Source of the DNA: a virus
IMG/VR virus record: IMGVR_UViG_3300045988_119396
DNA: 64,000 nt
Direction: 5' to 3' (one strand)
The translations under genes were made by a program, and so were the position numbers. The notes under the pieces were generated by a model, which was not told where the DNA came from, made no database searches, and saw nothing but the letters and a program-made list of their open reading frames with translations. Of the stretch, positions 1-64,000 are shown piece by piece. Positions within the stretch are counted from its first letter, which is position 1. Every line of letters starts with the position of its first letter.

Positions 1-195
1 AAACGCTGGAGTTTGAAAGAAACAGAATACATTGATGATTACAGTATCAAGCTATTTGAAAAGCGTATCATTGGTACGGTAGGTTTCTTCAGAAATTTAG
101 GTGGTACTGAAATTGTATCACGTACTGAATACATGGTGACGTCAATCAGTCCAGACAGTACCAAGAAAGTTGTAAGAAAATTATTATTGTATTAA
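1..195 (+). CDS. hypothetical protein, C-terminal fragment (ORF open to window start)
   Basis: Frame is open from nt 1; track ORF 13..195. Confidence 0.4.
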   Translation, partial: KRWSLKETEYIDDYSIKLFEKRIIGTVGFFRNLGGTEIVSRTEYMVTSISPDSTKKVVRKLLLY

Positions 196-213
196 AAGTC
201 TAGAGAAGAACTG

Positions 214-269
214 AGGGTAGGTTAGTACATAGAAAAAATTCTATCAAGGTGCAAATCCTTGCTATCCTA
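214..269 (+). ncRNA. tRNA-like minihelix: 7-bp acceptor-like stem (AGGGTAG/CTATCCT), internal hairpin, T-arm CAAGG-TGCAAAT-CCTTG
   Basis: T-loop-like GGTGCAAATCC; intergenic. Followed by palindrome CACTAGAttttTCTAGTG (273-290) and AAAAAATAAA before an RBS. Confidence 0.3.
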
Positions 270-319
270 TATCACTAGATTTTTCTAGTGAAAAAATAAA
301 CATTGTGGAGGTAGTCAAA

Positions 320-565
320 ATGATAGACTATATGGAATTATCACTAGATGAAAGAAGAAACTTATACAATGAATGGTGTAAAAATAAAAATAGATTGCTA
401 TTCATGGATGAGTTCGCATACCGTGATTTTAAAAAAGAATTAGACAACGACAACGATGTGTGGGTTATATTTTGTGACGGTTTAGTGCTTGAAATAGTGC
501 CAATGGATAAACTAGATGAAACACTAGAGGATTTAGTGGAATGTGGATATGAATTAGAGGACTAA
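320..565 (+). CDS. hypothetical small acidic protein
   Basis: ATG at 320 lies 6 nt after GGAGGT; track ORF 305..565. Confidence 0.5.
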   Translation: MIDYMELSLDERRNLYNEWCKNKNRLLFMDEFAYRDFKKELDNDNDVWVIFCDGLVLEIVPMDKLDETLEDLVECGYELED

Positions 566-591
566 AAATAAATTTTAGGAGGTACATTACT

Positions 592-858
592 ATGTACGAT
601 AACAAAATAATTTTAGAGGCTACAATTTCATATACAGTTGATAGTGACCATCCAGACTGGCAATACATGAATGAAAAACAACAAAACGGTATAAATAAAT
701 TTAGTGATGATTACTATTTTGACAAGAATTACTATTCAATCAGTGATAAAGATTACATGATTGAACATGCTAAACATGATTTACTGTTGGTTGCTGGTGG
801 TGGATACAATTACGACCACGTACACAATGCAAAATTTAAATTCAAGTTTTATGATTAA
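592..858 (+). CDS. hypothetical protein
   Basis: RBS AGGAGGT upstream; track ORF. Confidence 0.45.
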   Translation: MYDNKIILEATISYTVDSDHPDWQYMNEKQQNGINKFSDDYYFDKNYYSISDKDYMIEHAKHDLLLVAGGGYNYDHVHNAKFKFKFYD

Positions 859-918
859 AAGAATTTTTAGGTAGTAATTTCAGTCAAGAAAAGAATTTAA
901 AGAATAGAGGTAATTAAA

Positions 919-1302
919 ATGAATGCACAAAAAGAAAAATTATATCTATCAAAGCCAGTATATGAAGTAAGAGTACGTTATAAAGGCGGTGGATGGTTTA
1001 GTGGTGATGAATTTAAAAGTGAAAGTTTAGATATAGCAAAAAAGACAGGGCTTGAAAATTATACACGTTGTGGAGCTTGTAACGGTGGATACCTTAAAAT
1101 AGAAAAAATTCAATATATCAACGGTTTAAAATCACTACCAATAAAAGAATTATTAGAATTTGTTGGTAGTGAAAAAGAATTTTTACTCAACAATAAAGTA
1201 ACTATTGAGGAGTATAAAGAAAAATTAGTAGATGACAATAGATTTAGCTACAGGGTAGCACCATCTTTTATAGAAATTGAAAAGAAACATACAAAAAAAT
1301 AA
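919..1302 (+). CDS. hypothetical protein
   Basis: RBS AGAGGTAAT; track ORF. Confidence 0.5.
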   Translation: MNAQKEKLYLSKPVYEVRVRYKGGGWFSGDEFKSESLDIAKKTGLENYTRCGACNGGYLKIEKIQYINGLKSLPIKELLEFVGSEKEFLLNNKVTIEEYKEKLVDDNRFSYRVAPSFIEIEKKHTKK

Positions 1303-1321
1303 ATTTAGTGAGGTAAATATA

Positions 1322-1594
1322 ATGAATAAAAAGAATTTAGCAAAAAAATATTTAATGGATAACGTTGTAATTGACCTTGATTATATTGATGAAATTAAAT
1401 CACAACCTAGAGAACAAATTATATACATGGGTGGGGTCAAACACTGGTATATCAAAACAAAAACTAATTATGAAATTTTACAGAATGCAATCAACTATGC
1501 AAACTATAAAAATAAAATTAGTGATAGAAACTGGCGAACTGTAATTGCATTGTGGCAAGAAGTAGTTTATAGCAAATTAGAAAAGTTAGTGTAA
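1322..1594 (+). CDS. hypothetical protein
   Basis: ATG after GTGAGGTAAAT; inner start of track ORF 1277..1594. Confidence 0.45.
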   Translation: MNKKNLAKKYLMDNVVIDLDYIDEIKSQPREQIIYMGGVKHWYIKTKTNYEILQNAINYANYKNKISDRNWRTVIALWQEVVYSKLEKLV

Positions 1595-1621
1595 AAAAGA
1601 ATTTTTTAGGAGGACTTTATC

Positions 1622-1828
1622 ATGAAAAATAAAATTGAATATGTAGGGTTTACTTATGATATAGATAACATTGATGTTGAATTTATCGTTAATGGTATAA
1701 AAAAGAATTTATACATTAGTGGTAAAGGTGTAGAAGAAATTTTAGACTTTATGGATTATCAAGAAAACGAAGATGTAGATATGATATTAGACAGTTATTT
1801 TGAAACATATAAGCAAGAAATATTTTAA
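1622..1828 (+). CDS. hypothetical protein
   Basis: RBS AGGAGGA; track ORF. Confidence 0.45.
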   Translation: MKNKIEYVGFTYDIDNIDVEFIVNGIKKNLYISGKGVEEILDFMDYQENEDVDMILDSYFETYKQEIF

Positions 1829-1860
1829 CAAAAAAGAATTAATCAAGGGTGGTAATTGGG

Positions 1861-2073
1861 ATGAAAGTAACTTTAAAAAGAAATAATAGCTATGTAGCAA
1901 ACTATGAAGATATGTATTTTAGAGATTGCAAAGTGTTGGTATATAACACTTTATACGACAATATAGACAGTATGGAGGGTGCGAACGAAGAATTAAATTC
2001 AATTAGAAGTTGGGTTGACTTGGTAGACTTTGCAAACTCTCACGGTGGCAAAATGTTTATTGATGAAGATTAA
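1861..2073 (+). CDS. hypothetical protein
   Basis: ATG after GGGTGGTAATTGGG. Confidence 0.45.
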   Translation: MKVTLKRNNSYVANYEDMYFRDCKVLVYNTLYDNIDSMEGANEELNSIRSWVDLVDFANSHGGKMFIDED

Positions 2074-2107
2074 GCTAGAAAAGAATTTTTAAAGGTGGTA
2101 ATTAATC

Positions 2108-2494
2108 ATGAAAAAAATTAACGGTTTAAAAGTAGCTAATGTAATAACAATAATAGGTGTAGTTTGCTTAGGTGTATCTAATCATGAATACATTAAACAA
2201 AATAAGCAACTGAAAAAAGAAAATTTACACCAAGAAAAAGTAATTAAAAAGCAACGTCAAGAATTGACTTATAACGTCAAGAATTTAGACTTGCAAAGTG
2301 GCAGCATACTCAAAACAAGTAAATTTACGCTTGAATACTATGATGATAATAAAAAAGATTTTCACATGGTTATCTATCCTAACGATAAGAATTTAAGAGT
2401 AGTTAGTGAACAAGGTCAAGGTGCAAAGGGTGTAGAAATTGAAAGTGTACCTAGTGAATTTAAAGGCACTACTACAATAATTCAAGAAAAATAA
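2108..2494 (+). CDS. hypothetical protein with N-terminal hydrophobic segment
   Basis: RBS AAGGTGGTAATTAATC; TM-like residues 10-25. Confidence 0.5.
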   Translation: MKKINGLKVANVITIIGVVCLGVSNHEYIKQNKQLKKENLHQEKVIKKQRQELTYNVKNLDLQSGSILKTSKFTLEYYDDNKKDFHMVIYPNDKNLRVVSEQGQGAKGVEIESVPSEFKGTTTIIQEK

Positions 2495-2503
2495 ATTTTA
2501 GTG

Positions 2504-2563
2504 TTGACAAGGAAAAATAAAGAAGTTATAATTCAGTTGTCAAGTTAAGAGTACAGAGAATAA
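2504..2563 (+). promoter_or_regulatory. sigma-A-type promoter (TTGACA-17-TATAAT) with TTGACAA/TTGTCAA inverted repeat, followed by conserved leader GTTAAGAGTACAGAGAATAA
   Basis: -35 at 2504-2509; -10 at 2527-2532; IR at 2504-2510 and 2537-2543; leader motif at 2544-2563 (copy 1 of 6). Confidence 0.6.
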
Positions 2564-2605
2564 CTTGATAGCAAAAAATAAAATAATTTGAAAGAGGTAA
2601 TTATT

Positions 2606-3250
2606 ATGACAAACGAAGAAATTTTTGAAATTATGGGTGATGTGGTTAATGAATGGGGTTTATATATCGAAGATATAAATATATATACCAATGACCTAGA
2701 GGCTACTATTGTAGGTCAATATGATAGTAGAATTTACTACACTTACAACGATATAGATGAATTAGAAGGTAAGTCAGAAAAAGAAATTTTTGCAAGTTTA
2801 GAAAGTCAACTTATGGAAACACTAGAAGATTTTGATGCCGAAGAAGAGTTTGAAAACCTAGACATGAATGACGTAAGCATTTTAGAAAACATGAAACTTG
2901 ACGAAAAAGATTTTAAAGAAACCGTGTGGATGTATGAACAGAAACAGAAAGGTAAAGAAGTGTCAAGTTTTGAAATAGCTTTGACACATGAATTGCAAAA
3001 ACTAGGTCAATTAATGAATGATGAAGTTTATCCTGGTATGGTAGCTAGTTACGCTGTGGATATTTCAAGAGTTAGATGGTCAAATGAAATTTATGAGTAC
3101 ATGAAAGAAAAAAATATTGATATGACAAATGTAGATTATTATGACGTTAATTTCTTTAGCATTGTAAAAAGAGATAGTTTAATAACTGAGTTGTGGACTC
3201 AAGGCAAGAAAGATGAGGCAGTAAAACAATTTCAAAAACACGTATTTTAA
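2606..3250 (+). CDS. hypothetical acidic protein
   Basis: ATG after AGAGGTAATTATT. Confidence 0.5.
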   Translation: MTNEEIFEIMGDVVNEWGLYIEDINIYTNDLEATIVGQYDSRIYYTYNDIDELEGKSEKEIFASLESQLMETLEDFDAEEEFENLDMNDVSILENMKLDEKDFKETVWMYEQKQKGKEVSSFEIALTHELQKLGQLMNDEVYPGMVASYAVDISRVRWSNEIYEYMKEKNIDMTNVDYYDVNFFSIVKRDSLITELWTQGKKDEAVKQFQKHVF

Positions 3251-3288
3251 AGAAATATATATATTTAGAGTCTAGAGAAGAAATAAAA

Positions 3289-3346
3289 AAGGTATCTAGT
3301 CGGTAGAAAGTTTACAACTTGTAAGGTTCGAATCCTTACTACCTTA
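3289..3346 (+). ncRNA. tRNA-like minihelix: acceptor-like stem, AAGTTtacAACTT hairpin, T-arm TAAGG-TTCGAAT-CCTTA
   Basis: Canonical T-loop GGTTCGAATCC. Preceded by TCTAGAGAAGAA as in element 214-269. Followed by palindrome ATCCTAATTAGGAT and AGAAAAATAATTTT. Confidence 0.3.
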
Positions 3347-3395
3347 TATATCCTAATTAGGATAGAAAAATAATTTTATATAGGAGGTATCTATC

Positions 3396-4022
3396 ATGAA
3401 AAAGTTTATAGATACAAACAAAAAAGAATTTTTAGTAAGTGAGAATTTATATCACGTTGACAACTACATTGATGAGTTGAAAAGCAATGGTATTCATGTA
3501 GTAAGTAATGTAGATATTCTTGATTATACAGAGGCTTTAGAAGATATTACTGAGGCTTTTCTTGATATAGTTGATGATTTAGAAGAAGGAAATAATTATT
3601 TCAGACTACCAACTCAAGAAGAATTAATACAAAAGTGGGTAGATAGTGGGTGGAAAGATTTAAACGAGCCATTCGACAAAGAGTTAGCAACTAGCTTTTA
3701 TTATAGTGATTGCATACGTGACGCTTTGAGTGAAGAGCCTTGCGAGTTTCTAAGTTGGTTAGATAGTGAAAGTAGATTTTTCACTTATGAAACAGTAAGT
3801 GAAGGTATGGATTTCTATGACTTAATAGAATATCATCCACTAACCAATGTAGAAAGCGATATGTTGCTAACTTATGATGATGAATTAAGAAAAAATTTAT
3901 TTGATGATTGGTTTTTTGTAGAAGATAAAGAAGGCAACCAAGAAGAATTTAGCTTAGAAAGTTTTCAATCATTAAACATGTATATGTTAAAAAACTACAA
4001 TGCGTTAGAAGTAACTAAGTAA
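3396..4022 (+). CDS. hypothetical acidic protein
   Basis: RBS TAGGAGGT; track ORF. Confidence 0.5.
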   Translation: MKKFIDTNKKEFLVSENLYHVDNYIDELKSNGIHVVSNVDILDYTEALEDITEAFLDIVDDLEEGNNYFRLPTQEELIQKWVDSGWKDLNEPFDKELATSFYYSDCIRDALSEEPCEFLSWLDSESRFFTYETVSEGMDFYDLIEYHPLTNVESDMLLTYDDELRKNLFDDWFFVEDKEGNQEEFSLESFQSLNMYMLKNYNALEVTK

Positions 4023-4084
4023 AGAAAATTTTCTAAGAATTTCAGTAACAAAAAATAATTCAAATTAAAAGGGTGGTAATCAAT

Positions 4085-4282
4085 ATGTACGGACAAGAAT
4101 TTTACGGTGGTTTATTTATGATGAGTTTTGTTGCCTTGGTAATAATTTTGATGGGTAGCTATCATGCTGTTTGTTGGTTGTATAAAAGAAAAAGATTTAT
4201 TTTCAAGCTAATGTTATTCATACCATATACAATTTTGACTTTATTGTTGGTTGGTATCAAAGCATTAAACAATAGAATATAA
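4085..4282 (+). CDS. small membrane protein
   Basis: ATG after GGGTGGTAATCAAT; two hydrophobic helices. Confidence 0.45.
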   Translation: MYGQEFYGGLFMMSFVALVIILMGSYHAVCWLYKRKRFIFKLMLFIPYTILTLLLVGIKALNNRI

Positions 4283-4311
4283 AAAAATAATTATTAAAGG
4301 TGGTAATCAAA

Positions 4312-5139
4312 ATGACAAAAGAATTAGTAGAAACAGTAGTAGTAAAAGTAAATGCAAAAGATTTAGTTAGAAGTTATAAAGAAATTTTAGTACATGTTCA
4401 AAAGAAAGACTTTAGACCAATACTAGCAACAGTTAATCATGTAGTAGAAAACAATAAATTAACTTTAGTTGCTACTGATACACATTCACTAGGCAAGTTC
4501 ACTTTAGATTGTGAAAGTGACAGTGATGTTGAGTTTGCAGTACCTAGAAAAGTAATTCAAGCATTATCTAAGCTAAAAAATAAAGAATTAGTTAATGAAG
4601 AAATTATCCTTGAATTTTCTGATGACAAAATCAATTACATTGTGAATGGTAAGGAATTTATTAGCTCAATGACAGAAAGTAATTATCCAAGTGTTGAAAG
4701 AATTTTACCAGTAGTAAACGAAGATAGAAATATTACGTTCAATATTCGTGAATTAAAAGAATTTATCAAACATATTAAAGAAACTGGCTACCACAGAAAA
4801 GAGTGGAGCAATAAAACAATTCAATCAAATATTAAATTCATCAAAGGTCAATTCGTATTTAGTTATGAATACGAAGATGAAGAAGGTAAGGTATTCTACA
4901 AAAAAGAAAATATTAATTGCAATGTAACTAAGGGGTTCACTGATGATTATGATATTAATCTCAATATCTATGAATTAGAAAGACATGTAAATAAATTCTT
5001 AGTTGGTAACAAAACAATTACATTAGCTTTTGTTGAAAAAGAATTTATGAATAGTCAAAACGTAAGACCAATTCAAGTAACATACAACGGTATGAATAAT
5101 TACATTGGTGTGTTAGCACCAATGCGAGCATTTAAATAG
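4312..5139 (+). CDS. DNA polymerase sliding clamp (beta-clamp-like)
   Basis: N-terminal RPILATVNHVV-TLVATDTHSL and NYPSVERILP resemble DnaN motifs. Start placed at the inner ATG (4312) after RBS GGTGGTAATCAAA. Confidence 0.5.
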   Translation: MTKELVETVVVKVNAKDLVRSYKEILVHVQKKDFRPILATVNHVVENNKLTLVATDTHSLGKFTLDCESDSDVEFAVPRKVIQALSKLKNKELVNEEIILEFSDDKINYIVNGKEFISSMTESNYPSVERILPVVNEDRNITFNIRELKEFIKHIKETGYHRKEWSNKTIQSNIKFIKGQFVFSYEYEDEEGKVFYKKENINCNVTKGFTDDYDINLNIYELERHVNKFLVGNKTITLAFVEKEFMNSQNVRPIQVTYNGMNNYIGVLAPMRAFK

Positions 5140-5211
5140 TAGAAAAATAAAAGAAAAATTAGTTAGAAAATCAATAACAAAAATAATTTAAAAATTAAAG
5201 GGTGGTTAATT

Positions 5212-5601
5212 ATGATGGAAAATAACTTATTTGTAGCACCAATGTTAGGCTGTGGCACTTTAGACTTAAATATCTTTTTTGAAAAATTAGACAATTACGA
5301 AGATACAGTGTTTTTGCATGATGAAGAATTTTCATATCAAAAATTAATAGAAGAAACAAAATTTAGGGCTGGTGATGACTGGAGTTTTAATGACCTAATG
5401 GAAACTTTAGACTACATGGCTGTTGATAGTGCATTAGGTCAAGTAACAAAATCAGAAAAATTTAATGAGTTTGATGACCTAGTACGTGAAAGTATAAACG
5501 GTTGGTATAACTACGCAGATAATAATTTATATTTTGACAATGAAGAAGAATTAGAAAAATTTGATGAATGGAAAGAATTTTCAGAATTATTAGATTTATA
5601 A
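5212..5601 (+). CDS. hypothetical acidic protein
   Basis: RBS GGGTGGTTAATT. Confidence 0.45.
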   Translation: MMENNLFVAPMLGCGTLDLNIFFEKLDNYEDTVFLHDEEFSYQKLIEETKFRAGDDWSFNDLMETLDYMAVDSALGQVTKSEKFNEFDDLVRESINGWYNYADNNLYFDNEEELEKFDEWKEFSELLDL

Positions 5602-5614
5602 AGGGTGGTTAATT

Positions 5615-5854
5615 ATGAAAGTAAGAAATTTTAAAGAATTAAATAATGAATATCCAATGGTTGAGGAATTGGTAGTGTATAAACCAACTTTTAGGAAACG
5701 TGTTGATATTGTTGTAAATCAAGAAATAACTTTAGCTTTAGCAAGTAATATTGTTGCTTATGTAATACCAAGAAGTCTAAACAATAGAGTGAGAAAAGTT
5801 TGGGATATGGATTATATAGACAATCAGACAATCATTACAGTTGATTATGAATAA
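5615..5854 (+). CDS. hypothetical protein
   Basis: RBS GGGTGGTTAATT. Confidence 0.4.
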   Translation: MKVRNFKELNNEYPMVEELVVYKPTFRKRVDIVVNQEITLALASNIVAYVIPRSLNNRVRKVWDMDYIDNQTIITVDYE

Positions 5855-5883
5855 AGATTAAGAATTAAAAGGTGGTAATTGAA

Positions 5884-6123
5884 ATGAAAGAAAGAAAATT
5901 TAATGTGTACGTGAAAAATAGATTAGTGGGTCAAATAACATATGACAACTGGGTTTACTTTGATGATTATCGTACCAATGAATATGAAATTGATCTAGAT
6001 ATAAAAGATTTAGATGAGGCAATGGAAACTTTAATAGACTACTACATTAAAGATATACCTTGCAATTATGAAGATGTTGGTTTTGTTGAGTTAGTTAATA
6101 AAGAAAATTTAGTTGAAATTTAG
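5884..6123 (+). CDS. hypothetical protein
   Basis: ATG after GGTGGTAATTGAA. Confidence 0.4.
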   Translation: MKERKFNVYVKNRLVGQITYDNWVYFDDYRTNEYEIDLDIKDLDEAMETLIDYYIKDIPCNYEDVGFVELVNKENLVEI

Positions 6124-6170
6124 TGTTCGGATAAAATAACGATTTTATAAACGTTATAAACGTTGTTATG

Positions 6171-6238
6171 TAGGGTAATTGGTATAATACAATAAAATAA
6201 TTTATTGCATTTTAAGGTTCGATTCCTTTTTATCCTAT
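6171..6238 (+). ncRNA. tRNA-like element: 7-bp acceptor-like stem (TAGGGTA/TATCCTA), CAATAAAataaTTTATTG hairpin, T-arm AAGG-TTCGATT-CCTT. Overlaps a TGGTATAAT -10-like box
   Basis: Third member of the T-arm element family. Followed by palindrome AGTTTGAAacacaTTCAAACT and AGAAAAATAATTTTAGGAG. Confidence 0.3.
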
Positions 6239-6287
6239 CAGTTTGAAACACAATTCAAACTAGAAAAATAATTTTAGGAGTGATTAT

Positions 6288-6884
6288 ATGCAAGCTATAC
6301 GATATGGTGAAGCCTTGAATTATCTGTTTGAGTTTTGCTTGTCTACTGGTAAAGAATTTCCGAAAGACTGGCGAAGGATAGACAATAGATTTTTCAATGG
6401 CATAAAGGATAACAAATTGAAAGATGAAGTGAAGATGTGTGTTGAGGTTATAAGCAACCATTCAATTAATAAGAATGGAAAAATTATACCTAAATCAAAA
6501 CGTGAAAGAAAAATTAATAGAGTGTTTAGACTGCAAAAAATAATCGAGCATGATATTAACTTTCATTACGGTAGACATACAAAAAGTATTTTAGAAAGAG
6601 AAGGATTACGTTTGAGCAACATGTACTCGGCATTAGGTAATCATGATGATTATATATCACAAAGAGAAAACGGTAAAAGAATTTTCTTGATTGATAGAGA
6701 AATGATTATCCACAAAACATATGATGATGTACACGTTGCTAGTAAAGAATACGGTGTCCAACCTTACAATGTTTACGATTGGTGCAATCGAGGTGCTTAT
6801 CGTTTTGATGGAAAAAGAATGATTAAAGCACATGTGTACAGTAATCTAGTTTGCAAAAATAAAGAATTTCATTATCAATTTTAG
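6288..6884 (+). CDS. putative DNA-binding or homing-endonuclease-like protein
   Basis: C-terminal VASKEYGVQPYNVYDWCNRGAYRFDGKRM resembles the HTH tail found at the C-terminus of phage homing endonucleases. Confidence 0.4.
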   Translation: MQAIRYGEALNYLFEFCLSTGKEFPKDWRRIDNRFFNGIKDNKLKDEVKMCVEVISNHSINKNGKIIPKSKRERKINRVFRLQKIIEHDINFHYGRHTKSILEREGLRLSNMYSALGNHDDYISQRENGKRIFLIDREMIIHKTYDDVHVASKEYGVQPYNVYDWCNRGAYRFDGKRMIKAHVYSNLVCKNKEFHYQF

Positions 6885-6923
6885 GAAACAAAAACAACTT
6901 GAATTTGAAAGGGTGTCTTAATT

Positions 6924-7202
6924 ATGGAAAACAGAGAAGAATTAGCAACAAAATTATTAAACGTATCACTAAAAGCAATCAACGACAAAGATTTAAACCT
7001 AGAAGAAAAGAGTGTTGTATACATTCTGGTAAACAAAATCTTAACTATTGGATATGAAAATGCAATGGGTGAACTACTACATGAAGAAAAATTTTATGAA
7101 GGCTTCGGCTTTACATACAACTATCTAACGTTAGTAACTAAGTTTTTGATGAGTAAATACTTTAATGAAATTCGTGAAATTTTAGATGGTGGTGAAAAAT
7201 AA
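6924..7202 (+). CDS. hypothetical protein
   Basis: RBS AAAGGGTG; track ORF. Confidence 0.4.
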   Translation: MENREELATKLLNVSLKAINDKDLNLEEKSVVYILVNKILTIGYENAMGELLHEEKFYEGFGFTYNYLTLVTKFLMSKYFNEIREILDGGEK

Positions 7203-7894
7203 TGGAAAAAGAAAAAATTTTGGTAGAAGTCAAACAATTTGAACGTGAGCTACAAATGCAAAACAGGGTGCTTGCAGCTTTAAATACAGTAGATGATGTT
7301 AAGTTAGTTGTTATTGAAAATGAATTATTAGATATGTTCAAAAAGAAATTAAACGTAAAATTAAGGGCTTGGGGTGCAAAAGAAGGTTTGGCAGACAACT
7401 ACATCAATACTGAATGGAAAGATAGACTTTTGGTAATGTCGCTAGACCAGAAAAAAATAAAAGACAGATTAGGTATTGGCAAGAAGAAACGTTTTGACTT
7501 TGACGCTTATAGTTTGGACGAAGTGATGATGATTGTTAAAAAAGAAATTATCCGTCAAGGTATCGAAGATAATCCATCACAAAGTCTGTATTACAAGAAT
7601 TTGAAAGTAGGTTCAGCACCAACTCCACCAGCAATTCAACGTAAATACGGTATGAATTGGAATGATGTACTGGATTACATTGGAATTGAACCAACACCAT
7701 TAAAAACATATGAAGATACAGAAGAAATATTACGTGAATTGAAAGCAGAAATTGAAAGATTGAATATGAAATATCCCTTTAGAAAAAATGAATATGAAGA
7801 AAAAAGAGATAAAGAAAACAGTCCTTCATCAACAACAGCAATAGTTCGTACTGGTAAGGGGTGGAGAGAAATTATTAATGAAATTATGGACTAG
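7202..7894 (+). CDS. hypothetical protein, paralog of 9044..9790
   Basis: Shares EVMMIVKKEIIRQGIEDNP...APTPP...MNWNDVLDYIGIE with the 9044 gene. Confidence 0.5.
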   Translation: MEKEKILVEVKQFERELQMQNRVLAALNTVDDVKLVVIENELLDMFKKKLNVKLRAWGAKEGLADNYINTEWKDRLLVMSLDQKKIKDRLGIGKKKRFDFDAYSLDEVMMIVKKEIIRQGIEDNPSQSLYYKNLKVGSAPTPPAIQRKYGMNWNDVLDYIGIEPTPLKTYEDTEEILRELKAEIERLNMKYPFRKNEYEEKRDKENSPSSTTAIVRTGKGWREIINEIMD

Positions 7895-8065
7895 AAAATA
7901 AATCGAATTTAAAAGGATGTCATCACTTTAAGGAGGTGGTTAAATTGATTGATTTTGCTGTGTAGTTGTAACTACGGAGCTAAAACTATAAACATTTAAA
8001 TATAGTATTCATAATTAATTAATTATAAATAAAAATAAATTTTAAATATACAGGAGGGCATATAT

Positions 8066-8779
8066 ATGTCAAATGAGTTACAAAAATTTAATTTTGAAGG
8101 TCAAGATTTAGCAGTTAAGGAAATTGATGGACAAGTTTATTTTAATGCAGAACAAGCTGCCATTGGGTTAGGCATTACCTCAACTTCAAATGGCTATACC
8201 AACGTAAGATGGTCTAGAATCAACAATTATTTAAATTCTGCCACAAGTGGCAGAAAAATTTCAAAGGGTGATTTCATCACAGAACCACAATTTTATAAGC
8301 TCGCAATCAAGGCGAATAATCCAGTTGCAGAAAAATTTCAAGATTGGGTAACTGGTGAAGTTTTACCATCAATTCGTAAACATGGTGCTTACATGACAGA
8401 AGAAACTGTGGAAGAAATTTTAACTAATCCAGATACAATTATTAAATTAGCTACACAGTTAAAAGAAGAAAGATTAGCACATCAAAAGACAAAAGAAGAA
8501 AAATTAATTGTTGAACAACAACTAAGTGAAGCCAAACCAAAAGTTAGTTACTACGACATTATTTTACAAAATCCATCGCTTGTATCAATCACACAAATTG
8601 CTAAGGATTATGGTATGAGTGGTAAAGGTATGAACCAGAAGTTAAAAGAATTAAAAATCCAATACAAGCAAAGCGGAACATGGTTCTTATATTCTAAATA
8701 CCAAGATAAAGGTTGGACTTCATCAGAAACAAAAATTATTCCAACTAGCTATGGTGACAAGGTAACAATGTCCACTTAG
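8066..8779 (+). CDS. phage antirepressor (Bro-N N-terminal domain plus KilA-C/ORF6C-like C-terminal domain)
   Basis: FNFEGQDLAVKEIDGQVYFNAEQAAIGLGIT is Bro-N-like. C-terminal IIKLATQLKEE...ITQIAKDYGMSGKGMNQKLKEL is KilA-C-like. Confidence 0.65.
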   Translation: MSNELQKFNFEGQDLAVKEIDGQVYFNAEQAAIGLGITSTSNGYTNVRWSRINNYLNSATSGRKISKGDFITEPQFYKLAIKANNPVAEKFQDWVTGEVLPSIRKHGAYMTEETVEEILTNPDTIIKLATQLKEERLAHQKTKEEKLIVEQQLSEAKPKVSYYDIILQNPSLVSITQIAKDYGMSGKGMNQKLKELKIQYKQSGTWFLYSKYQDKGWTSSETKIIPTSYGDKVTMST

Positions 8780-8942
8780 TGGACACAAAAAGGTCGTTTG
8801 GCGTTGTATGACATTTTAAAAGAAAAAGGTATCTTACCTATGATTGAAAGAAACAATCAAGATTAAGATACCAAAATAAAAATAATTTTGAAAAATTATC
8901 TTTAGACCAACACCTAAAGATTAACACAAAAAATTATTTTTT

Positions 8943-8961
8943 CCCAGTGTTCTGGGTTTTT
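8943..8961 (+). terminator. rho-independent terminator CCCAGtgttCTGGG plus TTTTT
   Basis: Stem-loop then T-run. Confidence 0.5.
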
Positions 8962-9043
8962 AAATATTCCCTAGAAATAGGGGGTATCTAAAAGTTCAGA
9001 ACAATGAGCTTTAAAAATAAACAAAAGAAAGTAGGAATTAATC

Positions 9044-9790
9044 ATGGAAAAATTTGAATACAAGGATTTAGAACATATGAAAGAAGTTGTTAGAAACGAA
9101 ATTATACGATTGGGCATTCAAGATAACCCAAAGGTGCAATCTTACAACGATGGGTACATTCGTGGCAAAGCACCGAGTCCAAGTTTTATCTTTTCAAAAT
9201 CTAAGATGACATGGATTGAATTTATAGAAGAAATCGGTTTTAAGTCAATCTCACGAAAAGAAAGTAGTGAAACAGGTAAACGTAATTTAGGTAAGAAGTA
9301 TGCAAAAGTAGGTAAACAAGCATGGAAAAGTGATAGCTTTAGAAAAAGAATTATGGACGAAGCGGTAACAGCTATGCACGAAGGTGGGTACGGTATGCAA
9401 AATGAATTGCACAAAAAATTTAAGAATGATATTGGCATTGGTTTTGGAACATTCTTAAATCATGATTTTAATTACGGTGATTTCATTCATGCTTACGTGG
9501 AAAAATATGGTGAACTACCACATGGTGTGAGAAGTGTTTGGAAATACGCTACAGATAAAGAATTAATTGATGGCATGGAAAACTTATTTAAGAAATATGA
9601 ATGTACTAGCTTCTGGGACTACATCAGAAAAAATCACGACTCACTTGCACCAGACCCAAAGTTATTGATTAGAAGATTGGGTAAAAAGAATGTTTATGTA
9701 TTAGCAAATGGCTTTGCAGAACAATATGGAAAATTTAGCAAAACTAAAAGTATTAATAAAAATAAAAATATGGGTAAGAGATGGGCATAA
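9044..9790 (+). CDS. hypothetical protein, paralog of 7202..7894
   Basis: Shared N-terminal motif EVVRNEIIRLGIQDNP...APSPSFIFSKSKMTWIEFIEEIG. Confidence 0.5.
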   Translation: MEKFEYKDLEHMKEVVRNEIIRLGIQDNPKVQSYNDGYIRGKAPSPSFIFSKSKMTWIEFIEEIGFKSISRKESSETGKRNLGKKYAKVGKQAWKSDSFRKRIMDEAVTAMHEGGYGMQNELHKKFKNDIGIGFGTFLNHDFNYGDFIHAYVEKYGELPHGVRSVWKYATDKELIDGMENLFKKYECTSFWDYIRKNHDSLAPDPKLLIRRLGKKNVYVLANGFAEQYGKFSKTKSINKNKNMGKRWA

Positions 9791-9805
9791 CAAGGAGGAA
9801 TTAAC

Positions 9806-10102
9806 ATGGAATTAACATTCGCAGATAAAAACACAGAAATGATTTATAAGAAAAAGTTTTCTAAGAAGATACCACATCAGATACAGAAAACAGCATACAA
9901 GAAGTTGGCATTATTAGATGAGGCAGATAGCGTAGGTGATTTAAAAGTAATACCTTCTAATCGCTTAGAATTTCTAAAAGGCAGCATGAAGGGTGGTAAG
10001 AAAAATAAATATAGTATTAGGGTAAATAAGCAATACAGAATTTTATTTGAATACATCGCAGATATGTTTTGTAATGTTGAGTTGGTAGACTACCACATCT
10101 AA
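9806..10102 (+). CDS. HigB-like toxin (RelE/ParE superfamily, plasmid-killer or Gp49-like)
   Basis: LKGSMKGG..YSIRVNKQYRILFEY...VELVDYH aligns with HigB LKGDREGYWSITVRANWRITF...ILNYEDYH. Strong RBS AAGGAGGAATTAAC. Confidence 0.7.
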   Translation: MELTFADKNTEMIYKKKFSKKIPHQIQKTAYKKLALLDEADSVGDLKVIPSNRLEFLKGSMKGGKKNKYSIRVNKQYRILFEYIADMFCNVELVDYHI

Positions 10103-10276
10103 CAGTTACAAAAAGAAAAGAATTTTTACCAAAAAATACAAATGAAAATATTTTTTAAATTAAAAGGGTGTCAGCGTGTTACTTGGGTAAGTTGGCATAT
10201 AAAATAGCTCAGACAACGAAGTTATCATAACATAGATAGTAAAGTAAAAATAACTCGAATAGCGTTATTTTTATTA

Positions 10277-10304
10277 TTGACAGTAGTTAAAAATGTGGTA
10301 GAAT
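10277..10304 (+). promoter_or_regulatory. promoter TTGACA-16-TGgTAGAAT
   Basis: -35 at 10277-82; extended -10 at 10296-10304; upstream of the 10350 gene. Confidence 0.55.
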
Positions 10305-10349
10305 TACGTTATAAAGTTAAAAGTTAAAAGAATAAAGGGGTGATACAGT

Positions 10350-10601
10350 ATGAAAAAGAATTTAATCACAGTGATATCCAGTCAAGGCGAAAACAATGAA
10401 GTGAGATTGCATATCAATTATGAAAACAATGTGTACTATAAAGGTACTCCAGCAACAGATGATGATATTTATGTTAACTTTCATGAATATCCAGCTGTTA
10501 ATGTAATGAATGAAGATGAGTTAAATAATCAAGTTTCAGAATTAAATGCTAATGGTTTTAGAAGTGTTAGCAAGTCGGACTATCAAAGATTAATGAACTA
10601 A
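10350..10601 (+). CDS. hypothetical protein
   Basis: RBS AAAGGGGTG; track ORF. Confidence 0.45.
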   Translation: MKKNLITVISSQGENNEVRLHINYENNVYYKGTPATDDDIYVNFHEYPAVNVMNEDELNNQVSELNANGFRSVSKSDYQRLMN

Positions 10602-10654
10602 AAGATAAAAACAAAACAACAATAAAGATTAAGAATTAAAGGGTGGTAATTATT

Positions 10655-11671
10655 ATGGAAATTAGAGATGTATACACAAGTTGGTTGGAAAGTAAATCAG
10701 AAAACACAAGAACAAAATATCAAGCAAAGGTAGATAACTTTTCTGAAATGGTATTTGGGAAAGAGGCTTGGGAACTAACAGAAGAAGATTTGGTTAACTT
10801 AACATATCATGATGTTTATGGTAAATATATCAAAACATTCTTAACAGGTAGTAAACCAACTAAAGAAACAACTATTGTTAACTACCTACGTTCAATCAAA
10901 TCATATTTTGGTGCTATCAGACGTGCGGGTATTTATCCTAACGTTAATTTCGACCATCTGGTTAACGATGTATTATATACGAAAGATTTATCTGCTAAAG
11001 ATGGTGGACATAACGAACAAATTTCCAAATCAGAAGTTAAGGAAATGGAAAGTTGGTTGATTGATAACAAGCCAAATGGATATAAGTATGCTACATTGAT
11101 TGATTTCATGTTTCATACAGCAGTTCGTGTTTCAGCTGCATTCACTATCCGTTGGAGTGGCTTTACAGTTTATGAAAGTCCTTATGGTGGTACTTTTGCT
11201 AAGTTAAAAGTAATTGATAAGGGACGTAAATTGAACGATAAGGATATTCCAGTAAAACACTTTAACAACCTAAAGGAAACTATGGGGTATGATGGAAATG
11301 ATGATGAGTTAGTGTTTAAGGGTATGAAACAAACAACCTTGCGTAATTACATGAAGGAATTTAGTGACCTTCGTGGACGTAACTGGACTCCACATTCATT
11401 AAAGGTTGGTGCTGCTACTACATTTTATAGCATTACTAAAGACATTGTTGCTACATCAAGACTATTAGACCATGAAAGTTTAGATACAACAATGACTTAT
11501 ATTAGAAACAATCCTAACCCAAATGATAGTGGTACAACAATCTTATATAGTTCAGATACACACGTTGACTTCAGCAAATTAAAGAAGGAACAACTATTGA
11601 TGTTGATTAATAATAGACCAGAAGTTGCCGATATGTTATCACGTGACGCAGAACGTATGGGAGTGAATTAA
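10655..11671 (+). CDS. tyrosine recombinase/integrase family protein
   Basis: TAVRVSAAFTIRWSGF (Arg), HSLKVGAATTF (box II-like), TTMTYIRNN (Tyr). Start at the inner ATG (10655) after GGGTGGTAATTATT. Confidence 0.5.
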   Translation: MEIRDVYTSWLESKSENTRTKYQAKVDNFSEMVFGKEAWELTEEDLVNLTYHDVYGKYIKTFLTGSKPTKETTIVNYLRSIKSYFGAIRRAGIYPNVNFDHLVNDVLYTKDLSAKDGGHNEQISKSEVKEMESWLIDNKPNGYKYATLIDFMFHTAVRVSAAFTIRWSGFTVYESPYGGTFAKLKVIDKGRKLNDKDIPVKHFNNLKETMGYDGNDDELVFKGMKQTTLRNYMKEFSDLRGRNWTPHSLKVGAATTFYSITKDIVATSRLLDHESLDTTMTYIRNNPNPNDSGTTILYSSDTHVDFSKLKKEQLLMLINNRPEVADMLSRDAERMGVN

Positions 11672-11747
11672 TTTATTCATTAGACTCCTAATTAGTGCCA
11701 GCACCTAGACCTGTAATACAAGTCTTTGGTATAATTGATGGGGACAG

Positions 11748-13091
11748 GTGATGAAAATGAAGAGAACTTTTAATGAAATTCACATAAGAATGGTGACGCA
11801 TGAAGAGTATGAAAAAATCATGCGTCTTTGTCATAATCTGACTTATGAAGCAAAGAAAAAAGATGATATTGAATACCTAAATGAAATGCTAGATGAATAT
11901 TACGTTATTCGTGATTACTTTTATAGTCTACATTCTGACGAATATTGGTATAAAAGATTGGATGGAATGTCAGATGAGGAGTTTTTAAAAGAGAAAATTA
12001 AGATTGTTCATTTCCCTAATTACCAAAATATTTCTAATGAAATGGTACTTAGGAGGGCTGTGCGTAATATAAAAATCATAGACTATACAGTATATGCGGG
12101 CTACAATCTAGCGTTTAAAAATTCGTATGTTTTAAGAGCTAATGACCGAGATGTAAAAAAGAAGAAGATAGCTAATAAAATGACTTGGATAGGGGAGGTA
12201 GAAGAAAAAGAAGGTAAGCCTTTATCCAAAATACCAGTAGAAGATTTTTGTAAATATTTTTATTCAGAAAAAATAGCAACAGCTGGTTTTGAAAGAAGCG
12301 AGTTTTTGTGGTGTGTTAAAGGGTTATTGAAACTCGGTGGCATGACAGAAACAGAAATAGAAGAATACGCAGATACTTATATAAAGCATGTTGTAAAAGA
12401 AGTGGCAGAACGTTCTAATGCAGAACTTGAAAGCAGTCAAACTTTATATGGTGAAATAGATAAAGTATTAAGGACAGTATATAACAGGGGCAAAAGTTTT
12501 AAATATAGGTTTACTAATGCACGTGACCAAGTTATTATCTGCCTTATATTGTTAGGTGTAACAATAGATGAGTTCCAATACTTAGACGAGAAAGATTTCA
12601 ATTCAAAGGGCTTTAGTGATAACGGTGTCCTAACAATCAGAAATCTCAAGATGGGAACTAGAACTATAGAAATACCATTAGGTTTAAAGTTGAAAATAAA
12701 CGAATACTTAGGTATGGTGCATACAAAATCTTCTGATGGTTCTTTAATAGTCGGTGCAAGAGCTGTAAATAATGAGTATGTACGAATTACAGAAAGACAA
12801 GTGCGTGTTGTTGCGTTGAAATATGATGATAAGATAAAAAAAGCTACTGACCTAACACAAATAGGTAGAATGTTAAACTTTATGGACGTAGTTCGTGAGT
12901 ACGAAGAGGAACATGGTGAAAAACCAAAAGGTGATTATTTTGAAGATAAAGAGAATTTAGATTTAATAGCAAATAACATGAGAAGGTATGGCATGCTCCA
13001 TGCAGATGATTTTATTACTGTTGACGACATGAAATTTATAAAATTACAGTACCATAAGCTTTATTCAAATTATCTTGGGACTAGGGTCTAG
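11748..13091 (+). CDS. hypothetical protein (447 aa)
   Basis: Long ORF with RBS GGGGACAGGTG. Confidence 0.45.
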   Translation: MMKMKRTFNEIHIRMVTHEEYEKIMRLCHNLTYEAKKKDDIEYLNEMLDEYYVIRDYFYSLHSDEYWYKRLDGMSDEEFLKEKIKIVHFPNYQNISNEMVLRRAVRNIKIIDYTVYAGYNLAFKNSYVLRANDRDVKKKKIANKMTWIGEVEEKEGKPLSKIPVEDFCKYFYSEKIATAGFERSEFLWCVKGLLKLGGMTETEIEEYADTYIKHVVKEVAERSNAELESSQTLYGEIDKVLRTVYNRGKSFKYRFTNARDQVIICLILLGVTIDEFQYLDEKDFNSKGFSDNGVLTIRNLKMGTRTIEIPLGLKLKINEYLGMVHTKSSDGSLIVGARAVNNEYVRITERQVRVVALKYDDKIKKATDLTQIGRMLNFMDVVREYEEEHGEKPKGDYFEDKENLDLIANNMRRYGMLHADDFITVDDMKFIKLQYHKLYSNYLGTRV

Positions 13092-13127
13092 TAAACGTGT
13101 GAGAAATTGCACGTTTATTTTTTTGTT
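13092..13127 (+). terminator. rho-independent terminator AAACGTG...CACGTTT plus T-run
   Basis: 7-bp stem then ATTTTTTTGTTT. Confidence 0.55.
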
Positions 13128-13135
13128 TATAATTA

Positions 13136-13197
13136 TTGACTTATAATTATTGTATGTTATAATATAATAGTTGAGTTAAGAGTTTAGAGAATAAATG
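13136..13197 (+). promoter_or_regulatory. promoter TTGACT-16-TATAAT plus conserved leader GTTAAGAGTTTAGAGAATAAATG (copy 2)
   Basis: -35 at 13136-41; -10 at 13158-63; leader at 13175-13195; ATG start of the next gene at 13195. Confidence 0.65.
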
Positions 13198-13878
13198 ATT
13201 AACTTGCAAGAATTTGATAAAGGAGGTTTGTTTATCAATTTCGGAATTATGGCTTCCAGTGGTGGAAGTGGTAAAGATACAGTAGCAGATATGTTGTTGG
13301 CTTACCTAGCAAGCTATGATAGACATTCTAAAAAATACGCTTTAGCAGATGGTATTTATGATGTTTGTTATTCAATTCTAGGTAATGAAGATGACATTAA
13401 GCGTAGTCATCTACAAGGTGTAGGTGAGTCATTAAGACTTGTTTTTGGCAAAGATGTTTGGATTAACGATACAGACAAGAGAATTAAATCAGACCAACAA
13501 TTCCTTGATGATGTTATCGTAACAGACATTCGTAAGCTAAGAGAGTTCTCACATTACTTTGTAGATAAAGGTTTTGTTCCACTATATATCAAGGTTGATA
13601 AGGATATTGCCTTAGCACGTTTAAAAGAACGTGATGGTTATGTTCAAACAGAAAACTTTGGTAACAAAATCGAAAAGGAACTTAACTTTATTGAAAGTTT
13701 ACCTATTATCAAGACTAATATTCCAAATGTTAGCAAGGTAAATGTTCCAAACAATTCAGTGCTTAACAGCATTTATATCATTGACAATAACAGTGATGTA
13801 GATGAGTTGAGAGTTACAATCTCAATGTTGGTTGATAATTTAGCTCAGGAAGAAGGGTGGAATAAATTACAATGGTAG
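13195..13878 (+). CDS. deoxynucleoside monophosphate kinase-like P-loop protein
   Basis: GIMASSGGSGKDTVADMLL resembles the T4 gp1 dNMP kinase P-loop (SGKDT). Confidence 0.5.
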   Translation: MINLQEFDKGGLFINFGIMASSGGSGKDTVADMLLAYLASYDRHSKKYALADGIYDVCYSILGNEDDIKRSHLQGVGESLRLVFGKDVWINDTDKRIKSDQQFLDDVIVTDIRKLREFSHYFVDKGFVPLYIKVDKDIALARLKERDGYVQTENFGNKIEKELNFIESLPIIKTNIPNVSKVNVPNNSVLNSIYIIDNNSDVDELRVTISMLVDNLAQEEGWNKLQW

Positions 13879-14564
13879 AAGGTAAAAACTACACACATAT
13901 TCTCAATATCAAAGTTGGTATGAATATTGACGAAGCTATCAGTCCAGAAAATATTCATGGTGTAATGTATATGCTTGGTGTTAATAACCCAGATGATGTT
14001 GAGAAAGTATTTCTACAACGCAAGTATGATGAAATACAAACTACATTAGGTGCATTACATTTTGATGTGTTGCAAGGCGAAGTAGAACCTTTAAATCAAG
14101 GTCAAGCTGTTGATACTAAACCAGAAACAATACAAGAAATGAAACCAGTTGAACCAGAAGTGGAAAAATTACCAGAAGAAAATGGTGAAATTGCTGGTGC
14201 AACAGCCACACATATCGAACCTAATGAAAACATGGAAGATGACGGAATGTTCATGACAGAACCACCAGAAAATTTACATGATGACGACAAAATCGTACAG
14301 GATATGACAGATGAAGAACAAGAGTTAATCGGTGATTACTTTGGTTACTTACAAAACCACGAAGCAGATGATGTGTTAGCTTTTGTCGTCAATAAATCTT
14401 ACAAAGATAAGATTAACGAAGATGTTGTCAAAGCATTTGTCAGTGGCTTAACTGTAGTACCTTTTATGTACAAAGATTTAGGCGAACATGTATTAGCTGG
14501 CATTAAATACCTAAATAAAGAAACAAATAAGGTTGAAACAATTAAGTACGACACAACATTGTAA
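13872..14564 (+). CDS. hypothetical acidic protein
   Basis: Overlaps the upstream gene by 7 nt, consistent with coupled translation. Confidence 0.45.
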   Translation: MVEGKNYTHILNIKVGMNIDEAISPENIHGVMYMLGVNNPDDVEKVFLQRKYDEIQTTLGALHFDVLQGEVEPLNQGQAVDTKPETIQEMKPVEPEVEKLPEENGEIAGATATHIEPNENMEDDGMFMTEPPENLHDDDKIVQDMTDEEQELIGDYFGYLQNHEADDVLAFVVNKSYKDKINEDVVKAFVSGLTVVPFMYKDLGEHVLAGIKYLNKETNKVETIKYDTTL

Positions 14565-14590
14565 AAAGTAATAAGGAGGGATAGCCTTAG

Positions 14591-15745
14591 TTGGCAGAAT
14601 TAGAAAAAGAATTGAAAAGTGGTCAAGCACGTTTTGAAGTGTTTGGCGAATTAAGAGTAAATGAAGACTCATGGGGTGAAGTTAGACAATCAACTTCATC
14701 AACATATAAATATCGTAGAGCTGCTTTGTCCGTAGACTTAGGAGAAGGACGCTCAACTTTCGTAGAATTGATGGGTGGGTATGACCCCAACCGTCCTATC
14801 TTACGTAGACTTTCTAAAACACAAGGCGAAGGCTTAATGGATATTCCCTGGGCTAACCGCCTTAACGAAAACATTGTAGCTAATGTTTCACCACAAAGTT
14901 TATTTTCAGTAGGTAAATTAGACGAAAATGGTAACATCGCTCGTAAAGTTTTTGTATCTGAATTAGACGCTATCGAAGAAATGGAAAAGACCTTTAAGAA
15001 TGGTGACTCAGTTCACATTTGGGGTGATGTTGAATATCATCGCTACAACGGTCAAATCCAAAGACGTCTAAGTATTCGTGGTATCTCTCAAATCGTACCA
15101 GATAGTTCATCAGCTGGTCGCCACGAAGCAACACTTAGACAATCATTCTTATTTTCTAAGAACTCAATTTCCCCAGATTATGAAGATGAATTAGAAGAAA
15201 AAGGTAAGACAACAATTACAGTACACGTACCACAATATGTTGGTAAAGAAGAAGGTGTAGAAGTACGTAAAGTCTTACCATTCCCACAAACATTAGTATA
15301 TAAAGCTAATAATGAAGATGAAATCAAACGTGCAAAATTTGTTATTGAAAAATTCATGACAGTTGAAGATGACGATTTAGTACGTGAAGTTATCTTAGTC
15401 GTTGATATGTATGACGGTGTTGAAACATCTACTGGCGACTTTGAATTAACAGATGATTTGAAAGACTTATTAGATTTAGGTGTGGTTACAGAAGATGAAT
15501 TGAAACGCACATCAACTGTAAGTGGCAAGCGTATTCGTGAAAATATTGTATTAAAACCATACGTATACAAAGACCCACGCACACAACAAATCACAGTAAT
15601 GTCTAAAGACCGTTACGATATTTCAGTCTTAGATACATCTGTTAAGGAAGAAGAACCAGAAGAGGCTTCAATCGCAGATATGTTTGGTGAAAGTGATGTT
15701 GACACACCAAGCGAAAGTGAATTAGATGAATTAGATTTATTCTAA
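14591..15745 (+). CDS. putative single-stranded DNA-binding protein
   Basis: TTG start after AAGGAGGGATAGCCTTAG. Acidic C-terminal tail SESELDELDLF is typical of SSB. Confidence 0.4.
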   Translation: MAELEKELKSGQARFEVFGELRVNEDSWGEVRQSTSSTYKYRRAALSVDLGEGRSTFVELMGGYDPNRPILRRLSKTQGEGLMDIPWANRLNENIVANVSPQSLFSVGKLDENGNIARKVFVSELDAIEEMEKTFKNGDSVHIWGDVEYHRYNGQIQRRLSIRGISQIVPDSSSAGRHEATLRQSFLFSKNSISPDYEDELEEKGKTTITVHVPQYVGKEEGVEVRKVLPFPQTLVYKANNEDEIKRAKFVIEKFMTVEDDDLVREVILVVDMYDGVETSTGDFELTDDLKDLLDLGVVTEDELKRTSTVSGKRIRENIVLKPYVYKDPRTQQITVMSKDRYDISVLDTSVKEEEPEEASIADMFGESDVDTPSESELDELDLF

Positions 15746-15780
15746 ATTAAATTGCGTAACACAAATAAATAATAAGGTGG

Positions 15781-16770
15781 GATTTAGGAAAAATAGCATT
15801 AAAATTTAGAAAACCAGAAAAGAAGAAAAAAGGTGCAACATTCTTAGTTTACGGAGAAAGTGGTTCTGGCAAGACATTGTTTGCTTTAGGTTTCCCTAAG
15901 TCAGCATACATTGACGCAGAAAATGGTACTACTTTCTATGAAGGTACTGATAAAGCAGAACAAGTAGTAGGTTTCTTGGAAACACAATCATTCAAAGATA
16001 TTACACAACAAACAAAAGAGTTGGTTAAGTTAATGAAGAAAGGTGATAAGACCTTTGAAACATTAGTAATTGACTCTGAAACAAAAATCTACGAAAACTT
16101 ACAAGAAGCATTGTTAACAGTTGATGAAAAGCGTGCTAGAGAAAAAGGTCAAGACGTATTAGACGCAAATATTTCTATGCGTTCTTGGGGTAAGATTAAA
16201 CAAAAGGCACGTTCAATGCAAAACTTGAAGTTACAATTAGCTTCTACTGGTATGAACGTTGTTTCTATTGCACAACCTAAAGACACAATGGAAGATTTAG
16301 GTAATGGCAAGCGTATCAAGGTTGGTATTGAACCAGATATGAAGAAACAAGCTAAATTTGATTATGATGTAGTGTTACGTTTCTATACGGAAGATGGCAA
16401 GTATTATGCACAAGTTGAAAAAGACCGTACAGAAGCACATTTACGAGATGAAATCATTGAAAACCCTAGCTTTGAAGATTGGGCAGAAGTAATTGCAGAC
16501 CGTAAAGATTTAAAGGCGGTTGACGTTGATTACAATGTTGATACAGAAAAAGCTAAGGAAAGTTATGAAAAAGAATTAGATAACGAAGACTTGGATAGTT
16601 TACCAAAGACAGAACAAATCAAGGTTATGTTGGGTAAGTTATCACAAGATGATAAGAAAGAGTTCGCTGGACGAATTAAAACAGAAATTGGTATTACAGG
16701 CACATTAAGTAAAGCTAGTGACGACCAATTAACACAAGCATTAGAACTCCTAAAGACTGATTTTGCTTAA
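15781..16770 (+). CDS. RecA/Sak4-like P-loop ATPase; start codon unresolved
   Basis: Walker A GESGSGKT is encoded upstream of the track start (15877) in the same frame. No ATG/GTG/TTG lies in-frame between the stop at 15766 and 15877. Confidence 0.45.
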   Translation, partial: DLGKIALKFRKPEKKKKGATFLVYGESGSGKTLFALGFPKSAYIDAENGTTFYEGTDKAEQVVGFLETQSFKDITQQTKELVKLMKKGDKTFETLVIDSETKIYENLQEALLTVDEKRAREKGQDVLDANISMRSWGKIKQKARSMQNLKLQLASTGMNVVSIAQPKDTMEDLGNGKRIKVGIEPDMKKQAKFDYDVVLRFYTEDGKYYAQVEKDRTEAHLRDEIIENPSFEDWAEVIADRKDLKAVDVDYNVDTEKAKESYEKELDNEDLDSLPKTEQIKVMLGKLSQDDKKEFAGRIKTEIGITGTLSKASDDQLTQALELLKTDFA

Positions 16771-16973
16771 TAAAAAGGGACTCACTTCGATAGTGGGTTC
16801 TTTTCATATTAATAGATAAGGTGGTTTTATGAAAGATTTCAAGAAGATATAAGAATAGCAAAGGCAAAACGGTTGCTGTAAGTGACGAACATCTCGCTGC
16901 TGCGATTAAAATCAAAGAAGAACTACAAAAAGCCAGTCCTGGTAGACGTACAAACTGGAAAGAACACAAAAAG

Positions 16974-18080
16974 TTGATGATAAAATCAGGATTTTATGAT
17001 AGCGACTCAAACGAAAGTTATCGCTGTTTAATCAAAGCTGTACAAAAAGAACGTGGTAGTTTACCAAGTGTAGAGAAACACGCTGATATGTTGTCTAGCA
17101 ACAAGCTACAGGGCTTAAAAGAGAAAATAGGCGAACTACATTACGCTAAGTTTGCTGAGCAACAGGAACGTAGAGAACTAAACAAGGTTAAACGTGATAT
17201 GTCTAAGGGTGCTTTAGTGGCAGATAGTATCAGTAATTTAGTTGCTGATATGAATTTTGCTGAATTACCCAAGAGTAAGATTTACAAAAATCAAGTTAAA
17301 TCGCCTAGTTCATTAATCATCTGCTTATCTGATATTCATTATGGGGCTGATTTCTCAATTCCACAAAACGAATACAACCCAGAAATGTCTGCTAGATTAC
17401 TAGATGAATATGCTGGGAAATTAATTAGTTTCATCAAAATGCGTAAGGATATTATCCACGTACATGTAGTTAATTTAGGTGACTCCATTGAACATGCTCA
17501 AATGCGTCAACAAAATACATTTGAGGTACGTAAGACTGTATCAGAACAAGTCACAGAAATTGCTAGATTGATTTGGAAATTCTTAGCACGATTAAGTGAA
17601 GTAGCGTATGTAACCTATGAAGGTATTGCTGGTAATCATGACAGATTAAATGGTAACTACAAAAATGCTTTAACTGGTGATACAGCCTCCACATTGATTA
17701 ATCAAATCATTCGTAGCTTGGCAGAAGTTACTGATGGACGTGTAGAATATGTCGAGGCTAAAGATTACTACTTTACTGATATTGACTTAATGGGACATAG
17801 CTTTGCTTTTGTGCATGGGGACAAACATAGAGTAGATAGCAATAACAGTGTGTTATCTAAGTTAGGTGACATTCATAATAAGCATTATGACGCTGTAATT
17901 GCGGGACATATTCACCATTACAAGATGACAGAAGTTGGAGAAAATCGTTTCCAAGTTAACTTTGGCTCATTTAAAGGTATTGACCCTTATGCAGTGCAAC
18001 AAGGTTTTGCATCCAGTCGGTCACAAGGAATAATTGTAGTAAACAAAAAAGGCTACGAAATCAGACGTGTAACTCTTTAG
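16974..18080 (+). CDS. calcineurin-like metallophosphoesterase (SbcD/Mre11-like)
   Basis: Motifs DIHYG, GDSIEH, GNHD, GHIHH. The frame is open upstream to 16833 without a canonical start. Confidence 0.6.
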   Translation: MMIKSGFYDSDSNESYRCLIKAVQKERGSLPSVEKHADMLSSNKLQGLKEKIGELHYAKFAEQQERRELNKVKRDMSKGALVADSISNLVADMNFAELPKSKIYKNQVKSPSSLIICLSDIHYGADFSIPQNEYNPEMSARLLDEYAGKLISFIKMRKDIIHVHVVNLGDSIEHAQMRQQNTFEVRKTVSEQVTEIARLIWKFLARLSEVAYVTYEGIAGNHDRLNGNYKNALTGDTASTLINQIIRSLAEVTDGRVEYVEAKDYYFTDIDLMGHSFAFVHGDKHRVDSNNSVLSKLGDIHNKHYDAVIAGHIHHYKMTEVGENRFQVNFGSFKGIDPYAVQQGFASSRSQGIIVVNKKGYEIRRVTL

Positions 18081-18091
18081 GTAGGTGGAAT

Positions 18092-18943
18092 ATGGCAAAG
18101 AGAGCTAAAACGTGTTTCTACTGTGGTGGAACTTTTGAAGATGAAATGGATATTGTGGAGTTTAGAGTTCCTTATACAAGTGGGAAATCAGCTCACAGAA
18201 GATTTCATGAGAAATGTTTGCCAGAATTTAAGAAGGTATTAGAGGAACAAGGCGGGGAAATCGAATCGGCTTCATATCGTAAGAAGTTGAACGAAAGAAG
18301 AACCGCACAGAAAAAGCCTAATTGTACGTATTGTGGAAGATTGTTCGTTGATACAGACGAGTCATTGGTGTTGTATAACCAGTTTGGTAATAGTTATGGC
18401 AAGTATCACCCTAATTGTTATATCAAGTACATTAACAATATGCAAAATGCAGACTTGAGAAAGCAAGAAAACAAGGAATGGGAAGAAGTGTACGACTACT
18501 TTGCTTATGAAATTCTAAATATGCGACCATCACAAGCAAGAGAGAATAAAGCTATTGTTTATAGGCTTGCAGCATTACGAATTGGTAAGAAAAGACTTAA
18601 CCGAGGTGACGTTATTATGGGTGTTGAGGCTGGTTATTCTTATAAGACTATCCTTTACACTATGAAATATGTTAGAACACAAATCACCGAAGAATTTGCA
18701 AGTCGTAGATTTCATGATATGAACCACAAGATTAACTATGCGATGGTTATCATCTGGAACAACATTGACTTTATTAACGGTAGAGTTAAAGCGATGGAAC
18801 GTCAAAAGGAATTGACTGAAATTGAAACCAAGAAACGCTTGGCAGAAAAAGAGAGATTGAGCAACGTTGAGAAACTACCATATCAACGCAAGTCTAAAAC
18901 AAGTGGTAAAGCTAGATGGGTTTGGCTTGAAGATGAGGAATAA
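18092..18943 (+). CDS. zinc-finger protein (two CxxC...H..C clusters)
   Basis: CFYCGG...HEKC and CTYCGR...HPNC. Confidence 0.5.
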   Translation: MAKRAKTCFYCGGTFEDEMDIVEFRVPYTSGKSAHRRFHEKCLPEFKKVLEEQGGEIESASYRKKLNERRTAQKKPNCTYCGRLFVDTDESLVLYNQFGNSYGKYHPNCYIKYINNMQNADLRKQENKEWEEVYDYFAYEILNMRPSQARENKAIVYRLAALRIGKKRLNRGDVIMGVEAGYSYKTILYTMKYVRTQITEEFASRRFHDMNHKINYAMVIIWNNIDFINGRVKAMERQKELTEIETKKRLAEKERLSNVEKLPYQRKSKTSGKARWVWLEDEE

Positions 18944-18960
18944 GGAGGCTATGTTTGTAG

Positions 18961-19275
18961 TTGGATAGAACTAGCGAATTAGAGTATGTAAAGCACGAGC
19001 TTGAACGTAACAAGATGTTGTTGCTATCAAGTTTTGGATTAGAAGGTATTGTTAAATCAGAAAACAAGGAACGTATTTTCATGAAGGTTATAGACAATAC
19101 ACATAAATATTTTAATATTTCTAATGGGGAAGTGTTAAACATGTTGTTTAATGCTTTGGAAATTATGTATCGAAGTGATAAAACACTTAAATCATTATAC
19201 GACCCAGAAACATTAAGTAAATTTGCAGCCGAAGAAAAGGCTTATATAACCAATAATTTAATGAAAGTGGGATAG
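18961..19275 (+). CDS. hypothetical protein
   Basis: Track ORF (TTG start). Confidence 0.35.
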   Translation: MDRTSELEYVKHELERNKMLLLSSFGLEGIVKSENKERIFMKVIDNTHKYFNISNGEVLNMLFNALEIMYRSDKTLKSLYDPETLSKFAAEEKAYITNNLMKVG

Positions 19276-19279
19276 AAAC

Positions 19280-20761
19280 TTGCCAAAAAAAATAGAAGAG
19301 TTGTCAGATTTTGAAAAGAACTTAGTATACGACCAACAACGTGAAGAAGGTCTGTATGTATTATCCATATACAAGGACACAGAATTGTATTATGAATACA
19401 AACTAAAACCAACAATGTTCGCTAGTAAAGGTTGGAAAATGTTCTATGGAATTGCACAAGACTTAATAGATAACGGTGGTGTGCATAAATTAGACGCTGT
19501 TACGGTAGGTACTTATGTATCTGGACAAAGTGATAAATTACAAGAGCTATATAATGCCTTTGGTGGATTTCAAGAAATTGCTGATGGTATGGAATTGGTT
19601 GAAGAAAGCAATATCGAAACATACTACAACAATATTCAAAAATACCAAGTGTTGAGAATTTTGTACAAGAAAGGTTTTCCTATCGAAAGTCAATGGAAGA
19701 ACCTTAAAAGTATGCCTTTGGAAGAACTCAACGACTATTTTACTAATGTAATCAACAATGCTTTTATTGATACAGATAGTCAAAATGAAAAGGTTGGGGA
19801 TATTTTTAGAGGTATGGACGAAATGATAGAGTCCGCTAATCTCGGCAAGGAAGCTGGTTTGCCACTAAAGTCAAAGCTAATGGAAGATATACAACATGGC
19901 TTACGTTTAGGTAATATCACTATGCTGGCAGCTCATTCTGGTGTTGGTAAAAGTTTCTTAACAACATTAATTCATGTTCAATCATGTATTGAAAACAAAG
20001 AACCTGTATTAATTATTGCCAACGAAGAAGACAGAAGTAAATGGCAACAGGAATTGTTGGTTAGATTTATTAATACAAAACATAAGAATGCTTATTTCAA
20101 TAAGAACCGTTTCTTTGATGGTAATTTTTCAGACAAGGAAATGGAATACCTTAAAGAAGCAAGCGATTGGTATAAAGCTAATATCGAAGAAAATACTATA
20201 CGATTTGTAAGCATGGAAAGTTTTAGCATGGCTAAGACAATCAGATTAATTAAGAAGTACGCAACAATGTATGGTGTTAAATACTTTGTGTTAGATACAT
20301 TAAAGTTAGATAATGATACAGGCTCACATGTTAGTGATAAAAGTTGGTTGGTTATGCAACAAAACATGGTTAGATTGTATAACGTTATCAAGGAATCCAG
20401 TTTGAATGTTCATGTCTGGGTTACAGCTCAATTATCTAAAGGTGGACGCAATTCAAGATATTTAGACCAATCACAATTAGGGGTTTCTAAAAATATCATT
20501 GACGTTGCCTCATCTGTTATGTTAGTTCGTGATGTAACTCAAAGTGAAAAAGACCCAGAGGCTAAGGCTTCTGAAAGATTAACAGTGCATAATGCAGCTG
20601 GATATGAAGTTGAATTGCAACCAGAAGAAGATTATGTAATCATATTCTGGGACAAGAACCGTCAAGGAACAACTAATGAACAAGTTGTATTAAAGGTAAA
20701 TCGAGGGTTAAATACCTTTACAGATGTAGGGACTTGTCGTTTAGATAGAGCATTGGTATAA
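19280..20761 (+). CDS. DnaB-like replicative helicase
   Basis: Walker A LAAHSGVGKSFLT; Walker B-like FVLDTLK; RecA-fold C-terminal domain. Confidence 0.7.
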   Translation: MPKKIEELSDFEKNLVYDQQREEGLYVLSIYKDTELYYEYKLKPTMFASKGWKMFYGIAQDLIDNGGVHKLDAVTVGTYVSGQSDKLQELYNAFGGFQEIADGMELVEESNIETYYNNIQKYQVLRILYKKGFPIESQWKNLKSMPLEELNDYFTNVINNAFIDTDSQNEKVGDIFRGMDEMIESANLGKEAGLPLKSKLMEDIQHGLRLGNITMLAAHSGVGKSFLTTLIHVQSCIENKEPVLIIANEEDRSKWQQELLVRFINTKHKNAYFNKNRFFDGNFSDKEMEYLKEASDWYKANIEENTIRFVSMESFSMAKTIRLIKKYATMYGVKYFVLDTLKLDNDTGSHVSDKSWLVMQQNMVRLYNVIKESSLNVHVWVTAQLSKGGRNSRYLDQSQLGVSKNIIDVASSVMLVRDVTQSEKDPEAKASERLTVHNAAGYEVELQPEEDYVIIFWDKNRQGTTNEQVVLKVNRGLNTFTDVGTCRLDRALV

Positions 20762-20767
20762 GAAAAG

Positions 20768-20795
20768 TAGCACTCAAAAACGAGTGCTTTTTTCA
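20768..20795 (+). terminator. rho-independent terminator AGCACTCaaaaacGAGTGCT plus TTTTTT
   Basis: Stem-loop then T-run after the helicase gene. Confidence 0.6.
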
Positions 20796-20805
20796 TTTTT
20801 AATCA

Positions 20806-20865
20806 TTGACTTAATATGTATATATGTTATAATATAATAGTTAAGTTAAGAGTTTAGAGAATAAA
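20806..20865 (+). promoter_or_regulatory. promoter TTGACT-16-TATAAT plus conserved leader GTTAAGAGTTTAGAGAATAAA (copy 3)
   Basis: -35 at 20806-11; -10 at 20828-33; leader at 20845-65. Confidence 0.65.
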
Positions 20866-20897
20866 CAATTAGCTTACAAGCACACAATAAGGAAGGT

Positions 20898-21398
20898 GAT
20901 TTTCTGCTTAGTAACTCTTTCTACGAGCATTTAAAAAACGCAGAGTATAAGAATGGTTTAGATGTTGAATGGACATTAGATGATAATGACCCAGACCTAG
21001 TATGGTGCAGAGAATATCTAAGCAATCGTTATTTCTATCAAAGATATTTCGCATTTGCAAATATGGTGATGGAGAACTTAACTCTACGTACAAAACCAAC
21101 TCTCAAGCAAGTCCTTTCTAAATTTGCTGGTAAAAAGACGGACAAGCCATTCATAAAGAAGTTGAAAACAGATAAACACTTCAAAGAATATGCAAGTCTT
21201 GTCAAGAAACACCAAAATCATTACGTATTATCTAGTTCACTCGGCATAGATGATACTACTATCTTTTCTAGTAAGGCAAAAGCCCTTAAATATATCCGTA
21301 CAAATAATTTACAAGGCTATGTTCCTTACCCTTATACCAAGTTACTTTGTAAGAAATACTTGAGAGGGAGGAGGGACATTGATGGAAATTGTAACTGA
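20898..21398 (+). CDS. hypothetical protein; probable N-terminal extension of track ORF 21063..21398
   Basis: Frame is open from 20865. AAGGAAGGTGA RBS at 20889-20899. No canonical start, only a possible CTG at 20904. Confidence 0.35.
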   Translation, partial: DFLLSNSFYEHLKNAEYKNGLDVEWTLDDNDPDLVWCREYLSNRYFYQRYFAFANMVMENLTLRTKPTLKQVLSKFAGKKTDKPFIKKLKTDKHFKEYASLVKKHQNHYVLSSSLGIDDTTIFSSKAKALKYIRTNNLQGYVPYPYTKLLCKKYLRGRRDIDGNCN

Positions 21399-21684
21399 TG
21401 AAGGTCGTGGAACTTTTAAGTTAAGACGTGATTTTAACATGGCAAAGTTCAAGTCGATTATTCATTACGAGATGTTCACAACTCTTGACCTTAAAGAGTA
21501 TCACCGTTCCAAAGGTGCTATATCAGCTGTTTTAAGTAAAGATGATGTGGACAGGGCTATTGAGTCTGGTAGACCTATTTTGGTTTATCACGAAACAAGT
21601 AATCATGTAGCAGATATGCTAGATTATTACAACGTTGATGACGCTCAAGCGATGCAAATAGTAAAGGCTGTGAAAAGCTCATGA
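21379..21684 (+). CDS. hypothetical protein
   Basis: RBS GGGAGGAGGG. Confidence 0.4.
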   Translation: MMEIVTDEGRGTFKLRRDFNMAKFKSIIHYEMFTTLDLKEYHRSKGAISAVLSKDDVDRAIESGRPILVYHETSNHVADMLDYYNVDDAQAMQIVKAVKSS

Positions 21685-24002
21685 GAGATGGAATTAAATT
21701 TGTAGGAACACTTAATAACTATATTTTTTCTTCCAAAACAAGTGATTTTAAAATTGCTAGTATTAACGTTCTTGATGAGCTAGAAGGCTTATTCAGATAC
21801 AACAATTATGGCAATATCACTCTTAAAGGTGGTATGGAGCTACTACCAAAAACAGAGTATGAAATTGTTGCCTCGTATATTGTTGATAAGAAATATGGTG
21901 AGCAATATAATATCGAGTCATATAAGCGTACACGTGCTATTGAAGATATGAGTACAGAAGACTTTAACGAGTTTATGGCTAGTCTAGGTAATAGTGCTGA
22001 TAAGGTCGCTGAATACTTTGGTGAAAAGACTAAAGATGTTATGAATAAGGCCCTTGAACAAAACGATACCAGTGAACTTGAAAAGGTAAACGGTATTGGT
22101 AAGGTTAAGGCTACAAAGATATTAGATAAGTATGGCAGTCAACGTGATTATAGTATGGCTATTGCAGTGTTTGGTAAGTGGGGTTTTACTCATTCTAAGA
22201 TTAAAACTATCGTTAACAAGTATCGTAACCAAGATTTAGCTATCAAAAAGCTGAATGAAAATCCATACAATCTATATCTTGACCGTATTTCTGGCATAGG
22301 GTTTAAGACTATTGATAACAAAGCGTTAGAAAATGGTATTGCTCCCAATGACAGAAGACGTGTTGAGGCTTATATCTATAATTTCTTTGATGATTTAAGC
22401 ATGTCTGGTGACTCATATATTCCTATTGAAAAGCTACGTAATCATCTACGTACAGAAGTCTACAATGCTGATTTAGATAGTGCTACTAACTTTATCTTAG
22501 ACAATGAAGACTTTAAGATATTCAAAAAAGATGGTGTTAATTGCGTAGCTTTAAGGGAAATATATGAACTTGAGAAGAAAACAGCTTATGAATTATTAAG
22601 GGTTCAAAATGCTTGGGATAACAAAAAGAGTATTGATGATATTGATACCTACATATCAGAAGTCGAAAAGGAACAAGGATGGAAGTATGGTAAGCAACAA
22701 TTAGAAGCTATCCATACCATCGCCACAAACAACGTCTTCTTATTACAAGGTTATTCTGGTACAGGTAAATCATCTTTGCTTAAAGCAGTAGTAAGAGCTA
22801 TGCAAGCTAACAACTTTACAATAGCTCAATGTGCTTTGTCTGGTAAGGCAGCGGATAACTTAACCAAAGTTACAGGGTTGCAAGGTATGACTATTCATAG
22901 ATTATTACAATACAATCCTAGCTCAGACTCCATGTTTAATTATTGGAAGAAGAACCCATTGCCTTATGATGTAATTATTTTAGATGAAGTTTCAATGGTT
23001 AGTTTAGACCTGTTTTATAGTTTGGTTAGTGCAATCAAAGATGGGGCTAAGTTAATCATGGTAGGTGACTCGGGTCAGCTTGACTCAATCGGTATCGGTG
23101 TCATGTCTGGTATTTTGGACTCGCAAGTTATTCCTACAATCACCTTGACTGAAATCCATAGACAAGCAGAAGAAAGTGCCATTATATCTCATTCTATTAC
23201 GTATCGTAAAGGTGCTATGCCAAAGGAAGTAAATAAAGAAGGCTTGTTCCTATGTGGTACTAAAAAGGACTTAGTATATAAGTTACTTGAGAATGAGAAG
23301 GAACATGATGGGCAAGGTAAAGTGGTAGATAATCTAACTCCTAACGCTTTAGTCTTTTTCAAGAAAGCCTTGAGTAAGTATGAAGTAAAGGATATACAGA
23401 TTATCACACAAACTACAAAGAATTGTAATGCGTTAAATGCACTTTGCCAACAGATTGCTAACCCTAAGAATAGGGAAAAGGAAGAGTATGTCGTTTCATT
23501 CCAAAACAAAGATGATGATTATGTTTTACGTGTAGGTGATAAGGTTATCAATACAGTAAACAATAGACGTACTGTTTCTGCTGAAAAAGGCAATCCTATT
23601 ACACCTATCTATAATGGCAACACTGGAATAATCGAGTCTATTACAAAGCAAGTTGACGAAGATGGCGATGAATATATCGAGTCTGTAATCAACTTTGACG
23701 GTATCGGTAGGGTTCTTTTGAGCAGTGCCGATTTGAGAAGTATTAGACTTGGTTATGCAATTACAGTACATAAGTCACAGGGTTCAACTATCCCATGTGT
23801 GATTGTAGTATTACCATTCCAATTCATGTTAAACAGTCGTGAGTTGGTTTATACAGCTATTACACGTACAAGTGAATTATGTTTTGTAATTTCCAGTTAT
23901 GCTACTTTGGCTAAGGCTATTAAGAAGTCTACAAACAAGGTGCATAAAACAAATCTATCTGCATTCATGTCTTTGGAAGCTAGAAAGAGAGGTGAAATTT
24001 AG
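21681..24002 (+). CDS. RecD-like (SF1B) DNA helicase with N-terminal helix-hairpin-helix
   Basis: GYSGTGKSS (motif I), IILDEVSMV (motif II), TVHKSQGST (motif VI), HhH GIGKVKATKIL. Confidence 0.75.
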   Translation: MRDGIKFVGTLNNYIFSSKTSDFKIASINVLDELEGLFRYNNYGNITLKGGMELLPKTEYEIVASYIVDKKYGEQYNIESYKRTRAIEDMSTEDFNEFMASLGNSADKVAEYFGEKTKDVMNKALEQNDTSELEKVNGIGKVKATKILDKYGSQRDYSMAIAVFGKWGFTHSKIKTIVNKYRNQDLAIKKLNENPYNLYLDRISGIGFKTIDNKALENGIAPNDRRRVEAYIYNFFDDLSMSGDSYIPIEKLRNHLRTEVYNADLDSATNFILDNEDFKIFKKDGVNCVALREIYELEKKTAYELLRVQNAWDNKKSIDDIDTYISEVEKEQGWKYGKQQLEAIHTIATNNVFLLQGYSGTGKSSLLKAVVRAMQANNFTIAQCALSGKAADNLTKVTGLQGMTIHRLLQYNPSSDSMFNYWKKNPLPYDVIILDEVSMVSLDLFYSLVSAIKDGAKLIMVGDSGQLDSIGIGVMSGILDSQVIPTITLTEIHRQAEESAIISHSITYRKGAMPKEVNKEGLFLCGTKKDLVYKLLENEKEHDGQGKVVDNLTPNALVFFKKALSKYEVKDIQIITQTTKNCNALNALCQQIANPKNREKEEYVVSFQNKDDDYVLRVGDKVINTVNNRRTVSAEKGNPITPIYNGNTGIIESITKQVDEDGDEYIESVINFDGIGRVLLSSADLRSIRLGYAITVHKSQGSTIPCVIVVLPFQFMLNSRELVYTAITRTSELCFVISSYATLAKAIKKSTNKVHKTNLSAFMSLEARKRGEI

Positions 24003-24385
24003 TGACAAAACCATATCGTTGGTATAAAGGTGAACCTGTTATCATGAAAAAAGTCTATTACATAGGCAATCAAATGTTTACTAGATTGGAACACTTCTAT
24101 ACTAAGGAGGTAATTCCAGCAGTTGATGTTCATGATGTTAAAGATACTTGTGAAGAAAGCCTAGAAATTGCTAGTGATTTACAGGAAGAACCGAAGCAAG
24201 AAGAACAAACACAAGTCAATAAGATTAAGTTTACTGATGTAAATGGTAATGAAAATGCGTTTGAAGAAAACAGCAAAGAATACCAAAAGTTTGTTGATGA
24301 TAACAAGCTAAAAGATGAGTTTATTGGACGTGTCTTAGATGGCAAAATCAATAAACATAAAGGTTTTAATATCGAACGTGTATAG
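24002..24385 (+). CDS. hypothetical protein
   Basis: Overlaps the upstream stop (ATGA junction). Confidence 0.45.
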   Translation: MTKPYRWYKGEPVIMKKVYYIGNQMFTRLEHFYTKEVIPAVDVHDVKDTCEESLEIASDLQEEPKQEEQTQVNKIKFTDVNGNENAFEENSKEYQKFVDDNKLKDEFIGRVLDGKINKHKGFNIERV

Positions 24386-24417
24386 CCTTAACATTCGGGA
24401 AGTGTGCAAGGTTGTGA

Positions 24418-24564
24418 GATGTTTGATGATTATGAAACGTCTGAATTATTAGATGTACTCAATTACATTTTACGTTCTGGGAGATGGAAAGAGTTAGAGT
24501 ATGTCTATTCAGAGTTAGTTTTAGAGCTACGGAAGCGTAGTGAGTTGTTGGGTATGATTTATTA
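24418..24564 (+). CDS. small hypothetical protein (48 aa)
   Basis: ATG after AAGGTTGTGAG; not in the ORF track (<60 aa). Confidence 0.3.
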
Positions 24565-24860
24565 AAAGGTATAAAAATAGGATAGCCTTATCAGAAATCA
24601 GCTATCCTAGAACATCGTGAGTGTACCGACCCTTTTTAATTCCGAACATTTGATTAAATTACAGATGGAAATAGAAAGGTGTTTTTGACATTTTTCGTTT
24701 CAGTTTCAGTATGTTAAATCAATTAGAAGTACACTCGGTTCATGCCTATTATACCTTACATTCATTACGTTTTCTATACAAAATTAAGAAGCGATGTTAA
24801 TCGTGGATAAGCAAGTCGTAAGACTGAAAGCTAAAGAGAAGAAAGAAGAGGTAATTCATT

Positions 24861-25625
24861 TTGGAAAACAATACAGTAGATAAGTTTGATAACACAGGTG
24901 CATGGTATAACGTGTTGAAACCAACATGGTATCTAGAACAAATGAAAGGCTGGTCTTTCCCTAGCTACATGTTATTGATGTTTGGCTTAGGTGCAATTAT
25001 TGGTATGACAGCTGCTAGTGGTATCAATGGTATCTCAATTTTAACTTTATTGGCTGGTACATTAGGCTTTACATGTACTATTTCTATTACAAATGCTAAA
25101 CCATTAAACGGTATTTTTGGTTTGGTTAGTGCTTTGATTTACATTACAGTAGCTATTCATGCCAAAAACTTTAATGATGTTCTATTGCAAACTGTTTATA
25201 TCTTGTTATTGGACTTACCAGTATTGCTTATGCCATCTTGGGCAAAGAACGTTGAAGAAAAGGTGCGTTTCTTACATGAAGGTGGTAAAGGTAAGCGTAA
25301 TTGGTTATTAACATTAGTATTCTTCGTAGTAGTTGCTTTAGTATTGTACTACTCAGATACACATTGGTTCATTAGCCCACGTCCAGTTGTAGATAGTGTG
25401 GCAGCAGCTATCGGTATTACAGGTGCTATGTTAACTACATTACGTTTTTCAGAAAGCTACTATTTTTGGATTGCACAAGGTCTTTCTTCTGTTATCTTAT
25501 GGGGAATTACCGCAGCAAGTGGAGCAGTTAACTGGGTATTATTCGTAACATACCTATTGTACTTATCTAATGACGCAGTTGCATTATTTGATGAGAAGAT
25601 TAGCTGGTTCCATCATAATAAATAG
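24861..25625 (+). CDS. PnuC-like nicotinamide riboside transporter (probable)
   Basis: About 7 TM helices, 254 aa, conserved Trp/Asn pattern. Assignment is from recalled PnuC features. Confidence 0.4.
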   Translation: MENNTVDKFDNTGAWYNVLKPTWYLEQMKGWSFPSYMLLMFGLGAIIGMTAASGINGISILTLLAGTLGFTCTISITNAKPLNGIFGLVSALIYITVAIHAKNFNDVLLQTVYILLLDLPVLLMPSWAKNVEEKVRFLHEGGKGKRNWLLTLVFFVVVALVLYYSDTHWFISPRPVVDSVAAAIGITGAMLTTLRFSESYYFWIAQGLSSVILWGITAASGAVNWVLFVTYLLYLSNDAVALFDEKISWFHHNK

Positions 25626-25756
25626 GGCTCCCTAATGCTAAAAGTTAGTTAAGTGGTTGTTACTAACGGTTATTAAAGTATGGTTGTTAGACTGGGTTTT
25701 CCAGTCTTTTAGAAGCGGTAGATATAAGCTACTGTTTCTAAAAGGAGGGAAAGTAA

Positions 25757-25989
25757 TGGAAGATTGGAATTGGAAACAAATTAGAAGGCAATCCATTATT
25801 GGTTTGATTATTGGTTTCATTGTCATCAATATTTATGCTGTGTTATATGTGATGTTTCATGGAACAAGTAAAATGGCAGATACTCTGTTGGACGTAAATA
25901 TGTTTATGATTATTGCACCTTGTAGTGTAGTATTCATGATGAGTTTTCTGGGGTTAATAGTGTCGATGGGAGTTGAAGATGATGAATGA
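25757..25989 (+). CDS. small membrane protein
   Basis: ATG after AAAGGAGGGAAAGTA; inner start of track ORF 25657..25989. Confidence 0.4.
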
Positions 25990-26008
25990 TAAAAAGGAAG
26001 TGATATAA

Positions 26009-26188
26009 ATGGAAGTTTTGAAACTATTCGTAGGAACTTGTGCCTTCACATTAGCTTTCCTTTTCTTGTACATATCGAGTAGAGCATTTATGGTAGGTAT
26101 GTTTATGCTTGGTTTCATGTCTGCATTGATTGGAATAGGCATGGGTCATCTATCATATTCAATGTTTATAGATTTGTTTGAAGATTAA
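26009..26188 (+). CDS. small membrane protein (59 aa)
   Basis: ATG after AAAAGGAAGTGA; two TM helices; below the track cutoff. Confidence 0.35.
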   Translation: MEVLKLFVGTCAFTLAFLFLYISSRAFMVGMFMLGFMSALIGIGMGHLSYSMFIDLFED

Positions 26189-26414
26189 AGGAGTGGTATT
26201 CATAGTAGGAAAGATAATTGATGGAATATTATTGGGGCTATTAACACTTGTATATTTAGCTCTATTAGCTTGTGTAATATATTTCTTTCCACATGTAATT
26301 CATGTATATTTTGGATTGGGTTGGTTAATACTATATTGGTTGTTCTTTGGAATACAAACTATATTAGGTTTAGTTGTAGTGCTGCTAATTATTATAGGTA
26401 GCTTAGGTGATTAG
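26178..26414 (+). CDS. small membrane protein
   Basis: Track ORF; highly hydrophobic. Confidence 0.35.
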   Translation: MKIKGVVFIVGKIIDGILLGLLTLVYLALLACVIYFFPHVIHVYFGLGWLILYWLFFGIQTILGLVVVLLIIIGSLGD

Positions 26415-26472
26415 TCCAATGCAACTATAATAAATTGAGATAAATAAATGTGTTAACAGAGGAGGTGTAGGT

Positions 26473-26886
26473 ATGACATTACATTTGGGAAAATTTGACG
26501 ATTTGACGTTAGATACCAAGTATGAGTACAAATATTGTATGCTTGTCTATATTAAAAGTAGCTTGTATGATACACACGTTGTTCAGTTCACATATTTCAA
26601 TAGTCTTTTTGAATTAGAAAAGGGATATAAAACACTTGTTGACGCATTAGAAGGTCGTAGTAAATGGGTTAATACCGAGGCTGGCGTTTTTCGTGTAGAA
26701 GATATTGAACATATTGCTCCAGTGGTTGCCTATAATGTCCCATCTGACGAATTTGACGAGGGGACATACAAAAGATGTTTGGACTTTGACATAAGCAAAG
26801 GTGACGTTTTTGACGGTCGATACAATCATATTAAACACGTTCCTATTGATTTGATACGTGCTAGTGAAAGATGGGTGCGTGAATAA
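26473..26886 (+). CDS. hypothetical protein
   Basis: RBS GAGGAGGTGTAGGT. Confidence 0.45.
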   Translation: MTLHLGKFDDLTLDTKYEYKYCMLVYIKSSLYDTHVVQFTYFNSLFELEKGYKTLVDALEGRSKWVNTEAGVFRVEDIEHIAPVVAYNVPSDEFDEGTYKRCLDFDISKGDVFDGRYNHIKHVPIDLIRASERWVRE

Positions 26887-26912
26887 AATGGATATTTTAT
26901 AAGGAGATTTTT

Positions 26913-27182
26913 ATGGAAATAATAGACAATCGCAACATAATTGTTGATGAAAATATCAAAACTGGTGACGTCTTAGAGGTCATTGACCCAGAAGACCATA
27001 GACATGAGTATTGGATTGTTGGTTGTCATGGTGATATTGACGAAGAAAAAGCTGGATACTCACTTATTAACTTGGAAACTGGTGTGGCATTATTAGCAAC
27101 AGACCTTGACTCAGCACTTAAATACTATTGCTTAGGCTGTGATATTAGAGTAGTAGATACGGAATTGCATATAGTTGAATAG
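26913..27182 (+). CDS. tandem paralog family member 1 (about 90 aa)
   Basis: Shared pattern: GDV(I/L) then Y.IV, then Y.L(I/V)(D/N)LE.G. Confidence 0.5.
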   Translation: MEIIDNRNIIVDENIKTGDVLEVIDPEDHRHEYWIVGCHGDIDEEKAGYSLINLETGVALLATDLDSALKYYCLGCDIRVVDTELHIVE

Positions 27183-27192
27183 GGGTGTGTTC

Positions 27193-27450
27193 ATGGAAAT
27201 TGTACAAGGATTAAAACGTAATTTAATAGTTGGTGACGTAATCAAAATTTATCGCACCAAATACGCAGATGAATATGTAGATTATATAATGGTAGCACAT
27301 CACGAAAACATAAAAACATACTATTTGGTTGACTTAGAGTCTGGGACTTTTATATATACAACTCGTGATTTTGAGAGTATTCGTGAGTTTTTAGATACAG
27401 ATGTTAACGATTGGGAAATTGTAGACGCTAAGTTAATTGTATCTAAGTAG
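27193..27450 (+). CDS. tandem paralog family member 2
   Basis: ATG after GGGGTGTGTTC; same pattern. Confidence 0.5.
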   Translation: MEIVQGLKRNLIVGDVIKIYRTKYADEYVDYIMVAHHENIKTYYLVDLESGTFIYTTRDFESIREFLDTDVNDWEIVDAKLIVSK

Positions 27451-27460
27451 AGGTGTAAGT

Positions 27461-27718
27461 ATGTCATTACGTAGAAATGTGAATGTGATAAAAAGTCTTA
27501 GAAGTGGAGATATAATTGACCTCGGCTTGAATGGGCATAGCGAATACTACATAGTAGCGTACCAAGCGGTTGGTGGAAGGTATTGTTTAGTCAACCTACA
27601 AGATGGCTACACAAGTGTATATGGGGATAGCCTAGCGTATATTGAAGACTTCTTGCGTGGCTTAGGTTATGAAATTATAGAAGATACAGAAGTACGTGTT
27701 AGTGATTTTAGCTTTTAG
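27461..27718 (+). CDS. tandem paralog family member 3
   Basis: ATG after GAGGTGTAAGT; same pattern. Confidence 0.5.
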   Translation: MSLRRNVNVIKSLRSGDIIDLGLNGHSEYYIVAYQAVGGRYCLVNLQDGYTSVYGDSLAYIEDFLRGLGYEIIEDTEVRVSDFSF

Positions 27719-27730
27719 GAGGTGTACATA

Positions 27731-28009
27731 TTGGATATTAAAGAGATATTGGATAGAGAAGACTTGCGTTTGGGTGATGTAATCTACGATAAAACTCTTG
27801 ACAAACACTTCATGTTGGCGGTGAATTGGGCTGAATTTGACACTTTCGCATGTGTTATTGATTTGGAATATGGTGCAGTTATTAAAGACTATACGGTAGG
27901 TAATTCCATTGGGTTTTGGGAAGACTTCTTTGGTGATGATGATGTGGAACTTGTAGATGAGCTTACAGCTGTTAGAGAAACGGAGGAAGAAGACGATAAT
28001 GAAGATTGA
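27731..28009 (+). CDS. tandem paralog family member 4 (acidic C-terminus)
   Basis: TTG after GGAGGTGTACATA; same pattern. Confidence 0.45.
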   Translation: MDIKEILDREDLRLGDVIYDKTLDKHFMLAVNWAEFDTFACVIDLEYGAVIKDYTVGNSIGFWEDFFGDDDVELVDELTAVRETEEEDDNED

Positions 28010-28157
28010 GCTAGAGAAAATCCTAACAACAATAGTCTTTTTGATAATTGTAGTTGGTTTAATTTTTTTACAGATAGATACAGTCATGAAATTTTCAGCT
28101 GCAATGTTGGTTTTAATTTATTGGGAACTTGAAGATATTTTGAGAAAACTTGATTAG
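27999..28157 (+). CDS. small membrane protein (52 aa)
   Basis: ATG after GGAGGAAGAAGACGATA; inner start of track ORF 27957..28157. Confidence 0.4.
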   Translation: MKIELEKILTTIVFLIIVVGLIFLQIDTVMKFSAAMLVLIYWELEDILRKLD

Positions 28158-28169
28158 GAGGAATAGCTC

Positions 28170-28580
28170 ATGGATAGACCATTACAGAACATAAACGATA
28201 TAGATACATCTAAAATTGTTGAAGTCTATGATAATCTAGTGTGGTACAAATTATCATTAGATAATGGTTGGACATCTTATACGCTGCGTGCACATGATTG
28301 TATGCACGACAACGTGGAAATCTACAACAAGGATAATATCTATTCTGATGATGGATATACCCTCGGTGTTAATTTCTCTCATATTCCATCTGAACGCTAT
28401 GATGAACTACGTCCCATTGTTAAGTGGTATGGCTGTAAGATTGAAGATGATGGGGAAGTTGTATTGCATACTAATAAGATGAGATTTGGGAATCCGTTAT
28501 TAAATATGACGTTAGCCCTTAGTACAATCGAAAACTACTTCGAGTTTAGTGGCAAGAAGGGAGATTATCCATACGAATGA
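28170..28580 (+). CDS. hypothetical protein
   Basis: RBS TAGGAGGAATAGCTC. Confidence 0.45.
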   Translation: MDRPLQNINDIDTSKIVEVYDNLVWYKLSLDNGWTSYTLRAHDCMHDNVEIYNKDNIYSDDGYTLGVNFSHIPSERYDELRPIVKWYGCKIEDDGEVVLHTNKMRFGNPLLNMTLALSTIENYFEFSGKKGDYPYE

Positions 28581-28951
28581 CAAGTGCTGAAAGAGAGTTT
28601 AATAAGTCAGTGCGTAATCTATCTACATACCTTGAGAGTGATGACATGATTTCTGCTGATAACGAACTAAAAGTTATGCGTAAAGTATATGACGAGATGA
28701 AAAAGATAGAAAGCCATAGCATTACATTATGGCTATTTGTTACAGCGGCTTTGGTTGTGTATATTGGTATGGGATGGGGTAAGTACGAAATACTAACCAT
28801 GCTAATGACAGGACTAGAGGCATTTTCATTTGCTCTAATGACTTATACTTCTAATATAGTAGATAATTTTATTGACAATATCGAATATTGGGAAGACAAG
28901 TATAATTTACATAAGGGGGTGAACAGACGAGTTGACAACAGTATCAACTAA
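28577..28951 (+). CDS. membrane protein
   Basis: Two TM helices; overlaps the upstream stop. Confidence 0.45.
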   Translation: MTSAEREFNKSVRNLSTYLESDDMISADNELKVMRKVYDEMKKIESHSITLWLFVTAALVVYIGMGWGKYEILTMLMTGLEAFSFALMTYTSNIVDNFIDNIEYWEDKYNLHKGVNRRVDNSIN

Positions 28952-29180
28952 TAATGTAGTAACAGTATATACTAAGAATAATTGTCCGCAATGCAAGATA
29001 ACAAAACGTAAGTTGCATATTTTGGGTATTAACTATCATGAACACAATGTAGATGAAGACCCTAAAGCATTAGAATATCTAATAGAAAGAGGCTTGCGTA
29101 GTTTACCTGTTGTAGTTACAGAAGATGATACATGGACTGGGCTACGAATGGATAAGTTAAACAATCTTCAAAAAAGATGA
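28932..29180 (+). CDS. NrdH-like glutaredoxin
   Basis: CPQC redox motif in a thioredoxin-fold-sized protein. Confidence 0.6.
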   Translation: MTTVSTNNVVTVYTKNNCPQCKITKRKLHILGINYHEHNVDEDPKALEYLIERGLRSLPVVVTEDDTWTGLRMDKLNNLQKR

Positions 29181-29199
29181 ATATTTCTTAGTTTTTCTG

Positions 29200-29258
29200 T
29201 TGACTTTTATTTTCTATGTGGTATCATAATATATGTAGTTAAGAGTTAAGAGAATAAA
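29200..29258 (+). promoter_or_regulatory. promoter TTGACT plus TATCATAAT -10, with conserved leader GTTAAGAGTTAAGAGAATAAA (copy 4, left flank of the tnpB island)
   Basis: -35 at 29200-05; -10 about 29222-30; leader at 29238-58. Confidence 0.6.
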
Positions 29259-29970
29259 CGAGCAACTCAAAGCTACAACAAAACAATTAAATAAATCTAT
29301 TATATGCGTTGAGCTTACAAAATGTGTCCTGTTAAGTAAGTCAACAATCGGATAGCTTAATGGCAGAGCGTACGAGTATGATAACGATACTTGTAAGGTT
29401 TGATGTTCAATTCATCAATCCGATATTTGTCACAGTGATTATTTGACAATAATGTTTATTTTGTACTCATGATGAGTACCTCCTTTTATTTAAACTTATT
29501 TTTCTGAATTATGTAGTACGTATACCTAATCACTGTGGCACACCTCCAAGTTAGATTGGTAGGTGGGTAAGATAACGGTATTGCCCATCTACAAAAGAGT
29601 TGGCACTTCTCCTACATAAAATTAGAATTAATGTTTCATTCCAGTCAGCTCTTTTGTAGGTGAACAAAACTTAGTTTGCCTAAACAATTTTCGCAAGTCT
29701 GAAAGGATTTGTACTTTCCAAATTGATGGTGTTCTATGGTTAGTATTTCTCTAGTCTATTTTGTTAATTATTTTAATACTAATTTTAATATCATCTCTTT
29801 AACACTTTTTATTTTTATATTATTTTGTTTTTATCTGAATGTCAGCCCATTAGGGTTGATATATCAGCGAGTAGACGGTTGACTTTTTGATATATTTTTT
29901 ACGACCTCCGATTTTATGCTTGTTTTTTAAGCTACTCGTTGATATATCCATCTTAGTCGGAGGTGTAAGC

Positions 29971-30186
29971 GTGGATAAATTAAGCAATATAATTGATAAG
30001 TTTCTCTTAACAAGAACATGGTATGTAATACAATGGCTGTTTATCATAGTTATTGCATTTGACCTAATCTTTTACAGCTACGGTTTCTGGACTAAGTTAT
30101 TCTATTTAACTGGTTTGACAGCTGGGTTTAGCAATATTAAGGAATGGCACAAGAAGCGTACCTATTCTGTTAAGAGAAAACATTAA
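29971..30186 (+). CDS. small membrane protein (72 aa)
   Basis: GTG after GGAGGTGTAAGC; inner start of track ORF 29887..30186. Confidence 0.3.
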   Translation: MDKLSNIIDKFLLTRTWYVIQWLFIIVIAFDLIFYSYGFWTKLFYLTGLTAGFSNIKEWHKKRTYSVKRKH

Positions 30187-30311
30187 TATACATACAACTC
30201 TAAAGCTATAACATATCTTAATTTTTTGCGTGATATGTATCGGCTTACTTTATAAAGTTAGTACAGTATAGAATATAAAATCATTACATCAATTTAGTGA
30301 AGTGAAGCGAG

Positions 30312-31481
30312 GTGAGTAAGATGTTAAAAGGTATTAAATTACGTATATACCCAAATAAGAGACAACGTGAACAGTTGGATATTATGTTTGGTAATAGTCG
30401 TTTTATTTGGAATAATATGTTAGCTACGATGAACGAGCGTTACAAGAATAACAAAGATTTACCTATGTTAACCGAGTATAAATTACATGTTCTACTAAAA
30501 CCTTTGAAAGTTGAATATCCATTCTTGAAAGAGAGTGATAGCACTGCTTTACAAGTAGATTGTCAAAATCTGTATCGAGCGTGGAAGAACTTCTTTAAAT
30601 CTGGTTTTGGTAAGCCTAGATTCAAGTCTAGGAAATTCTACAAGCAATCTTATACAGGTAAGTCGGCACCTAATGTTCATGTAGTAGCTAAAAGATATAT
30701 GAAACTACCTAAGCTAGGCTATATCAAAACTAGCAAAACATTTCAACTCACCGATTGCAAGATTAAACGTTATACGTTAAGTCATGGCACGACTGGTCGT
30801 TATTATTTATCTTTACAGGTAGAATGTGAAAATCAAGCATTGTTACCTAAGACAAATAAATCAGTTGGGTTAGATTTAGGTGTAGCAGATTTAGCTATTT
30901 CTTCTGATGGAATTAAATATGATACATTCCATGTGGGAGATTTAGAACATAAAGCTAACTTGTGGCAACGTAAGTTTTCTAAGCGTAGACATCAAGCTAA
31001 GGTTTGTATCGAAAGTGATAAATACTCAAAAGTATTAGTGCCTAGAGATTTTGATGATTTTAAAAATCTACAAAAGGCTCGAAAGCGCAAAGCGAGATTG
31101 CAAGCTAAGATAGCTAACAAACGTAAAGATTACTTGCATAAATTAACCACTACGTTAGTAAAGCAATACGATACTATCGTTATTGAAGATTTAAAGGCTA
31201 AGAATATGATGAAAAATCATAAACTAGCAAAAGCAATAGCTAACGGTTCATGGTATTTATTCCGTTCTATGTTGGAATATAAGTGTAATTGGTATGGGAA
31301 GCAACTAATAGTAGTTAGTCCTAAATACACTTCACAAGTCTGTTCTAACTGTGGTGTAAATACAGGCAAGAAATCGTTAGATGTTCGTGAGTGGACTTGT
31401 GATAATTGTGGTACACATCACGATAGAGATATTAACGCTGCTAGAAATATCTTGGCTAAAGGATTGAAAGAAGTAGCTTAA
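30312..31481 (+). CDS. tnpB: TnpB (OMEGA RuvC-like RNA-guided nuclease, IS200/IS605 OrfB)
   Basis: RuvC-I GLDLGV, RuvC-II IVIEDL, zinc finger CSNCG...CDNCG, Ruv[14 protein letters not shown]. Confidence 0.85.
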
Positions 31482-31764
31482 ATAAGCGCAAAAGGTACGG
31501 GACGTGCCTCGGTAATATATCTAGGTTCTGTAAGTTAGGCTTAGTCCTAAATACTACCTAGAGTTCCCAGAAACCACCGTTTTTAATAGGTGTGTAGTCC
31601 ATATAAGGCAGCTTGATGGTTGCTAAAGGGAACGGGTTGGTTTTTCACATCCTTTCAATGAATACAGATAATTAACCCCTAATACAACTTACAATACTGA
31701 CACAGTTTTTGTCCCGTTCTCTCTAGGAGCTATCAAAAGCTCTCCCAAAACAAGTCTACTACAT
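31380..31764 (+). ncRNA. candidate TnpB omega-RNA scaffold (overlaps the tnpB 3' end and right end)
   Basis: Structured ORF-free DNA 3' of tnpB. Long-range pairing GGGAACGGG (31627-35) with CCCGTTC (31712-18); right-end-proximal hairpin. Confidence 0.3.
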
Positions 31765-31787
31765 GTTAAGAGTTTAGAGAATAAATG
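31765..31787 (+). promoter_or_regulatory. conserved leader GTTAAGAGTTTAGAGAATAAATG (copy 5, right flank of the tnpB island; no consensus promoter upstream)
   Basis: Identical to the leaders at 13175 and 20845. Confidence 0.5.
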
Positions 31788-31969
31788 GTAGACATTTGGT
31801 ATGTAAGGCAGTAGAAAAATGCTAACACACCACAGCATTTACACTAATCAGACGTCCTTGCATACCACGCTCACAGACTTTGGCGCAACGAGGAATGTGG
31901 GAGCGGATAGCTGAGTCACAGGTGGTGTTGTGACAGAGAGCTATGCGTAATTATTTATCTTAGTTGGTA

Positions 31970-32042
31970 GTCATGTGGTGTATATGTGTAGCACACTCGT
32001 CCTTAACACGAGAGAAGTAGGGTTCAACTCTCTACCATGACA
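31970..32042 (+). ncRNA. tRNA-like (73 nt) with anticodon loop CCTTAAC (anticodon UUA, would read UAA) and degenerate D-arm; possible suppressor-tRNA relic
   Basis: Acceptor 6/7 bp; anticodon stem CTCGT/ACGAG at canonical positions 27-31 and 39-43; T-arm TAGGG-TTCAACT-CTCTA. No GG in the D-loop; C at position 33. Confidence 0.25.
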
Positions 32043-32160
32043 TAGAGGCGAAATGTCTCGAAACAAGCATATCTTGTATGGTGATATACATTGTTATGTA
32101 TTGATTGGTTATTAATCAATCTCATATAAATACTCCTTTTTTTTAAATTATTTTTTTGGT

Positions 32161-32212
32161 TACCGCAGATGTTAAAAGGTGCATTTTACGAGTTCGACTC
32201 TCGATGTGGTAA
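32161..32212 (+). ncRNA. tRNA-like minihelix (acceptor, hairpin, T-arm CGAG-TTCGACT-CTCG)
   Basis: 7-bp acceptor-like stem TACCGCA/TGTGGTA with one G-U. Confidence 0.2.
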
Positions 32213-32363
32213 TTGGGGTAGAGCATGAATGCCCCGAAGCACAATAACGGTAAGTGCGTAGATTTACGTATTTTGCGTGACATTAAAAAGTTAATTCATG
32301 AACAGGTTCATTACGACTTACGTGGTTGGTTCATGAATAAGATTTCCTCCTTTTAAAAAGGTA

Positions 32364-32425
32364 TACGGTGTAGCTCAAATGGTAGAGCAAGGAGGCTGAT
32401 ATGGGTTCGAGTCCCATCACCGTAA
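32364..32425 (+). ncRNA. tRNA-like RNA lacking an anticodon arm
   Basis: Perfect 7-bp acceptor TACGGTG/CACCGTA; canonical D-arm GCTCaaatggtaGAGC; T-arm ATGGG-TTCGAGT-CCCAT. Only 12 nt (AAGGAGGCTGAT) where the anticodon arm should be. Confidence 0.35.
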
Positions 32426-33088
32426 TTTTGTTCTTTGACAATCGTATACTTTACTATTCAAACAGCAATTCAAGCATAACCAGTTGTATAAGGGGTCTAA
32501 TCAACCCTTGCTGGATATGTACCTGTAATTCGTAGTAGATGTAGTCTGAGTGATAGCTTAGACAAGTCGTGAGATGGTTAGTAATATCTATTGAACCTAG
32601 TAAAAGCTAGGACGTAGGGTACGTATGTGGATACATGTGACGTTAGTGTTTCACTGGCTGTTGGCATTAGATAATAGACGCTTACAGTGTGAGAATAACC
32701 CATTGACAGCTTAGTGTGGCAACTAAGTGTTGCGTTGGGAATGCCAAGAATAATGTTTGCCTTGACGCTTAGGAAACTAAGCTATAACAACAGAGGTGAG
32801 AACAAGTAGGGTAATGGCAATATATACAGTTAACTTGTGCATTACAAACGACAGATAAGAGATAATTTTGTAAATATTCTGAATGATAACCTGAAAGTTG
32901 GGATTTACCATAATCGCCACATTTTTAAAAAGCAAAAGGAAGTGATGAGGTAGCTCTTTGTCACTCAGACCTTTTGAGATGTTCACATAATAAACGGTAG
33001 CATGTTGAAGCAGAGTGAAAGCTCATGTTTGAATTGCTATTTGAGTAGTGAAGCATATGATATATCAAAGAACATATAACTATATTTA

Positions 33089-33130
33089 CTCACCTCGGTA
33101 GTTATGTTCTGGTTCAACTCCAGAAGTGAG
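33089..33130 (+). ncRNA. T-arm minihelix (CTCAC...TCTGG-TTCAACT-CCAGA...GTGAG)
   Basis: Same T-arm plus short acceptor architecture as the other elements. Confidence 0.2.
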
Positions 33131-33500
33131 CTTTGTACCAACTCCCGACACACCTCTCATCAAGGCAGTACCGTTATGCGTACTTTAAAGTGGGACGGGT
33201 GCGGTACGGCATCTCGTTAGTACGTTACTCGAGGGTGCGGAAGGTGTTTTGCAAGGGACATACTATGCCAAGCGTGGAGGTTGATTACCTCGCAGCAGAT
33301 AGCTACTGTTGTCATACGTGCGAGCTTGGTGTGTGTAGTTAGGTGTGCCGCCTATTTAGTAAGTTGTCTTAAAGTGGCAAGATAGCTTTTCGATTATAAG
33401 CCCGTTAGCCAGCTATCCCTTCGGTGCAGTGGAGTTACTCGCTAGACTTCGCTAGGGAGCAGATTGCAGAGGCGACTGTGATTTATGCTTGATGGCTGAC
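33130..33500 (+). ncRNA. relatively GC-rich structured non-coding segment of unknown identity
   Basis: No credible ORF. Many inverted repeats, e.g. GATAGCT...AGCTATC at 33383-33418. Composition differs from the flanking AT-rich DNA. Confidence 0.25.
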
Positions 33501-33507
33501 TATTTTT

Positions 33508-33597
33508 GGTAAGTTACTCAAGTTGGTGAAGAGGACAGTTTGCTAAACTGTTAGGTCTGCGATTGTAGACGCAAGGGTTCGAGTCCCTTACTTACCT
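33508..33597 (+). tRNA. tRNA-Ser(GCU), class II with long variable arm
   Basis: Acceptor GGTAAGT/ACTTACC; D-arm CTC-aagttggtgaa-GAG; anticodon stem ACAGT/ACTGT with loop TTGCTAA; variable arm GTCT...AGAC; T-arm AAGGG-TTCGAGT-CCCTT. Confidence 0.65.
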
Positions 33598-33845
33598 TTA
33601 ACAATTAAATATTAAAGTTCGTGTGCATATACAGGAATGATTTCACATTGTCATGTTTACCCTTGCAAGTGAAAACACAAGCAGCGTTACAATTACATAT
33701 TATTGTTTGTCTAGTAATTGATGTAATTGTTCATCGTCAGTTAGCTGTTACTCTGGTTTAAGGTCTATCAATTCTTGTTCGCATTGCTTTATTAGTTCTA
33801 CTTCTGGGAGTTATGTTCTAATCATTCCTGTACATACACACGAAT

Positions 33846-34577
33846 GTGAGAAAGAAGTTGGTTAGTATTATCTATGTAATTGGTAGTATTTCTGCTGGCA
33901 AATCTAGCTTAACGGAGATACTCGCTAAAGATTTAAATAGTACCCCATACTACGAAGATGTAAACAATGGCTTAATCAAAGGCATGTTGGAACATTTTTA
34001 CAGTGCTGGTGCAGAAAGTAGAAAACAAGTTAGTGCTATGTTACAGGTGGCTTTCTTAACGGTTAGATACCAACAATTAAAGAAGGCTATCGTTGAAGAA
34101 AATGCTATATTAGACTCCAATCTAGTAAGCGATTATATCTTAGCACGAAATATATATGAACGAGGGGAAATGGACGAAGACGCTTATAACGTTTACATGA
34201 CATTGAACCAAGAAATGCAATCTAATGTTAATGGTAGTCCTTTTAACGGTTTTCCAGATTTAGTAGTATATATTGATATTGATGAAGAAGCTGAAATTGA
34301 CTCAATACAAGCACGTGGTCGTGATATGGAAGATGTACGTAAAGACCCTAAGTTAGTTGATTATTATCATTCAGTGAATAGAGCATACAAGCGTTGGTAT
34401 GATGGGTTCTACCAAGCACCAGTTGTACGCATTGACCGTTCACAATACGATTTCGTAAACAACCTATCCGACCGTAATGAAGTACTTAATCTAATTGAAC
34501 AAAAGCTAGTTGATTTAGGTAAATTGACGCAAGATGAGTTCGATAAAATCAAAGCAAAACGTGATAAGGAGGTGTAG
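33846..34577 (+). CDS. deoxynucleoside kinase (dAK/dGK/dCK family)
   Basis: P-loop IGSISAGKSSL; DRS/ERS-like region LDSNLVSDYILARNIYERGEMDE. Confidence 0.65.
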   Translation: MRKKLVSIIYVIGSISAGKSSLTEILAKDLNSTPYYEDVNNGLIKGMLEHFYSAGAESRKQVSAMLQVAFLTVRYQQLKKAIVEENAILDSNLVSDYILARNIYERGEMDEDAYNVYMTLNQEMQSNVNGSPFNGFPDLVVYIDIDEEAEIDSIQARGRDMEDVRKDPKLVDYYHSVNRAYKRWYDGFYQAPVVRIDRSQYDFVNNLSDRNEVLNLIEQKLVDLGKLTQDEFDKIKAKRDKEV

Positions 34578-34584
34578 CCCCTAG

Positions 34585-34809
34585 TTGCGTAACATTGAAA
34601 AGTTATCTAAACCAATCTATATCGTTAAAGGTTTGAGCGATGATTACTATCATGTAACTACCGATAATGCTGCTGATGGTAAAGATGTGTTATTTAGTAG
34701 TGATAATGGTATTGAGTTACTATCATTCGTTACTGGTTACAATATCAATGCTCAAATCAAAATCAATGAAGATAAATTGGAAAATCTAATTGCTGAATTA
34801 TCTAAATAA
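34585..34809 (+). CDS. hypothetical protein
   Basis: TTG after GGAGGTGTAG. Confidence 0.4.
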   Translation: MRNIEKLSKPIYIVKGLSDDYYHVTTDNAADGKDVLFSSDNGIELLSFVTGYNINAQIKINEDKLENLIAELSK

Positions 34810-34821
34810 GGTAGGTAAATA

Positions 34822-35448
34822 ATGAGTTCGATTAACAAGGTATTGTATGGAGATACAGACTATCTCAATACGCTTAAGGATAAAGTTAATAAAGTAGTAA
34901 ACAAAAACTTGAAACAAATTTCTAAAGAAAAGGACGGTGACTACATGTTTTCTAGTACAAAATTGGTAGAAGCTCCTATGCCTCCAGTCAAAGCGTATAT
35001 TGGTTGTTCGTGGTTTAGTGATAAGCAAACAGCACATATGAAAGCTGGGATAGAAGCTATCAAGGCAAACCCTAGTGTAAGTTGGGAATATTCACATTAC
35101 CCATTAGCACATCAATATAAGGGAATGGACGTGAATAATAACCCAGAAATCATGCAAGATAAAGAGTGGCAATTAGCCACAATAAATTCAGATTTTGAGG
35201 GCATTAAGAGTAGTGAATTGGGTATTATGCTCTACGTTCCAAGTGAACCAGATGATGGGCAAGCATGGGAAATGGGTAACTTACATGCAAGTGGTAAGCA
35301 ATGTGTTGTAGTTATTCCAGATGATGATAAAGAACCATTAAATCTTATGGTTGCATGTGGTACAACATGTATCATTAAGTTATCTGAATTAGCTACATTT
35401 GATTTCAGACATGTAGTTGCTGATGTCTATGACGGTGAAGTGTACTAA
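34822..35448 (+). CDS. nucleoside 2-deoxyribosyltransferase-like protein
   Basis: KAYIGCSWFSDKQ resembles the NDT N-terminal IYLAGPFF motif. Sits in a nucleotide-salvage context. Confidence 0.4.
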   Translation: MSSINKVLYGDTDYLNTLKDKVNKVVNKNLKQISKEKDGDYMFSSTKLVEAPMPPVKAYIGCSWFSDKQTAHMKAGIEAIKANPSVSWEYSHYPLAHQYKGMDVNNNPEIMQDKEWQLATINSDFEGIKSSELGIMLYVPSEPDDGQAWEMGNLHASGKQCVVVIPDDDKEPLNLMVACGTTCIIKLSELATFDFRHVVADVYDGEVY

Positions 35449-35566
35449 GACTATTTTTACACACCGAAATAAACAAGTGTTGTTATGATAATCAGCTTAG
35501 ATTTTGGTTAGACTATAATAACACTTCGATACATATTGATACTGATATAAGGAGGGATAGGCTTGT

Positions 35567-35848
35567 TTGAGTAAGCAAGTACAATGGGAATTTATTAAAG
35601 GTAAATCATTAGATGGAGAAAAGATTGTGTTCGCACATAGCACAAAATATTTGGGACGTGTTGACGTTGCGACATGGAGTCCAAAATGGGCTTTGCAACA
35701 ATCTATCTTTGATGAATATATTTATGTAATTGAAGATGAAGATATGAAATTAGTTGATGTATTAGATAAGCATGGCTTGTCAGAACATACATTAATTAAA
35801 AACCAAAAAGAGTTCATTGATATGAGTAAGCCAAGAACAGAGGTGTAG
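35567..35848 (+). CDS. hypothetical protein
   Basis: RBS AAGGAGGGATAGG. Confidence 0.4.
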   Translation: MSKQVQWEFIKGKSLDGEKIVFAHSTKYLGRVDVATWSPKWALQQSIFDEYIYVIEDEDMKLVDVLDKHGLSEHTLIKNQKEFIDMSKPRTEV

Positions 35849-35850
35849 CT

Positions 35851-36213
35851 ATGGCTATGAGCGAAGGGCTTAGCAAGGTTGATAAGTTCGTCTATGTAGT
35901 TGACATTGTGATAAAGGACAAGTATGGCCGTTTCTCTGGTAATGCTAATTATGTATGTGACAATGAAAGTACCGCAGATGAAGTAGCAAAAGTTGAAGCT
36001 AAAAGCTATATTGGCTTGCTCCACTATGAATTTGGGCAAGATTATCATACTAAAGATTTAATTATCAAAACTGATAATGATGGACATATCTACAACATTA
36101 AATTGTATGATAAAGATGACCCTACAATAACAAGGTTAGATATTAATATCACCAAGGTAGCGGTGCTTACAAGTAGTGAAGAGTATTTTAACCTTTATTT
36201 AGATAATGACTAA
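35851..36213 (+). CDS. hypothetical protein
   Basis: Adjacent to the upstream gene (coupled). Confidence 0.4.
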   Translation: MAMSEGLSKVDKFVYVVDIVIKDKYGRFSGNANYVCDNESTADEVAKVEAKSYIGLLHYEFGQDYHTKDLIIKTDNDGHIYNIKLYDKDDPTITRLDINITKVAVLTSSEEYFNLYLDND

Positions 36214-36613
36214 TGGAGGTGCTGTTATGACAAATCGAGTACTAATGGTTGACGCTAGGACATATGATAGAACTGGCTATCTAACAAGTACTACTAGATA
36301 TACTGTTATTGACAACCAAAGTTTAGCAGAAGATATAGCCGAAGATTTAGCTTTTGAATGTATGGACGAACTTAATGAAGAAGTCCGTAGCAATATCTAT
36401 GATGATTTCATGAATGAAGAGTATACAGAAGCTGATATGCACAAGAGATATGTTGGCGATGAAGACTTTCCAGAATTGAAGTATATTACTATTGCTGATA
36501 AAGATGTACCAGATTTCATGAGAGTAGTCGTGGAAATCACTCCATCAACCTTAATCAAAGAACGAGATGATTATTTTTCATTAAAATCATTTCGTGATAG
36601 GTTGGATAAATAG
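36206..36613 (+). CDS. hypothetical acidic protein
   Basis: Overlapping start; RBS GGAGGTG. Confidence 0.4.
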   Translation: MTNGGAVMTNRVLMVDARTYDRTGYLTSTTRYTVIDNQSLAEDIAEDLAFECMDELNEEVRSNIYDDFMNEEYTEADMHKRYVGDEDFPELKYITIADKDVPDFMRVVVEITPSTLIKERDDYFSLKSFRDRLDK

Positions 36614-36684
36614 GAGTTGCAGTTCCTAGTCAAGAATACCGTTTAAGACGGTGGCATAAAACTTAGTTTTTAATAATTGATTAG

Positions 36685-36718
36685 ACCACTAACTTAGAAA
36701 TGAGTTGGTGGTTTTTAT
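36685..36718 (+). terminator. rho-independent terminator ACCACTAACT...AGTTGGTGGT plus TTTTTATT
   Basis: Stem-loop then T-run. Confidence 0.55.
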
Positions 36719-36840
36719 TATGAATAGAGTTATAATATAGGTAGGTTGTTGCTAGTCTTTTGTATTGATTAGCAATGATTTAGTGATTTTGTTGCGAACC
36801 GTACACCTTCCACATTCTTAATCAAAACGGGGTGATGGGT

Positions 36841-36978
36841 TATGACAACACGAGAAGAGCCGAGGTGGACATTTTTGCTTGGTATGGCTTTTGCACTGGC
36901 GGTATTATTCGGCAATCTACACCGTATAATTATTGCTGCTGCTTGGGCTTATAGCAAAATAAAAGACGCTAACCGTAA
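36841..36978 (+). CDS. small hydrophobic peptide (45 aa)
   Basis: ATG after GGGGTGATGGGTT; single TM helix; followed by a strong terminator. Confidence 0.35.
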
Positions 36979-37020
36979 AGGCTAACGTCCAACACACTAA
37001 GGTTCAATCAAATCACGATT

Positions 37021-37053
37021 GGGGCTACCGACTGGTACTCGGTAGCCCCTTTT
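37021..37053 (+). terminator. rho-independent terminator GGGGCTACCGA-ctggtac-TCGGTAGCCCC plus TTTT
   Basis: 11-bp GC-rich stem then T-run. Confidence 0.7.
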
Positions 37054-37386
37054 CCATTTCTAAGTATATCACACATCTATTTACTTTTCAAAGCAAAACA
37101 CAGAACAGATGTTAATAGCAGAGATTGTACATCCGTTCCGCTTATTAATAATCTTAAATCTAATCCTTGAATTATTTGTGAAGTTTTTCTCATGTAAATG
37201 TAAAGAATACGTTAATTATTTATATAAACTATTAGAAAATCTACTAATTTCACACTTTACTTATTTTATACAAATTCGATAAAGTTATTTCCCATCTTTT
37301 CAATAAATTGTATTTGCACCATTTATACTTTATCGAAAAAGTGGTATAATGTAGTTAATCAGTAAAGTAGGTTTTGAGGTGGAAAT

Positions 37387-37944
37387 ATGGTTTACAATTC
37401 TAAACCACTTAGAACACAAGCCCAAATAGGTGATGTATTGTTCTATTTAAGGCGGACTCGTTATCCAGAACGTGATACATTCTTATTTTTGATTGGAATT
37501 AACACTGGGTTAAGATGTTCTGATATAGTAAAACTCAAAATAGGTACTTTAAGACATTCTAAACGACCAGAAATTATAGAGAAGAAAACTGGTAAAAAGA
37601 AAACATTGTTTTTAGATAATGTGCAAGACATTGTGCGTGATTATATTGAAGGCAAAGATGATAGTGAGTGGGCTTTTCCATCTAGCTATGATAAGAATAA
37701 ACACATAACAGTGCAGAATGTATATAAACTATTCAAACGAATTGATAATGAATTAGGTGGAATAGGATTTACTACACACTCTATGAGAAGGACGTTTGGT
37801 TTGTGGTATTATCGTAAGACTAAAAACATATATTACTTGATGGAGTTGTTTAATCATTCTAGCCAAGCAATTACTATGAGATATATAGGTCTTACAGAAG
37901 ATGAGTTAGGGGACTCTTTAGAAGGGTTCAGAATAGGGTACTAA
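37387..37944 (+). CDS. mini tyrosine recombinase (catalytic domain only, 185 aa)
   Basis: GLRCSDIV (Arg), HSMRRTFG (HxxR), ITMRYIG (Tyr). Preceded by a TGgTATAAT box at 37342-37350. Confidence 0.55.
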   Translation: MVYNSKPLRTQAQIGDVLFYLRRTRYPERDTFLFLIGINTGLRCSDIVKLKIGTLRHSKRPEIIEKKTGKKKTLFLDNVQDIVRDYIEGKDDSEWAFPSSYDKNKHITVQNVYKLFKRIDNELGGIGFTTHSMRRTFGLWYYRKTKNIYYLMELFNHSSQAITMRYIGLTEDELGDSLEGFRIGY

Positions 37945-37982
37945 AATACTCCTATATAATAGGTAGAGATTTTTCAAAAATT

Positions 37983-38105
37983 AAGAAGGGTAGGTAATTA
38001 ATATGCGTGATTTGGTTGGTTGTGTAGGTTGTTTGTTCTATATTATTTTGGCTATTTTTAGTATTGGCTTGCTTATGTTTTCGTTCATTGAGATGAGCTT
38101 GTAGA
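37983..38105 (+). CDS. small hydrophobic peptide (40 aa)
   Basis: ATG after AAGAAGGGTAGGTAATTAAT; sequence MRDLVGCVGCLFYIILAIFSIGLLMFSFIEMSL. Confidence 0.3.
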
Positions 38106-38122
38106 TGTATTATAATATATTT

Positions 38123-38238
38123 AACTAATGCGATAACTATTAAGTGGTTATTTTAGGTATTAGTTTCAGAAGAATGTTAGATTGAGGTTGAAAAACTTAA
38201 AACCTTACGAGGCTATGCTATTTTGCATAGTCTTTTTA
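38123..38238 (+). ncRNA. array unit 1 short RNA
   Basis: Core GTTTCAGAAGAATGTTAG at 38163-38180; terminator CTATGCtattttGCATAG plus TCTTTTTAT. Confidence 0.45.
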
Positions 38239-38255
38239 TGTGGTATAATAGGGTT

Positions 38256-38347
38256 ACCGCTATTAATGTGGTTTTTTGTTTCAGAAGAATGTAAACAATG
38301 TGGTTATACCTAGAAGGCTGCGTTTTGATACGTAGTCTTTTTATTTT
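38256..38347 (+). ncRNA. array unit 2 short RNA
   Basis: TGgTATAAT at 38241-49; core GTTTCAGAAGAATGTAAA; terminator CTGCGttttgataCGTAG plus TCTTTTTATTTT. Confidence 0.45.
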
Positions 38348-38372
38348 GATTGGAATGTGGTATAATACCAAT

Positions 38373-38444
38373 GTACCGAAAAGGTATTATATATTATTTC
38401 AAAAGAATGTTAAATCGGGACTTCACTTCGGTGGAGTCTTTTTA
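38373..38444 (+). ncRNA. array unit 3 short RNA
   Basis: TGgTATAAT at 38358-66; core TTTCAAAAGAATGTTAAA; terminator GACTTCACttcgGTGGAGTC plus TTTTTAT. Confidence 0.45.
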
Positions 38445-38481
38445 TGTAGTTATGATTGTAGCAATGTGGTATAATATAAGT

Positions 38482-38569
38482 AACTAATCTGCACAGGAGG
38501 ATTAGTTTCAGAAGATTGTTAAACAATGAGGTAAGACTCAAGGCTATGCTTAATGTGTAGCCTTTTTGT
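38482..38569 (+). ncRNA. array unit 4 short RNA
   Basis: TGgTATAAT at 38467-75; core AGGAGGATTAGTTTCAGAAGATTGTTAAA; terminator GGCTAtgcttaatgtgTAGCC plus TTTTTGTAT. Confidence 0.45.
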
Positions 38570-38605
38570 ATGGTATTGCCTCCATATACATGGTATAATA
38601 TAGAT

Positions 38606-38696
38606 ACTGAAATGCCTCATAGGAGGATTAAGTTTCAGAGGAATGTTAAATTGAGTTAAAACTCGTAGTCCCACAGCAGTGTGGGGCTTTTTATTT
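38606..38696 (+). ncRNA. array unit 5 short RNA
   Basis: TGgTATAAT at 38591-99; core AGGAGGATTAAGTTTCAGAGGAATGTTAAA; terminator CCCACAgcagTGTGGG plus GCTTTTTATTT. Confidence 0.45.
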
Positions 38697-38977
38697 ACAA
38701 ATAATGGTAGCGGTGTTATAATAAAACCATAGTAAATATAGTATAAATCCATAATCTTGTTTTGTGAGATTACTTGAGCGAGCCTTTCACTGATGTTTGG
38801 GCCATCCCCTTTCCTATTTTTTGTTATATTTTTCTCAGCTATTTAGTGTTATAATATAGTTGTAATGATGACAAGGAGTAACAGTTCCTTACTTTGTGGC
38901 TTGAACAGAACAACCACATGTATGACGATTTGGGCGGGACTTAGTTCCGTCCTTTTGTTTATTTAGAGGTGATTTAA

Positions 38978-39316
38978 ATGGAATATATGAGCGAAATCAA
39001 CAAAGATATTGTTAATCAAGGCAATGATTATAATGTAAATTGGTATGTCACACGCAATAATTTTGGCAGCTTTAATGGATACGCTGAACTACCAGGTGAC
39101 TGGCATGATGGTGATGAAGATGACTTGCTAGTGCATGGTGGAGTAACATTTCGTGGCAAGTTAAATGGTGTAGAAGTGATAGGATTTGACACAACAGATG
39201 AGTTAGACTATGACATGAGATGGTCTTTGAATGAGATAGTGCGTGAAACCAAAGAGAGATTAGTACGTGGGGTATACGATAGCATAACATATAGAAGAAG
39301 CCAAAAGGCTAGGTAA
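38978..39316 (+). CDS. hypothetical acidic protein
   Basis: RBS AGAGGTGATTTAA; track ORF. Confidence 0.45.
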   Translation: MEYMSEINKDIVNQGNDYNVNWYVTRNNFGSFNGYAELPGDWHDGDEDDLLVHGGVTFRGKLNGVEVIGFDTTDELDYDMRWSLNEIVRETKERLVRGVYDSITYRRSQKAR

Positions 39317-39323
39317 GACAAAT

Positions 39324-39356
39324 AAGACCCGCACCGTAATAGTGTAGGTCTTTTAT
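39324..39356 (+). terminator. rho-independent terminator AAGACC...GGTCTT plus TTTATT
   Basis: Stem-loop then T-run. Confidence 0.5.
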
Positions 39357-39604
39357 TGTATTATCAACTTATTTTATTTGTCTAGTTTACATAAGATACG
39401 TTATCGAAAGTATAACAAAATTGGAAAATACATAAAAATTTATATGATAGCAATCATATAATTAGATGTCGCATACACGCATTTTAAGGTGTATTTGTGA
39501 TGGTTTATCTGTTTAATGTTCTGAACTCATGCTTAGAATGTGTCTGTCAGCACCCAAACATACTAAAATAAGGTATTAACCCACTACGAGCCAATACCTT
39601 ATAC

Positions 39605-40270
39605 TTATTTACTACTTGCTTTCGCTATTCTACCAACGATTTCTTCGACTGGTGTGTTTTTGTTGTCAACATCTTTCATAACAGCAGTCTTTAACCTACC
39701 CAACTTCCAATGAAATCTACATAGTGATGTATATTCTTCATCACCTATTACAACTTGTTCACCATCAGTTACCTGCTTACCATCTACTAGCCTTGCATTC
39801 ATTGTGGCTTTACGTTGGCATGTTGGATTAGCACAAACTGTTTTGATTTCTTCTAGCTTATCTGCATACTTTAATAACGCTTCTGACCCCTCGAATAATT
39901 CACCACGAAAATCAGTCTTTAAGCCATAACAGATAACTGGCATATTATAATAATCTACTATTCTGCAAAGGTCATGCACGTTACTCTTTGACAAGAACTG
40001 TGCCTCATCAACTAAAACACAGCTAGGTTTATCTTTATCTTGAGCATTCTTGTATATCACATCTACTAGATTATCATCTGCATTGATAGCAATAGCGTCT
40101 TCTGATAAACCAATACGACTAGCAACCGTTCCAACACCATCACGTGTATCTAAGGCACTTGTCATAATAATGACTTCTTTACCTTGTTCTCTATAATTAT
40201 GAGCTGTTTTGAGTAATTCAATACTCTTGCCACTGTTCATAGTTCCATATTTAAAGAATAGTTGAGCCAT
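39605..40270 (-). CDS. tdk: thymidine kinase
   Basis: P-loop GTMNSGKS; DEAQF; C-terminal zinc ribbon CANPTC...CRFH. Confidence 0.85.
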   Translation of the reverse strand: MAQLFFKYGTMNSGKSIELLKTAHNYREQGKEVIIMTSALDTRDGVGTVASRIGLSEDAIAINADDNLVDVIYKNAQDKDKPSCVLVDEAQFLSKSNVHDLCRIVDYYNMPVICYGLKTDFRGELFEGSEALLKYADKLEEIKTVCANPTCQRKATMNARLVDGKQVTDGEQVVIGDEEYTSLCRFHWKLGRLKTAVMKDVDNKNTPVEEIVGRIAKASSK

Positions 40271-40611
40271 TATTCTTCCTCCTTACTTGCAAGGAGCTTG
40301 TCCATTTCATCTTTTTCAATACGTACAATACGTGTATCTTTTTCAACCCATTCTTCAAATTCCTTACGTTTGAAACCAGAATGAGAACGGAAACGATTAT
40401 CTCCGTCCACTTCATCAAAACGTGAAGCGTCAAATACAATAACTGTACGTGATGTTTGTTCAAATACAGGATATAAGAAGTCTGCTACGAATACTAACCC
40501 ATCATAGCTCTTAGGCAAACCTGTATCTTCATCATACTTAATGTTTTCGTAAATATCTTCTTTTGGATAAATGTAATATAAAATCTTGTAATCGTTGTTT
40601 TCTTCTGTCAT
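40270..40611 (-). CDS. hypothetical protein
   Basis: Overlaps the tdk start, consistent with coupling. Confidence 0.45.
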   Translation of the reverse strand: MTEENNDYKILYYIYPKEDIYENIKYDEDTGLPKSYDGLVFVADFLYPVFEQTSRTVIVFDASRFDEVDGDNRFRSHSGFKRKEFEEWVEKDTRIVRIEKDEMDKLLASKEEE

Positions 40612-40625
40612 TAATTCATCTCGCT

Positions 40626-41159
40626 TTATATATTATTTGGTTTAATAGGCTTAAAACCTATTTCTGTTGCATACTTTGTCGTTCTTGTTGGGTCTGACAA
40701 TGGATAATCATCTTTAACTCTCGTCACAAAATCTATTCTACGGTCACCTATCACAGCTACATGACCTTTGTCATTTAAGTATTCTAATGCCATCAACTTG
40801 TTTGCTCTAGCAATATCACTATAATCAATATCCCAGCCAAACAGATATGGTGCGTGAGAGTAGATGATATATAAGGCTTTCAAAGATATTTCGTACAAAA
40901 CCTTATTATCACGTCTCCCTTGTTTTCCATGAGGATACAAAATCCTTACTTTATCTAAAGGTTCACCATTGAGAGTAATATCCCTATAAATGTAAATACA
41001 TATCTTTTCCGTCCCAGAACCATAATAAAACCATAATAAATCGCAGTATTTTGTTATTTCATTTGCGTCACCAGTTTTAATGTTAATTCCTTCACCGAAA
41101 TATTCTTTTAAACCTTGTACAATCGCAGCTAGAGTTTCGTTATCAATACGTTTGCCCAT
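40626..41159 (-). CDS. hypothetical protein
   Basis: Track ORF, 177 aa. Confidence 0.45.
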   Translation of the reverse strand: MGKRIDNETLAAIVQGLKEYFGEGINIKTGDANEITKYCDLLWFYYGSGTEKICIYIYRDITLNGEPLDKVRILYPHGKQGRRDNKVLYEISLKALYIIYSHAPYLFGWDIDYSDIARANKLMALEYLNDKGHVAVIGDRRIDFVTRVKDDYPLSDPTRTTKYATEIGFKPIKPNNI

Positions 41160-41403
41160 ATTAGAATCCTAACTTGAATGCTGCGTTGAGAATATCAACT
41201 GTCTTAGCATTTTGTAACTTAACTCGACTACCATTTGCTAATGTAATTGTGTTAATTCCTTTTGATTTCATAAATTTCTTTACTTGTGCCTTTAAACCTT
41301 GCATTTTATTTTCTCCATTCTTTTATGTTTCTTTGTATAATAAAAATCAGCTATCGCTGCTGACATGTTTTTTTCTTTTGTATTATTTTAGAGTTGCAAT
41401 GGA

Positions 41404-41712
41404 TTAATTAAGAATTCTATTCCATTCTATTTCAGTGTACACACGAACCATCTTACGAACCTTGTAGGGTTGCTCATATTCATATGAGTTAGTAGATTGA
41501 TTATATGTTCCTGTAATATCAAAAGCATAGCCATAATCTTGATTGGCAAAATTAGGGACGACAATGATTTCATAATCATTATCTTCTATGCTAGAGATTA
41601 ACGGGCTGTTATCCAGTTCACCGTCATAATAAGCATTTACAATGTATTGCTTATCTGAACTGTTTAGCTCTTTTCCTTTATGCAACTTATTAAATATCTT
41701 CTCTAAACTCAT
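41404..41712 (-). CDS. hypothetical protein
   Basis: Track ORF. Confidence 0.4.
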   Translation of the reverse strand: MSLEKIFNKLHKGKELNSSDKQYIVNAYYDGELDNSPLISSIEDNDYEIIVVPNFANQDYGYAFDITGTYNQSTNSYEYEQPYKVRKMVRVYTEIEWNRILN

Positions 41713-42191
41713 TAAAAGTCGAAATCCTTTTCCTTTACCTTTTCTTCGTTAGCGTCTTTCACAACCTTTTTCCACATTAATTTCATAAAGTGGTCGCCCA
41801 ACTTATCTTCGTCAATTTCACTACCATTCTTTTCCATATAGTCTTGAATAATAGCTGTATATAAACGGTCATTAATTATTTTTGCTGTTTCTTTATCCCC
41901 GTTTTCAGTATCAAAGTTGAGTACATCATCAATGGCTTGGTTTACATCAATATGTTCTCGATATTTTAATGGAACTTTTACGTCCTTTTCATCTTCTGTA
42001 TCATCATCTTCAACCATTTGACTGTCTACTGCATATCCAGCAATCTTTTCTAGGTCAAACATAGCATGACGTTTCTTGCCCACTGTTTGTCCATAATAAT
42101 CAAATTCTAAAATCACATCACCATCAACGTTTTCTACGTCAATGAAGTGGTATGTAGCACCATTTTGTAAAAATACTGTTAATTCAGCCAC
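41712..42191 (-). CDS. hypothetical acidic protein
   Basis: Track ORF. Confidence 0.45.
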   Translation of the reverse strand: MAELTVFLQNGATYHFIDVENVDGDVILEFDYYGQTVGKKRHAMFDLEKIAGYAVDSQMVEDDDTEDEKDVKVPLKYREHIDVNQAIDDVLNFDTENGDKETAKIINDRLYTAIIQDYMEKNGSEIDEDKLGDHFMKLMWKKVVKDANEEKVKEKDFDF

Positions 42192-42543
42192 TTTAATTCC
42201 TTCTTTCTATTTTTTGATTAATAACCCCATTGAGTACTCGAAACTCACGTCTAACCACCTAGCAGCAACGATAGGTTATAGAATAGGGTTTTGCATTTGC
42301 TCCACCTACGATACGAAGATATTACGAAGATGTTAGTAGTTTATGAAATTAGACGGGCTAAATAATTGTACAACGCACCGCCTTTCCATAATTTTAGTTT
42401 GATGTGTAGGTGGAGTAATAACAGAATTGTACCTACTGATAAGTTATTTAGTTTTTATTTTGGTAGTTTCCTACCTATAACCCAACAGCCTTTTACAACT
42501 GTTAGGTTTACAATTCTAGTCAGTATCGCAAAGTATAATCGAC

Positions 42544-42774
42544 TTATTCACTTATTGGGAAATACGTTCCTTCATGTAATTGATACTCTTCAACTTTAAT
42601 CGAGTTTGGAAAATATTCTGTTTCTCTAGCTCGTTCAATTTGCTCAGCTACTTCATCAGCATGTTTCTTTGTTGTGTAGATACCAATTATATGTTGAACA
42701 ATTTCTGTTCTAGTGTGATATATCTCAGTTTGGGTAAAATGTTTGATACCAGTAACTATGAAGATTTTATTCAT
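42544..42774 (-). CDS. hypothetical protein
   Basis: Track ORF. Confidence 0.35.
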   Translation of the reverse strand: MNKIFIVTGIKHFTQTEIYHTRTEIVQHIIGIYTTKKHADEVAEQIERARETEYFPNSIKVEEYQLHEGTYFPISE

Positions 42775-43321
42775 TTAAATCTTCCTCTTTAACAAATACA
42801 CCATTAATCATTTTCCCTTTTCGGTCTTTGATTTCGTTGTATGCCATTTCCAAAGTTTCTTCCAGGCTAGTGCCATATTCTTTAGCAATGTCATGTAGGC
42901 ATACCATAGTGCGTTCTACTGAAAGATGTTCAAGTTTTTTAGTTCTTTTTCTATTGTATGCACTAATAATTCGTGAACTACTGTGAACCAAATGATAAAC
43001 CAAATTGTTGACATCAAAACTACCTCTATCCTTTGATTCTTGTGCAAGGTCATCGTATTCAGTCCAGAAGTCACCTTCTTGTTCTACTTGTTTCTTGAGG
43101 TCGATACCACGAATTAAACAATAGATGATTAATGTGACTTGGTAATCTCCTAAGCTATCTTTTACACCAGAGTCGCCATTAATATTATTAGCCATCATGG
43201 CAAGCAATAATTCCCCTTGTTCTTCAATTAATTTTGTGTATTGAGTACGTGCCTCAACAGTATCTAAATTTCTATCCTTAGCCCATTGTTCCACGTTACC
43301 AAGTAATTTTAAGTATTCCAT
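42767..43321 (-). CDS. MazG-like nucleotide pyrophosphohydrolase
   Basis: QWAKDRNL...YTKLIEEQGELLLAMMANN is a typical MazG/NTP-PPase helix pair. Confidence 0.5.
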   Translation of the reverse strand: MEYLKLLGNVEQWAKDRNLDTVEARTQYTKLIEEQGELLLAMMANNINGDSGVKDSLGDYQVTLIIYCLIRGIDLKKQVEQEGDFWTEYDDLAQESKDRGSFDVNNLVYHLVHSSSRIISAYNRKRTKKLEHLSVERTMVCLHDIAKEYGTSLEETLEMAYNEIKDRKGKMINGVFVKEEDLNE

Positions 43322-43324
43322 TGT

Positions 43325-43729
43325 CTACACCTCTAAAATGATTTCTTCTGTTTCTTGTTCAGCCTTAATAATAAGCTTATTCTTACCTCTTAATTCATCA
43401 ACAAAATCTCTAAACTCATCTACTGAATTAAATTCCAACAGTTTATTGTTGTCTAAGACAACCGTTGGAGCATCAATCATATCACTACGTGTCTTTAATT
43501 CAGTTACGTATGTTACAGGTACAGAACCTTTGATTTTTACACGTAAAGCAAAAGCTCTCACATTATCGTTTTGTTTGTCTGTAAACATCGCATGAATTGA
43601 TTTGATTACATCGCCCCTAACACCATAAGATGAAGGGTTATAACCATATTCAGCTGCAATGTCTAAGACTTGGTTGTACCTGTCTAATAATTCCTTACGT
43701 ACTTCTAACTTAAATGATGTCATTGTCAT
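43325..43729 (-). CDS. hypothetical protein
   Basis: Track ORF. Confidence 0.4.
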   Translation of the reverse strand: MTMTSFKLEVRKELLDRYNQVLDIAAEYGYNPSSYGVRGDVIKSIHAMFTDKQNDNVRAFALRVKIKGSVPVTYVTELKTRSDMIDAPTVVLDNNKLLEFNSVDEFRDFVDELRGKNKLIIKAEQETEEIILEV

Positions 43730-44408
43730 TTACCTCGTTTTCATCTGCCCAGATTACATTCAATTCTTGTGCAAATTCATCTGTCTTAGGAAGTTCAATT
43801 ACTTCTGAAAACCTCAAATAATCAGATGTATTGTTGCGAATGAAGTAAGCATGAGTAGCCTTACGAGTTAAACTATCACATTGAATAGCAACACCGTTCA
43901 TACCACGAATAGCCATATTAAAGATTAAGAATGGCATTGCTCGGTCTGATAGTTCTTCTACTTGATACCAGTAAGCACGAGGGTTATAAGTCATAACTGG
44001 TGATGTAAGTAATTGTACAAGTGATTGACGACTTGCTACTGGTTTATATGTTCTATCTTTTTGCCATTTAGCAATTAAGATACTACCCGTACCAGCAGCT
44101 GGTTCATAGTAAATGTTGTCACTCTTGTCTTCTCCGCTAACCAGTGCATTGAGTAAGTTAGCAACGGAGTCTGGAGTAAAATCTTGTTTCTTAGATTTAC
44201 GTTCTGCTTGTTCCTTTTGGAAATACTCTCTGAACCAATCACGACTTACATCTGTTTCTACATTCAAGAAACGCTTAAACATCTCTTCACGTTCCTTATC
44301 ATCTAACATGACGTTCATCACCTTTTGTGGTGTTTTATATGCGTCATTTACCCCTAATAATTCATTAATTTCTTTTACACTAAACTCTTTCATGTTTAGC
44401 ACCTCCAA
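43710..44408 (-). CDS. N6-adenine methyltransferase-like protein lacking a recognisable NPPY motif
   Basis: QDFTPDSVANLLNALV plus EPAAGTGSILI (motif X/I of HsdM-like MTases). No NPPY/DPPY found. Confidence 0.45.
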   Translation of the reverse strand: MEVLNMKEFSVKEINELLGVNDAYKTPQKVMNVMLDDKEREEMFKRFLNVETDVSRDWFREYFQKEQAERKSKKQDFTPDSVANLLNALVSGEDKSDNIYYEPAAGTGSILIAKWQKDRTYKPVASRQSLVQLLTSPVMTYNPRAYWYQVEELSDRAMPFLIFNMAIRGMNGVAIQCDSLTRKATHAYFIRNNTSDYLRFSEVIELPKTDEFAQELNVIWADENEVNDNDII

Positions 44409-44621
44409 GTTTTGTTAAAAAATTCTCGGCACGTATTTAACGGTAGTGCCTATGTCCCATCACGCTCTCAAAAACGTGTGAACTCTCAAATCATGGTTAT
44501 GGGACGGTGTGTTTTTAAGTGACGTAACTTTTAAAACCATGCCTTGTTTTATTAGTTTTCGCAAAGAACAGCTAACTTTGCAACGACCTATCAATCTTTT
44601 ACAATTAATAGACCCAGTGCG

Positions 44622-45134
44622 TTATTGTAAGGCTAACGCAGAACCATGCCCAAAACGTGCCACAACAGCACTACATAATGCCAAGAACAAATCATCAGCA
44701 AATGTATTTACTTTACCATCTTCATTATCAAGTTTCTTAGCCAACCCTAGCTTAACCTTATCACCTAAACCAAAGTTAGAACTTGAGATAGTACCGTATA
44801 GTTGTGTAATGTTAAACGCTAAGGCTTCATCAACACCAAACATACCTAAGTCATTTGCAATGATAGTATGTAACACTGGAGTTAATTTGTTTTCTGCTGC
44901 TAGGTTATCTAGCTCAAACCCAATAGCTAAGATATTAAGCACTTCACGTTTCTTTAACACGTTCTTTAATTCACTACCAAATTGTTCTACTGTAACATCT
45001 GGATAGTACTCATGCTGCAATTCGTAGGCTACTTTACCTACTTCGATTTCATTAATGCCACGCTTGTCTAGCTCTTGCATAACAAAATCATGCAATCCTT
45101 TATCTGGGTACTTTACCCCTTTTGTTGCTACCAA
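44622..45134 (-). CDS. hypothetical protein
   Basis: TTG start after GGAGGTGAAAA; driven by minus-strand copy 6 of the promoter-leader module. Confidence 0.45.
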   Translation of the reverse strand: MVATKGVKYPDKGLHDFVMQELDKRGINEIEVGKVAYELQHEYYPDVTVEQFGSELKNVLKKREVLNILAIGFELDNLAAENKLTPVLHTIIANDLGMFGVDEALAFNITQLYGTISSSNFGLGDKVKLGLAKKLDNEDGKVNTFADDLFLALCSAVVARFGHGSALALQ

Positions 45135-45145
45135 ATTTTCACCTC

Positions 45146-45206
45146 CATTTATTCTCTAAACTTTTAATTACATTTATTATAATATCACACCAAAATAAAA
45201 AGTCAA
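45146..45206 (-). promoter_or_regulatory. promoter TTGACT-N17-TATTATAAT plus leader AAAAGTTTAGAGAATAAATGG (copy 6, minus strand)
   Basis: Reverse complement of 45146-45206 matches the + strand modules. Confidence 0.6.
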
Positions 45207-45265
45207 TACATATTCACAAAAAATGAACATGTTTTGACTTTCTTCTAATTATTTAATTAATAGGT

Positions 45266-45487
45266 TTATTCCATGTCATCCATTATCCAATCGTCTACTG
45301 TATAGCCAGAATGTTTCAAAGCCTCTATACAAGTATATGGATTGGTATTTTTAATCGTTACTGATTGTTCAATACAATATTCGTCTAATCTATCCATTGG
45401 GACAATATCCCCACTTACAGAGTAGTAGAGAATGTCTTCACTTAGGTCTTCACCAAAATAGTCTAGCCCCAAAAAATCACTTGGCAT
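45266..45487 (-). CDS. hypothetical protein
   Basis: Track ORF. Confidence 0.35.
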   Translation of the reverse strand: MPSDFLGLDYFGEDLSEDILYYSVSGDIVPMDRLDEYCIEQSVTIKNTNPYTCIEALKHSGYTVDDWIMDDME

Positions 45488-45738
45488 ATCTGTAAATAAA
45501 TGTTCTATCTCTTCATCTTGTATTGAACATAGGTAGTTTGTATCATCAAAATCTACAAAGTTATCTATGCAATCATCTTCCTTATTCTGTAATGTTATGG
45601 TATACTAAAAACATTAGAGGGAACAAATTACCGCCCTTTAATTCTTAATTTTTATTTTTTGTTAAAAATTCTTTTTAAAGGACAGGAAGTTTACCCGACT
45701 TCCTGTTTTTTGTTTACCATAATTCCTTGATTTTTGTA

Positions 45739-46023
45739 TTATAAAACTAAGTTTTTATTAAGCTCGTTTTGTTGTTCATTATACAATTCGATGAAATCTT
45801 CTAAGTTATTCATATACTTATAAACCTTATCATCAGAAACCATGTTGTCTGGTATAGCTGTGGAATCTGATACAAACTCACTATACTTGATTTGTGGTTC
45901 TTTCTTTAATCTCACTTTTGTTTCATATAAATCAGCCACATCATTGCTAACATAATGATAAACGTATGTATTATTAGCTTGTGGTGAGTATGCTAAGATG
46001 TGTGTGTATTTAATATTAATCAT
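45739..46023 (-). CDS. hypothetical protein
   Basis: Track ORF. Confidence 0.4.
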   Translation of the reverse strand: MINIKYTHILAYSPQANNTYVYHYVSNDVADLYETKVRLKKEPQIKYSEFVSDSTAIPDNMVSDDKVYKYMNNLEDFIELYNEQQNELNKNLVL

Positions 46024-46035
46024 TCCTTCCCGTTA

Positions 46036-46401
46036 TTACCATTCAAAACGGTAGTAATCTATTTGCATTGATATACCATTACTACTCTTAATTTCACGAA
46101 AACGTATTTTATTGCGTTTACAAATTCCCTTTAGTTCTTCAACAACCTCGTAGCGATTAAAGACGTTGTTATTATCCATAATATCTCCAAAACTTTCAAA
46201 AGAATACTCTATGAAAAAATATCCGTCATTAGCCCGTTTAGCGAAATCTTGGCTCATAACACTAAATACATTCTGTGCCAATGCTTTAGTTTCTTCAGTT
46301 TCTTCATTTAACTTATCACGTATTTTGTTCTGGTTCTCTCGTGCTGTTCTTTTTAATTTATCGCCCAATTTCTTGTTGCGTTTACCAAAAAGCCACATCA
46401 A
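46036..46401 (-). CDS. hypothetical protein, paralog of 46405..46980
   Basis: Shared MWF/MMWLF...LGDKL...EN pattern. Confidence 0.45.
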   Translation of the reverse strand: MMWLFGKRNKKLGDKLKRTARENQNKIRDKLNEETEETKALAQNVFSVMSQDFAKRANDGYFFIEYSFESFGDIMDNNNVFNRYEVVEELKGICKRNKIRFREIKSSNGISMQIDYYRFEW

Positions 46402-46404
46402 TTA

Positions 46405-46980
46405 TCACCCCACCAATTTACCCCAAGTGAAGCTAAAAATCTTTCCGCCACCATATTGGTTTGCTGTTTCTAGCTCCATATTATTGCGTTCGCATATTTC
46501 TTTAAAGAACATTTCAAGATATGGTGACTTGTTAATGTGTATGCCATTTTCTTTTACAATCTCATTCATTTCATCAATATCTAAAGTACAAGAAAAATTA
46601 CCTTCCTTTGCGCGCTTTACCATTTCTACCTTTAGCATATCGAATATTCTTTCAATGTCTTTACGTGCTTTATCCATCATTTTATCAAAGCTGTCATTCT
46701 TTTCTTTTTGGTTTTCTTTTGATATTTCTCTTAGCTTATCGCCCAATGTTACCTTATCCTCATTCCGATTTTCCAATTTACGCACCACCATTCGTATCTC
46801 CCAGTCTTTCACAAAATCATACTTACTTGTATCATACTCATTTCCATTGACATCTACGTACGTCTTAGGTTGTGGTTTAGGAGCAGGAGCTGGTCCTTTT
46901 CCTCGTTCTGGTAAGACACCTTTATTACCACCAAAGCTATTATTACCACAAACATGCTTTTGTTCTTTCTTAAACCACAT
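46405..46980 (-). CDS. hypothetical protein
   Basis: Track ORF. Confidence 0.45.
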   Translation of the reverse strand: MWFKKEQKHVCGNNSFGGNKGVLPERGKGPAPAPKPQPKTYVDVNGNEYDTSKYDFVKDWEIRMVVRKLENRNEDKVTLGDKLREISKENQKEKNDSFDKMMDKARKDIERIFDMLKVEMVKRAKEGNFSCTLDIDEMNEIVKENGIHINKSPYLEMFFKEICERNNMELETANQYGGGKIFSFTWGKLVG

Positions 46981-47261
46981 TATTCATCACCTAACTTAAA
47001 TTCTCTATTCACGACATGCTTGTAAGCGTCAAAATACAACTCATTCTTATCTCCATTATAAGTAATCTCGTAATACATACCATCTGTAATTGTGGTAGAG
47101 AGTAGTGCTTTATTGTTTTGCAGCGTTCTATTCAACCAAACTACATACACATCATCTACGGTAATATTCACTGGTGGGTTAATACTGTTCAAGTTCATGT
47201 GTGTATTAGTATAATCAACTACTTTTCCCTTACATAATTCTGCAAATTCTTTATTATCCAT
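46980..47261 (-). CDS. hypothetical protein
   Basis: Track ORF. Confidence 0.4.
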   Translation of the reverse strand: MDNKEFAELCKGKVVDYTNTHMNLNSINPPVNITVDDVYVVWLNRTLQNNKALLSTTITDGMYYEITYNGDKNELYFDAYKHVVNREFKLGDE

Positions 47262-47262
47262 C

Positions 47263-47601
47263 TTATTTTCTCCATTTCACTTCAATGTATGTTGTTCCAT
47301 CTAACTTATACATATTGGCTAAGTATAGATTATTATGATTTTCGATAGCTTCTTTTAACTTGGTAAGCACTGATAATTCAAGTGTTGGTCGGTTCAACTC
47401 ATCAAAACCCGCATATATATTGTCATAGAACAATGTGTTATCTCTGACAACCTTCTCAACGAACTTATCAGATACTGTAACATACGCTTCTTTGTCTTCT
47501 GGCTTAATATCGTAATTTTTTAGACCTTCTATACTTTTATCTATTGTGCGTATGATGTCATATACAAGTCCATCAACTGTTTTATTGTATTTACGTTCCA
47601 T
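47263..47601 (-). CDS. hypothetical protein
   Basis: Track ORF. Confidence 0.4.
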   Translation of the reverse strand: MERKYNKTVDGLVYDIIRTIDKSIEGLKNYDIKPEDKEAYVTVSDKFVEKVVRDNTLFYDNIYAGFDELNRPTLELSVLTKLKEAIENHNNLYLANMYKLDGTTYIEVKWRK

Positions 47602-47602
47602 A

Positions 47603-48013
47603 TCACTTTTCTCCCAATACGTCTTTCATATCTTCTTCCATTTGATTGGTAATTTTTTCTAATCTATCCGTCATATTTTCAACGGACTTACTTGCTGTAT
47701 CGACACGTAATGCAAGCAACTTAAATACTCTCCATGCCCAAATCATGTTATCAATAAGATACATAACCAACTTGATTACTAATAACATTACGACATAAGT
47801 CACAAACAAACCTAATGTACGCCATGAAATTACATTATCTAAGATAAACCATGAATAGTTATTTAAAATCAAATACGAGTTAATTATTATGAAGATAAGT
47901 ACACTCAACCAACTGAATAATTTGGGGTGTTTTTCTTCAAATGTATATAATTCACGTTTACCTTCATCTACAAAATCAAACATTATTTGTCCTCCTACTT
48001 TCTCTTTTCCCAC
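47603..48013 (-). CDS. membrane protein
   Basis: Two to three TM helices. Confidence 0.45.
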   Translation of the reverse strand: MGKEKVGGQIMFDFVDEGKRELYTFEEKHPKLFSWLSVLIFIIINSYLILNNYSWFILDNVISWRTLGLFVTYVVMLLVIKLVMYLIDNMIWAWRVFKLLALRVDTASKSVENMTDRLEKITNQMEEDMKDVLGEK

Positions 48014-48450
48014 ACTAATTTAGCTTGCTTAACCAATTCTTCGTCTTTCAATTTTTTATTAGACCGTACGTAGTCGGAATAATTGTAATAACTTGGATGT
48101 ATGCATTCATCTAATGCTGAAATGAAACCGTCATAGACTTCGTTATCATAGACATAAGTTTCTTTACTAAATAACTTGTCAAATCTAAACGACACCGTTG
48201 CAACCAAAGCAAATACAAAACACGAAAGCAAATAATACAAAAAGTAGCATGGAATAATAACAGCCGAACAATACCAGTTAATAGTTTCTCTTCGCATTAT
48301 GGGATATTCGTACTCAACATCACCATAAAACATATTGTAATTATTTGAGTGATATCTGGTTGAAACGTATATCTTTTCTTTTAGGAAAATTCCATGTCGT
48401 TTAGTCATGACATATAAGTGCTTATCATTATCATGAATAACACTTTTCAT
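47995..48450 (-). CDS. membrane protein
   Basis: TM helices. Confidence 0.45.
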   Translation of the reverse strand: MKSVIHDNDKHLYVMTKRHGIFLKEKIYVSTRYHSNNYNMFYGDVEYEYPIMRRETINWYCSAVIIPCYFLYYLLSCFVFALVATVSFRFDKLFSKETYVYDNEVYDGFISALDECIHPSYYNYSDYVRSNKKLKDEELVKQAKLVWEKRK

Positions 48451-48935
48451 TACTCTACCTTCCTTTCAACAGTTGTAATTGTGTCATTATGCCAGCTACC
48501 ATGAGCCACCAATAGTATTTCCTGTATCTCAAAACCATACTTCTTACCAATTCCACCACTATTCCAAGCACAACTAATAACATAGCCACCTTGCTTTACA
48601 ATACGTGCAATCTCACGTTTTTGCTTAGTCCAATAGCTGTTTTGTGTGGTTTCCATGTTTACACTCATATCAAGTTTCCTATATGACTCACTCACTTGTC
48701 GTTGAGAATATGGCGGGTCGTATAATACTAAATCAACTGAATTGTCTTCGATTTGTTTGAGAAAATCTAATGCGTCTAAATGATAGTCTGTATCATATTG
48801 TGGGTCTAAATCATTTGTGATAGTCGCTAATTTATTAGCGTTTGCGAAAGGGTCAACCACAAGCATATCTTCCTTTAAATACCTGTGAATTAACTCATTG
48901 ATAGGTTTAATATTGAATGTATTCTTGTTAGGCAT
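48450..48935 (-). CDS. DNA methyltransferase (N6-adenine or N4-cytosine; DPPY motif)
   Basis: LVLYDPPY (motif IV); VVDPFANANK (motif I-like). Confidence 0.65.
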   Translation of the reverse strand: MPNKNTFNIKPINELIHRYLKEDMLVVDPFANANKLATITNDLDPQYDTDYHLDALDFLKQIEDNSVDLVLYDPPYSQRQVSESYRKLDMSVNMETTQNSYWTKQKREIARIVKQGGYVISCAWNSGGIGKKYGFEIQEILLVAHGSWHNDTITTVERKVE

Positions 48936-48972
48936 AGCCCATTTTCTATTTATTTCCAGTTAATCAGCTCCC

Positions 48973-49245
48973 TTATTCATCTTTGAAAATGTAATACAAT
49001 CCGAGTAAGACTATGCCGAATGCTATTATTCCCAATACTCCTAAAAGTATTATACCAATACGGAGTAACAACAATGACATCGCTACGATATAATCATTTT
49101 CTGATGTGGTTAATATCACAGCTGTTACCAACATTAATAGTTGTATTATCAGGCATGGTATTCCTATGAATACTGCTATGGGGTCTTTGTTAGCCATCTG
49201 TCTTATAGTAGCTTTAACCTTATTCGTCTGTATCTTCATCTTCAT
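48973..49245 (-). CDS. small membrane protein
   Basis: Hydrophobic. Confidence 0.4.
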   Translation of the reverse strand: MKMKIQTNKVKATIRQMANKDPIAVFIGIPCLIIQLLMLVTAVILTTSENDYIVAMSLLLLRIGIILLGVLGIIAFGIVLLGLYYIFKDE

Positions 49246-49546
49246 AATCTATATCTTCGTAGAAGTATTCATCTTTGTATCTGTAGTGATTATATATTTT
49301 TAGCCAGATTGTATAGATTATTGATAGCACTACACCGAACAAAAATATAGCTATGAATGCACCGCCAATACCCATGACACCCATAATATTTTTAACGAAG
49401 CCTACTTTAAGTACTTCTACAGCAAGCGAAACTAAAAAGGATAATATCGAAAACGGCATGACTATAAAAACAGTGAACACTGCTAAACATACAGTTATGC
49501 GTTCAAGGCTAAATGCCTCACGAATGAAACTCTTTATCTTACTCAT
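49220..49546 (-). CDS. small membrane protein
   Basis: Hydrophobic. Confidence 0.4.
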   Translation of the reverse strand: MSKIKSFIREAFSLERITVCLAVFTVFIVMPFSILSFLVSLAVEVLKVGFVKNIMGVMGIGGAFIAIFLFGVVLSIIYTIWLKIYNHYRYKDEYFYEDIDYEDEDTDE

Positions 49547-49560
49547 CTACTCACCCCCTA

Positions 49561-49839
49561 TTAAATATCGAATAACTTAGCTATGATTGTTCCAATTAAG
49601 GCAGCGATAATAATAACAATGCTGCATGCCAACAGTGTTAATAGCGCTTCAACAATTCCAACCTGTATTGTAACGTATACAAAGAGACAAATATCGACCA
49701 ATAACACAATAACCATTAGCCCTATCAACGTATTCAAAACTATATCTAATACAATGTCCAACAAACTACTCAACCTTTCTAATATATTCAGCCACCACCT
49801 TTGCATTGATTTCTTCAATACGTTTTGTGGCAGTATCAA
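49561..49839 (-). CDS. small membrane protein
   Basis: Hydrophobic. Confidence 0.4.
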   Translation of the reverse strand: MILPQNVLKKSMQRWWLNILERLSSLLDIVLDIVLNTLIGLMVIVLLVDICLFVYVTIQVGIVEALLTLLACSIVIIIAALIGTIIAKLFDI

Positions 49840-50486
49840 AGTAATGTTTATCTAATTCAATACCAATAAAGTTTCTATCAAGTTCTAATGCTGCAACTCC
49901 TGTTGAGCCACTACCCATGAAACAATCGAGAACTATATCGTGTGGATTGGACAATTTTTCAATTATCCATTTCATTGCGTCCAATGGTTTCTGTGTGGGA
50001 TGACTACCGAATTTCTTTTCACTCTTAGGTGTTACATTAACTCTTACTTCTGGACGTTCGTACTTCTCATCAATTCTATTAAAAGTCCATTTTTTCTTTC
50101 TTTTTAACAGCCCAAATTGCAAACTCATAATCTACAACAAATCTTCTATCTCGATTACGAGGCATAGGATTATTTTTAATCATTCGTATAATGTCTTTTG
50201 ACACACAACCGTTTTCTTCTAGTGCATTAGAAATCTCACCTAGATTTCTCCACGCATTAAATACTACAATGTTTCCACCATTGCGTACTTTATTTGTTGC
50301 TTGTCCTATCCATGAGGTTAAATCGAATTCTCTGTCCCAATTTCCAAAATCAACCCCTTGCCGATTAGCACTTTTCATGGTTGAAAAATTATTACTTTGT
50401 GAAATATTATATGGTGGGTCAGTCAACAACAAATCAACACTACCATCTTGAACTTCGTTTAATTTATCTAGGCAATCACCTTGCAA
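49766..50486 (-). CDS. beta-class DNA adenine/cytosine methyltransferase, split across two overlapping frames (frameshift in a homopolymer)
   Basis: N-terminal part (50079..50486) has DPPY; C-terminal part (49766..50128) has HPTQKP and DCFMGSGSTG. The frames overlap at an A/T homopolymer near 50086-50105. Confidence 0.55.
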
Positions 50487-50509
50487 TAATTTATAATCTG
50501 CTATCTTCC

Positions 50510-50929
50510 CTAAATCCCACCTTGTTGTTTATTTGTGCTATTATTTGTTACGCTGCTATTATCAAAGAACTTAGCTTTAATCAAGAACATATAGTAATAT
50601 ATCCTAATTGTTAATCTACCCCAGAGTGTTCTATTCTTACGTCTGAAATACAAACATTGGAATACAATCTCATCTAGGTCATGGTTCTTTAACAATACAT
50701 TCATACCATTAATAGCTTGTTGATTTGTTTTGATATTTAAATCTTCTTGTTTAACCAATACAGTTAGACTGTAAGCTACTTCGCCTTCTGGCTGTTCTTT
50801 TAACCAATCCATTAGTTTGTAGATTGATTTGTTATCTTCTGGTGTAATATCTTCATAATCACCATGAAAGAATGCACGCAATCGGACATCACCCCGCATA
50901 CACAACTTGCAAACCATCATCTCTAACAT
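50510..50929 (-). CDS. hypothetical protein
   Basis: Track ORF; overlaps the upstream ORF in another frame. Confidence 0.35.
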   Translation of the reverse strand: MLEMMVCKLCMRGDVRLRAFFHGDYEDITPEDNKSIYKLMDWLKEQPEGEVAYSLTVLVKQEDLNIKTNQQAINGMNVLLKNHDLDEIVFQCLYFRRKNRTLWGRLTIRIYYYMFLIKAKFFDNSSVTNNSTNKQQGGI

Positions 50930-51515
50930 TAATTAAAAAATCACTTTCGTATTCTTTAATATATTTATAGATTGGATGTTTTGAAATTTCTTTTTCTAAT
51001 TTTTCTAGTTTTACATACCACTTATCTTCTTCTAATAACTCAACACGTATTCCAAAATATTTATAAGGAATTACAGCAATCGCTTTCCCTTTTTCTCTTG
51101 CGCTATATAGGAGGTCGGCTCTCATTCTAGTTAAGGTAGCGAAATTATCCCAATTTTCTTTGGTTATCTTAAACATTTTACTTGCAGCAGTGCCAAAATT
51201 ATCGCATTCTCTCCACGAGATAGTAATATTAAAATCACCATTCGAGAAAGTATATGCCTGTTCTAAAACGTCAAAATCTTCATCATCACATAAGATTGAA
51301 ATAAGCTTTCTGTAGTAATTCATACAAAAACTTTCAGACATATTACCAATAGCTCGTTTACATAAATCAGCGTAATTAACCTCGATTTCCAATAATCCTA
51401 TTTTTGCTGCAGCTTCAATTTGCTTCAATACCGCTCCTGTTATTTTATTAATAACATCTTCTTTCTTTTTCTCTGCAATTCTTTCATCAAACATATCTGT
51501 TCTAAAAATACTCAT
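50889..51515 (-). CDS. hypothetical protein
   Basis: Track ORF. Confidence 0.4.
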   Translation of the reverse strand: MSIFRTDMFDERIAEKKKEDVINKITGAVLKQIEAAAKIGLLEIEVNYADLCKRAIGNMSESFCMNYYRKLISILCDDEDFDVLEQAYTFSNGDFNITISWRECDNFGTAASKMFKITKENWDNFATLTRMRADLLYSAREKGKAIAVIPYKYFGIRVELLEEDKWYVKLEKLEKEISKHPIYKYIKEYESDFLINVRDDGLQVVYAG

Positions 51516-51526
51516 TATAGTACCTC

Positions 51527-52063
51527 CTATTCGTATTTAAATATAATCTCACTTCTATCATCATTCAGATAAGCATATATGTTGTGAAGTCTGAGATGCT
51601 TGAGTGCCTCTGGTGCCATTAATCTCATGTACTCTGTGATATCTCTTTTCACGACAATGTCATATACTTTCTTGCCATGTTCAAGGTTCTTAGATTTCTT
51701 TATCATCTCATCTATGACCCCCGTGACTTTCTTTGCATTATCTCGATTATCTTCTGCAATTCTAATAGCCTTATGTGCTGGCAATAGATTAAACCAAAGC
51801 TCCAACTTTTTAATTTCTTTTTCGTATACAGGTGGTAAATCTATCCACACTGCGTCAAAGCGTACTGTTATTTTTACAGTAGGTTCTGTTTCTCCAGCAC
51901 TAGCCCCAACGTCATATCCTAGATGTAATAACATGTTGTAGATGTCATCAAAATAAGTCTTTGGAATAATAAAGTCGGTTTCATAAAGCCCCATATAAGC
52001 AGTGTCAGAAATCTCATTACTAATATTATTAAGTACCGATAATTCAATATTTTCTAAGCTCAT
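51527..52063 (-). CDS. tandem paralog C (about 175-aa family)
   Basis: N-terminal L..N..NEI and C-terminal blocks shared with 52060 and 52582. Confidence 0.45.
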   Translation of the reverse strand: MSLENIELSVLNNISNEISDTAYMGLYETDFIIPKTYFDDIYNMLLHLGYDVGASAGETEPTVKITVRFDAVWIDLPPVYEKEIKKLELWFNLLPAHKAIRIAEDNRDNAKKVTGVIDEMIKKSKNLEHGKKVYDIVVKRDITEYMRLMAPEALKHLRLHNIYAYLNDDRSEIIFKYE

Positions 52064-52581
52064 ATTTCCACCTCTTTAACTTCAAAAACAACAATATTTC
52101 CATCATCAATGGTATGAACATGAATGTCATAGTAAACTTCAAGCCACCACAATTCCGTCCCACCCATAATGGAACTCACATCATTTAATCTTTTTTTTAA
52201 TACTTCACCCTTTTTGCGAGCCTCATAGGTTTTGCTAACAATGGTTTCAAGCATTTCAAATACAAATTCGTTAGACTTTGCACGTGCCCATGCGTCTTCT
52301 GCAGTTGTTACATCAATGGCACAATCTAACTCACACTCATCATGTTTTTTGGTAGGCTTACCATATTCAACGCTTAAATATTTTGTACCACGTGGATATG
52401 TGAGGTTGGAAATTATCACTGTATAACCTAAGTATTCTAAGATTTCAACGATTCGATTTACATACTTATCTTCTACAGTTTTGTCTAAATAATATAAACC
52501 AATTCCAGAGTTACTATAAATTGCGTCATCAATCTCAGTCAATAATGCTAATGGAATATTATCTGTGTTAACTTTATTCAT
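52060..52581 (-). CDS. tandem paralog B
   Basis: MNKVNTDNIPLALL ... TELWWLEVYYDIHVHTIDDGNIVVFEVKEVE. Confidence 0.45.
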   Translation of the reverse strand: MNKVNTDNIPLALLTEIDDAIYSNSGIGLYYLDKTVEDKYVNRIVEILEYLGYTVIISNLTYPRGTKYLSVEYGKPTKKHDECELDCAIDVTTAEDAWARAKSNEFVFEMLETIVSKTYEARKKGEVLKKRLNDVSSIMGGTELWWLEVYYDIHVHTIDDGNIVVFEVKEVEI

Positions 52582-53100
52582 CTAATCTACCTCACCATCT
52601 TTTAACTCAAAAATAACCGTATCTCCGCCATCAACAGCATGTGCATAAATATTGTGATAATGTTCCAAATACCATAATTCAGTTTCATGCAAGATATTTG
52701 ATACATCACTTACATGCTCTTTTAGCGTATAGCCTTTTTTCTTCATACTTTTAGTTCTTCCAATAATAAGTAGCAAAAGTATTCTCTTTTTCTTTCGGTT
52801 TTCAGCGGTGTTATTTGCGTCCTCGGCTGTAGGTATCCAAACAGCACATTCCAAATTGGCATCACCATCTGAATTTTGGGGTTTGCCAAAAACAATACCC
52901 AGCTTTGTCATATCTGTATCGGGGTTACTACCAAGATTTTTAATCTTATAGCCTAAAGTTTCCAAAGCCGCCATAACTTTAACCAAATACTGATTTGGTA
53001 TGTTGACTTCTGTATTAAACACCCCAATTTCAGCCACGTTATTGATTGAACTACTTACCTCTGCCAATACCCTTAACGGAATGTTGTCCATGTTAACCAT
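52582..53100 (-). CDS. tandem paralog A
   Basis: MVNMDNIPLRVL ... TELWYLEHYHNIYAHAVDGGDTVIFELKDGE. Confidence 0.45.
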   Translation of the reverse strand: MVNMDNIPLRVLAEVSSSINNVAEIGVFNTEVNIPNQYLVKVMAALETLGYKIKNLGSNPDTDMTKLGIVFGKPQNSDGDANLECAVWIPTAEDANNTAENRKKKRILLLLIIGRTKSMKKKGYTLKEHVSDVSNILHETELWYLEHYHNIYAHAVDGGDTVIFELKDGEVD

Positions 53101-53449
53101 GCTTATAATATCCTTCCTCTACTAACACTTTTTCTATTTTATCTAAGTATTTACTTACGATAGCCATTGCACCGCTAAGCACTTCGATATGGCTAACTGG
53201 AATAAACCCATCTAGTTCGTACATGTCACCAACCTTGTCAAGAACAATATTTTCGCTCTTGTATTCGATATATATTCTATCGAGTTTTTCTCCGTTAAAG
53301 TCACAACCCTCATCATAAAACAATGATGTATCAAACTCTTCGCCATAAAAATCCATGGGATATACATATACTTCATCGTTATATTTTTTTTCTACTTCTT
53401 CAACCATATCGGCGAGTATATCTTGAACTTTCCAAGATAAATCATTCAT
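53093..53449 (-). CDS. hypothetical acidic protein
   Basis: Track ORF. Confidence 0.4.
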   Translation of the reverse strand: MNDLSWKVQDILADMVEEVEKKYNDEVYVYPMDFYGEEFDTSLFYDEGCDFNGEKLDRIYIEYKSENIVLDKVGDMYELDGFIPVSHIEVLSGAMAIVSKYLDKIEKVLVEEGYYKHG

Positions 53450-53515
53450 GAGTTACCCCTCCTTTTCATCAATATAATTTGCCATACTCCTTTCTTGCAT
53501 AGTATTATTAATACG

Positions 53516-53860
53516 CTATCCCATAATATATTGTTTTTCAGTAATTACTTGTTCTTGCCAATTATTACTATGGTTAATTAAGCTGATATTTTTAGTTGAT
53601 GTATAACTTTTATCACTATTGCTTACATACTCACCAAAAATATCTCTTAGCCTTGTACCCGCCCCTTTAGCAGTAAATCCACTAATATAGCCTTTCTTGT
53701 TGCTATTCTTAATTTTGGCATAATCATTTAGCCAAAATCCTCTAGCGTATTTAGTATTTTTAGAATTTCTTTTACTTGTTATATTAGGTGTCTTACGACC
53801 CTTACGTGCCGTAGCCTCATGTAAGGAACGCTTTTTCTTTCTAAATTGTTTAAACATCAT
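53516..53860 (-). CDS. basic protein; possible detached C-terminal fragment of the IscB-like gene
   Basis: Lys/Arg-rich. Lies 37 nt downstream of the iscB-like stop, in a different frame. Confidence 0.3.
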   Translation of the reverse strand: MMFKQFRKKKRSLHEATARKGRKTPNITSKRNSKNTKYARGFWLNDYAKIKNSNKKGYISGFTAKGAGTRLRDIFGEYVSNSDKSYTSTKNISLINHSNNWQEQVITEKQYIMG

Positions 53861-53897
53861 AATGCTAGTTGGTTTTGCTTTGATTTTTCTAATCCCA

Positions 53898-54809
53898 CTA
53901 ATTATTATAGTGGGACTTAGTTAATTCTAAGTCAGCTCGCTGTAATGTTGTCCATGCTCCATACTGAAATTTAGCTTGAGGGAAAGCTAAAAATAGTCTT
54001 CTTCTTAGAATGTTCATGAAAGTCGCACCTTTATAAGACTTGTTGACTTTCTTTTTATCCTTACACCATTTAGCTAAAATTCCAGTTTGGTGATTTTTAG
54101 TTGTGTGGCAATTAGAACATACTGTAATTAGATTATTTACAGTGTTAGTTCCACCTAAAGAACGGTAGATAATATGGTGGATTTTGAGTTTACCACCTTT
54201 TTTCTTACATACTTGACAAGTATAGTTATCTCTAGCTAAAACAAATTGTTTAACAGTTTGATAGCCGTATAAATCACCTTGCTGATAACCCTCACCATTT
54301 ATTTCTGGATTTTTCATTTTTTGAATATCAAACTTACCTACTTCGATATGTAAATCAGCTTTAGGTAAGACTGATAATAAACGCTTTATCCAGTTGATAT
54401 TATGGTTAACTTTACTTAATACCGAAGGCGGTAGCCAGTTATCTTTTTTCTTAGCTATACGATTTAAAAATTTAGCTTTACGATAACGTGTTTTACGGTT
54501 ACGTCTACTTCTACGATATATTCTTCTAGTATCTATTAGCTTTTTGACATCTTGTCTTAACTCTACTTCGCCTTGAAATAAGACTTTATCTTGGCTTGTA
54601 ACAGCTAGTCCAATATGTCTTTGACCGCTATCAATACCAATACTTATATCCTGTTTATAACCAGTTGAACCATATAAGAGCTGAATGGTAAAAGGTTCTT
54701 TTTTAAGTACCTTAGCTTTACCATCTCTTAACAAAATTCTAGCTTTTCTAGGCTTACATGGCATTAACGCTTTACCATGTTTGTTAATCACAAAAACTCG
54801 GTTTTGCAT
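53898..54809 (-). CDS. iscB: IscB-like OMEGA nuclease (PLMP, RuvC-I, Arg-rich bridge helix, RuvC-II, HNH); terminates inside the expected RuvC-III motif
   Basis: ALMPCKPRKARILL; GIDSGQRHIGLAV; RRSRRNRKTRYRKAKFLNR; IHIEVGKFD; HNH CQVCKKKGGKLKIHHI...CSNCH; ends ...LELTKSHYNN*. Start taken at the second Met (54809), after GGAG. Confidence 0.65.
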   Translation of the reverse strand: MQNRVFVINKHGKALMPCKPRKARILLRDGKAKVLKKEPFTIQLLYGSTGYKQDISIGIDSGQRHIGLAVTSQDKVLFQGEVELRQDVKKLIDTRRIYRRSRRNRKTRYRKAKFLNRIAKKKDNWLPPSVLSKVNHNINWIKRLLSVLPKADLHIEVGKFDIQKMKNPEINGEGYQQGDLYGYQTVKQFVLARDNYTCQVCKKKGGKLKIHHIIYRSLGGTNTVNNLITVCSNCHTTKNHQTGILAKWCKDKKKVNKSYKGATFMNILRRRLFLAFPQAKFQYGAWTTLQRADLELTKSHYNN

Positions 54810-55045
54810 AATTTGTACTCCTTTCATTTTTTATAAGGTACTAACGACCTTATCACGTATTTATCAGAGTTAATAAATACATGTAGTTACCCTTCGACAA
54901 TGTTATTTCAGCTTATAAACAAGGTTGACTAGCACATTAACCTTATGCTTGTTTACAGAGCCTCCATAGTGCTAGAAACTAGGGTATCATTTCTAGGTAT
55001 GTTCACTGAAATAACGTAGTTCTCTAAGAACTTAGTCTAGACAAC
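54810..55045 (-). ncRNA. candidate IscB omega-RNA / structured 5' leader
   Basis: About 235-nt ORF-free region directly upstream of iscB. Minus-strand hairpins CTAGAAAtgataccctagTTTCTAG, CTAAGttCTTAG, ATAAGGTcgttagtACCTTAT. Confidence 0.3.
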
Positions 55046-55075
55046 AAAATTATTAAGTTACCTACTTTAGTAGGT
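55036..55075 (-). terminator. rho-independent terminator (minus strand) ACCTACtaaaGTAGGT plus T-rich tail
   Basis: Follows the stop of the 55078..55575 gene. Confidence 0.45.
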
Positions 55076-55077
55076 GG

Positions 55078-55575
55078 TTACTGTTGACCCTTCTTAGTCA
55101 TTTCTTCCAAAGCGTCTTGCCACTTATATTCCACATCTTCCTTGATAATAGGGTTAGTTTTCTTCGTCAGACCAACAACCTTAACCCTAAAGTCATGAAC
55201 ACGAGGAACTACAATCTCAACAGGAATACCATATTGCTTAGCAAACATCTTAAATCTTAATTGTGCTGCTGGGTCAATATTGTATGTTGAGTTAAACCCT
55301 GTCTTGACGTCATAAACATGCAGCAAGTTACCATCTTCATCTCTTATCACAACATCTGGTGTGTAATTAGCACTTCTCAAACGCAGACCATTGTGTAATT
55401 CCACCATAGGTTGTATTGTAAAAGACTCGTGTACGGTAGCATTTAAATCTCTACCATAAATAAATCGCTCATAAAACTTAGCTTCTTTTTCAGAGTCAAA
55501 TTTCAGACCATTAAATTCAACTTTCTTACCAAAGTAAGTTGTTCTACCTCTATTAATTCTAGTTTTGCACCTCAC
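55078..55575 (-). CDS. DUF1064-like phage protein (putative nuclease)
   Basis: KFDSEKEAKFYERF...PDVVIRDEDGNLLHVYDVKT pattern, from recalled family features. Confidence 0.4.
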   Translation of the reverse strand: MRCKTRINRGRTTYFGKKVEFNGLKFDSEKEAKFYERFIYGRDLNATVHESFTIQPMVELHNGLRLRSANYTPDVVIRDEDGNLLHVYDVKTGFNSTYNIDPAAQLRFKMFAKQYGIPVEIVVPRVHDFRVKVVGLTKKTNPIIKEDVEYKWQDALEEMTKKGQQ

Positions 55576-55670
55576 TTATGCGATTTTGTTAAGAGCTTGT
55601 TTATTCTCTGAACCCTTAACTTAACTATTACATTATATCATATATTAATATTAAATCAAGAATTAAACGC

Positions 55671-55712
55671 AAAAAAACCTCGCAGCAGAAAGCTACGAGG
55701 TCAAAAAGGTTT
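55671..55712. terminator. bidirectional terminator A7-CCTCG...CGAGG-TCAAAAAGGTTT
   Basis: Hairpin flanked by an A-run and a T-run. Confidence 0.55.
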
Positions 55713-55732
55713 ACAGTGTGTTATAATGTATT

Positions 55733-55987
55733 GTGGCGAAAGTTATAAAGACGGTGGCTGACTTATTAGAAAGTGTGGTGTTGCCTATGCAATGCGAAAC
55801 TAACGAAAGGAAAGCCATTTGTGTCTGTCTATCAAGCCTTGATGTTGATGTTAACATTCGGTGTGTTTCTGTTAGCATTACTGACATACATCAGCAAAAA
55901 GTAAGCAACTTTGTTGTGACGATAGTAGATACAGTAAAACCGTCCGATTGTAACTTTGGCGAGTTCGTGGACGGTTGCTGTATGTGA
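55733..55987 (+). CDS. small Cys-rich ORF inside a promoter-to-terminator unit; may be non-coding
   Basis: TGtTATAAT at 55719-27 lies only 5 nt before the GTG start. Terminator CATGCttcgGCATG plus TTTTT at 56031-56060. Confidence 0.25.
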   Translation: MAKVIKTVADLLESVVLPMQCETNERKAICVCLSSLDVDVNIRCVSVSITDIHQQKVSNFVVTIVDTVKPSDCNFGEFVDGCCM

Positions 55988-56137
55988 CTATCTAAGTAAC
56001 TATGCCACCGTCTTTTAAACGGTCGCTATAAGTCATGCTTCGGCATGGCTTTTTCTATTTATAGAATATCACAAAATGCAATAAATTACCATATTTGATA
56101 TTCCACAACGTTTCACAGCATTCCATTTTTGTGTGAT

Positions 56138-57520
56138 TTATGCTTCATATGAAATGTCTTCTGGAGTTTTGTCTAATCGAATTGATTTAATAGTAGGAAA
56201 TCTAAGTGAAATGTTATTGTCGTTTTGATTGTTTGTTTCTTCAAAGTATTGGACATCTACAACTTTACCGATAATCTTGTTAGGGTTAGCCCAATATGTG
56301 TTACGTTCTTCCAATGTAAAGCCAGAACCTACCTTAACATCATTGCCTTTATAGTCAATAATTACACCGCCTAGTGTGCCAGATAGTTCGCCTGTGCCTT
56401 CAAACACATCTTTGACTAAGACATCAGCATTGAAAAACTCTTTAACTTTTAAAATATCACTTGTACGTTTGGTTTGATATAAACCGTCTGAAAGATTAAT
56501 CATTAAGCCTTCCCAGCCTAATGGTTCTACGTATTCTTCTTGTAGGGATAGGATAACATTTGGGTGATATGTGTCTTCATAGATATTTTCGACAATACGT
56601 AGATGTTGAGCTAATGGGTCAATTTCTGTAGATTTTACTGATTTGAGTGGGTAGATAGAGTAGAAAGCATTAGCTAAATCTTCTTTTCGTTTCCAGAATG
56701 GGTCTTTAGATTTTCCAGTGGTAAATTCTTTGTAAGGCAAACAGTCAAATGCGTTGAATAAAACTGAACTTTTATCAGCACTATCACTTCTCAAAATACT
56801 TGTCGTTAATCTAAACAAGTCCTTAGTTTCTAACCCATCAGTGTTGTATACAAGCAACTCACCATCTAGCACATAATCTTTTCCACCAAAGCCACGTTTC
56901 ACCAATTCTTCTGCTTCATGTTCTTGAATATCCAAACCGTTAATCACTAAGCCTTTTCTTGTGTAGAATGTAGCCTTACCGTTCTTTACAATACAGATAG
57001 ACCTATGCCCATCTAACTTTTGTGTAACGATAATTTCGCTACCTTCTAGCCTATTCAAATACTTGTGATAGGGATAAGCTAATTGGCAGCCAAACTCTTC
57101 AATAAACCCCTTGCCTAATACCTTATTGATTGTTTTAGCTGTAATACCAACCTTTAGCTTTTTGGTAAAGACATCTTTTAGGAATTGCTTTGTTTCTTCA
57201 TCTTCAAACTGGTTAATATAGGTTTGCAACATATACACCGTATCCAATTTACCAGTGTTATGTTTCTTAACCCAATCTAACAGATTTTCGTAATTGTATT
57301 TAAAACTTGTATTTAACACCATAAATTCATTATCTTTAACGTTGGCATTAATCTTTTTAGTCGAAATACCAGTGGTAATAAAGTCGTCATAGACAAACTT
57401 CAATGTCTTAGTAAACAACTCATTATCCTTGTATTTCTTAATAATATCCTCCTTAGCTTTCTTGGAAGATACAGATTTGATTTCTTTAAAAATATCTTTT
57501 AATTCAATGATATTATTCAT
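56138..57520 (-). CDS. ATP-dependent DNA ligase
   Basis: Motif I QKLDGHR (KxDGxR) plus adenylation and OB-domain length. Confidence 0.8.
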   Translation of the reverse strand: MNNIIELKDIFKEIKSVSSKKAKEDIIKKYKDNELFTKTLKFVYDDFITTGISTKKINANVKDNEFMVLNTSFKYNYENLLDWVKKHNTGKLDTVYMLQTYINQFEDEETKQFLKDVFTKKLKVGITAKTINKVLGKGFIEEFGCQLAYPYHKYLNRLEGSEIIVTQKLDGHRSICIVKNGKATFYTRKGLVINGLDIQEHEAEELVKRGFGGKDYVLDGELLVYNTDGLETKDLFRLTTSILRSDSADKSSVLFNAFDCLPYKEFTTGKSKDPFWKRKEDLANAFYSIYPLKSVKSTEIDPLAQHLRIVENIYEDTYHPNVILSLQEEYVEPLGWEGLMINLSDGLYQTKRTSDILKVKEFFNADVLVKDVFEGTGELSGTLGGVIIDYKGNDVKVGSGFTLEERNTYWANPNKIIGKVVDVQYFEETNNQNDNNISLRFPTIKSIRLDKTPEDISYEA

Positions 57521-58007
57521 TAACGCTTACCCCACTACCTTCAAGATTTTCTAGCTTATCTTTAACTTTGTTAAATCTATCGTCATCTTTACCTTGTTCT
57601 TCTAAAATCTTAGCAAACAAACCAGATATGTTATTTTTAGTCTTTACTAAATATTCTTTTAATGATAAGACTTCGCATTCATCATTACCAACAATCTCAT
57701 CAATTTTATACAACATACCATCATAGATATATTCAAACTCTACTAAGCACAATCTATCTTCACCTAGCACGTTGCCTACATCATTACAATGTAATACTAA
57801 GTTGTTTGTATTCATAATCTCACGTAGTAATTCTTGCCAATTTCTTAATGCTGTTTCACAACTACTAATCTTTTCATCATTGTTTGGGTCGGCTGCTAAT
57901 ATTGTAGTTAGTACATCAACATCACGACAAGTTTTTGATAATTCGATATTTTTAACTGCTATTACACGTTTGACTTTCACTTTACATACCACTGTCCTTT
58001 TTACCAA
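57513..58007 (-). CDS. hypothetical protein
   Basis: Track ORF. Confidence 0.4.
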   Translation of the reverse strand: MVKRTVVCKVKVKRVIAVKNIELSKTCRDVDVLTTILAADPNNDEKISSCETALRNWQELLREIMNTNNLVLHCNDVGNVLGEDRLCLVEFEYIYDGMLYKIDEIVGNDECEVLSLKEYLVKTKNNISGLFAKILEEQGKDDDRFNKVKDKLENLEGSGVSVNE

Positions 58008-61000
58008 AATTTATTAAATTAAATGCTTCTAACCAGAACTCTCTCTCATCTTCGCTCTTAGTCCATTTCCCATTGACATTAACTATCTTAGGTTTTGCAA
58101 CAACCTTCTTAATATTGATGAAATCACCCACCTCTATTTTTTGAGATATATAGTTTCGTTTTAACACCAATATTTGACTTGCTTTTCCAGTTTTTAAGCT
58201 ATAAATATTTAATTTATACCTATTACTCATCTTAGTTAAATCAGCCACAAAAACGTAAGTATTAGGTAATTTGTCATTGGAATAGCTAATTTTCCCTTTT
58301 AGTTCTAACTGTTGTTTAAGTTGGTAATCTAGCGGAAAATCAACGTTATTAGACGTTCTTTCAAACTCAAGGCATTCAAGATATGCCTTCTGTTTGTTGA
58401 TGAACGTCTTATTCTTTGGTTTATATATTTTGATAAACTTTTCATAAGTATCAGCTAATAGTTCAGAGCCACCAAATTCATCAAAATAATTCAGCGATAT
58501 TAAGTTTAGCATAATAGACTTATTAACTTCAACACATTTTTCTTTTTTTATGAAGATGTTTTTGTTGCACTTTGCAAGTTTGTCTATTTCCTTGACTTTT
58601 TCAGATGATAATTTATACAATTCTGTTAAATTTATTGCATAATTACCCTCTTGAATTGACTTAATAGGCTCGTAAATATCCAATAACAAGTCTGTAAATG
58701 TGTCATATTGGTTGTCACGTAAACTGTATAATTGTTCACCAGCTTTCTCATTTACACGTTTGATTGGTTCGATACCTTCATAAATTGAGTTAGTTTCCTT
58801 ATCCATGTAATACAATGCACGTGATTTTCTAAATCTAGCTGGCTTGATATTAATACCCCTGCTTTCAAGGTATGAAGTAACCTTTGCAATCTTTTCTGGT
58901 TTATCTTTCCAGATTTCACATGCTGCTGTACCCCACTCAAGAGGATAGTAATATCTTAACCATGTTGAGATATAGCCAATATATGAATATGCCATTGAGT
59001 GATTAATAGAGAAACCATAGTTAGCAGCGTCCATGAATACTTGCATAAAGTCTTTTGCAATCTTTTCAGCATGTTCTGTGCTGTCACCATATTTTTCCGT
59101 CATGGTCTTAACAAATGCTGTATGGATTTTAGGCACTTCTTCATCGATAACTTCCTTCAATTTCTTACCTATTGACCGCCTAATAACGTCTGCAGCCCCC
59201 GCTGTGTACCCACAAAATTGCACTAAAAACTGGATTAATTGTTCTTGATATACAAGATTACCGAGTGTAGGAGCTAAAAATTCATTTAAGGCTGGGTGTC
59301 CGTTATCTTTAACAATGCCATGAGTTACATTATATAAATAACTTGCACCAGATGGTCTTTGTGCTGCGTTGGCCAAACTTAACAAATCCATGTATCGAAC
59401 TTTTGTTCTTTTATTATTATCGAACTCATTTTCGATTTTGTCAATAGTATCTGGTGCGAACAAATCTTTAAGAATTTGCCCCGCTCTATCAGCTTCAAAT
59501 TGGAAGATACCAATATTATTATCACGCATGGAGTCCCAAACCTTTTTATCTTCAAAATCAACAATATCTGTACTGTCTGGAGTTAGGTATGGCAAACCAG
59601 CTAATTTGCACGCTTTGGAGATTAAACCAACGTTATCCAAGCCCAACATATCAAACTTAACCCAGTTGTAATGGTCTATTTCTTTCATAGTAACTTGTGT
59701 TACAGGATAGTCCCATTTAGAGATAGTTTGAATACCAACATGGTCGTCAATGGTATTAGTATCAATTAAAACACCAGCTGCATGTCTACCAAAGGAGTCA
59801 ATTACACCTACAATTTGTTTTGCATTATCAAATAGTTCTTTGTGCTCTTCGTATAAGGTATTGTTGTAATTACCCTTATCATCAATCTGATTTCTAATAC
59901 TTTGGATGTATTGTGGCTTACCAGCATATCTATCCATACCATCTGCGATAGCCTTGATAGCACCTTTTAGACCATAAGTGTTAGTTGTTAAGATGGAGGC
60001 AGCGTGCCACTTATCATTAGTCAACATCCATTGTTGTAACCATTGTTGGTCTTGACTATAGCTATCATTATCCACGTCCGCTAGGCTTACACGTTCTGGG
60101 TTCATAAATCGTTCAAAGTTTAATCCTAACTTAACACTGTCCATTTCAGTTTGATGACATAGATATGCGATTAAAGACCCCGATACCGAACCTCTTCCGT
60201 AACCAACATCAATATCATTATCGTGAGCTGCATTGAGGATGTCTTCGTGGCACAGCATGTAATCAATCGCACCGTTGTGCTTATATACTTCATATTCGTG
60301 TTTAACTCTATCCAAGTACACTTTACGTTCTTCTTTAGGTTTGTCTAAGATGCCTCTATCTTTCAACCCTTGTTTAATTCTCTTTTGGAACTCTTTCTCT
60401 GGGTCTTTGTATAATTTAGGGTATTTATGACTTTTATCTAACTCAAATTCTTCTACACTATTCGCAATATCTAAAGTTGATTTTAGACCTTGCGCTATAA
60501 TTTCATCGCTCATAATATCAACATTGAAATCATCACGTTGCTTTTGGAATGACTGAACCATTTCATCGTAAGATTTAACCCATAATTCAAACTCGTCATC
60601 GCTATCGTAACCATTACGTTTTCCCTTTTTAACAATCATTCTTAGTTCATTATGTTTAGGGTTTAAAGCATGAACGTCATTACTAGTAATAACATGGCAG
60701 CCAACTAACCTAGCATACTTAATAGCTAAAGTGTTTAATTCAGCTTGTTCCTTATTATCATGTGGTTGAATTTCAAAATAGAACATATCTTTATGCAATT
60801 TAGCCATATCAAGCCATTGTTGTACTATGTTCTTTTTAGTGTTTCTTATTTCTTCTGTATCATCTTTTTGGAATTTGTTTTGATAGATAAAACCCGCTAA
60901 ACAGGCTGTGGTAATATAGATATTACCGTTTTTAAAAGTTTGTTTTAATTCATCAAATAGAATACGAGGTTTACGATAGAAGTGTCCGTCCGTTCTATTA

Positions 61001-61323
61001 AAGGAGTTTGATGAAAGTTTGTTAATTTCCTTAACACCGTCATAATTTCGTGCTAAGAGAATTGTATGATAGGCTTCTTTGCCTTCCAAACTCATTGTCA
61101 CATAGGCTTCCATTCCATGAATATATTTCAAACCAGCTTGTTCTGCCAGTTCCTTTCGATATATCCACCGAACTACATTCCCATGTTCAGTTGATGTTAC
61201 TGCATTTAATCCATGTTCTTTAGCATAAGCAACATAATCTTTGAATTGAGTTACAACTTCAAAATAGTTACTATTACTAATATCTGTATGTTGATGTAAA
61301 CTTATCCACTGCTTATCTGCCAT
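57982..61323 (-). CDS. DNA polymerase III alpha subunit (DnaE/PolC-type, N-terminal PHP domain)
   Basis: HQHTDISNSNYFEV...AYAKEHGLNAVTSTEHGNV PHP motif; 1113 aa. Confidence 0.85.
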   Translation of the reverse strand: MADKQWISLHQHTDISNSNYFEVVTQFKDYVAYAKEHGLNAVTSTEHGNVVRWIYRKELAEQAGLKYIHGMEAYVTMSLEGKEAYHTILLARNYDGVKEINKLSSNSFNRTDGHFYRKPRILFDELKQTFKNGNIYITTACLAGFIYQNKFQKDDTEEIRNTKKNIVQQWLDMAKLHKDMFYFEIQPHDNKEQAELNTLAIKYARLVGCHVITSNDVHALNPKHNELRMIVKKGKRNGYDSDDEFELWVKSYDEMVQSFQKQRDDFNVDIMSDEIIAQGLKSTLDIANSVEEFELDKSHKYPKLYKDPEKEFQKRIKQGLKDRGILDKPKEERKVYLDRVKHEYEVYKHNGAIDYMLCHEDILNAAHDNDIDVGYGRGSVSGSLIAYLCHQTEMDSVKLGLNFERFMNPERVSLADVDNDSYSQDQQWLQQWMLTNDKWHAASILTTNTYGLKGAIKAIADGMDRYAGKPQYIQSIRNQIDDKGNYNNTLYEEHKELFDNAKQIVGVIDSFGRHAAGVLIDTNTIDDHVGIQTISKWDYPVTQVTMKEIDHYNWVKFDMLGLDNVGLISKACKLAGLPYLTPDSTDIVDFEDKKVWDSMRDNNIGIFQFEADRAGQILKDLFAPDTIDKIENEFDNNKRTKVRYMDLLSLANAAQRPSGASYLYNVTHGIVKDNGHPALNEFLAPTLGNLVYQEQLIQFLVQFCGYTAGAADVIRRSIGKKLKEVIDEEVPKIHTAFVKTMTEKYGDSTEHAEKIAKDFMQVFMDAANYGFSINHSMAYSYIGYISTWLRYYYPLEWGTAACEIWKDKPEKIAKVTSYLESRGINIKPARFRKSRALYYMDKETNSIYEGIEPIKRVNEKAGEQLYSLRDNQYDTFTDLLLDIYEPIKSIQEGNYAINLTELYKLSSEKVKEIDKLAKCNKNIFIKKEKCVEVNKSIMLNLISLNYFDEFGGSELLADTYEKFIKIYKPKNKTFINKQKAYLECLEFERTSNNVDFPLDYQLKQQLELKGKISYSNDKLPNTYVFVADLTKMSNRYKLNIYSLKTGKASQILVLKRNYISQKIEVGDFINIKKVVAKPKIVNVNGKWTKSEDEREFWLEAFNLINFGKKDSGM

Positions 61324-61960
61324 ATTCCTCTAACCACTTCTTTTCTCTGTTTTCTGTATCATAATGTTCTGCTAAGACTAATAAATTGCTACTGTCAAAA
61401 TCTTCGTAAACATCACCATTATATGTTACTAAATCAGTGTAGTATAGCGCTTTACCATTTGGGTGATAGTCAAATTCCTTATCAAACATTGTAAATTTAA
61501 TATGGCTAGTTGCATAACTGTCTAAATCTATATAACAATCATCCGCTCTTACAGTTTTGCCACGATAATTAACTAATACAATAGAGTCTGCATAGATGGG
61601 GGCACCTTCTCTATCTTTAATACCTAAATCACCACAAACTCTAAAATATTCCATAATGGCACTTTCTAACCAATCTGTATCAAACTTGGTATCGTTGCGA
61701 TATACTTTTGTATCTAACCACTCAGCAAAATGAACCAGATTGTTAATTGGTGGTACTGTTGCATTATCCCAGCTGTCCCACCAACCATTTACCGTAATTT
61801 CTTTACCGTTAGCTAATTTGAATATAAAAGTAGGGTATTCAAACATTTCGTAAGTTCCAAAGCAAAATTCACAAGTTCCAACATCAACTTCTTCATATTC
61901 AGTTTGTACATCAATTAAATGTATTTCCATCCAAATTTCCTCCATTAAAATACTATCCAA
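61313..61960 (-). CDS. hypothetical protein
   Basis: Track ORF. Confidence 0.45.
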   Translation of the reverse strand: MDSILMEEIWMEIHLIDVQTEYEEVDVGTCEFCFGTYEMFEYPTFIFKLANGKEITVNGWWDSWDNATVPPINNLVHFAEWLDTKVYRNDTKFDTDWLESAIMEYFRVCGDLGIKDREGAPIYADSIVLVNYRGKTVRADDCYIDLDSYATSHIKFTMFDKEFDYHPNGKALYYTDLVTYNGDVYEDFDSSNLLVLAEHYDTENREKKWLEEYGR

Positions 61961-62999
61961 ACAACATGTTCATGATTTCATCTGTTTCATCATCTTGTTG
62001 TTTATCCATTTCACCACCGAATAGCCATGCTGTATCTTCATCTAAGTTTTCTTCTGGTGGCAAATCATCTACTAAATTTTCACGTTTCTTAAAGTAATCA
62101 GATGTATGATATGCACACAATTTCTTGTCATAATAGTTATCTGGGTCATATGGATATGTGTAAGATAGGTAACCTTCTAAATCTTCAATATCTTCTAAAG
62201 CTACAATTTCATCACACTTGTTGCCGATATGTTTATTCAATTCTTTTATATCATCTTCATTAATATCAATTTCAATGAAGTAGTTTTCAATATAGAATTG
62301 TTCCCGAATATCTTCTGGTAAGTTATCCATATCGTTATTTGCACAAGCTGTATCAATCATTTCTTCGATTGTGATAGGGTCTAAGTCAGTTTTCTTCAAC
62401 TTGGTTTCTAACTTCTTACGCATTTTCTCTACCCATTGATAACGTTCTTGCACACTTGTTTTCCATTTACCATTTTCTTGTTTAAAATGAACTGTACAAT
62501 ATTTAGCCATATCAAAACGTGCCTTAATCTTATCGTAAGGAATACCATGTACTTGGTGTTCCGCCATAGCATACAATCTTAACTGCATTGATTTTTCTGG
62601 TAACTTAGCTTTTGAGAAACTAGACTTAGATGAAGTCTTATAATCAACCAATACTAAATTCCCATCTTCATCAGTATATTCTGTATCAACATAACCAACG
62701 AATACATATTTATTACCCTTATCACTTTCAACAATGGCTCTAACAGGCTTTTCATTAACTGCTTTATCTGTCATAACCTTTGTATGTTTGAAATAGTGAT
62801 TAAGGTTTTTGATGTAACCATCTTTAATCTTTACAGTATCAAACATGTAACGTGCTGGGTCGCTTTCCCATTTAGCTACAAACTTACTCCATTGCTTATA
62901 CAAGTCATCATATTCAATTTCATGGTTGTAAAAGTCTTCCATTTCTTGATGGAATTGAGAACCCATAAATGAATAGATATTACCCTTTGCTAAATCCAT
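61953..62999 (-). CDS. PD-(D/E)XK family exonuclease (RecB/lambda Exo-like)
   Basis: GYVDTEYTDEDGNLVLVDYKTSSK gives motifs D...(D/E)xK. Confidence 0.5.
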   Translation of the reverse strand: MDLAKGNIYSFMGSQFHQEMEDFYNHEIEYDDLYKQWSKFVAKWESDPARYMFDTVKIKDGYIKNLNHYFKHTKVMTDKAVNEKPVRAIVESDKGNKYVFVGYVDTEYTDEDGNLVLVDYKTSSKSSFSKAKLPEKSMQLRLYAMAEHQVHGIPYDKIKARFDMAKYCTVHFKQENGKWKTSVQERYQWVEKMRKKLETKLKKTDLDPITIEEMIDTACANNDMDNLPEDIREQFYIENYFIEIDINEDDIKELNKHIGNKCDEIVALEDIEDLEGYLSYTYPYDPDNYYDKKLCAYHTSDYFKKRENLVDDLPPEENLDEDTAWLFGGEMDKQQDDETDEIMNMLFG

Positions 63000-63147
63000 A
63001 TGCCATAAGTAAGTAGCTACGTAATCCCATTTACATGCCTCAAACTTGGAAACTCTACTATAACTCCAAATTCTATCTACATCATACTTTTTCTTTAACG
63101 CATTTAGTTGTTCTTTGGTTAATCGTGCTATTTTATCTTATCCCACC

Positions 63148-64000
63148 TTATACAAAATTTACTTTATTTCTAGTTTTCATTGAATACCGCCAACCTACAC
63201 CTTTTTTACCCAAAGTATCTATTGGTGATTGCTTAGGCTTGAATATATTAACAGGCGGTCTAATATACGATACTCTACGGAATTTGGAGAACTTATCTGC
63301 TACTTCTTTTAGATATTCTTCCCCACCATTTTCACCAAACATAACATCTTCATCAAACGCTATGACAATCTCACAGTCTTCTGGGGTGTTCCTTATAATG
63401 AACTTCCGTTGTATTTCAGATACGTTGTGATTGCCTAATGCAACAGAATATCCTTTACCACGTTTATATGTGAATTGCTTTAATACCGACTTTTCACCCT
63501 CGAACAAAATAAGCATATTACTCTTAGCTAAATTGCTCTTAGATTGTTGGAAACCATATAGGTTATTACTCTTAGAAAAGCCATCAATATAATTCCAATA
63601 CTTAGGAACACCTAGCAACTTGGCTGTATCACTATCTAATATAGTTCTGCCTTGTATGCCAACAATGTTATTCTCATCATTCCAATCATAATGTGGAAAG
63701 ATTATCCTATCTCTTTCTGAGTCATAACAGATGTTGAATTGTTTAATTACATCTGGTGAAATACCTTCTTCAATCAATGATTTATGTGGCATTGGAATGA
63801 AACAACTAAGATAGCTATTGTCATACTTTTTGTTTTCTTTGCCTTGCACAACCATCCCATACTTAGCAAATTGTCTATATTCTTCAATCAAGCTAGTAGT
63901 TTGACTTTGTTGTATTGAGTTCCCAACCCCAAACAATGCTTTCATGTAAGCAAATGTTGTAGTGAAGTCCCAACCTTTTATCTCCTGTATTGCACCAATC
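63148..64000 (-). CDS. DnaG-like primase, TOPRIM domain; N-terminus lies beyond the window
   Basis: LILFEGEKSV (EGE) and IVIAFDEDV (DxD). The frame is still open at nt 64000. Confidence 0.55.
   Translation of the reverse strand, partial: IGAIQEIKGWDFTTTFAYMKALFGVGNSIQQSQTTSLIEEYRQFAKYGMVVQGKENKKYDNSYLSCFIPMPHKSLIEEGISPDVIKQFNICYDSERDRIIFPHYDWNDENNIVGIQGRTILDSDTAKLLGVPKYWNYIDGFSKSNNLYGFQQSKSNLAKSNMLILFEGEKSVLKQFTYKRGKGYSVALGNHNVSEIQRKFIIRNTPEDCEIVIAFDEDVMFGENGGEEYLKEVADKFSKFRRVSYIRPPVNIFKPKQSPIDTLGKKGVGWRYSMKTRNKVNFV

What the first reader, a model, noticed from the sequence alone, without database searches (positions are those of the whole stretch)
38100..38975. Tandem array of seven promoter-short RNA-terminator cassettes with a conserved core
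Between a 40-aa membrane peptide and the 38978 gene lie seven head-to-tail units of about 110-130 bp. Each unit starts with an extended -10 box (TGgTATAAT) and ends with a GC hairpin plus T-run. Five units share a 30-nt core, (A)GGAGGATTAGTTTCAGAAGAATGTTAAA. The only ORFs are ATG TAA; ATG TTA AAT TGA; ATG TTA GAT TGA; and a 14-codon ORF. The core carries an SD-like AGGAGG and a start codon. 

Two readings fit. It could be a family of abundantly transcribed short RNAs acting as decoys or regulators. Alternatively it could be a minigene array whose two- to four-codon ORFs cause peptidyl-tRNA drop-off, as the lambda bar minigenes do, to throttle host translation. I do not recognise this architecture from any described system.
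Basis: partly seen in the sequence, partly recalled or inferred. Interest (0 to 1): 0.85.

Follow-up and report, generated by a model that had tools for sequence, protein, structure and literature searches.

The report
Phage genes mimicking host CRISPR RNAs
A large phage of the gut bacterium Ligilactobacillus salivarius carries five small back-to-back genes, each making a short RNA that imitates the host's own CRISPR-Cas9 guide RNA. Most likely they jam Cas9 immunity, and one of them may also switch off the cas9 gene. This kind of phage weapon was first described in 2023-2026.

Summary
The repeats are real. Five cassettes at 38088-38693 each have an extended -10 promoter, a 22-40 nt hairpin-forming 5' part, a conserved core and an intrinsic terminator. 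"Units 6 and 7" lack the core and are different.

The core is the first 20 nt of the type II-A CRISPR repeat of L. salivarius, in crRNA sense. It is identical to the terminal repeat of host arrays. With its degenerate 3' extension it pairs with the host tracrRNA anti-repeat (-23 to -31 kcal/mol; shuffled -11.6).

L. salivarius II-A spacers match this phage: two at 30/30, one at 29/30 and one at 24/25.

Unit 3's last 11 nt match, anchored at the 3' end and with a compatible PAM, the -35 region of the predicted cas9 promoter in all 11 L. salivarius-type loci examined. Unit 2 copies an element from a host array tail. No targets were found for the other guides.

Best reading: a multiplexed set of viral scaRNA / RNA anti-CRISPR genes that sequester tracrRNA and Cas9, with unit 3 also able to silence cas9.

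The minigene reading fails, because the ATG and the SD are not conserved.

This is a known kind (Racr 2023; vscaRNA and vsgRNA preprints 2026). I did not find the architecture of tandem, individually transcribed cassettes described.

The parts
38088..38116 (+). Promoter of unit 1 (TTGAGA, 17 nt spacer, TATAAT)
   Evidence: 11 of 12 consensus positions.
38123..38239 (+). Unit 1 RNA (predicted). The 5' part, 38123-38162, forms nested hairpins. The repeat-like segment is 38163-38196 (core 38163-38182). The terminator is 38209-38234 plus a T-run.
   Evidence: Fold z = -4.9. Duplex with host tracrRNA -30.7 kcal/mol. The homologous 5' part in L014 keeps the hairpins through an A-U to U-G change and a wobble change.
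38222..38249 (+). Promoter of unit 2 (TTTGCA, 16 nt spacer, TGgTATAAT)
38256..38344 (+). Unit 2 RNA (predicted). The 5' part, 38256-38277 (ACCGCTATTAATGTGGTTTTTT), is homologous to the last 'spacer' of a host array tail. The repeat-like segment is 38278-38310. The terminator is 38312-38341.
   Evidence: The host L110 tail reads ...ACCGCTAGTTAAGTGGTTTTTT|GTTTCAGAAGAATGTTAAAT. tracrRNA duplex -28.9 kcal/mol.
38358..38366 (+). Extended -10 box of unit 3 (TGGTATAAT)
38373..38445 (+). Unit 3 RNA (predicted). The 5' hairpin is 38373-38387. The repeat-like core is 38396-38417. The terminator is 38417-38440.
   Evidence: z = -2.7. tracrRNA duplex -23.3 kcal/mol. This unit is absent from the natural variant L098.
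38385..38395 (+). Candidate 11-nt guide of unit 3 (TATTATATATT). It matches the predicted cas9 promoter of L. salivarius.
   Evidence: Exact match anchored at the 3' end, followed by TGAAAA, in L103, L104, L011, L107-L114. A match this long arose in 10 of 5000 dinucleotide shuffles. A gapped alignment this good arose in 9 of 1000. The 11-mer occurs once per 24-kb host locus.
38467..38475 (+). Extended -10 box of unit 4 (TGGTATAAT)
38482..38569 (+). Unit 4 RNA (predicted). The 5' hairpin, 38482-38507, is AACUAAUC-loop-GAUUAGUU and closes onto the first bases of the repeat. The repeat-like segment is 38505-38538, nearly full length. The terminator is 38540-38564.
   Evidence: z = -3.7. tracrRNA duplex -31.1 kcal/mol. 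The 5' part is conserved in L012/L013 and in unit B of L125, and the substitutions there keep the stem.
38591..38599 (+). Extended -10 box of unit 5 (TGGTATAAT)
38606..38693 (+). Unit 5 RNA (predicted). The 5' part is 38606-38631. The repeat-like segment is 38632-38663. The terminator is 38667-38688.
   Evidence: z = -3.2. tracrRNA duplex -26.3 kcal/mol. Its 3' half is shared with the single unit of L012-L014.

Best explanation
The five cassettes are independent small genes. Each produces an RNA of about 70-117 nt that imitates a processed type II-A crRNA, or scaRNA, of the host Ligilactobacillus salivarius.

Anatomy of each RNA:
- a short 5' 'guide' segment, mostly locked in a hairpin;
- the 5' part of the CRISPR repeat (lower stem, bulge and start of the upper stem), predicted to be unpaired;
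- a degenerate remainder of the repeat;
- a terminator hairpin.

Inferred mechanism. The RNAs are transcribed from strong extended -10 promoters. They anneal to the host tracrRNA anti-repeat and are loaded into Cas9. This titrates tracrRNA and Cas9 away from the phage-targeting crRNAs, which is sequestration as in an RNA anti-CRISPR. Unit 3 also carries an 11-nt PAM-proximal match to the -35 region of the cas9 promoter. That is long enough to bind and too short to cut, so it could send Cas9 to repress its own operon, as viral scaRNAs and vsgRNAs do.

Five diverged copies would raise the dose and vary the RNA.

Shown here: repeat identity and sense, complementarity to the tracrRNA, host identity, targeting of this phage by host II-A spacers, and the promoter match.

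Inferred: transcription, binding to Cas9 and tracrRNA, and inhibition.
For: 1. The core is the first 20 nt of a 36-nt repeat that forms 66-bp-period arrays downstream of cas9-cas1-cas2-csn2 on the same strand. The repeat GTTTCAGAAGTATGTTAAATCAATAAGGTTAAGACC is published for L. salivarius (PMC10715006).
2. The phage variant, with A at position 11, is identical to the first 20 nt of the terminal repeat of L. salivarius arrays.
3. The 20-nt cores of units 1, 3 and 5 pair with the L. salivarius-type tracrRNA anti-repeat at -16 kcal/mol. The host repeat's own 20 nt give -11.8 and shuffles give -6.0 +/- 1.9. The 38-nt segments give -23 to -31, against -35 for the host repeat and -11.6 +/- 2.9 for shuffles.
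4. The window has no anti-repeat or tracrRNA-like sequence and no second-strand copy of the core, so a host tracrRNA would be needed.
5. Four of 159 unique L. salivarius II-A spacers hit the window: 30/30, 30/30, 29/30 and 24/25. This gives both the host and the selective pressure.
6. The guide of unit 3 matches the predicted cas9 promoter in 11 of 11 loci. Its flank TGA fits the roughly NGR motif seen at four protospacer sites of this phage lineage and one in L001, and also the published prediction NNaWNW (PMC11288051).
7. All five RNAs fold as a 5' hairpin, an unpaired core and a terminator, with z-scores from -2.7 to -4.9.
8. Homologous units occur in other phage types: L125 (38 kb) has two in tandem after the lysin gene, and L129 has one. 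The 5' hairpins are conserved.
9. Relative L014 carries, at the same locus, a cassette with two type I-E-like repeat hairpins. L. salivarius has type I-E systems.
10. The mechanisms have precedent: Racr (PMC10651486), and vscaRNA / vsgRNA (bioRxiv 10.64898/2026.06.01.729453, which includes L. salivarius and IMG/VR examples).
Against: - There are no expression or binding data.
- Only one of about nine distinct guides in this family matches the cas9 promoter. That unit is missing from one natural variant (L098) and from the single-unit relatives.
- The cas9 promoter is predicted from sequence only. Its -35 to -10 spacing is 19 nt, and the scan tool did not call it.
- The target 11-mer is A/T-only. 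Post-hoc p-values run from 0.002 to 0.04 depending on the control.
- The 5' hairpins of units 1, 4 and 5 occlude the first 3-7 nt of the repeat, which must open for the lower stem to form with the tracrRNA.
- No recognisable Acr or Aca gene lies next to the array, although reported vscaRNAs do have one nearby.
- The PAM rests on four protospacer sites of this phage lineage and one in L001.
- No host scaRNA with the guide of unit 3 was found in seven loci.
Confidence: 0.75

Rival explanations
1. The RNAs are working guides rather than decoys. The phage hijacks host Cas9 and tracrRNA to bind or cut specific targets other than cas9, for example other host defence promoters, resident prophages or competing phages. 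Each unit would carry a different guide.
For: - The promoters sit so that the 5' parts are 22-26 nt long, close to a mature guide.
- The five guides differ from one another.
- The u4-type and u5-type 3' ends (CAGGAGGATTA, AGGAGGATTAA) are conserved across three phage lineages.
- Unit 2 shares its last 10 nt with an element in a host array tail.
- Viral mini-arrays used in conflicts between viruses, and Cracr arrays that target variants of one system, are known.
Against: - No match of about 19 nt or more in 50,697 phage records or 72,556 plasmids.
- No 3'-anchored match of 10 nt or more with a suitable flank in seven 24-kb host CRISPR loci or in the window, apart from unit 3.
- The guides are predicted to be base-paired in hairpins, and substitutions between homologues preserve those hairpins. 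This points to structural rather than guide constraint.
- Whole L. salivarius genomes could not be searched.
Confidence: 0.13
2. The array is a non-functional relic. A fragment of a host CRISPR array tail was captured by the phage, duplicated by unequal recombination, and is now decaying or serves only as recombination homology.
For: - The core equals the host terminal repeat, and unit 2 resembles a host array tail.
- Copy number varies between 1, 4 and 5 through recombination between units.
- The 3' halves of the repeats are degenerate.
Against: - Every copy keeps its own extended -10 promoter and a strong terminator.
- The tracrRNA-pairing core is the best conserved and is predicted to be unpaired in all copies.
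- The array is identical in seven of the eight contigs shown, each from a different sample; the protein next to it is indexed in 65 blocks of the collection.
- Homologues persist in unrelated phage backbones.
Confidence: 0.05
3. The units are small RNAs unrelated to CRISPR, such as antisense regulators of host or phage mRNAs, or minigenes whose 2-4 codon ORFs cause peptidyl-tRNA drop-off.
For: Short ORFs begin at the ATG in the core of units 1, 2, 3 and 5. AGGAGG is present in units 4 and 5.
Against: - The ATG is absent from unit 4 and from L012/L013.
- SD and ATG never occur at a functional spacing.
- The ATG is inherited from the CRISPR repeat.
- A 19-20/20 identity to a host CRISPR repeat, together with complementarity extending across the tracrRNA anti-repeat, is not expected for an unrelated sRNA.
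Confidence: 0.03

Closest known systems
Viral scaRNAs (vscaRNAs), Feussner et al., bioRxiv 10.64898/2026.06.01.729453, June 2026
   Same: - Phage-encoded guide plus repeat-like RNA with no tracrRNA part, which pairs with the host tracrRNA.
- A guide of about 11 nt directed at the cas9 promoter (-35 region), matching unit 3 here.
- Proposed to sequester tracrRNA and Cas9 and to silence cas9.
- L. salivarius strains and IMG/VR contigs are among their examples.
   Different: - Here there are five diverged copies in tandem, each with its own promoter and terminator. The main text of the preprint does not mention tandem sets.
- Only one guide matches the cas9 promoter, and the others are hairpin-locked.
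- No host scaRNA with the guide of unit 3 was found in seven loci.
- No adjacent Acr or Aca gene was recognised.
- Their Table S6 is truncated in the held copy, so I cannot say whether any of these loci is listed.
RNA anti-CRISPRs (Racr; Camara-Wilpert et al. 2023, PMC10651486)
   Same: A promoter-driven, phage-encoded mimic of a CRISPR repeat that competes for Cas components. The effect depends on dose. Racrs often sit in anti-defence loci.
   Different: - The validated Racrs are solitary full-length repeats of types I-C, I-E, I-F and V-A that bind Cas6, Cas7 or Cas12a directly.
- Here the repeat is truncated and degenerate, arrayed, and of type II-A, so the first partner must be the tracrRNA.
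- SRUfinder's rules (>=90% identity and coverage; no repeat-like sequence in the 100-bp flanks) would discard this locus.
vsgRNA / rAcrIIA1 (bioRxiv 10.64898/2026.06.01.729453 and 10.64898/2026.06.03.729762)
   Same: A phage RNA inhibitor of type II-A Cas9 that works by guide-RNA mimicry, through sequestration plus repression of the cas9 promoter.
   Different: Those RNAs are chimeric crRNA-tracrRNA molecules (natural sgRNAs) that need no host tracrRNA. The units here contain no anti-repeat, nexus or tracrRNA hairpins.
Cracr arrays (Liu et al., bioRxiv 10.1101/2024.10.29.618823)
   Same: Multiplexed viral crRNA-like regulatory RNAs with partial guides that redirect Cas effectors to cas or toxin promoters. 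Members of one array target variants of the same system.
   Different: Cracr arrays are reported for types V-A and I-B, I-C, I-E and I-F. They are CRISPR-like arrays processed by Cas enzymes. Here each RNA is its own transcription unit and the type is II-A.
Host scaRNA / tracr-L autoregulation (Francisella novicida scaRNA; S. pyogenes tracr-L, Workman et al. 2021) and the degenerate terminal repeat of L. salivarius arrays
   Same: - A short-guide, repeat-like RNA that uses tracrRNA and Cas9 to bind DNA without cutting.
- L. salivarius was predicted to have a scaRNA just downstream of its II-A array (PMC11288051).
- The phage core is identical to the terminal repeat there.
   Different: These are host-encoded, single-copy parts of the CRISPR locus. 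The host tail elements seen here (L108, L110) have no detectable target in the cas9 promoter.
Lambda bar minigenes
   Same: Very short ORFs in a phage intergenic region.
   Different: There is no conserved start codon and no functional SD spacing. The ORFs are by-products of a CRISPR repeat.

Membership tests
Viral scaRNA (vscaRNA; criteria of bioRxiv 10.64898/2026.06.01.729453) | [quoted passage not shown] | tested here: met
   The cores differ from GTTTCAGAAGAATGTTAAAT, the first 20 nt of the host terminal repeat, at 1-3 of 20 positions. They start at repeat position 1.
Viral scaRNA (vscaRNA; criteria of bioRxiv 10.64898/2026.06.01.729453) | Complementarity to the anti-repeat of the host tracrRNA, with no tracrRNA part of its own | tested here: met
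   Duplex energies of -23 to -31 kcal/mol against -11.6 +/- 2.9 for shuffles. There is no anti-repeat anywhere in the window.
Viral scaRNA (vscaRNA; criteria of bioRxiv 10.64898/2026.06.01.729453) | A short guide (>=10 nt, exact, anchored at the 3' end) matching the cas9 promoter near the start site, with a PAM | tested here: inconclusive
   Met for unit 3 only: 11 nt, flank TGA, site at about -47 to -37 with the PAM over the -35 element, in 11 of 11 loci. Not met for units 1, 2, 4 and 5. The promoter and the PAM are both predictions.
Viral scaRNA (vscaRNA; criteria of bioRxiv 10.64898/2026.06.01.729453) | The guide is identical to that of a host-encoded scaRNA | tested here: inconclusive
   - The last 10 nt of unit 2 (GTGGTTTTTT) equal those of the element in the L110 array tail. 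That host element has no target in the cas9 promoter.
- No host element with the guide of unit 3 was found in seven loci.
Viral scaRNA (vscaRNA; criteria of bioRxiv 10.64898/2026.06.01.729453) | Encoded on a phage or prophage, near an Acr or Aca gene | tested here: inconclusive
   Phage origin is met: replication module and 123-129 kb viral contigs. No Acr or Aca was recognised among the neighbouring ORFs that were searched, using PHROGs and Pfam for eight of them and PDB sequences for three. Unknown Acr proteins cannot be excluded.
RNA anti-CRISPR (Racr / solitary repeat unit) | A solitary, near full-length repeat (SRUfinder: >=90% identity and coverage, no repeat-like flanks) downstream of a promoter | tested here: not met
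   The promoter is present. The repeat, however, is well conserved only over 20 of 36 nt, and five copies lie 109-127 bp apart. Functionally the units may still work like a Racr.
RNA anti-CRISPR (Racr / solitary repeat unit) | Binds Cas components and inhibits interference | not testable with these tools
   This needs pull-downs and plaque assays.
Bona fide (mini-)CRISPR array | Regular repeat-spacer period with spacers of about 30 nt, transcribed as one precursor from a leader | tested here: not met
   The period is 109-127 bp, against 66 bp in host arrays. Every unit has its own promoter and terminator.
vsgRNA / rAcrIIA1 (natural single-guide RNA) | A crRNA-like part fused to an anti-repeat, nexus and tracrRNA hairpins in one RNA | tested here: not met
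   The units contain no anti-repeat. The folds show only a 5' hairpin, an unpaired core and a terminator.
Minigenes causing peptidyl-tRNA drop-off (lambda bar type) | A conserved SD and start codon driving a 2-4 codon ORF | tested here: not met
   The ATG is lost in unit 4 and in L012/L013. AGGAGG is present in 2 of 5 units, and where both occur they are 15 nt apart.

The most novel reading that the evidence does not exclude
The array is a programmable multi-guide battery. Each hairpin-gated RNA would load host Cas9, through the host tracrRNA, and direct it as a non-cutting repressor to a different host promoter. One target would be cas9 (unit 3). The others would be as yet unidentified defence or physiology genes (units 1, 2, 4 and 5, whose 3' ends are conserved across three phage lineages). 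A virulent phage would then be using the host's own Cas9 as a multiplexed CRISPRi machine.
Probability: 0.15. Interest if true: 0.8.

Novelty: new variant of a known kind. Interest (0 to 1): 0.55.

Why it matters
- It shows that RNA mimicry of CRISPR guides against Cas9 can be organised as a tandem family of individually transcribed genes. This suits a system with no Cas6-type processing. The family lives in a large lytic-type phage of a probiotic gut species.
- It gives a concrete, testable case that combines tracrRNA/Cas9 sequestration with a candidate guide that silences cas9.
- It points to an origin from the terminal repeat, or tail, of the host array.
- It shows that repeat-search pipelines tuned to solitary full-length repeats miss such loci.
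- In practice, it bears on phage resistance of L. salivarius strains and offers compact natural crRNA scaffolds.

Tried and rejected
- Rfam, gathering thresholds on the window and E-value mode on the region: no family covers the units. The only CRISPR-DR hit is weak (E = 2.6).
- TRF finds no tandem repeat.
- Megablast and blastn of the region against 50,697 phage records: no relative apart from thymidine kinase.
- Protospacer searches with the five 5' parts against the phage and plasmid collections: nothing.
- Spacers of six arrays from other species and of four metagenome arrays: no hit to the phage. The hits came only from true L. salivarius loci.
- 71 spacers against the phage collection, to derive a PAM: no match.
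- Search for a host scaRNA carrying the guide of unit 3: not found in seven loci.
- Other units against the cas9 promoter, the tracrRNA promoter and the leader: nothing above chance.
- Acr or Aca homologues among the neighbours: none.
- The type I-E-like cassette of relative L014 could not be confirmed through Rfam or the plasmid collection.
- Tables S5 and S6 of the vscaRNA preprint are truncated in the held copy.
Full report
**1. Observation**

The region between the integrase-like ORF (37387-37944), a 33-codon hydrophobic ORF (38003-38104) and the 112-aa gene at 38978 was read directly.

- The 20-mer GTTTCAGAAGAATGTTAAAT occurs five times with <=3 mismatches, only on the + strand, at 38163, 38278, 38396, 38505 and 38632. 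Shuffles give 0.05. Spacing is 115, 118, 109 and 127 bp.
- The consensus scan finds 8 terminator-like hairpins in 2 kb against 0.5 expected. One follows each core.
- Each core is preceded by T(G)nTATAAT.
- With a start site about 7 nt after the -10 box, the RNAs would be 71-117 nt long. The 5' part is 22-26 nt, or 40 nt in unit 1.
- TRF sees no tandem repeat, because the units are diverged outside the core.
- 'Unit 6' has a promoter but no core and no real terminator. 'Unit 7' is the structured leader of the 38978 gene.
- AGGAGG is present in units 4 and 5 only. The core ATG is missing from unit 4.

**2. What the core is**

A scan of one genome per species with GTTTCAGAAGNATGTTAAAT found CRISPR arrays with a 66-bp period in Ligilactobacillus aviarius, L. 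hohenheimensis, Ca. L. excrementigallinarum, Ligilactobacillus sp., Pediococcus acidilactici and a MAG.

- The 36-nt repeat starts with the core.
- The arrays lie downstream of cas9-cas1-cas2-csn2 on the same strand. The phage core therefore has crRNA sense.
- The variant GTTTCAGAAGTATGTTAAATCAATAAGGTTAAGACC is the published type II-A repeat of L. salivarius (PMC10715006).
- The tracrRNA is encoded between cas9 and cas1 on the opposite strand.
- The core covers the lower stem, the bulge and the first 10 bp of the upper stem. This is the part kept in mature crRNA (established knowledge of type II-A crRNA processing).

**3. Host and selective pressure**

Cas9 of the T-type loci is 87-94% identical to L. 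salivarius Cas9 proteins. Seven complete L. salivarius loci were fetched.

Four of their 159 unique spacers match the window:
- 30/30 at 61242-61213;
- 30/30 at 48900-48929;
- 29/30 at 39795-39824 (30/30 in relatives);
- 24/25 at 33611-33587.

The 3' flanks (GGATTA, AGGCAT, GGGTTT, GGACTC) suggest a PAM of roughly NGR. The published prediction is NNaWNW (PMC11288051).

The window itself is the replication module of a large phage, with DNA polymerase, helicases, ligase and thymidine kinase. Its relatives are viral contigs of 123-129 kb. The window also contains a salivarius-1 RNA motif.

**4. Pairing with the tracrRNA**

- The terminal repeat of L. salivarius arrays is GTTTCAGAAGAATGTTAAATTAATAGGGTCGAGGCC. 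It has A at position 11, exactly as in the phage cores.
- That A pairs with the tracrRNA, whereas the T of internal repeats does not.
- 20-nt cores of units 1, 3 and 5: -16 kcal/mol. Host repeat 20 nt: -11.8. Shuffles: -6.0 +/- 1.9.
- Aligned to the repeat, units 1, 2, 4 and 5 keep a degenerate 3' half.
- 38-nt segments: -23 to -31 kcal/mol. Host repeat: -35. Shuffles: -11.6 +/- 2.9.
- The window holds no anti-repeat. The RNAs would therefore depend on the host tracrRNA.

**5. Structure**

All five RNAs are predicted to have the same layout: a 5' hairpin, a single-stranded core and a terminator hairpin, with z-scores from -2.7 to -4.9. In units 1, 4 and 5 the 5' hairpin closes onto the first bases of the repeat.

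Homologous 5' parts in other phages differ by changes that keep the stems:
- u4: AACUAAUC...GAUUAGUU.
- L012: AGCUAAUC, which gives a G-U pair.
- L125 unit B: AACUAAUU, which gives a U-G pair.
- u1 against L014: an A-U to U-G change.

**6. Guides**

*Unit 3.* Its last 11 nt (TATTATATATT, 38385-38395) match exactly, anchored at the 3' end, a site upstream of cas9 in all 11 L. salivarius-type loci (L103, L104, L011, L107-L114). The match is followed by TGAAAA.

- The site ends at the TTGAAA box, which lies 19 nt upstream of TGTATAAT. This is the only extended -10 box between the upstream terminator and cas9. The promoter is my own reading; the scan tool requires a 16-18 nt spacing and did not call it.
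- The 11-mer occurs once per 24-kb host locus and once in the 64-kb window.
- Anchored matches of >=11 nt to any of the five guides arose in 10 of 5000 dinucleotide shuffles of the promoter. Shuffled guides hit the real promoter in 203 of 5000 trials.
- A gapped alignment extends the similarity: TACCGAAA---AGGTATTATATATT against TACCTAAAATTATTTATTATATATT. This was reached in 9 of 1000 shuffles.
- Eleven PAM-proximal base pairs are what tracr-L, scaRNA and vscaRNA use to bind without cutting.

*Unit 2.* Its 5' part is homologous to the last 'spacer' of the L110 array tail (ACCGCTAGTTAAGTGGTTTTTT|terminal repeat). That tail has its own TGTTATAAT promoter. No target was found for it.

*Units 1, 4 and 5.* They have no 3'-anchored match of >=10 nt with a suitable flank in the host loci or in the window. 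They have no match of about 19 nt or more in the phage or plasmid collections.

**7. Distribution**

- The gene downstream of the array is indexed in 65 blocks of the assembly collection. All eight contigs shown carry the array. One sample name suggests a human gut cohort, which is my inference.
- Seven of those eight contigs have the identical five-unit array. L098 lacks exactly unit 3.
- IMG/VR relatives L012 and L013 have one unit with a u4-like 5' part. L014 has one chimeric unit (u1 5' part, u5 3' part) plus a cassette with two type I-E-like repeat hairpins.
- A 38-kb phage contig (L125) has two tandem units after its lysin gene, and L129 has one.
- Temperate-type contigs L001, L003, L117 and L127 carry a solitary longer repeat.

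**8. Interpretation**

The units are phage genes for mimics of type II-A crRNA or scaRNA. The common denominator is a tracrRNA-pairing core presented single-stranded, strong promoters, and 5' ends that are hairpin-locked and mostly without a target. This fits titration of tracrRNA and Cas9.

Unit 3 plausibly adds repression of cas9. I put about 0.75 on the overall anti-Cas9 mimic reading and about 0.55 on unit 3 being a true cas9-promoter guide.

The main rival is that the other guides have real targets elsewhere in the host genome.

The minigene idea is rejected.

**9. Comparison with the literature**

- Racrs (PMC10651486) are solitary full-length repeat mimics of types I and V-A. Their finder would discard this locus.
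- rAcrIIA1 and vsgRNAs are crRNA-tracrRNA chimeras.
- Viral scaRNAs in the June 2026 preprint are the closest match and include L. salivarius and IMG/VR cases.
- What I did not find described there: the tandem five-gene, one-promoter-one-terminator architecture; the hairpin-locked 5' parts that do not match the cas9 promoter; identity to the terminal repeat; and the absence of a recognisable Acr or Aca neighbour.
- The tables that would settle overlap with that preprint are truncated in the held copy.

Verdict: a new variant of a known kind.

Noticed in passing
window 38694-38830 ('unit 6'); L012 4800-5090: This is a promoter-driven small-RNA-like cassette, conserved in relatives (ATAATCTTGTTTTGTGAGATTACTTGAGCGAGCCTTTCAC...), with no CRISPR-like core. 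In L012-L014 it converges on a minus-strand ORF of about 33 aa that is hydrophobic (MLSLITNLAIGIITGLLANWLYDVFKKR) and looks like a type I toxin. That ORF is absent from the window, where the RNA also lacks a terminator.
   Followed up: partly
window 38847-38977 ('unit 7'): An extended -10 promoter, a structured leader of about 95 nt and a strong terminator (38932-38952) sit immediately before the RBS of the 112-aa gene (38978-39316, phrog_2164, function unknown). The last 45 nt or so are conserved in all relatives and the 5' half is variable. This looks like an attenuator or leader. It is not a member of the crRNA-mimic family.
   Followed up: partly
L014 4746-4966 (= L004 2480-2700): Relative phage IMGVR_UViG_2898099943_000001 has, between the peptide ORF and its single II-A-like unit, a promoter-driven cassette. 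It holds two hairpins that resemble type I-E repeats (GTGTTCCCCAATTATTTGGGGGTGACCC and GTGTTCCCCACAATCGTGGGGTTAATAAGG), enclosed by a long stem and followed by a terminator. It may be a type I-E RNA anti-CRISPR. Neither Rfam nor the plasmid search could confirm the repeat type.
   Followed up: partly
L110 18150-18320: The tail of one L. salivarius II-A array contains an internal TGTTATAAT promoter. It is followed by a degenerate repeat (GTTTCGGAAGTATGTTAAATTAATTAGGTTGATAC), a hairpin-forming 'spacer' and the terminal repeat. This is probably the scaRNA predicted downstream of the array in PMC11288051, and it may be the source of phage unit 2. No target was found.
   Followed up: partly
window 54883-55088 (-) and 53898-54827 (-): A HEARO RNA (Rfam RF02033, 115.9 bits), which I take to be the IscB-type omega RNA, lies next to a 309-aa HNH endonuclease ORF inside the phage replication module. 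An rli28-like sRNA hit lies at 55712-55891 (+).
   Followed up: no
window 30312-33600: This stretch holds a TnpB-like 'transposase' ORF (30312-31481, phrog_506), a suppressor-type tRNA with anticodon TTA (31970-42), a full-length ROOL RNA (32456-33043, 245 bits) and a tRNA-Ser (33508-33597). Together they form a cluster of non-coding RNAs in a phage.
   Followed up: no
window 44452-44505 (-): A salivarius-1 RNA motif (RF03030) scores just above its gathering score. This is consistent with an L. salivarius-associated phage.
   Followed up: no
L001 163-200; L003 6631-6668; L117 10062; L127 774: Temperate-type phage contigs carry a solitary, longer copy of the same II-A repeat (for example GTTTCAGAAGTATGTTAAATCAATAAAGTTAATATTAA). 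It sits in the divergent intergenic region next to an HTH-type gene. This is a classic solitary repeat unit, and its 'guide' differs from those in the window.
   Followed up: partly
window 37387-37944 (+): A 185-aa protein consists only of the catalytic domain of a tyrosine recombinase (PF00589). It lies in what otherwise looks like a large lytic-type phage, directly upstream of the RNA array. Homologues at 35-43% identity are common in phage contigs of about 30-45 kb.
   Followed up: no
L104 1963-5990; L112 15396-16078: Some L. salivarius-type II-A loci have a split cas9 (372 + 945 aa) or a split csn2. This agrees with the split cas9 reported for strain NCK 1355, so not every host system the phage meets is intact.
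   Followed up: no

Follow-up and report, generated by a model that had tools for sequence, protein, structure and literature searches.

The 64,000-nucleotide stretch of viral DNA analysed here (IMG/VR record IMGVR_UViG_3300045988_119396; 'the window' in what follows) contains, on its minus strand, an IscB-like gene that ends within its last RuvC motif and is followed, in another reading frame, by a second and smaller ORF. An earlier note on this DNA had proposed that the pair might represent a naturally truncated or two-piece IscB, or an HNH-only nickase. The locus thus raises the question of whether it encodes a nuclease of unusual form, or instead holds the remains of an ordinary one. We favor the latter, with a probability of roughly 0.9: the locus corresponds to a known IS200/IS605-type (ISC) OMEGA module, the IscB gene of which has been knocked out by a recent 11-bp deletion. 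Within a large phage-like plasmid of Ligilactobacillus salivarius, the module lies between a DUF1064 gene and the gene that follows it. Its features, in the order in which they would be transcribed, are as follows.

55089..55104 (-): guide-equivalent flank GAAATGACTAAGAAGG, 16 nt, directly 5' of the scaffold, within the 3'-terminal part of DUF1064
54883..55088 (-): omega-RNA scaffold (Rfam HEARO, RF02033), model positions 1-211/211
54828..54882 (-): probable omega-RNA 3' extension, two hairpins between the HEARO match and the ribosome-binding site; presumed extent
53898..54809 (-): iscB 5' fragment (ORF1), 303 aa, with PLMP, RuvC-I, bridge helix, RuvC-II, HNH, and RuvC-III up to its His
53893..53915 (no strand assigned): inverted repeat TCCCACTA-(7 nt)-TAGTGGGA, spanning the premature stop codon
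53903..53904 (-): deletion junction, at which 11 bp, GACGCTGTAGC, are absent relative to all intact alleles (DNA alignment; seven intact alleles)
53516..53902 (-): iscB 3' remnant, +1 frame (ISGIRK...YIMG*), rest of RuvC-III and C-terminal domain
53516-53860 (-): 114-aa ATG ORF (ORF2), beginning 37 nt past the ORF1 stop, +1 frame
53481..53515 (-): short 3' tail of the element, ending ...GGAGTATGGC; the omega-RNA-distal transposon end is truncated

An IscB gene fragment and its omega-RNA

ORF1 begins at an ATG at position 54809, with AGGAG located 8 nt 5' of it, and encodes 303 aa from an MQNR start (a further-upstream ATG, which lacks Shine-Dalgarno spacing, would extend the protein to 309 aa). 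The protein contains the motifs ALMPCKP, GIDSG, RRSRRNRKTRYRKAKF and LHIEVGKFD, as well as an HNH domain inserted between RuvC-II and RuvC-III. Pfam searches matched the full profile of PF14239 (RRXRR; 1.2e-64, positions 1-174/174), which corresponds to PLMP, RuvC-I and the arginine-rich bridge helix, and placed PF01844 (HNH; 2.6e-12) at residues 204-246. The NCBIfam equivalog NF040563 (guided_IscB) scored 371.8 bits against a cut-off of 175 bits, covering profile positions 1-308/314. The IscB N-terminal architecture that the earlier note had read from the letters was therefore confirmed. The best matches in the PDB were OgeuIscB, TbaIscB and HfmIscB (E about 1e-37, aligned in two stretches). 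Cas9 models scored far below their cut-offs (TIGR01865, 24 bits versus 100; Cas9d, 41 bits versus 375), no CRISPR family was found in an Rfam scan of the window, and the size of the protein (∼430 aa with its remnant) also speaks against Cas9 membership.

The C-terminus of ORF1 reads ...LELTKSHYNN and is followed by a premature TAG. In HMMER alignments, KSHYNN lies opposite KTHMNDA of TbaIscB and KDHYLDA of IscB 11hr, which places the stop inside the H-x-x-D motif of RuvC-III, where the earlier note had suspected it to be; protein alignment gave the same position. No intact RuvC-III was found elsewhere in the protein, and no single polypeptide of the window copy unites a complete RuvC-III (H-x-x-D) with a contiguous C-terminal domain. 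Since a homologous remnant is present, the locus is, judging from its sequence, best regarded as a disrupted member of the IscB family rather than as a non-member.

The suggestion that a structured leader upstream of ORF1 encodes an IscB omega-RNA was upheld by a cmscan search of Rfam, which returned a full-length HEARO match (115.9 bits, E = 1.2e-24, against a gathering score of 83) on the same strand as iscB, ending 73 nt 5' of the start codon. The span originally given for the leader, 54810-55077, is indeed ORF-free and structured (MFE z-score of −2.6), but the RNA begins slightly outside it, at 55088 in the last DUF1064 codons: the first 11 nt of the scaffold, GTCAACAGTAA, provide the DUF1064 ORF with its final two codons and its stop. 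HEARO RNA was later shown to be the omega-RNA of IscB, and RF02033 is without downstream structural elements of that RNA (Meers et al., bioRxiv 10.1101/2023.03.14.532601). The two hairpins 3' of the HEARO match, which are stable in both MFE and centroid folds, agree with the latter remark.

Comparison of seven copies of the element revealed common sequence from GTCAACAG onward and unrelated sequence 5' of it. This boundary, which is exact across the copies, coincides with HEARO position 1 (window position 55088), and it is the divergence point expected of a guide/scaffold junction. IscB guides are 16 nt long, and with this length assumed for the window the guide would be GAAATGACTAAGAAGG, a 16-mer that occurs once in the window. 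The derivation of IscB guides from the 5' flank, in the same arrangement, has been described (bioRxiv 10.1101/2023.03.14.532601).

A sigma-70-like promoter and a preceding terminator are located upstream of DUF1064, making it plausible that the omega-RNA is co-transcribed with that gene; the layout also matches the reported orientation bias of IscB elements relative to the upstream gene (Meers et al., bioRxiv 10.1101/2023.03.14.532601). An intact copy would make the omega-RNA together with, or shortly after, the transcript of the upstream gene; the 16 nt at the 5' end of the RNA would act as its guide, and matching DNA would be cut by IscB through its HNH and RuvC sites. The omega-RNA gene of the window has been left untouched.

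The locus resembles the OgeuIscB-omegaRNA system (PDB 7UTN, 7XHT) and GstIscB of ISGst in its domain order, in its upstream HEARO-type omega-RNA with a 5' flank-derived guide (bioRxiv 10.1101/2023.03.14.532601), in having no adjacent tnpA, and in sharing the orientation of the upstream gene. Those systems are nevertheless distant, and the window copy differs from them in being disrupted, in residing in a phage-like plasmid, and in having lost one transposon end.

An 11-bp deletion within RuvC-III

A query in which ORF1 was joined to the +1 frame retrieved thousands of IscBs, the best of which were 434 aa in length and 93% identical over 100% of the query; ORF1 itself is 93-95% identical to two intact IscB proteins (P0001 and P0002). 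The intact homologues all read H-[YFA]-N-D-A-V-[AT]-I-S at RuvC-III, and 434-aa orthologues at the same locus read KSHYNDAVAISG. In the window, HYN-N-stop stands in this place, and the sequence continues from ISG in the +1 frame. DNA alignment located the missing GACGCTGTAGC, corresponding to the codons D-A-V-A minus one base, between TATAAT and AATTAG. This gap is the sole indel in the coding region, and there are no other stops in either part. The deletion thus eliminates the RuvC-III Asp (the missing catalytic residue pointed out in the earlier note) and three further residues, and shifts the frame; by breaking HYN-DAVA-ISG, it leaves a 303-aa N-terminal fragment. An AAT microhomology was considered at the deletion and rejected: both AATs are retained, so that the junction shows no microhomology.

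The +1 frame is open back to position 53902 and beyond, that is, already before the ORF1 stop, and reads ...ISGIRKIKAKPTSIMMFKQ...; the remnant is colinear with residues 307-434 of the intact IscBs and has suffered no further frameshift. The 114-aa ORF lies where it had originally been reported, 37 nt past the stop and in the +1 frame, and the suggestion that it represents a detached C-terminal domain is supported by its alignment with the C-terminal part of intact IscBs. When searched alone, ORF2 gave no family match, and no Shine-Dalgarno-like sequence precedes its ATG at 53860. The C-terminal remnant is probably untranslated, or at best poorly translated. Read-through of the TAG by a window tRNA with anticodon UUA was also considered and rejected: frame 0 reads WD*KNQSKTN*HYDV* and never reaches the C-terminal domain.

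The perfect inverted repeat at the stop is real and one base pair longer than first described, but it is unexceptional, as perfect 8-bp hairpins with loops of 3-10 nt number 27 in the window (versus 8-20 in shuffled sequence). Its arms are the conserved codons S-H-Y and I-S-G, and two intact alleles carry the same arms separated by a loop of 18 nt rather than 7 nt, because the deletion brought these conserved codons close together in the window. The hairpin is a by-product of the coding sequence and needs no function of its own.

The alternative that survives best, although we consider it improbable, is that advanced in the earlier note: a functional split IscB, or a 303-aa fragment that, with RuvC dead, would nick DNA on its own through HNH under the guidance of the omega-RNA. 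Split Cas9 is able to reassemble, and a ribosome could in principle reinitiate 37 nt past a stop codon. The intact PLMP, RuvC-I/II, bridge helix and HNH regions, the intact omega-RNA, a C-terminal remnant free of further lesions, and the presence of the allele in several samples are all in keeping with such a reading. The arrangement is not conserved, however: all sequenced relatives with this insertion junction carry either an intact 434-aa gene, differing at the identical locus by the single 11-bp gap, or the identical and undiverged deletion. A two-piece enzyme would moreover have to do without D-A-V-A and without 14 residues, ISGIRKIKAKPTSI, that are encoded by neither ORF1 nor ORF2, and its second piece would have to be made from an ORF that has no ribosome-binding site. 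In the IscB structures PDB 7UTN and 7XHT, the missing and stranded C-terminal part supplies the remainder of the RuvC fold together with the TAM-interacting domain, and without it target recognition should fail. The proposal of a natural truncated, two-piece or HNH-only nickase is therefore not sustained, and the 303-aa and 114-aa fragments are probably inactive.

Frameshifts in single assemblies are often errors, and an assembly or sequencing artefact that masks an intact gene would account for the disruption; we regard this as very unlikely. At least six contigs, from runs ERR528296, SRR10479806 and ERR15813988, carry the exact 303-aa protein and the 114-aa ORF. One contig carrying the deletion is 100% identical to the window over 5.6 kb, another differs by 3 SNPs, and another by 22 SNPs and one indel, all outside the element. 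The recurrence of the same deletion in the assemblies of three independent sequencing runs, including that of the strain with 22 SNPs, indicates that it is real, and an 11-bp loss in non-repetitive sequence is atypical of read errors. The deletion is a genuine allele, carried by slightly different genomes. The deletion alleles show zero differences from one another within the element, which indicates that the deletion is recent and also makes a test for post-deletion selection on allele divergence impossible. Its occurrence in at least two slightly different genomes argues against strong counter-selection.

A programmed +1 ribosomal frameshift at AAU-UAG, which would join the two ORFs into a 430-aa protein, has almost nothing to recommend it beyond a +1 frame that continues through the stop codon and a hairpin at the site: the hairpin sits astride the site and not 3' of it, there is no +1 slippery motif of a known kind, intact relatives need no frameshift, and the fused product would carry Asn in place of the catalytic Asp and lack A-V-A. 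A plain RRXRR-HNH homing endonuclease without an RNA partner, as the 'HNH endonuclease' of older annotations might imply, can be dismissed with similar assurance, given the HEARO match directly upstream, a score above the NCBIfam IscB equivalog cut-off, and a variable guide flank that starts exactly at the scaffold boundary.

A stranded element at a polymorphic plasmid locus

We compared a 14-kb query around the locus with known replicons and observed 89.8% identity over 82% of its length to pMP1046B of L. salivarius JCM1046. This circular plasmid of 129 kb has been reported as a candidate chromid (PMC4165912), and IMG/VR includes it among its viral genomes. Among the genes of the window are phage-type ones for replication and recombination (PolIII-alpha, a DnaB-like helicase, exonucleases and an integrase), and its PolIII-alpha is 37% identical to those of large Bacillus and Clostridioides phages. 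A blastn search of the locus against GenBank phages revealed no close relative, only a 71-bp match to a Clostridium phage HNH gene. From these comparisons, the window appears to be part of a large phage-like (mega)plasmid of L. salivarius.

Five contigs encode the protein P0002, in a gene order that matches that of the window: PolIII-alpha, ligase, DUF1064, IscB, and then the same small genes. These intact sister loci (L001-L005) share with the window the exact insertion junctions on either side, the whole 19-nt guide flank, a truncated distal end, a reduced omega-RNA hairpin, and 92.4% DNA identity; they differ in containing one uninterrupted 434-aa ORF that reads HYNDAVAISG. Copies of the element that are independent of these are found on L. 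salivarius plasmids and on one contig with bacterial housekeeping genes. Three of the plasmid copies are annotated in RefSeq as 'RNA-guided endonuclease IscB' (pLMP1046 NZ_CP007649, WP_148305473.1; NZ_CP062073, WP_255320050.1; NZ_CP123973, WP_284650703.1). They are 88.6-91.8% identical to the iscB region of the window at the DNA level, with identity that spans the omega-RNA region and begins at the same 5' boundary, and they encode proteins of 433-434 aa. Unlike the window copy, they are intact and have kept both a second omega-RNA hairpin and a distal end of ∼85 nt.

The whole element in the window extends from 53481 to 55088, and its homology to other copies ceases at 53481. The copies on L. 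salivarius plasmids and on the chromosome-like contig continue for ∼85 nt, with a hairpin CCCCTACTAAAGTAGGGG and a terminal ATTGAA or ATTAAA, after which their flanks diverge; this distal stretch holds a second CTACTAAAGTAG hairpin. No second CCTACTAAAGTAGG hairpin is present in the window, and the distal ∼85 nt are missing from the window and from its intact sisters alike. Of the two ends with subterminal hairpins that characterize IS200/IS605-type elements, only that on the omega-RNA side is therefore represented. The omega-RNA of the phage-plasmid copies is also without the second 5' hairpin, GGCTTGTAGTGGTAAACTACAAGCC, that the bacterial copies carry. The sequence AAATTATATTGATG that follows the element was considered as a possible remnant of the transposon end and rejected, since an IscB-free relative (L006) has the same sequence at the end of its 54-aa ORF.

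Having lost its distal transposon end, the module is not mobilisable by a TnpA transposase, and no Y1 transposase (TnpA) was recorded within 10 kb in the syntenic loci. The IscB module of this replicon family is thus stranded, yet intact in sister lineages. The distal end had already been lost when the 11-bp deletion took place.

Four relatives in IMG/VR carry the DUF1064 gene, at 96-98% protein identity, and no IscB. In two of these (L007 and L008) the DUF1064 gene leads straight into the ribosome-binding site of the next gene; in the other two (L006, and L009, which is pMP1046B itself) a 54-aa ORF takes the place of IscB. The IscB-free alleles read ...ACTAAGAAAGGTTGATTAG (L006) and ...ACTAAGAGGGTTGATTAG (L009), and match the guide sequence except at one or two of its three final bases. 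In two of them the guide-like sequence is followed by TTGA, resembling the ATTGAA flank of the bacterial copies; the putative TAM is drawn from just four flanks. These alleles suggest that the element might have inserted next to a TTGA-like motif in an L006-like ancestor, and that a later deletion might have removed its distal transposon end together with most of the 54-aa ORF. This scenario, which is not proven, would fit all three allelic states. A search of viral contigs by 16-mer for the 3' end of DUF1064 lacked specificity and gave nothing but chance matches.

The repaired window gene (with the 11 bp treated as a gap) gave dN/dS values of 0.08 relative to L001 and 0.08-0.10 relative to other copies. 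Along the gene, dS relative to L001 changes from 0.53 (N-terminal part) to 0.09 (C-terminal part), a mosaic that indicates recombination with other copies, and the low dN/dS can therefore not be assigned to selection inside the phage-plasmid.

The locus adds little new biology to the family, as IscB and its HEARO/omega-RNA are well characterised and near-identical intact L. salivarius genes are already annotated as iscB; a search of the literature for IscB pseudogenes or naturally RuvC-inactivated IscBs found nothing relevant. In an annotation, the two ORFs should appear as a single iscB pseudogene, alongside an entry for the omega-RNA that notes how it overlaps the stop codon of DUF1064.

The only mildly novel angle concerns the stranded IscB module that, without one transposon end and with a fixed guide matching the 3' end of DUF1064, occupies a polymorphic locus of these phage-plasmids and might be a homing system guided by RNA. 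Its situation is similar to that of free-standing phage HNH homing endonuclease genes, in that a nuclease gene lies between conserved phage genes at a polymorphic site that also has endonuclease-free alleles; it differs in that targeting would be by RNA, and in that the window copy is broken. We tentatively suggest, while considering it rather unlikely, that an IscB without transposon ends may act as an RNA-guided, free-standing nuclease for homing or competitor exclusion between co-resident phage-plasmids, in which case the window would represent a fresh loss-of-function allele and the IscB-free loci would be escape variants. Close replicons carry three natural allelic states (intact IscB, 11-bp-deleted IscB, and IscB-free), and the locus thereby offers convenient material on whether an IscB that lacks a transposon end behaves as an RNA-guided homing element among phage-plasmids.

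The site between DUF1064 and its neighbor

The interval between the DUF1064 gene and the next gene was found in three states, being occupied by the IscB element, by a 54-aa ORF (MRDLKDLLDDF...NNYIDEKEG) or by nothing. The site matching window positions 53450-55090 lies at 4486-4660 of L006, an IscB-free relative, and was also located in L009 (pMP1046B, an IscB-free plasmid of L. salivarius JCM1046). The window retains a remnant of the 54-aa ORF, consisting of its last 8 codons only, positioned 3' of the IscB element.

The DUF1064 ORF, whose PHROG match is a Holliday junction resolvase (5e-35), runs into the element on its other side:

55078-55088, minus strand: end of the DUF1064 ORF (...KKGQQ*), overlapping the omega-RNA scaffold

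The first 11 nt of the scaffold (55078-55088) provide the stop codon and last two codons of this ORF. In IscB-free alleles the DUF1064 C-terminus reads ...KKG*, ...KRVD* or ...KKKEG*.

Variation among copies of the IscB element

Comparison of the omega-RNA (window 55030-55060, minus strand) with bacterial copies of the element (L013-L017) identified a hairpin, GGCTTGTAGTGGTAAACTACAAGCC, that is present in the bacterial copies but absent from the phage-plasmid copies, intact and broken alike, where it is replaced by a mere AACTTAATAATTTT.

The window does not hold the sole decayed copy of its IscB family, as two further loci illustrate:

L017/L018, 2501-3667: IscB copy of 388 aa with a C-terminal frameshift, on a 171-kb contig
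L019, 3805-3840: IscB copy with a truncated distal end, cut off at a different point from that in the window

The frameshifted 388-aa copy has nagA/nagB-type genes as neighbors.

TnpB and structured RNAs elsewhere in the window

Additional features were identified as follows:

30312-31481, plus strand: TnpB, 389 aa (Pfam HTH_OrfB_IS605, OrfB_IS605 and Cas12f1-like TNB)
31970-32042, plus strand: tRNA, anticodon TTA (ARAGORN)
32364-32425: tRNA (Rfam; missed by ARAGORN)
32456-33043, plus strand: full-length ROOL RNA (RF03087; Rfam, 245.5 bits, gathering score 99)
44452-44505, minus strand: salivarius-1 RNA motif (RF03030; 50.6 bits, barely exceeding the gathering score of 50)
55712-55891, plus strand: rli28, a Listeria sRNA family (Rfam, 66.8 bits, gathering score 45)

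The TnpB gene (PHROG match: transposase, 6e-124) therefore represents a second OMEGA-type nuclease on the replicon, and, unlike the IscB of the window, this nuclease appears intact. It lies a little upstream of the ROOL RNA, which has tRNA genes on either side; the tRNA with anticodon TTA is a potential ochre suppressor. The related plasmid pMP1046B has been annotated with tRNA-Gln and tRNA-Ser (PMC4165912). The rli28 match falls between the ligase and DUF1064 genes, both of which are encoded on the other strand. The salivarius-1 motif is consistent with L. salivarius as the host.
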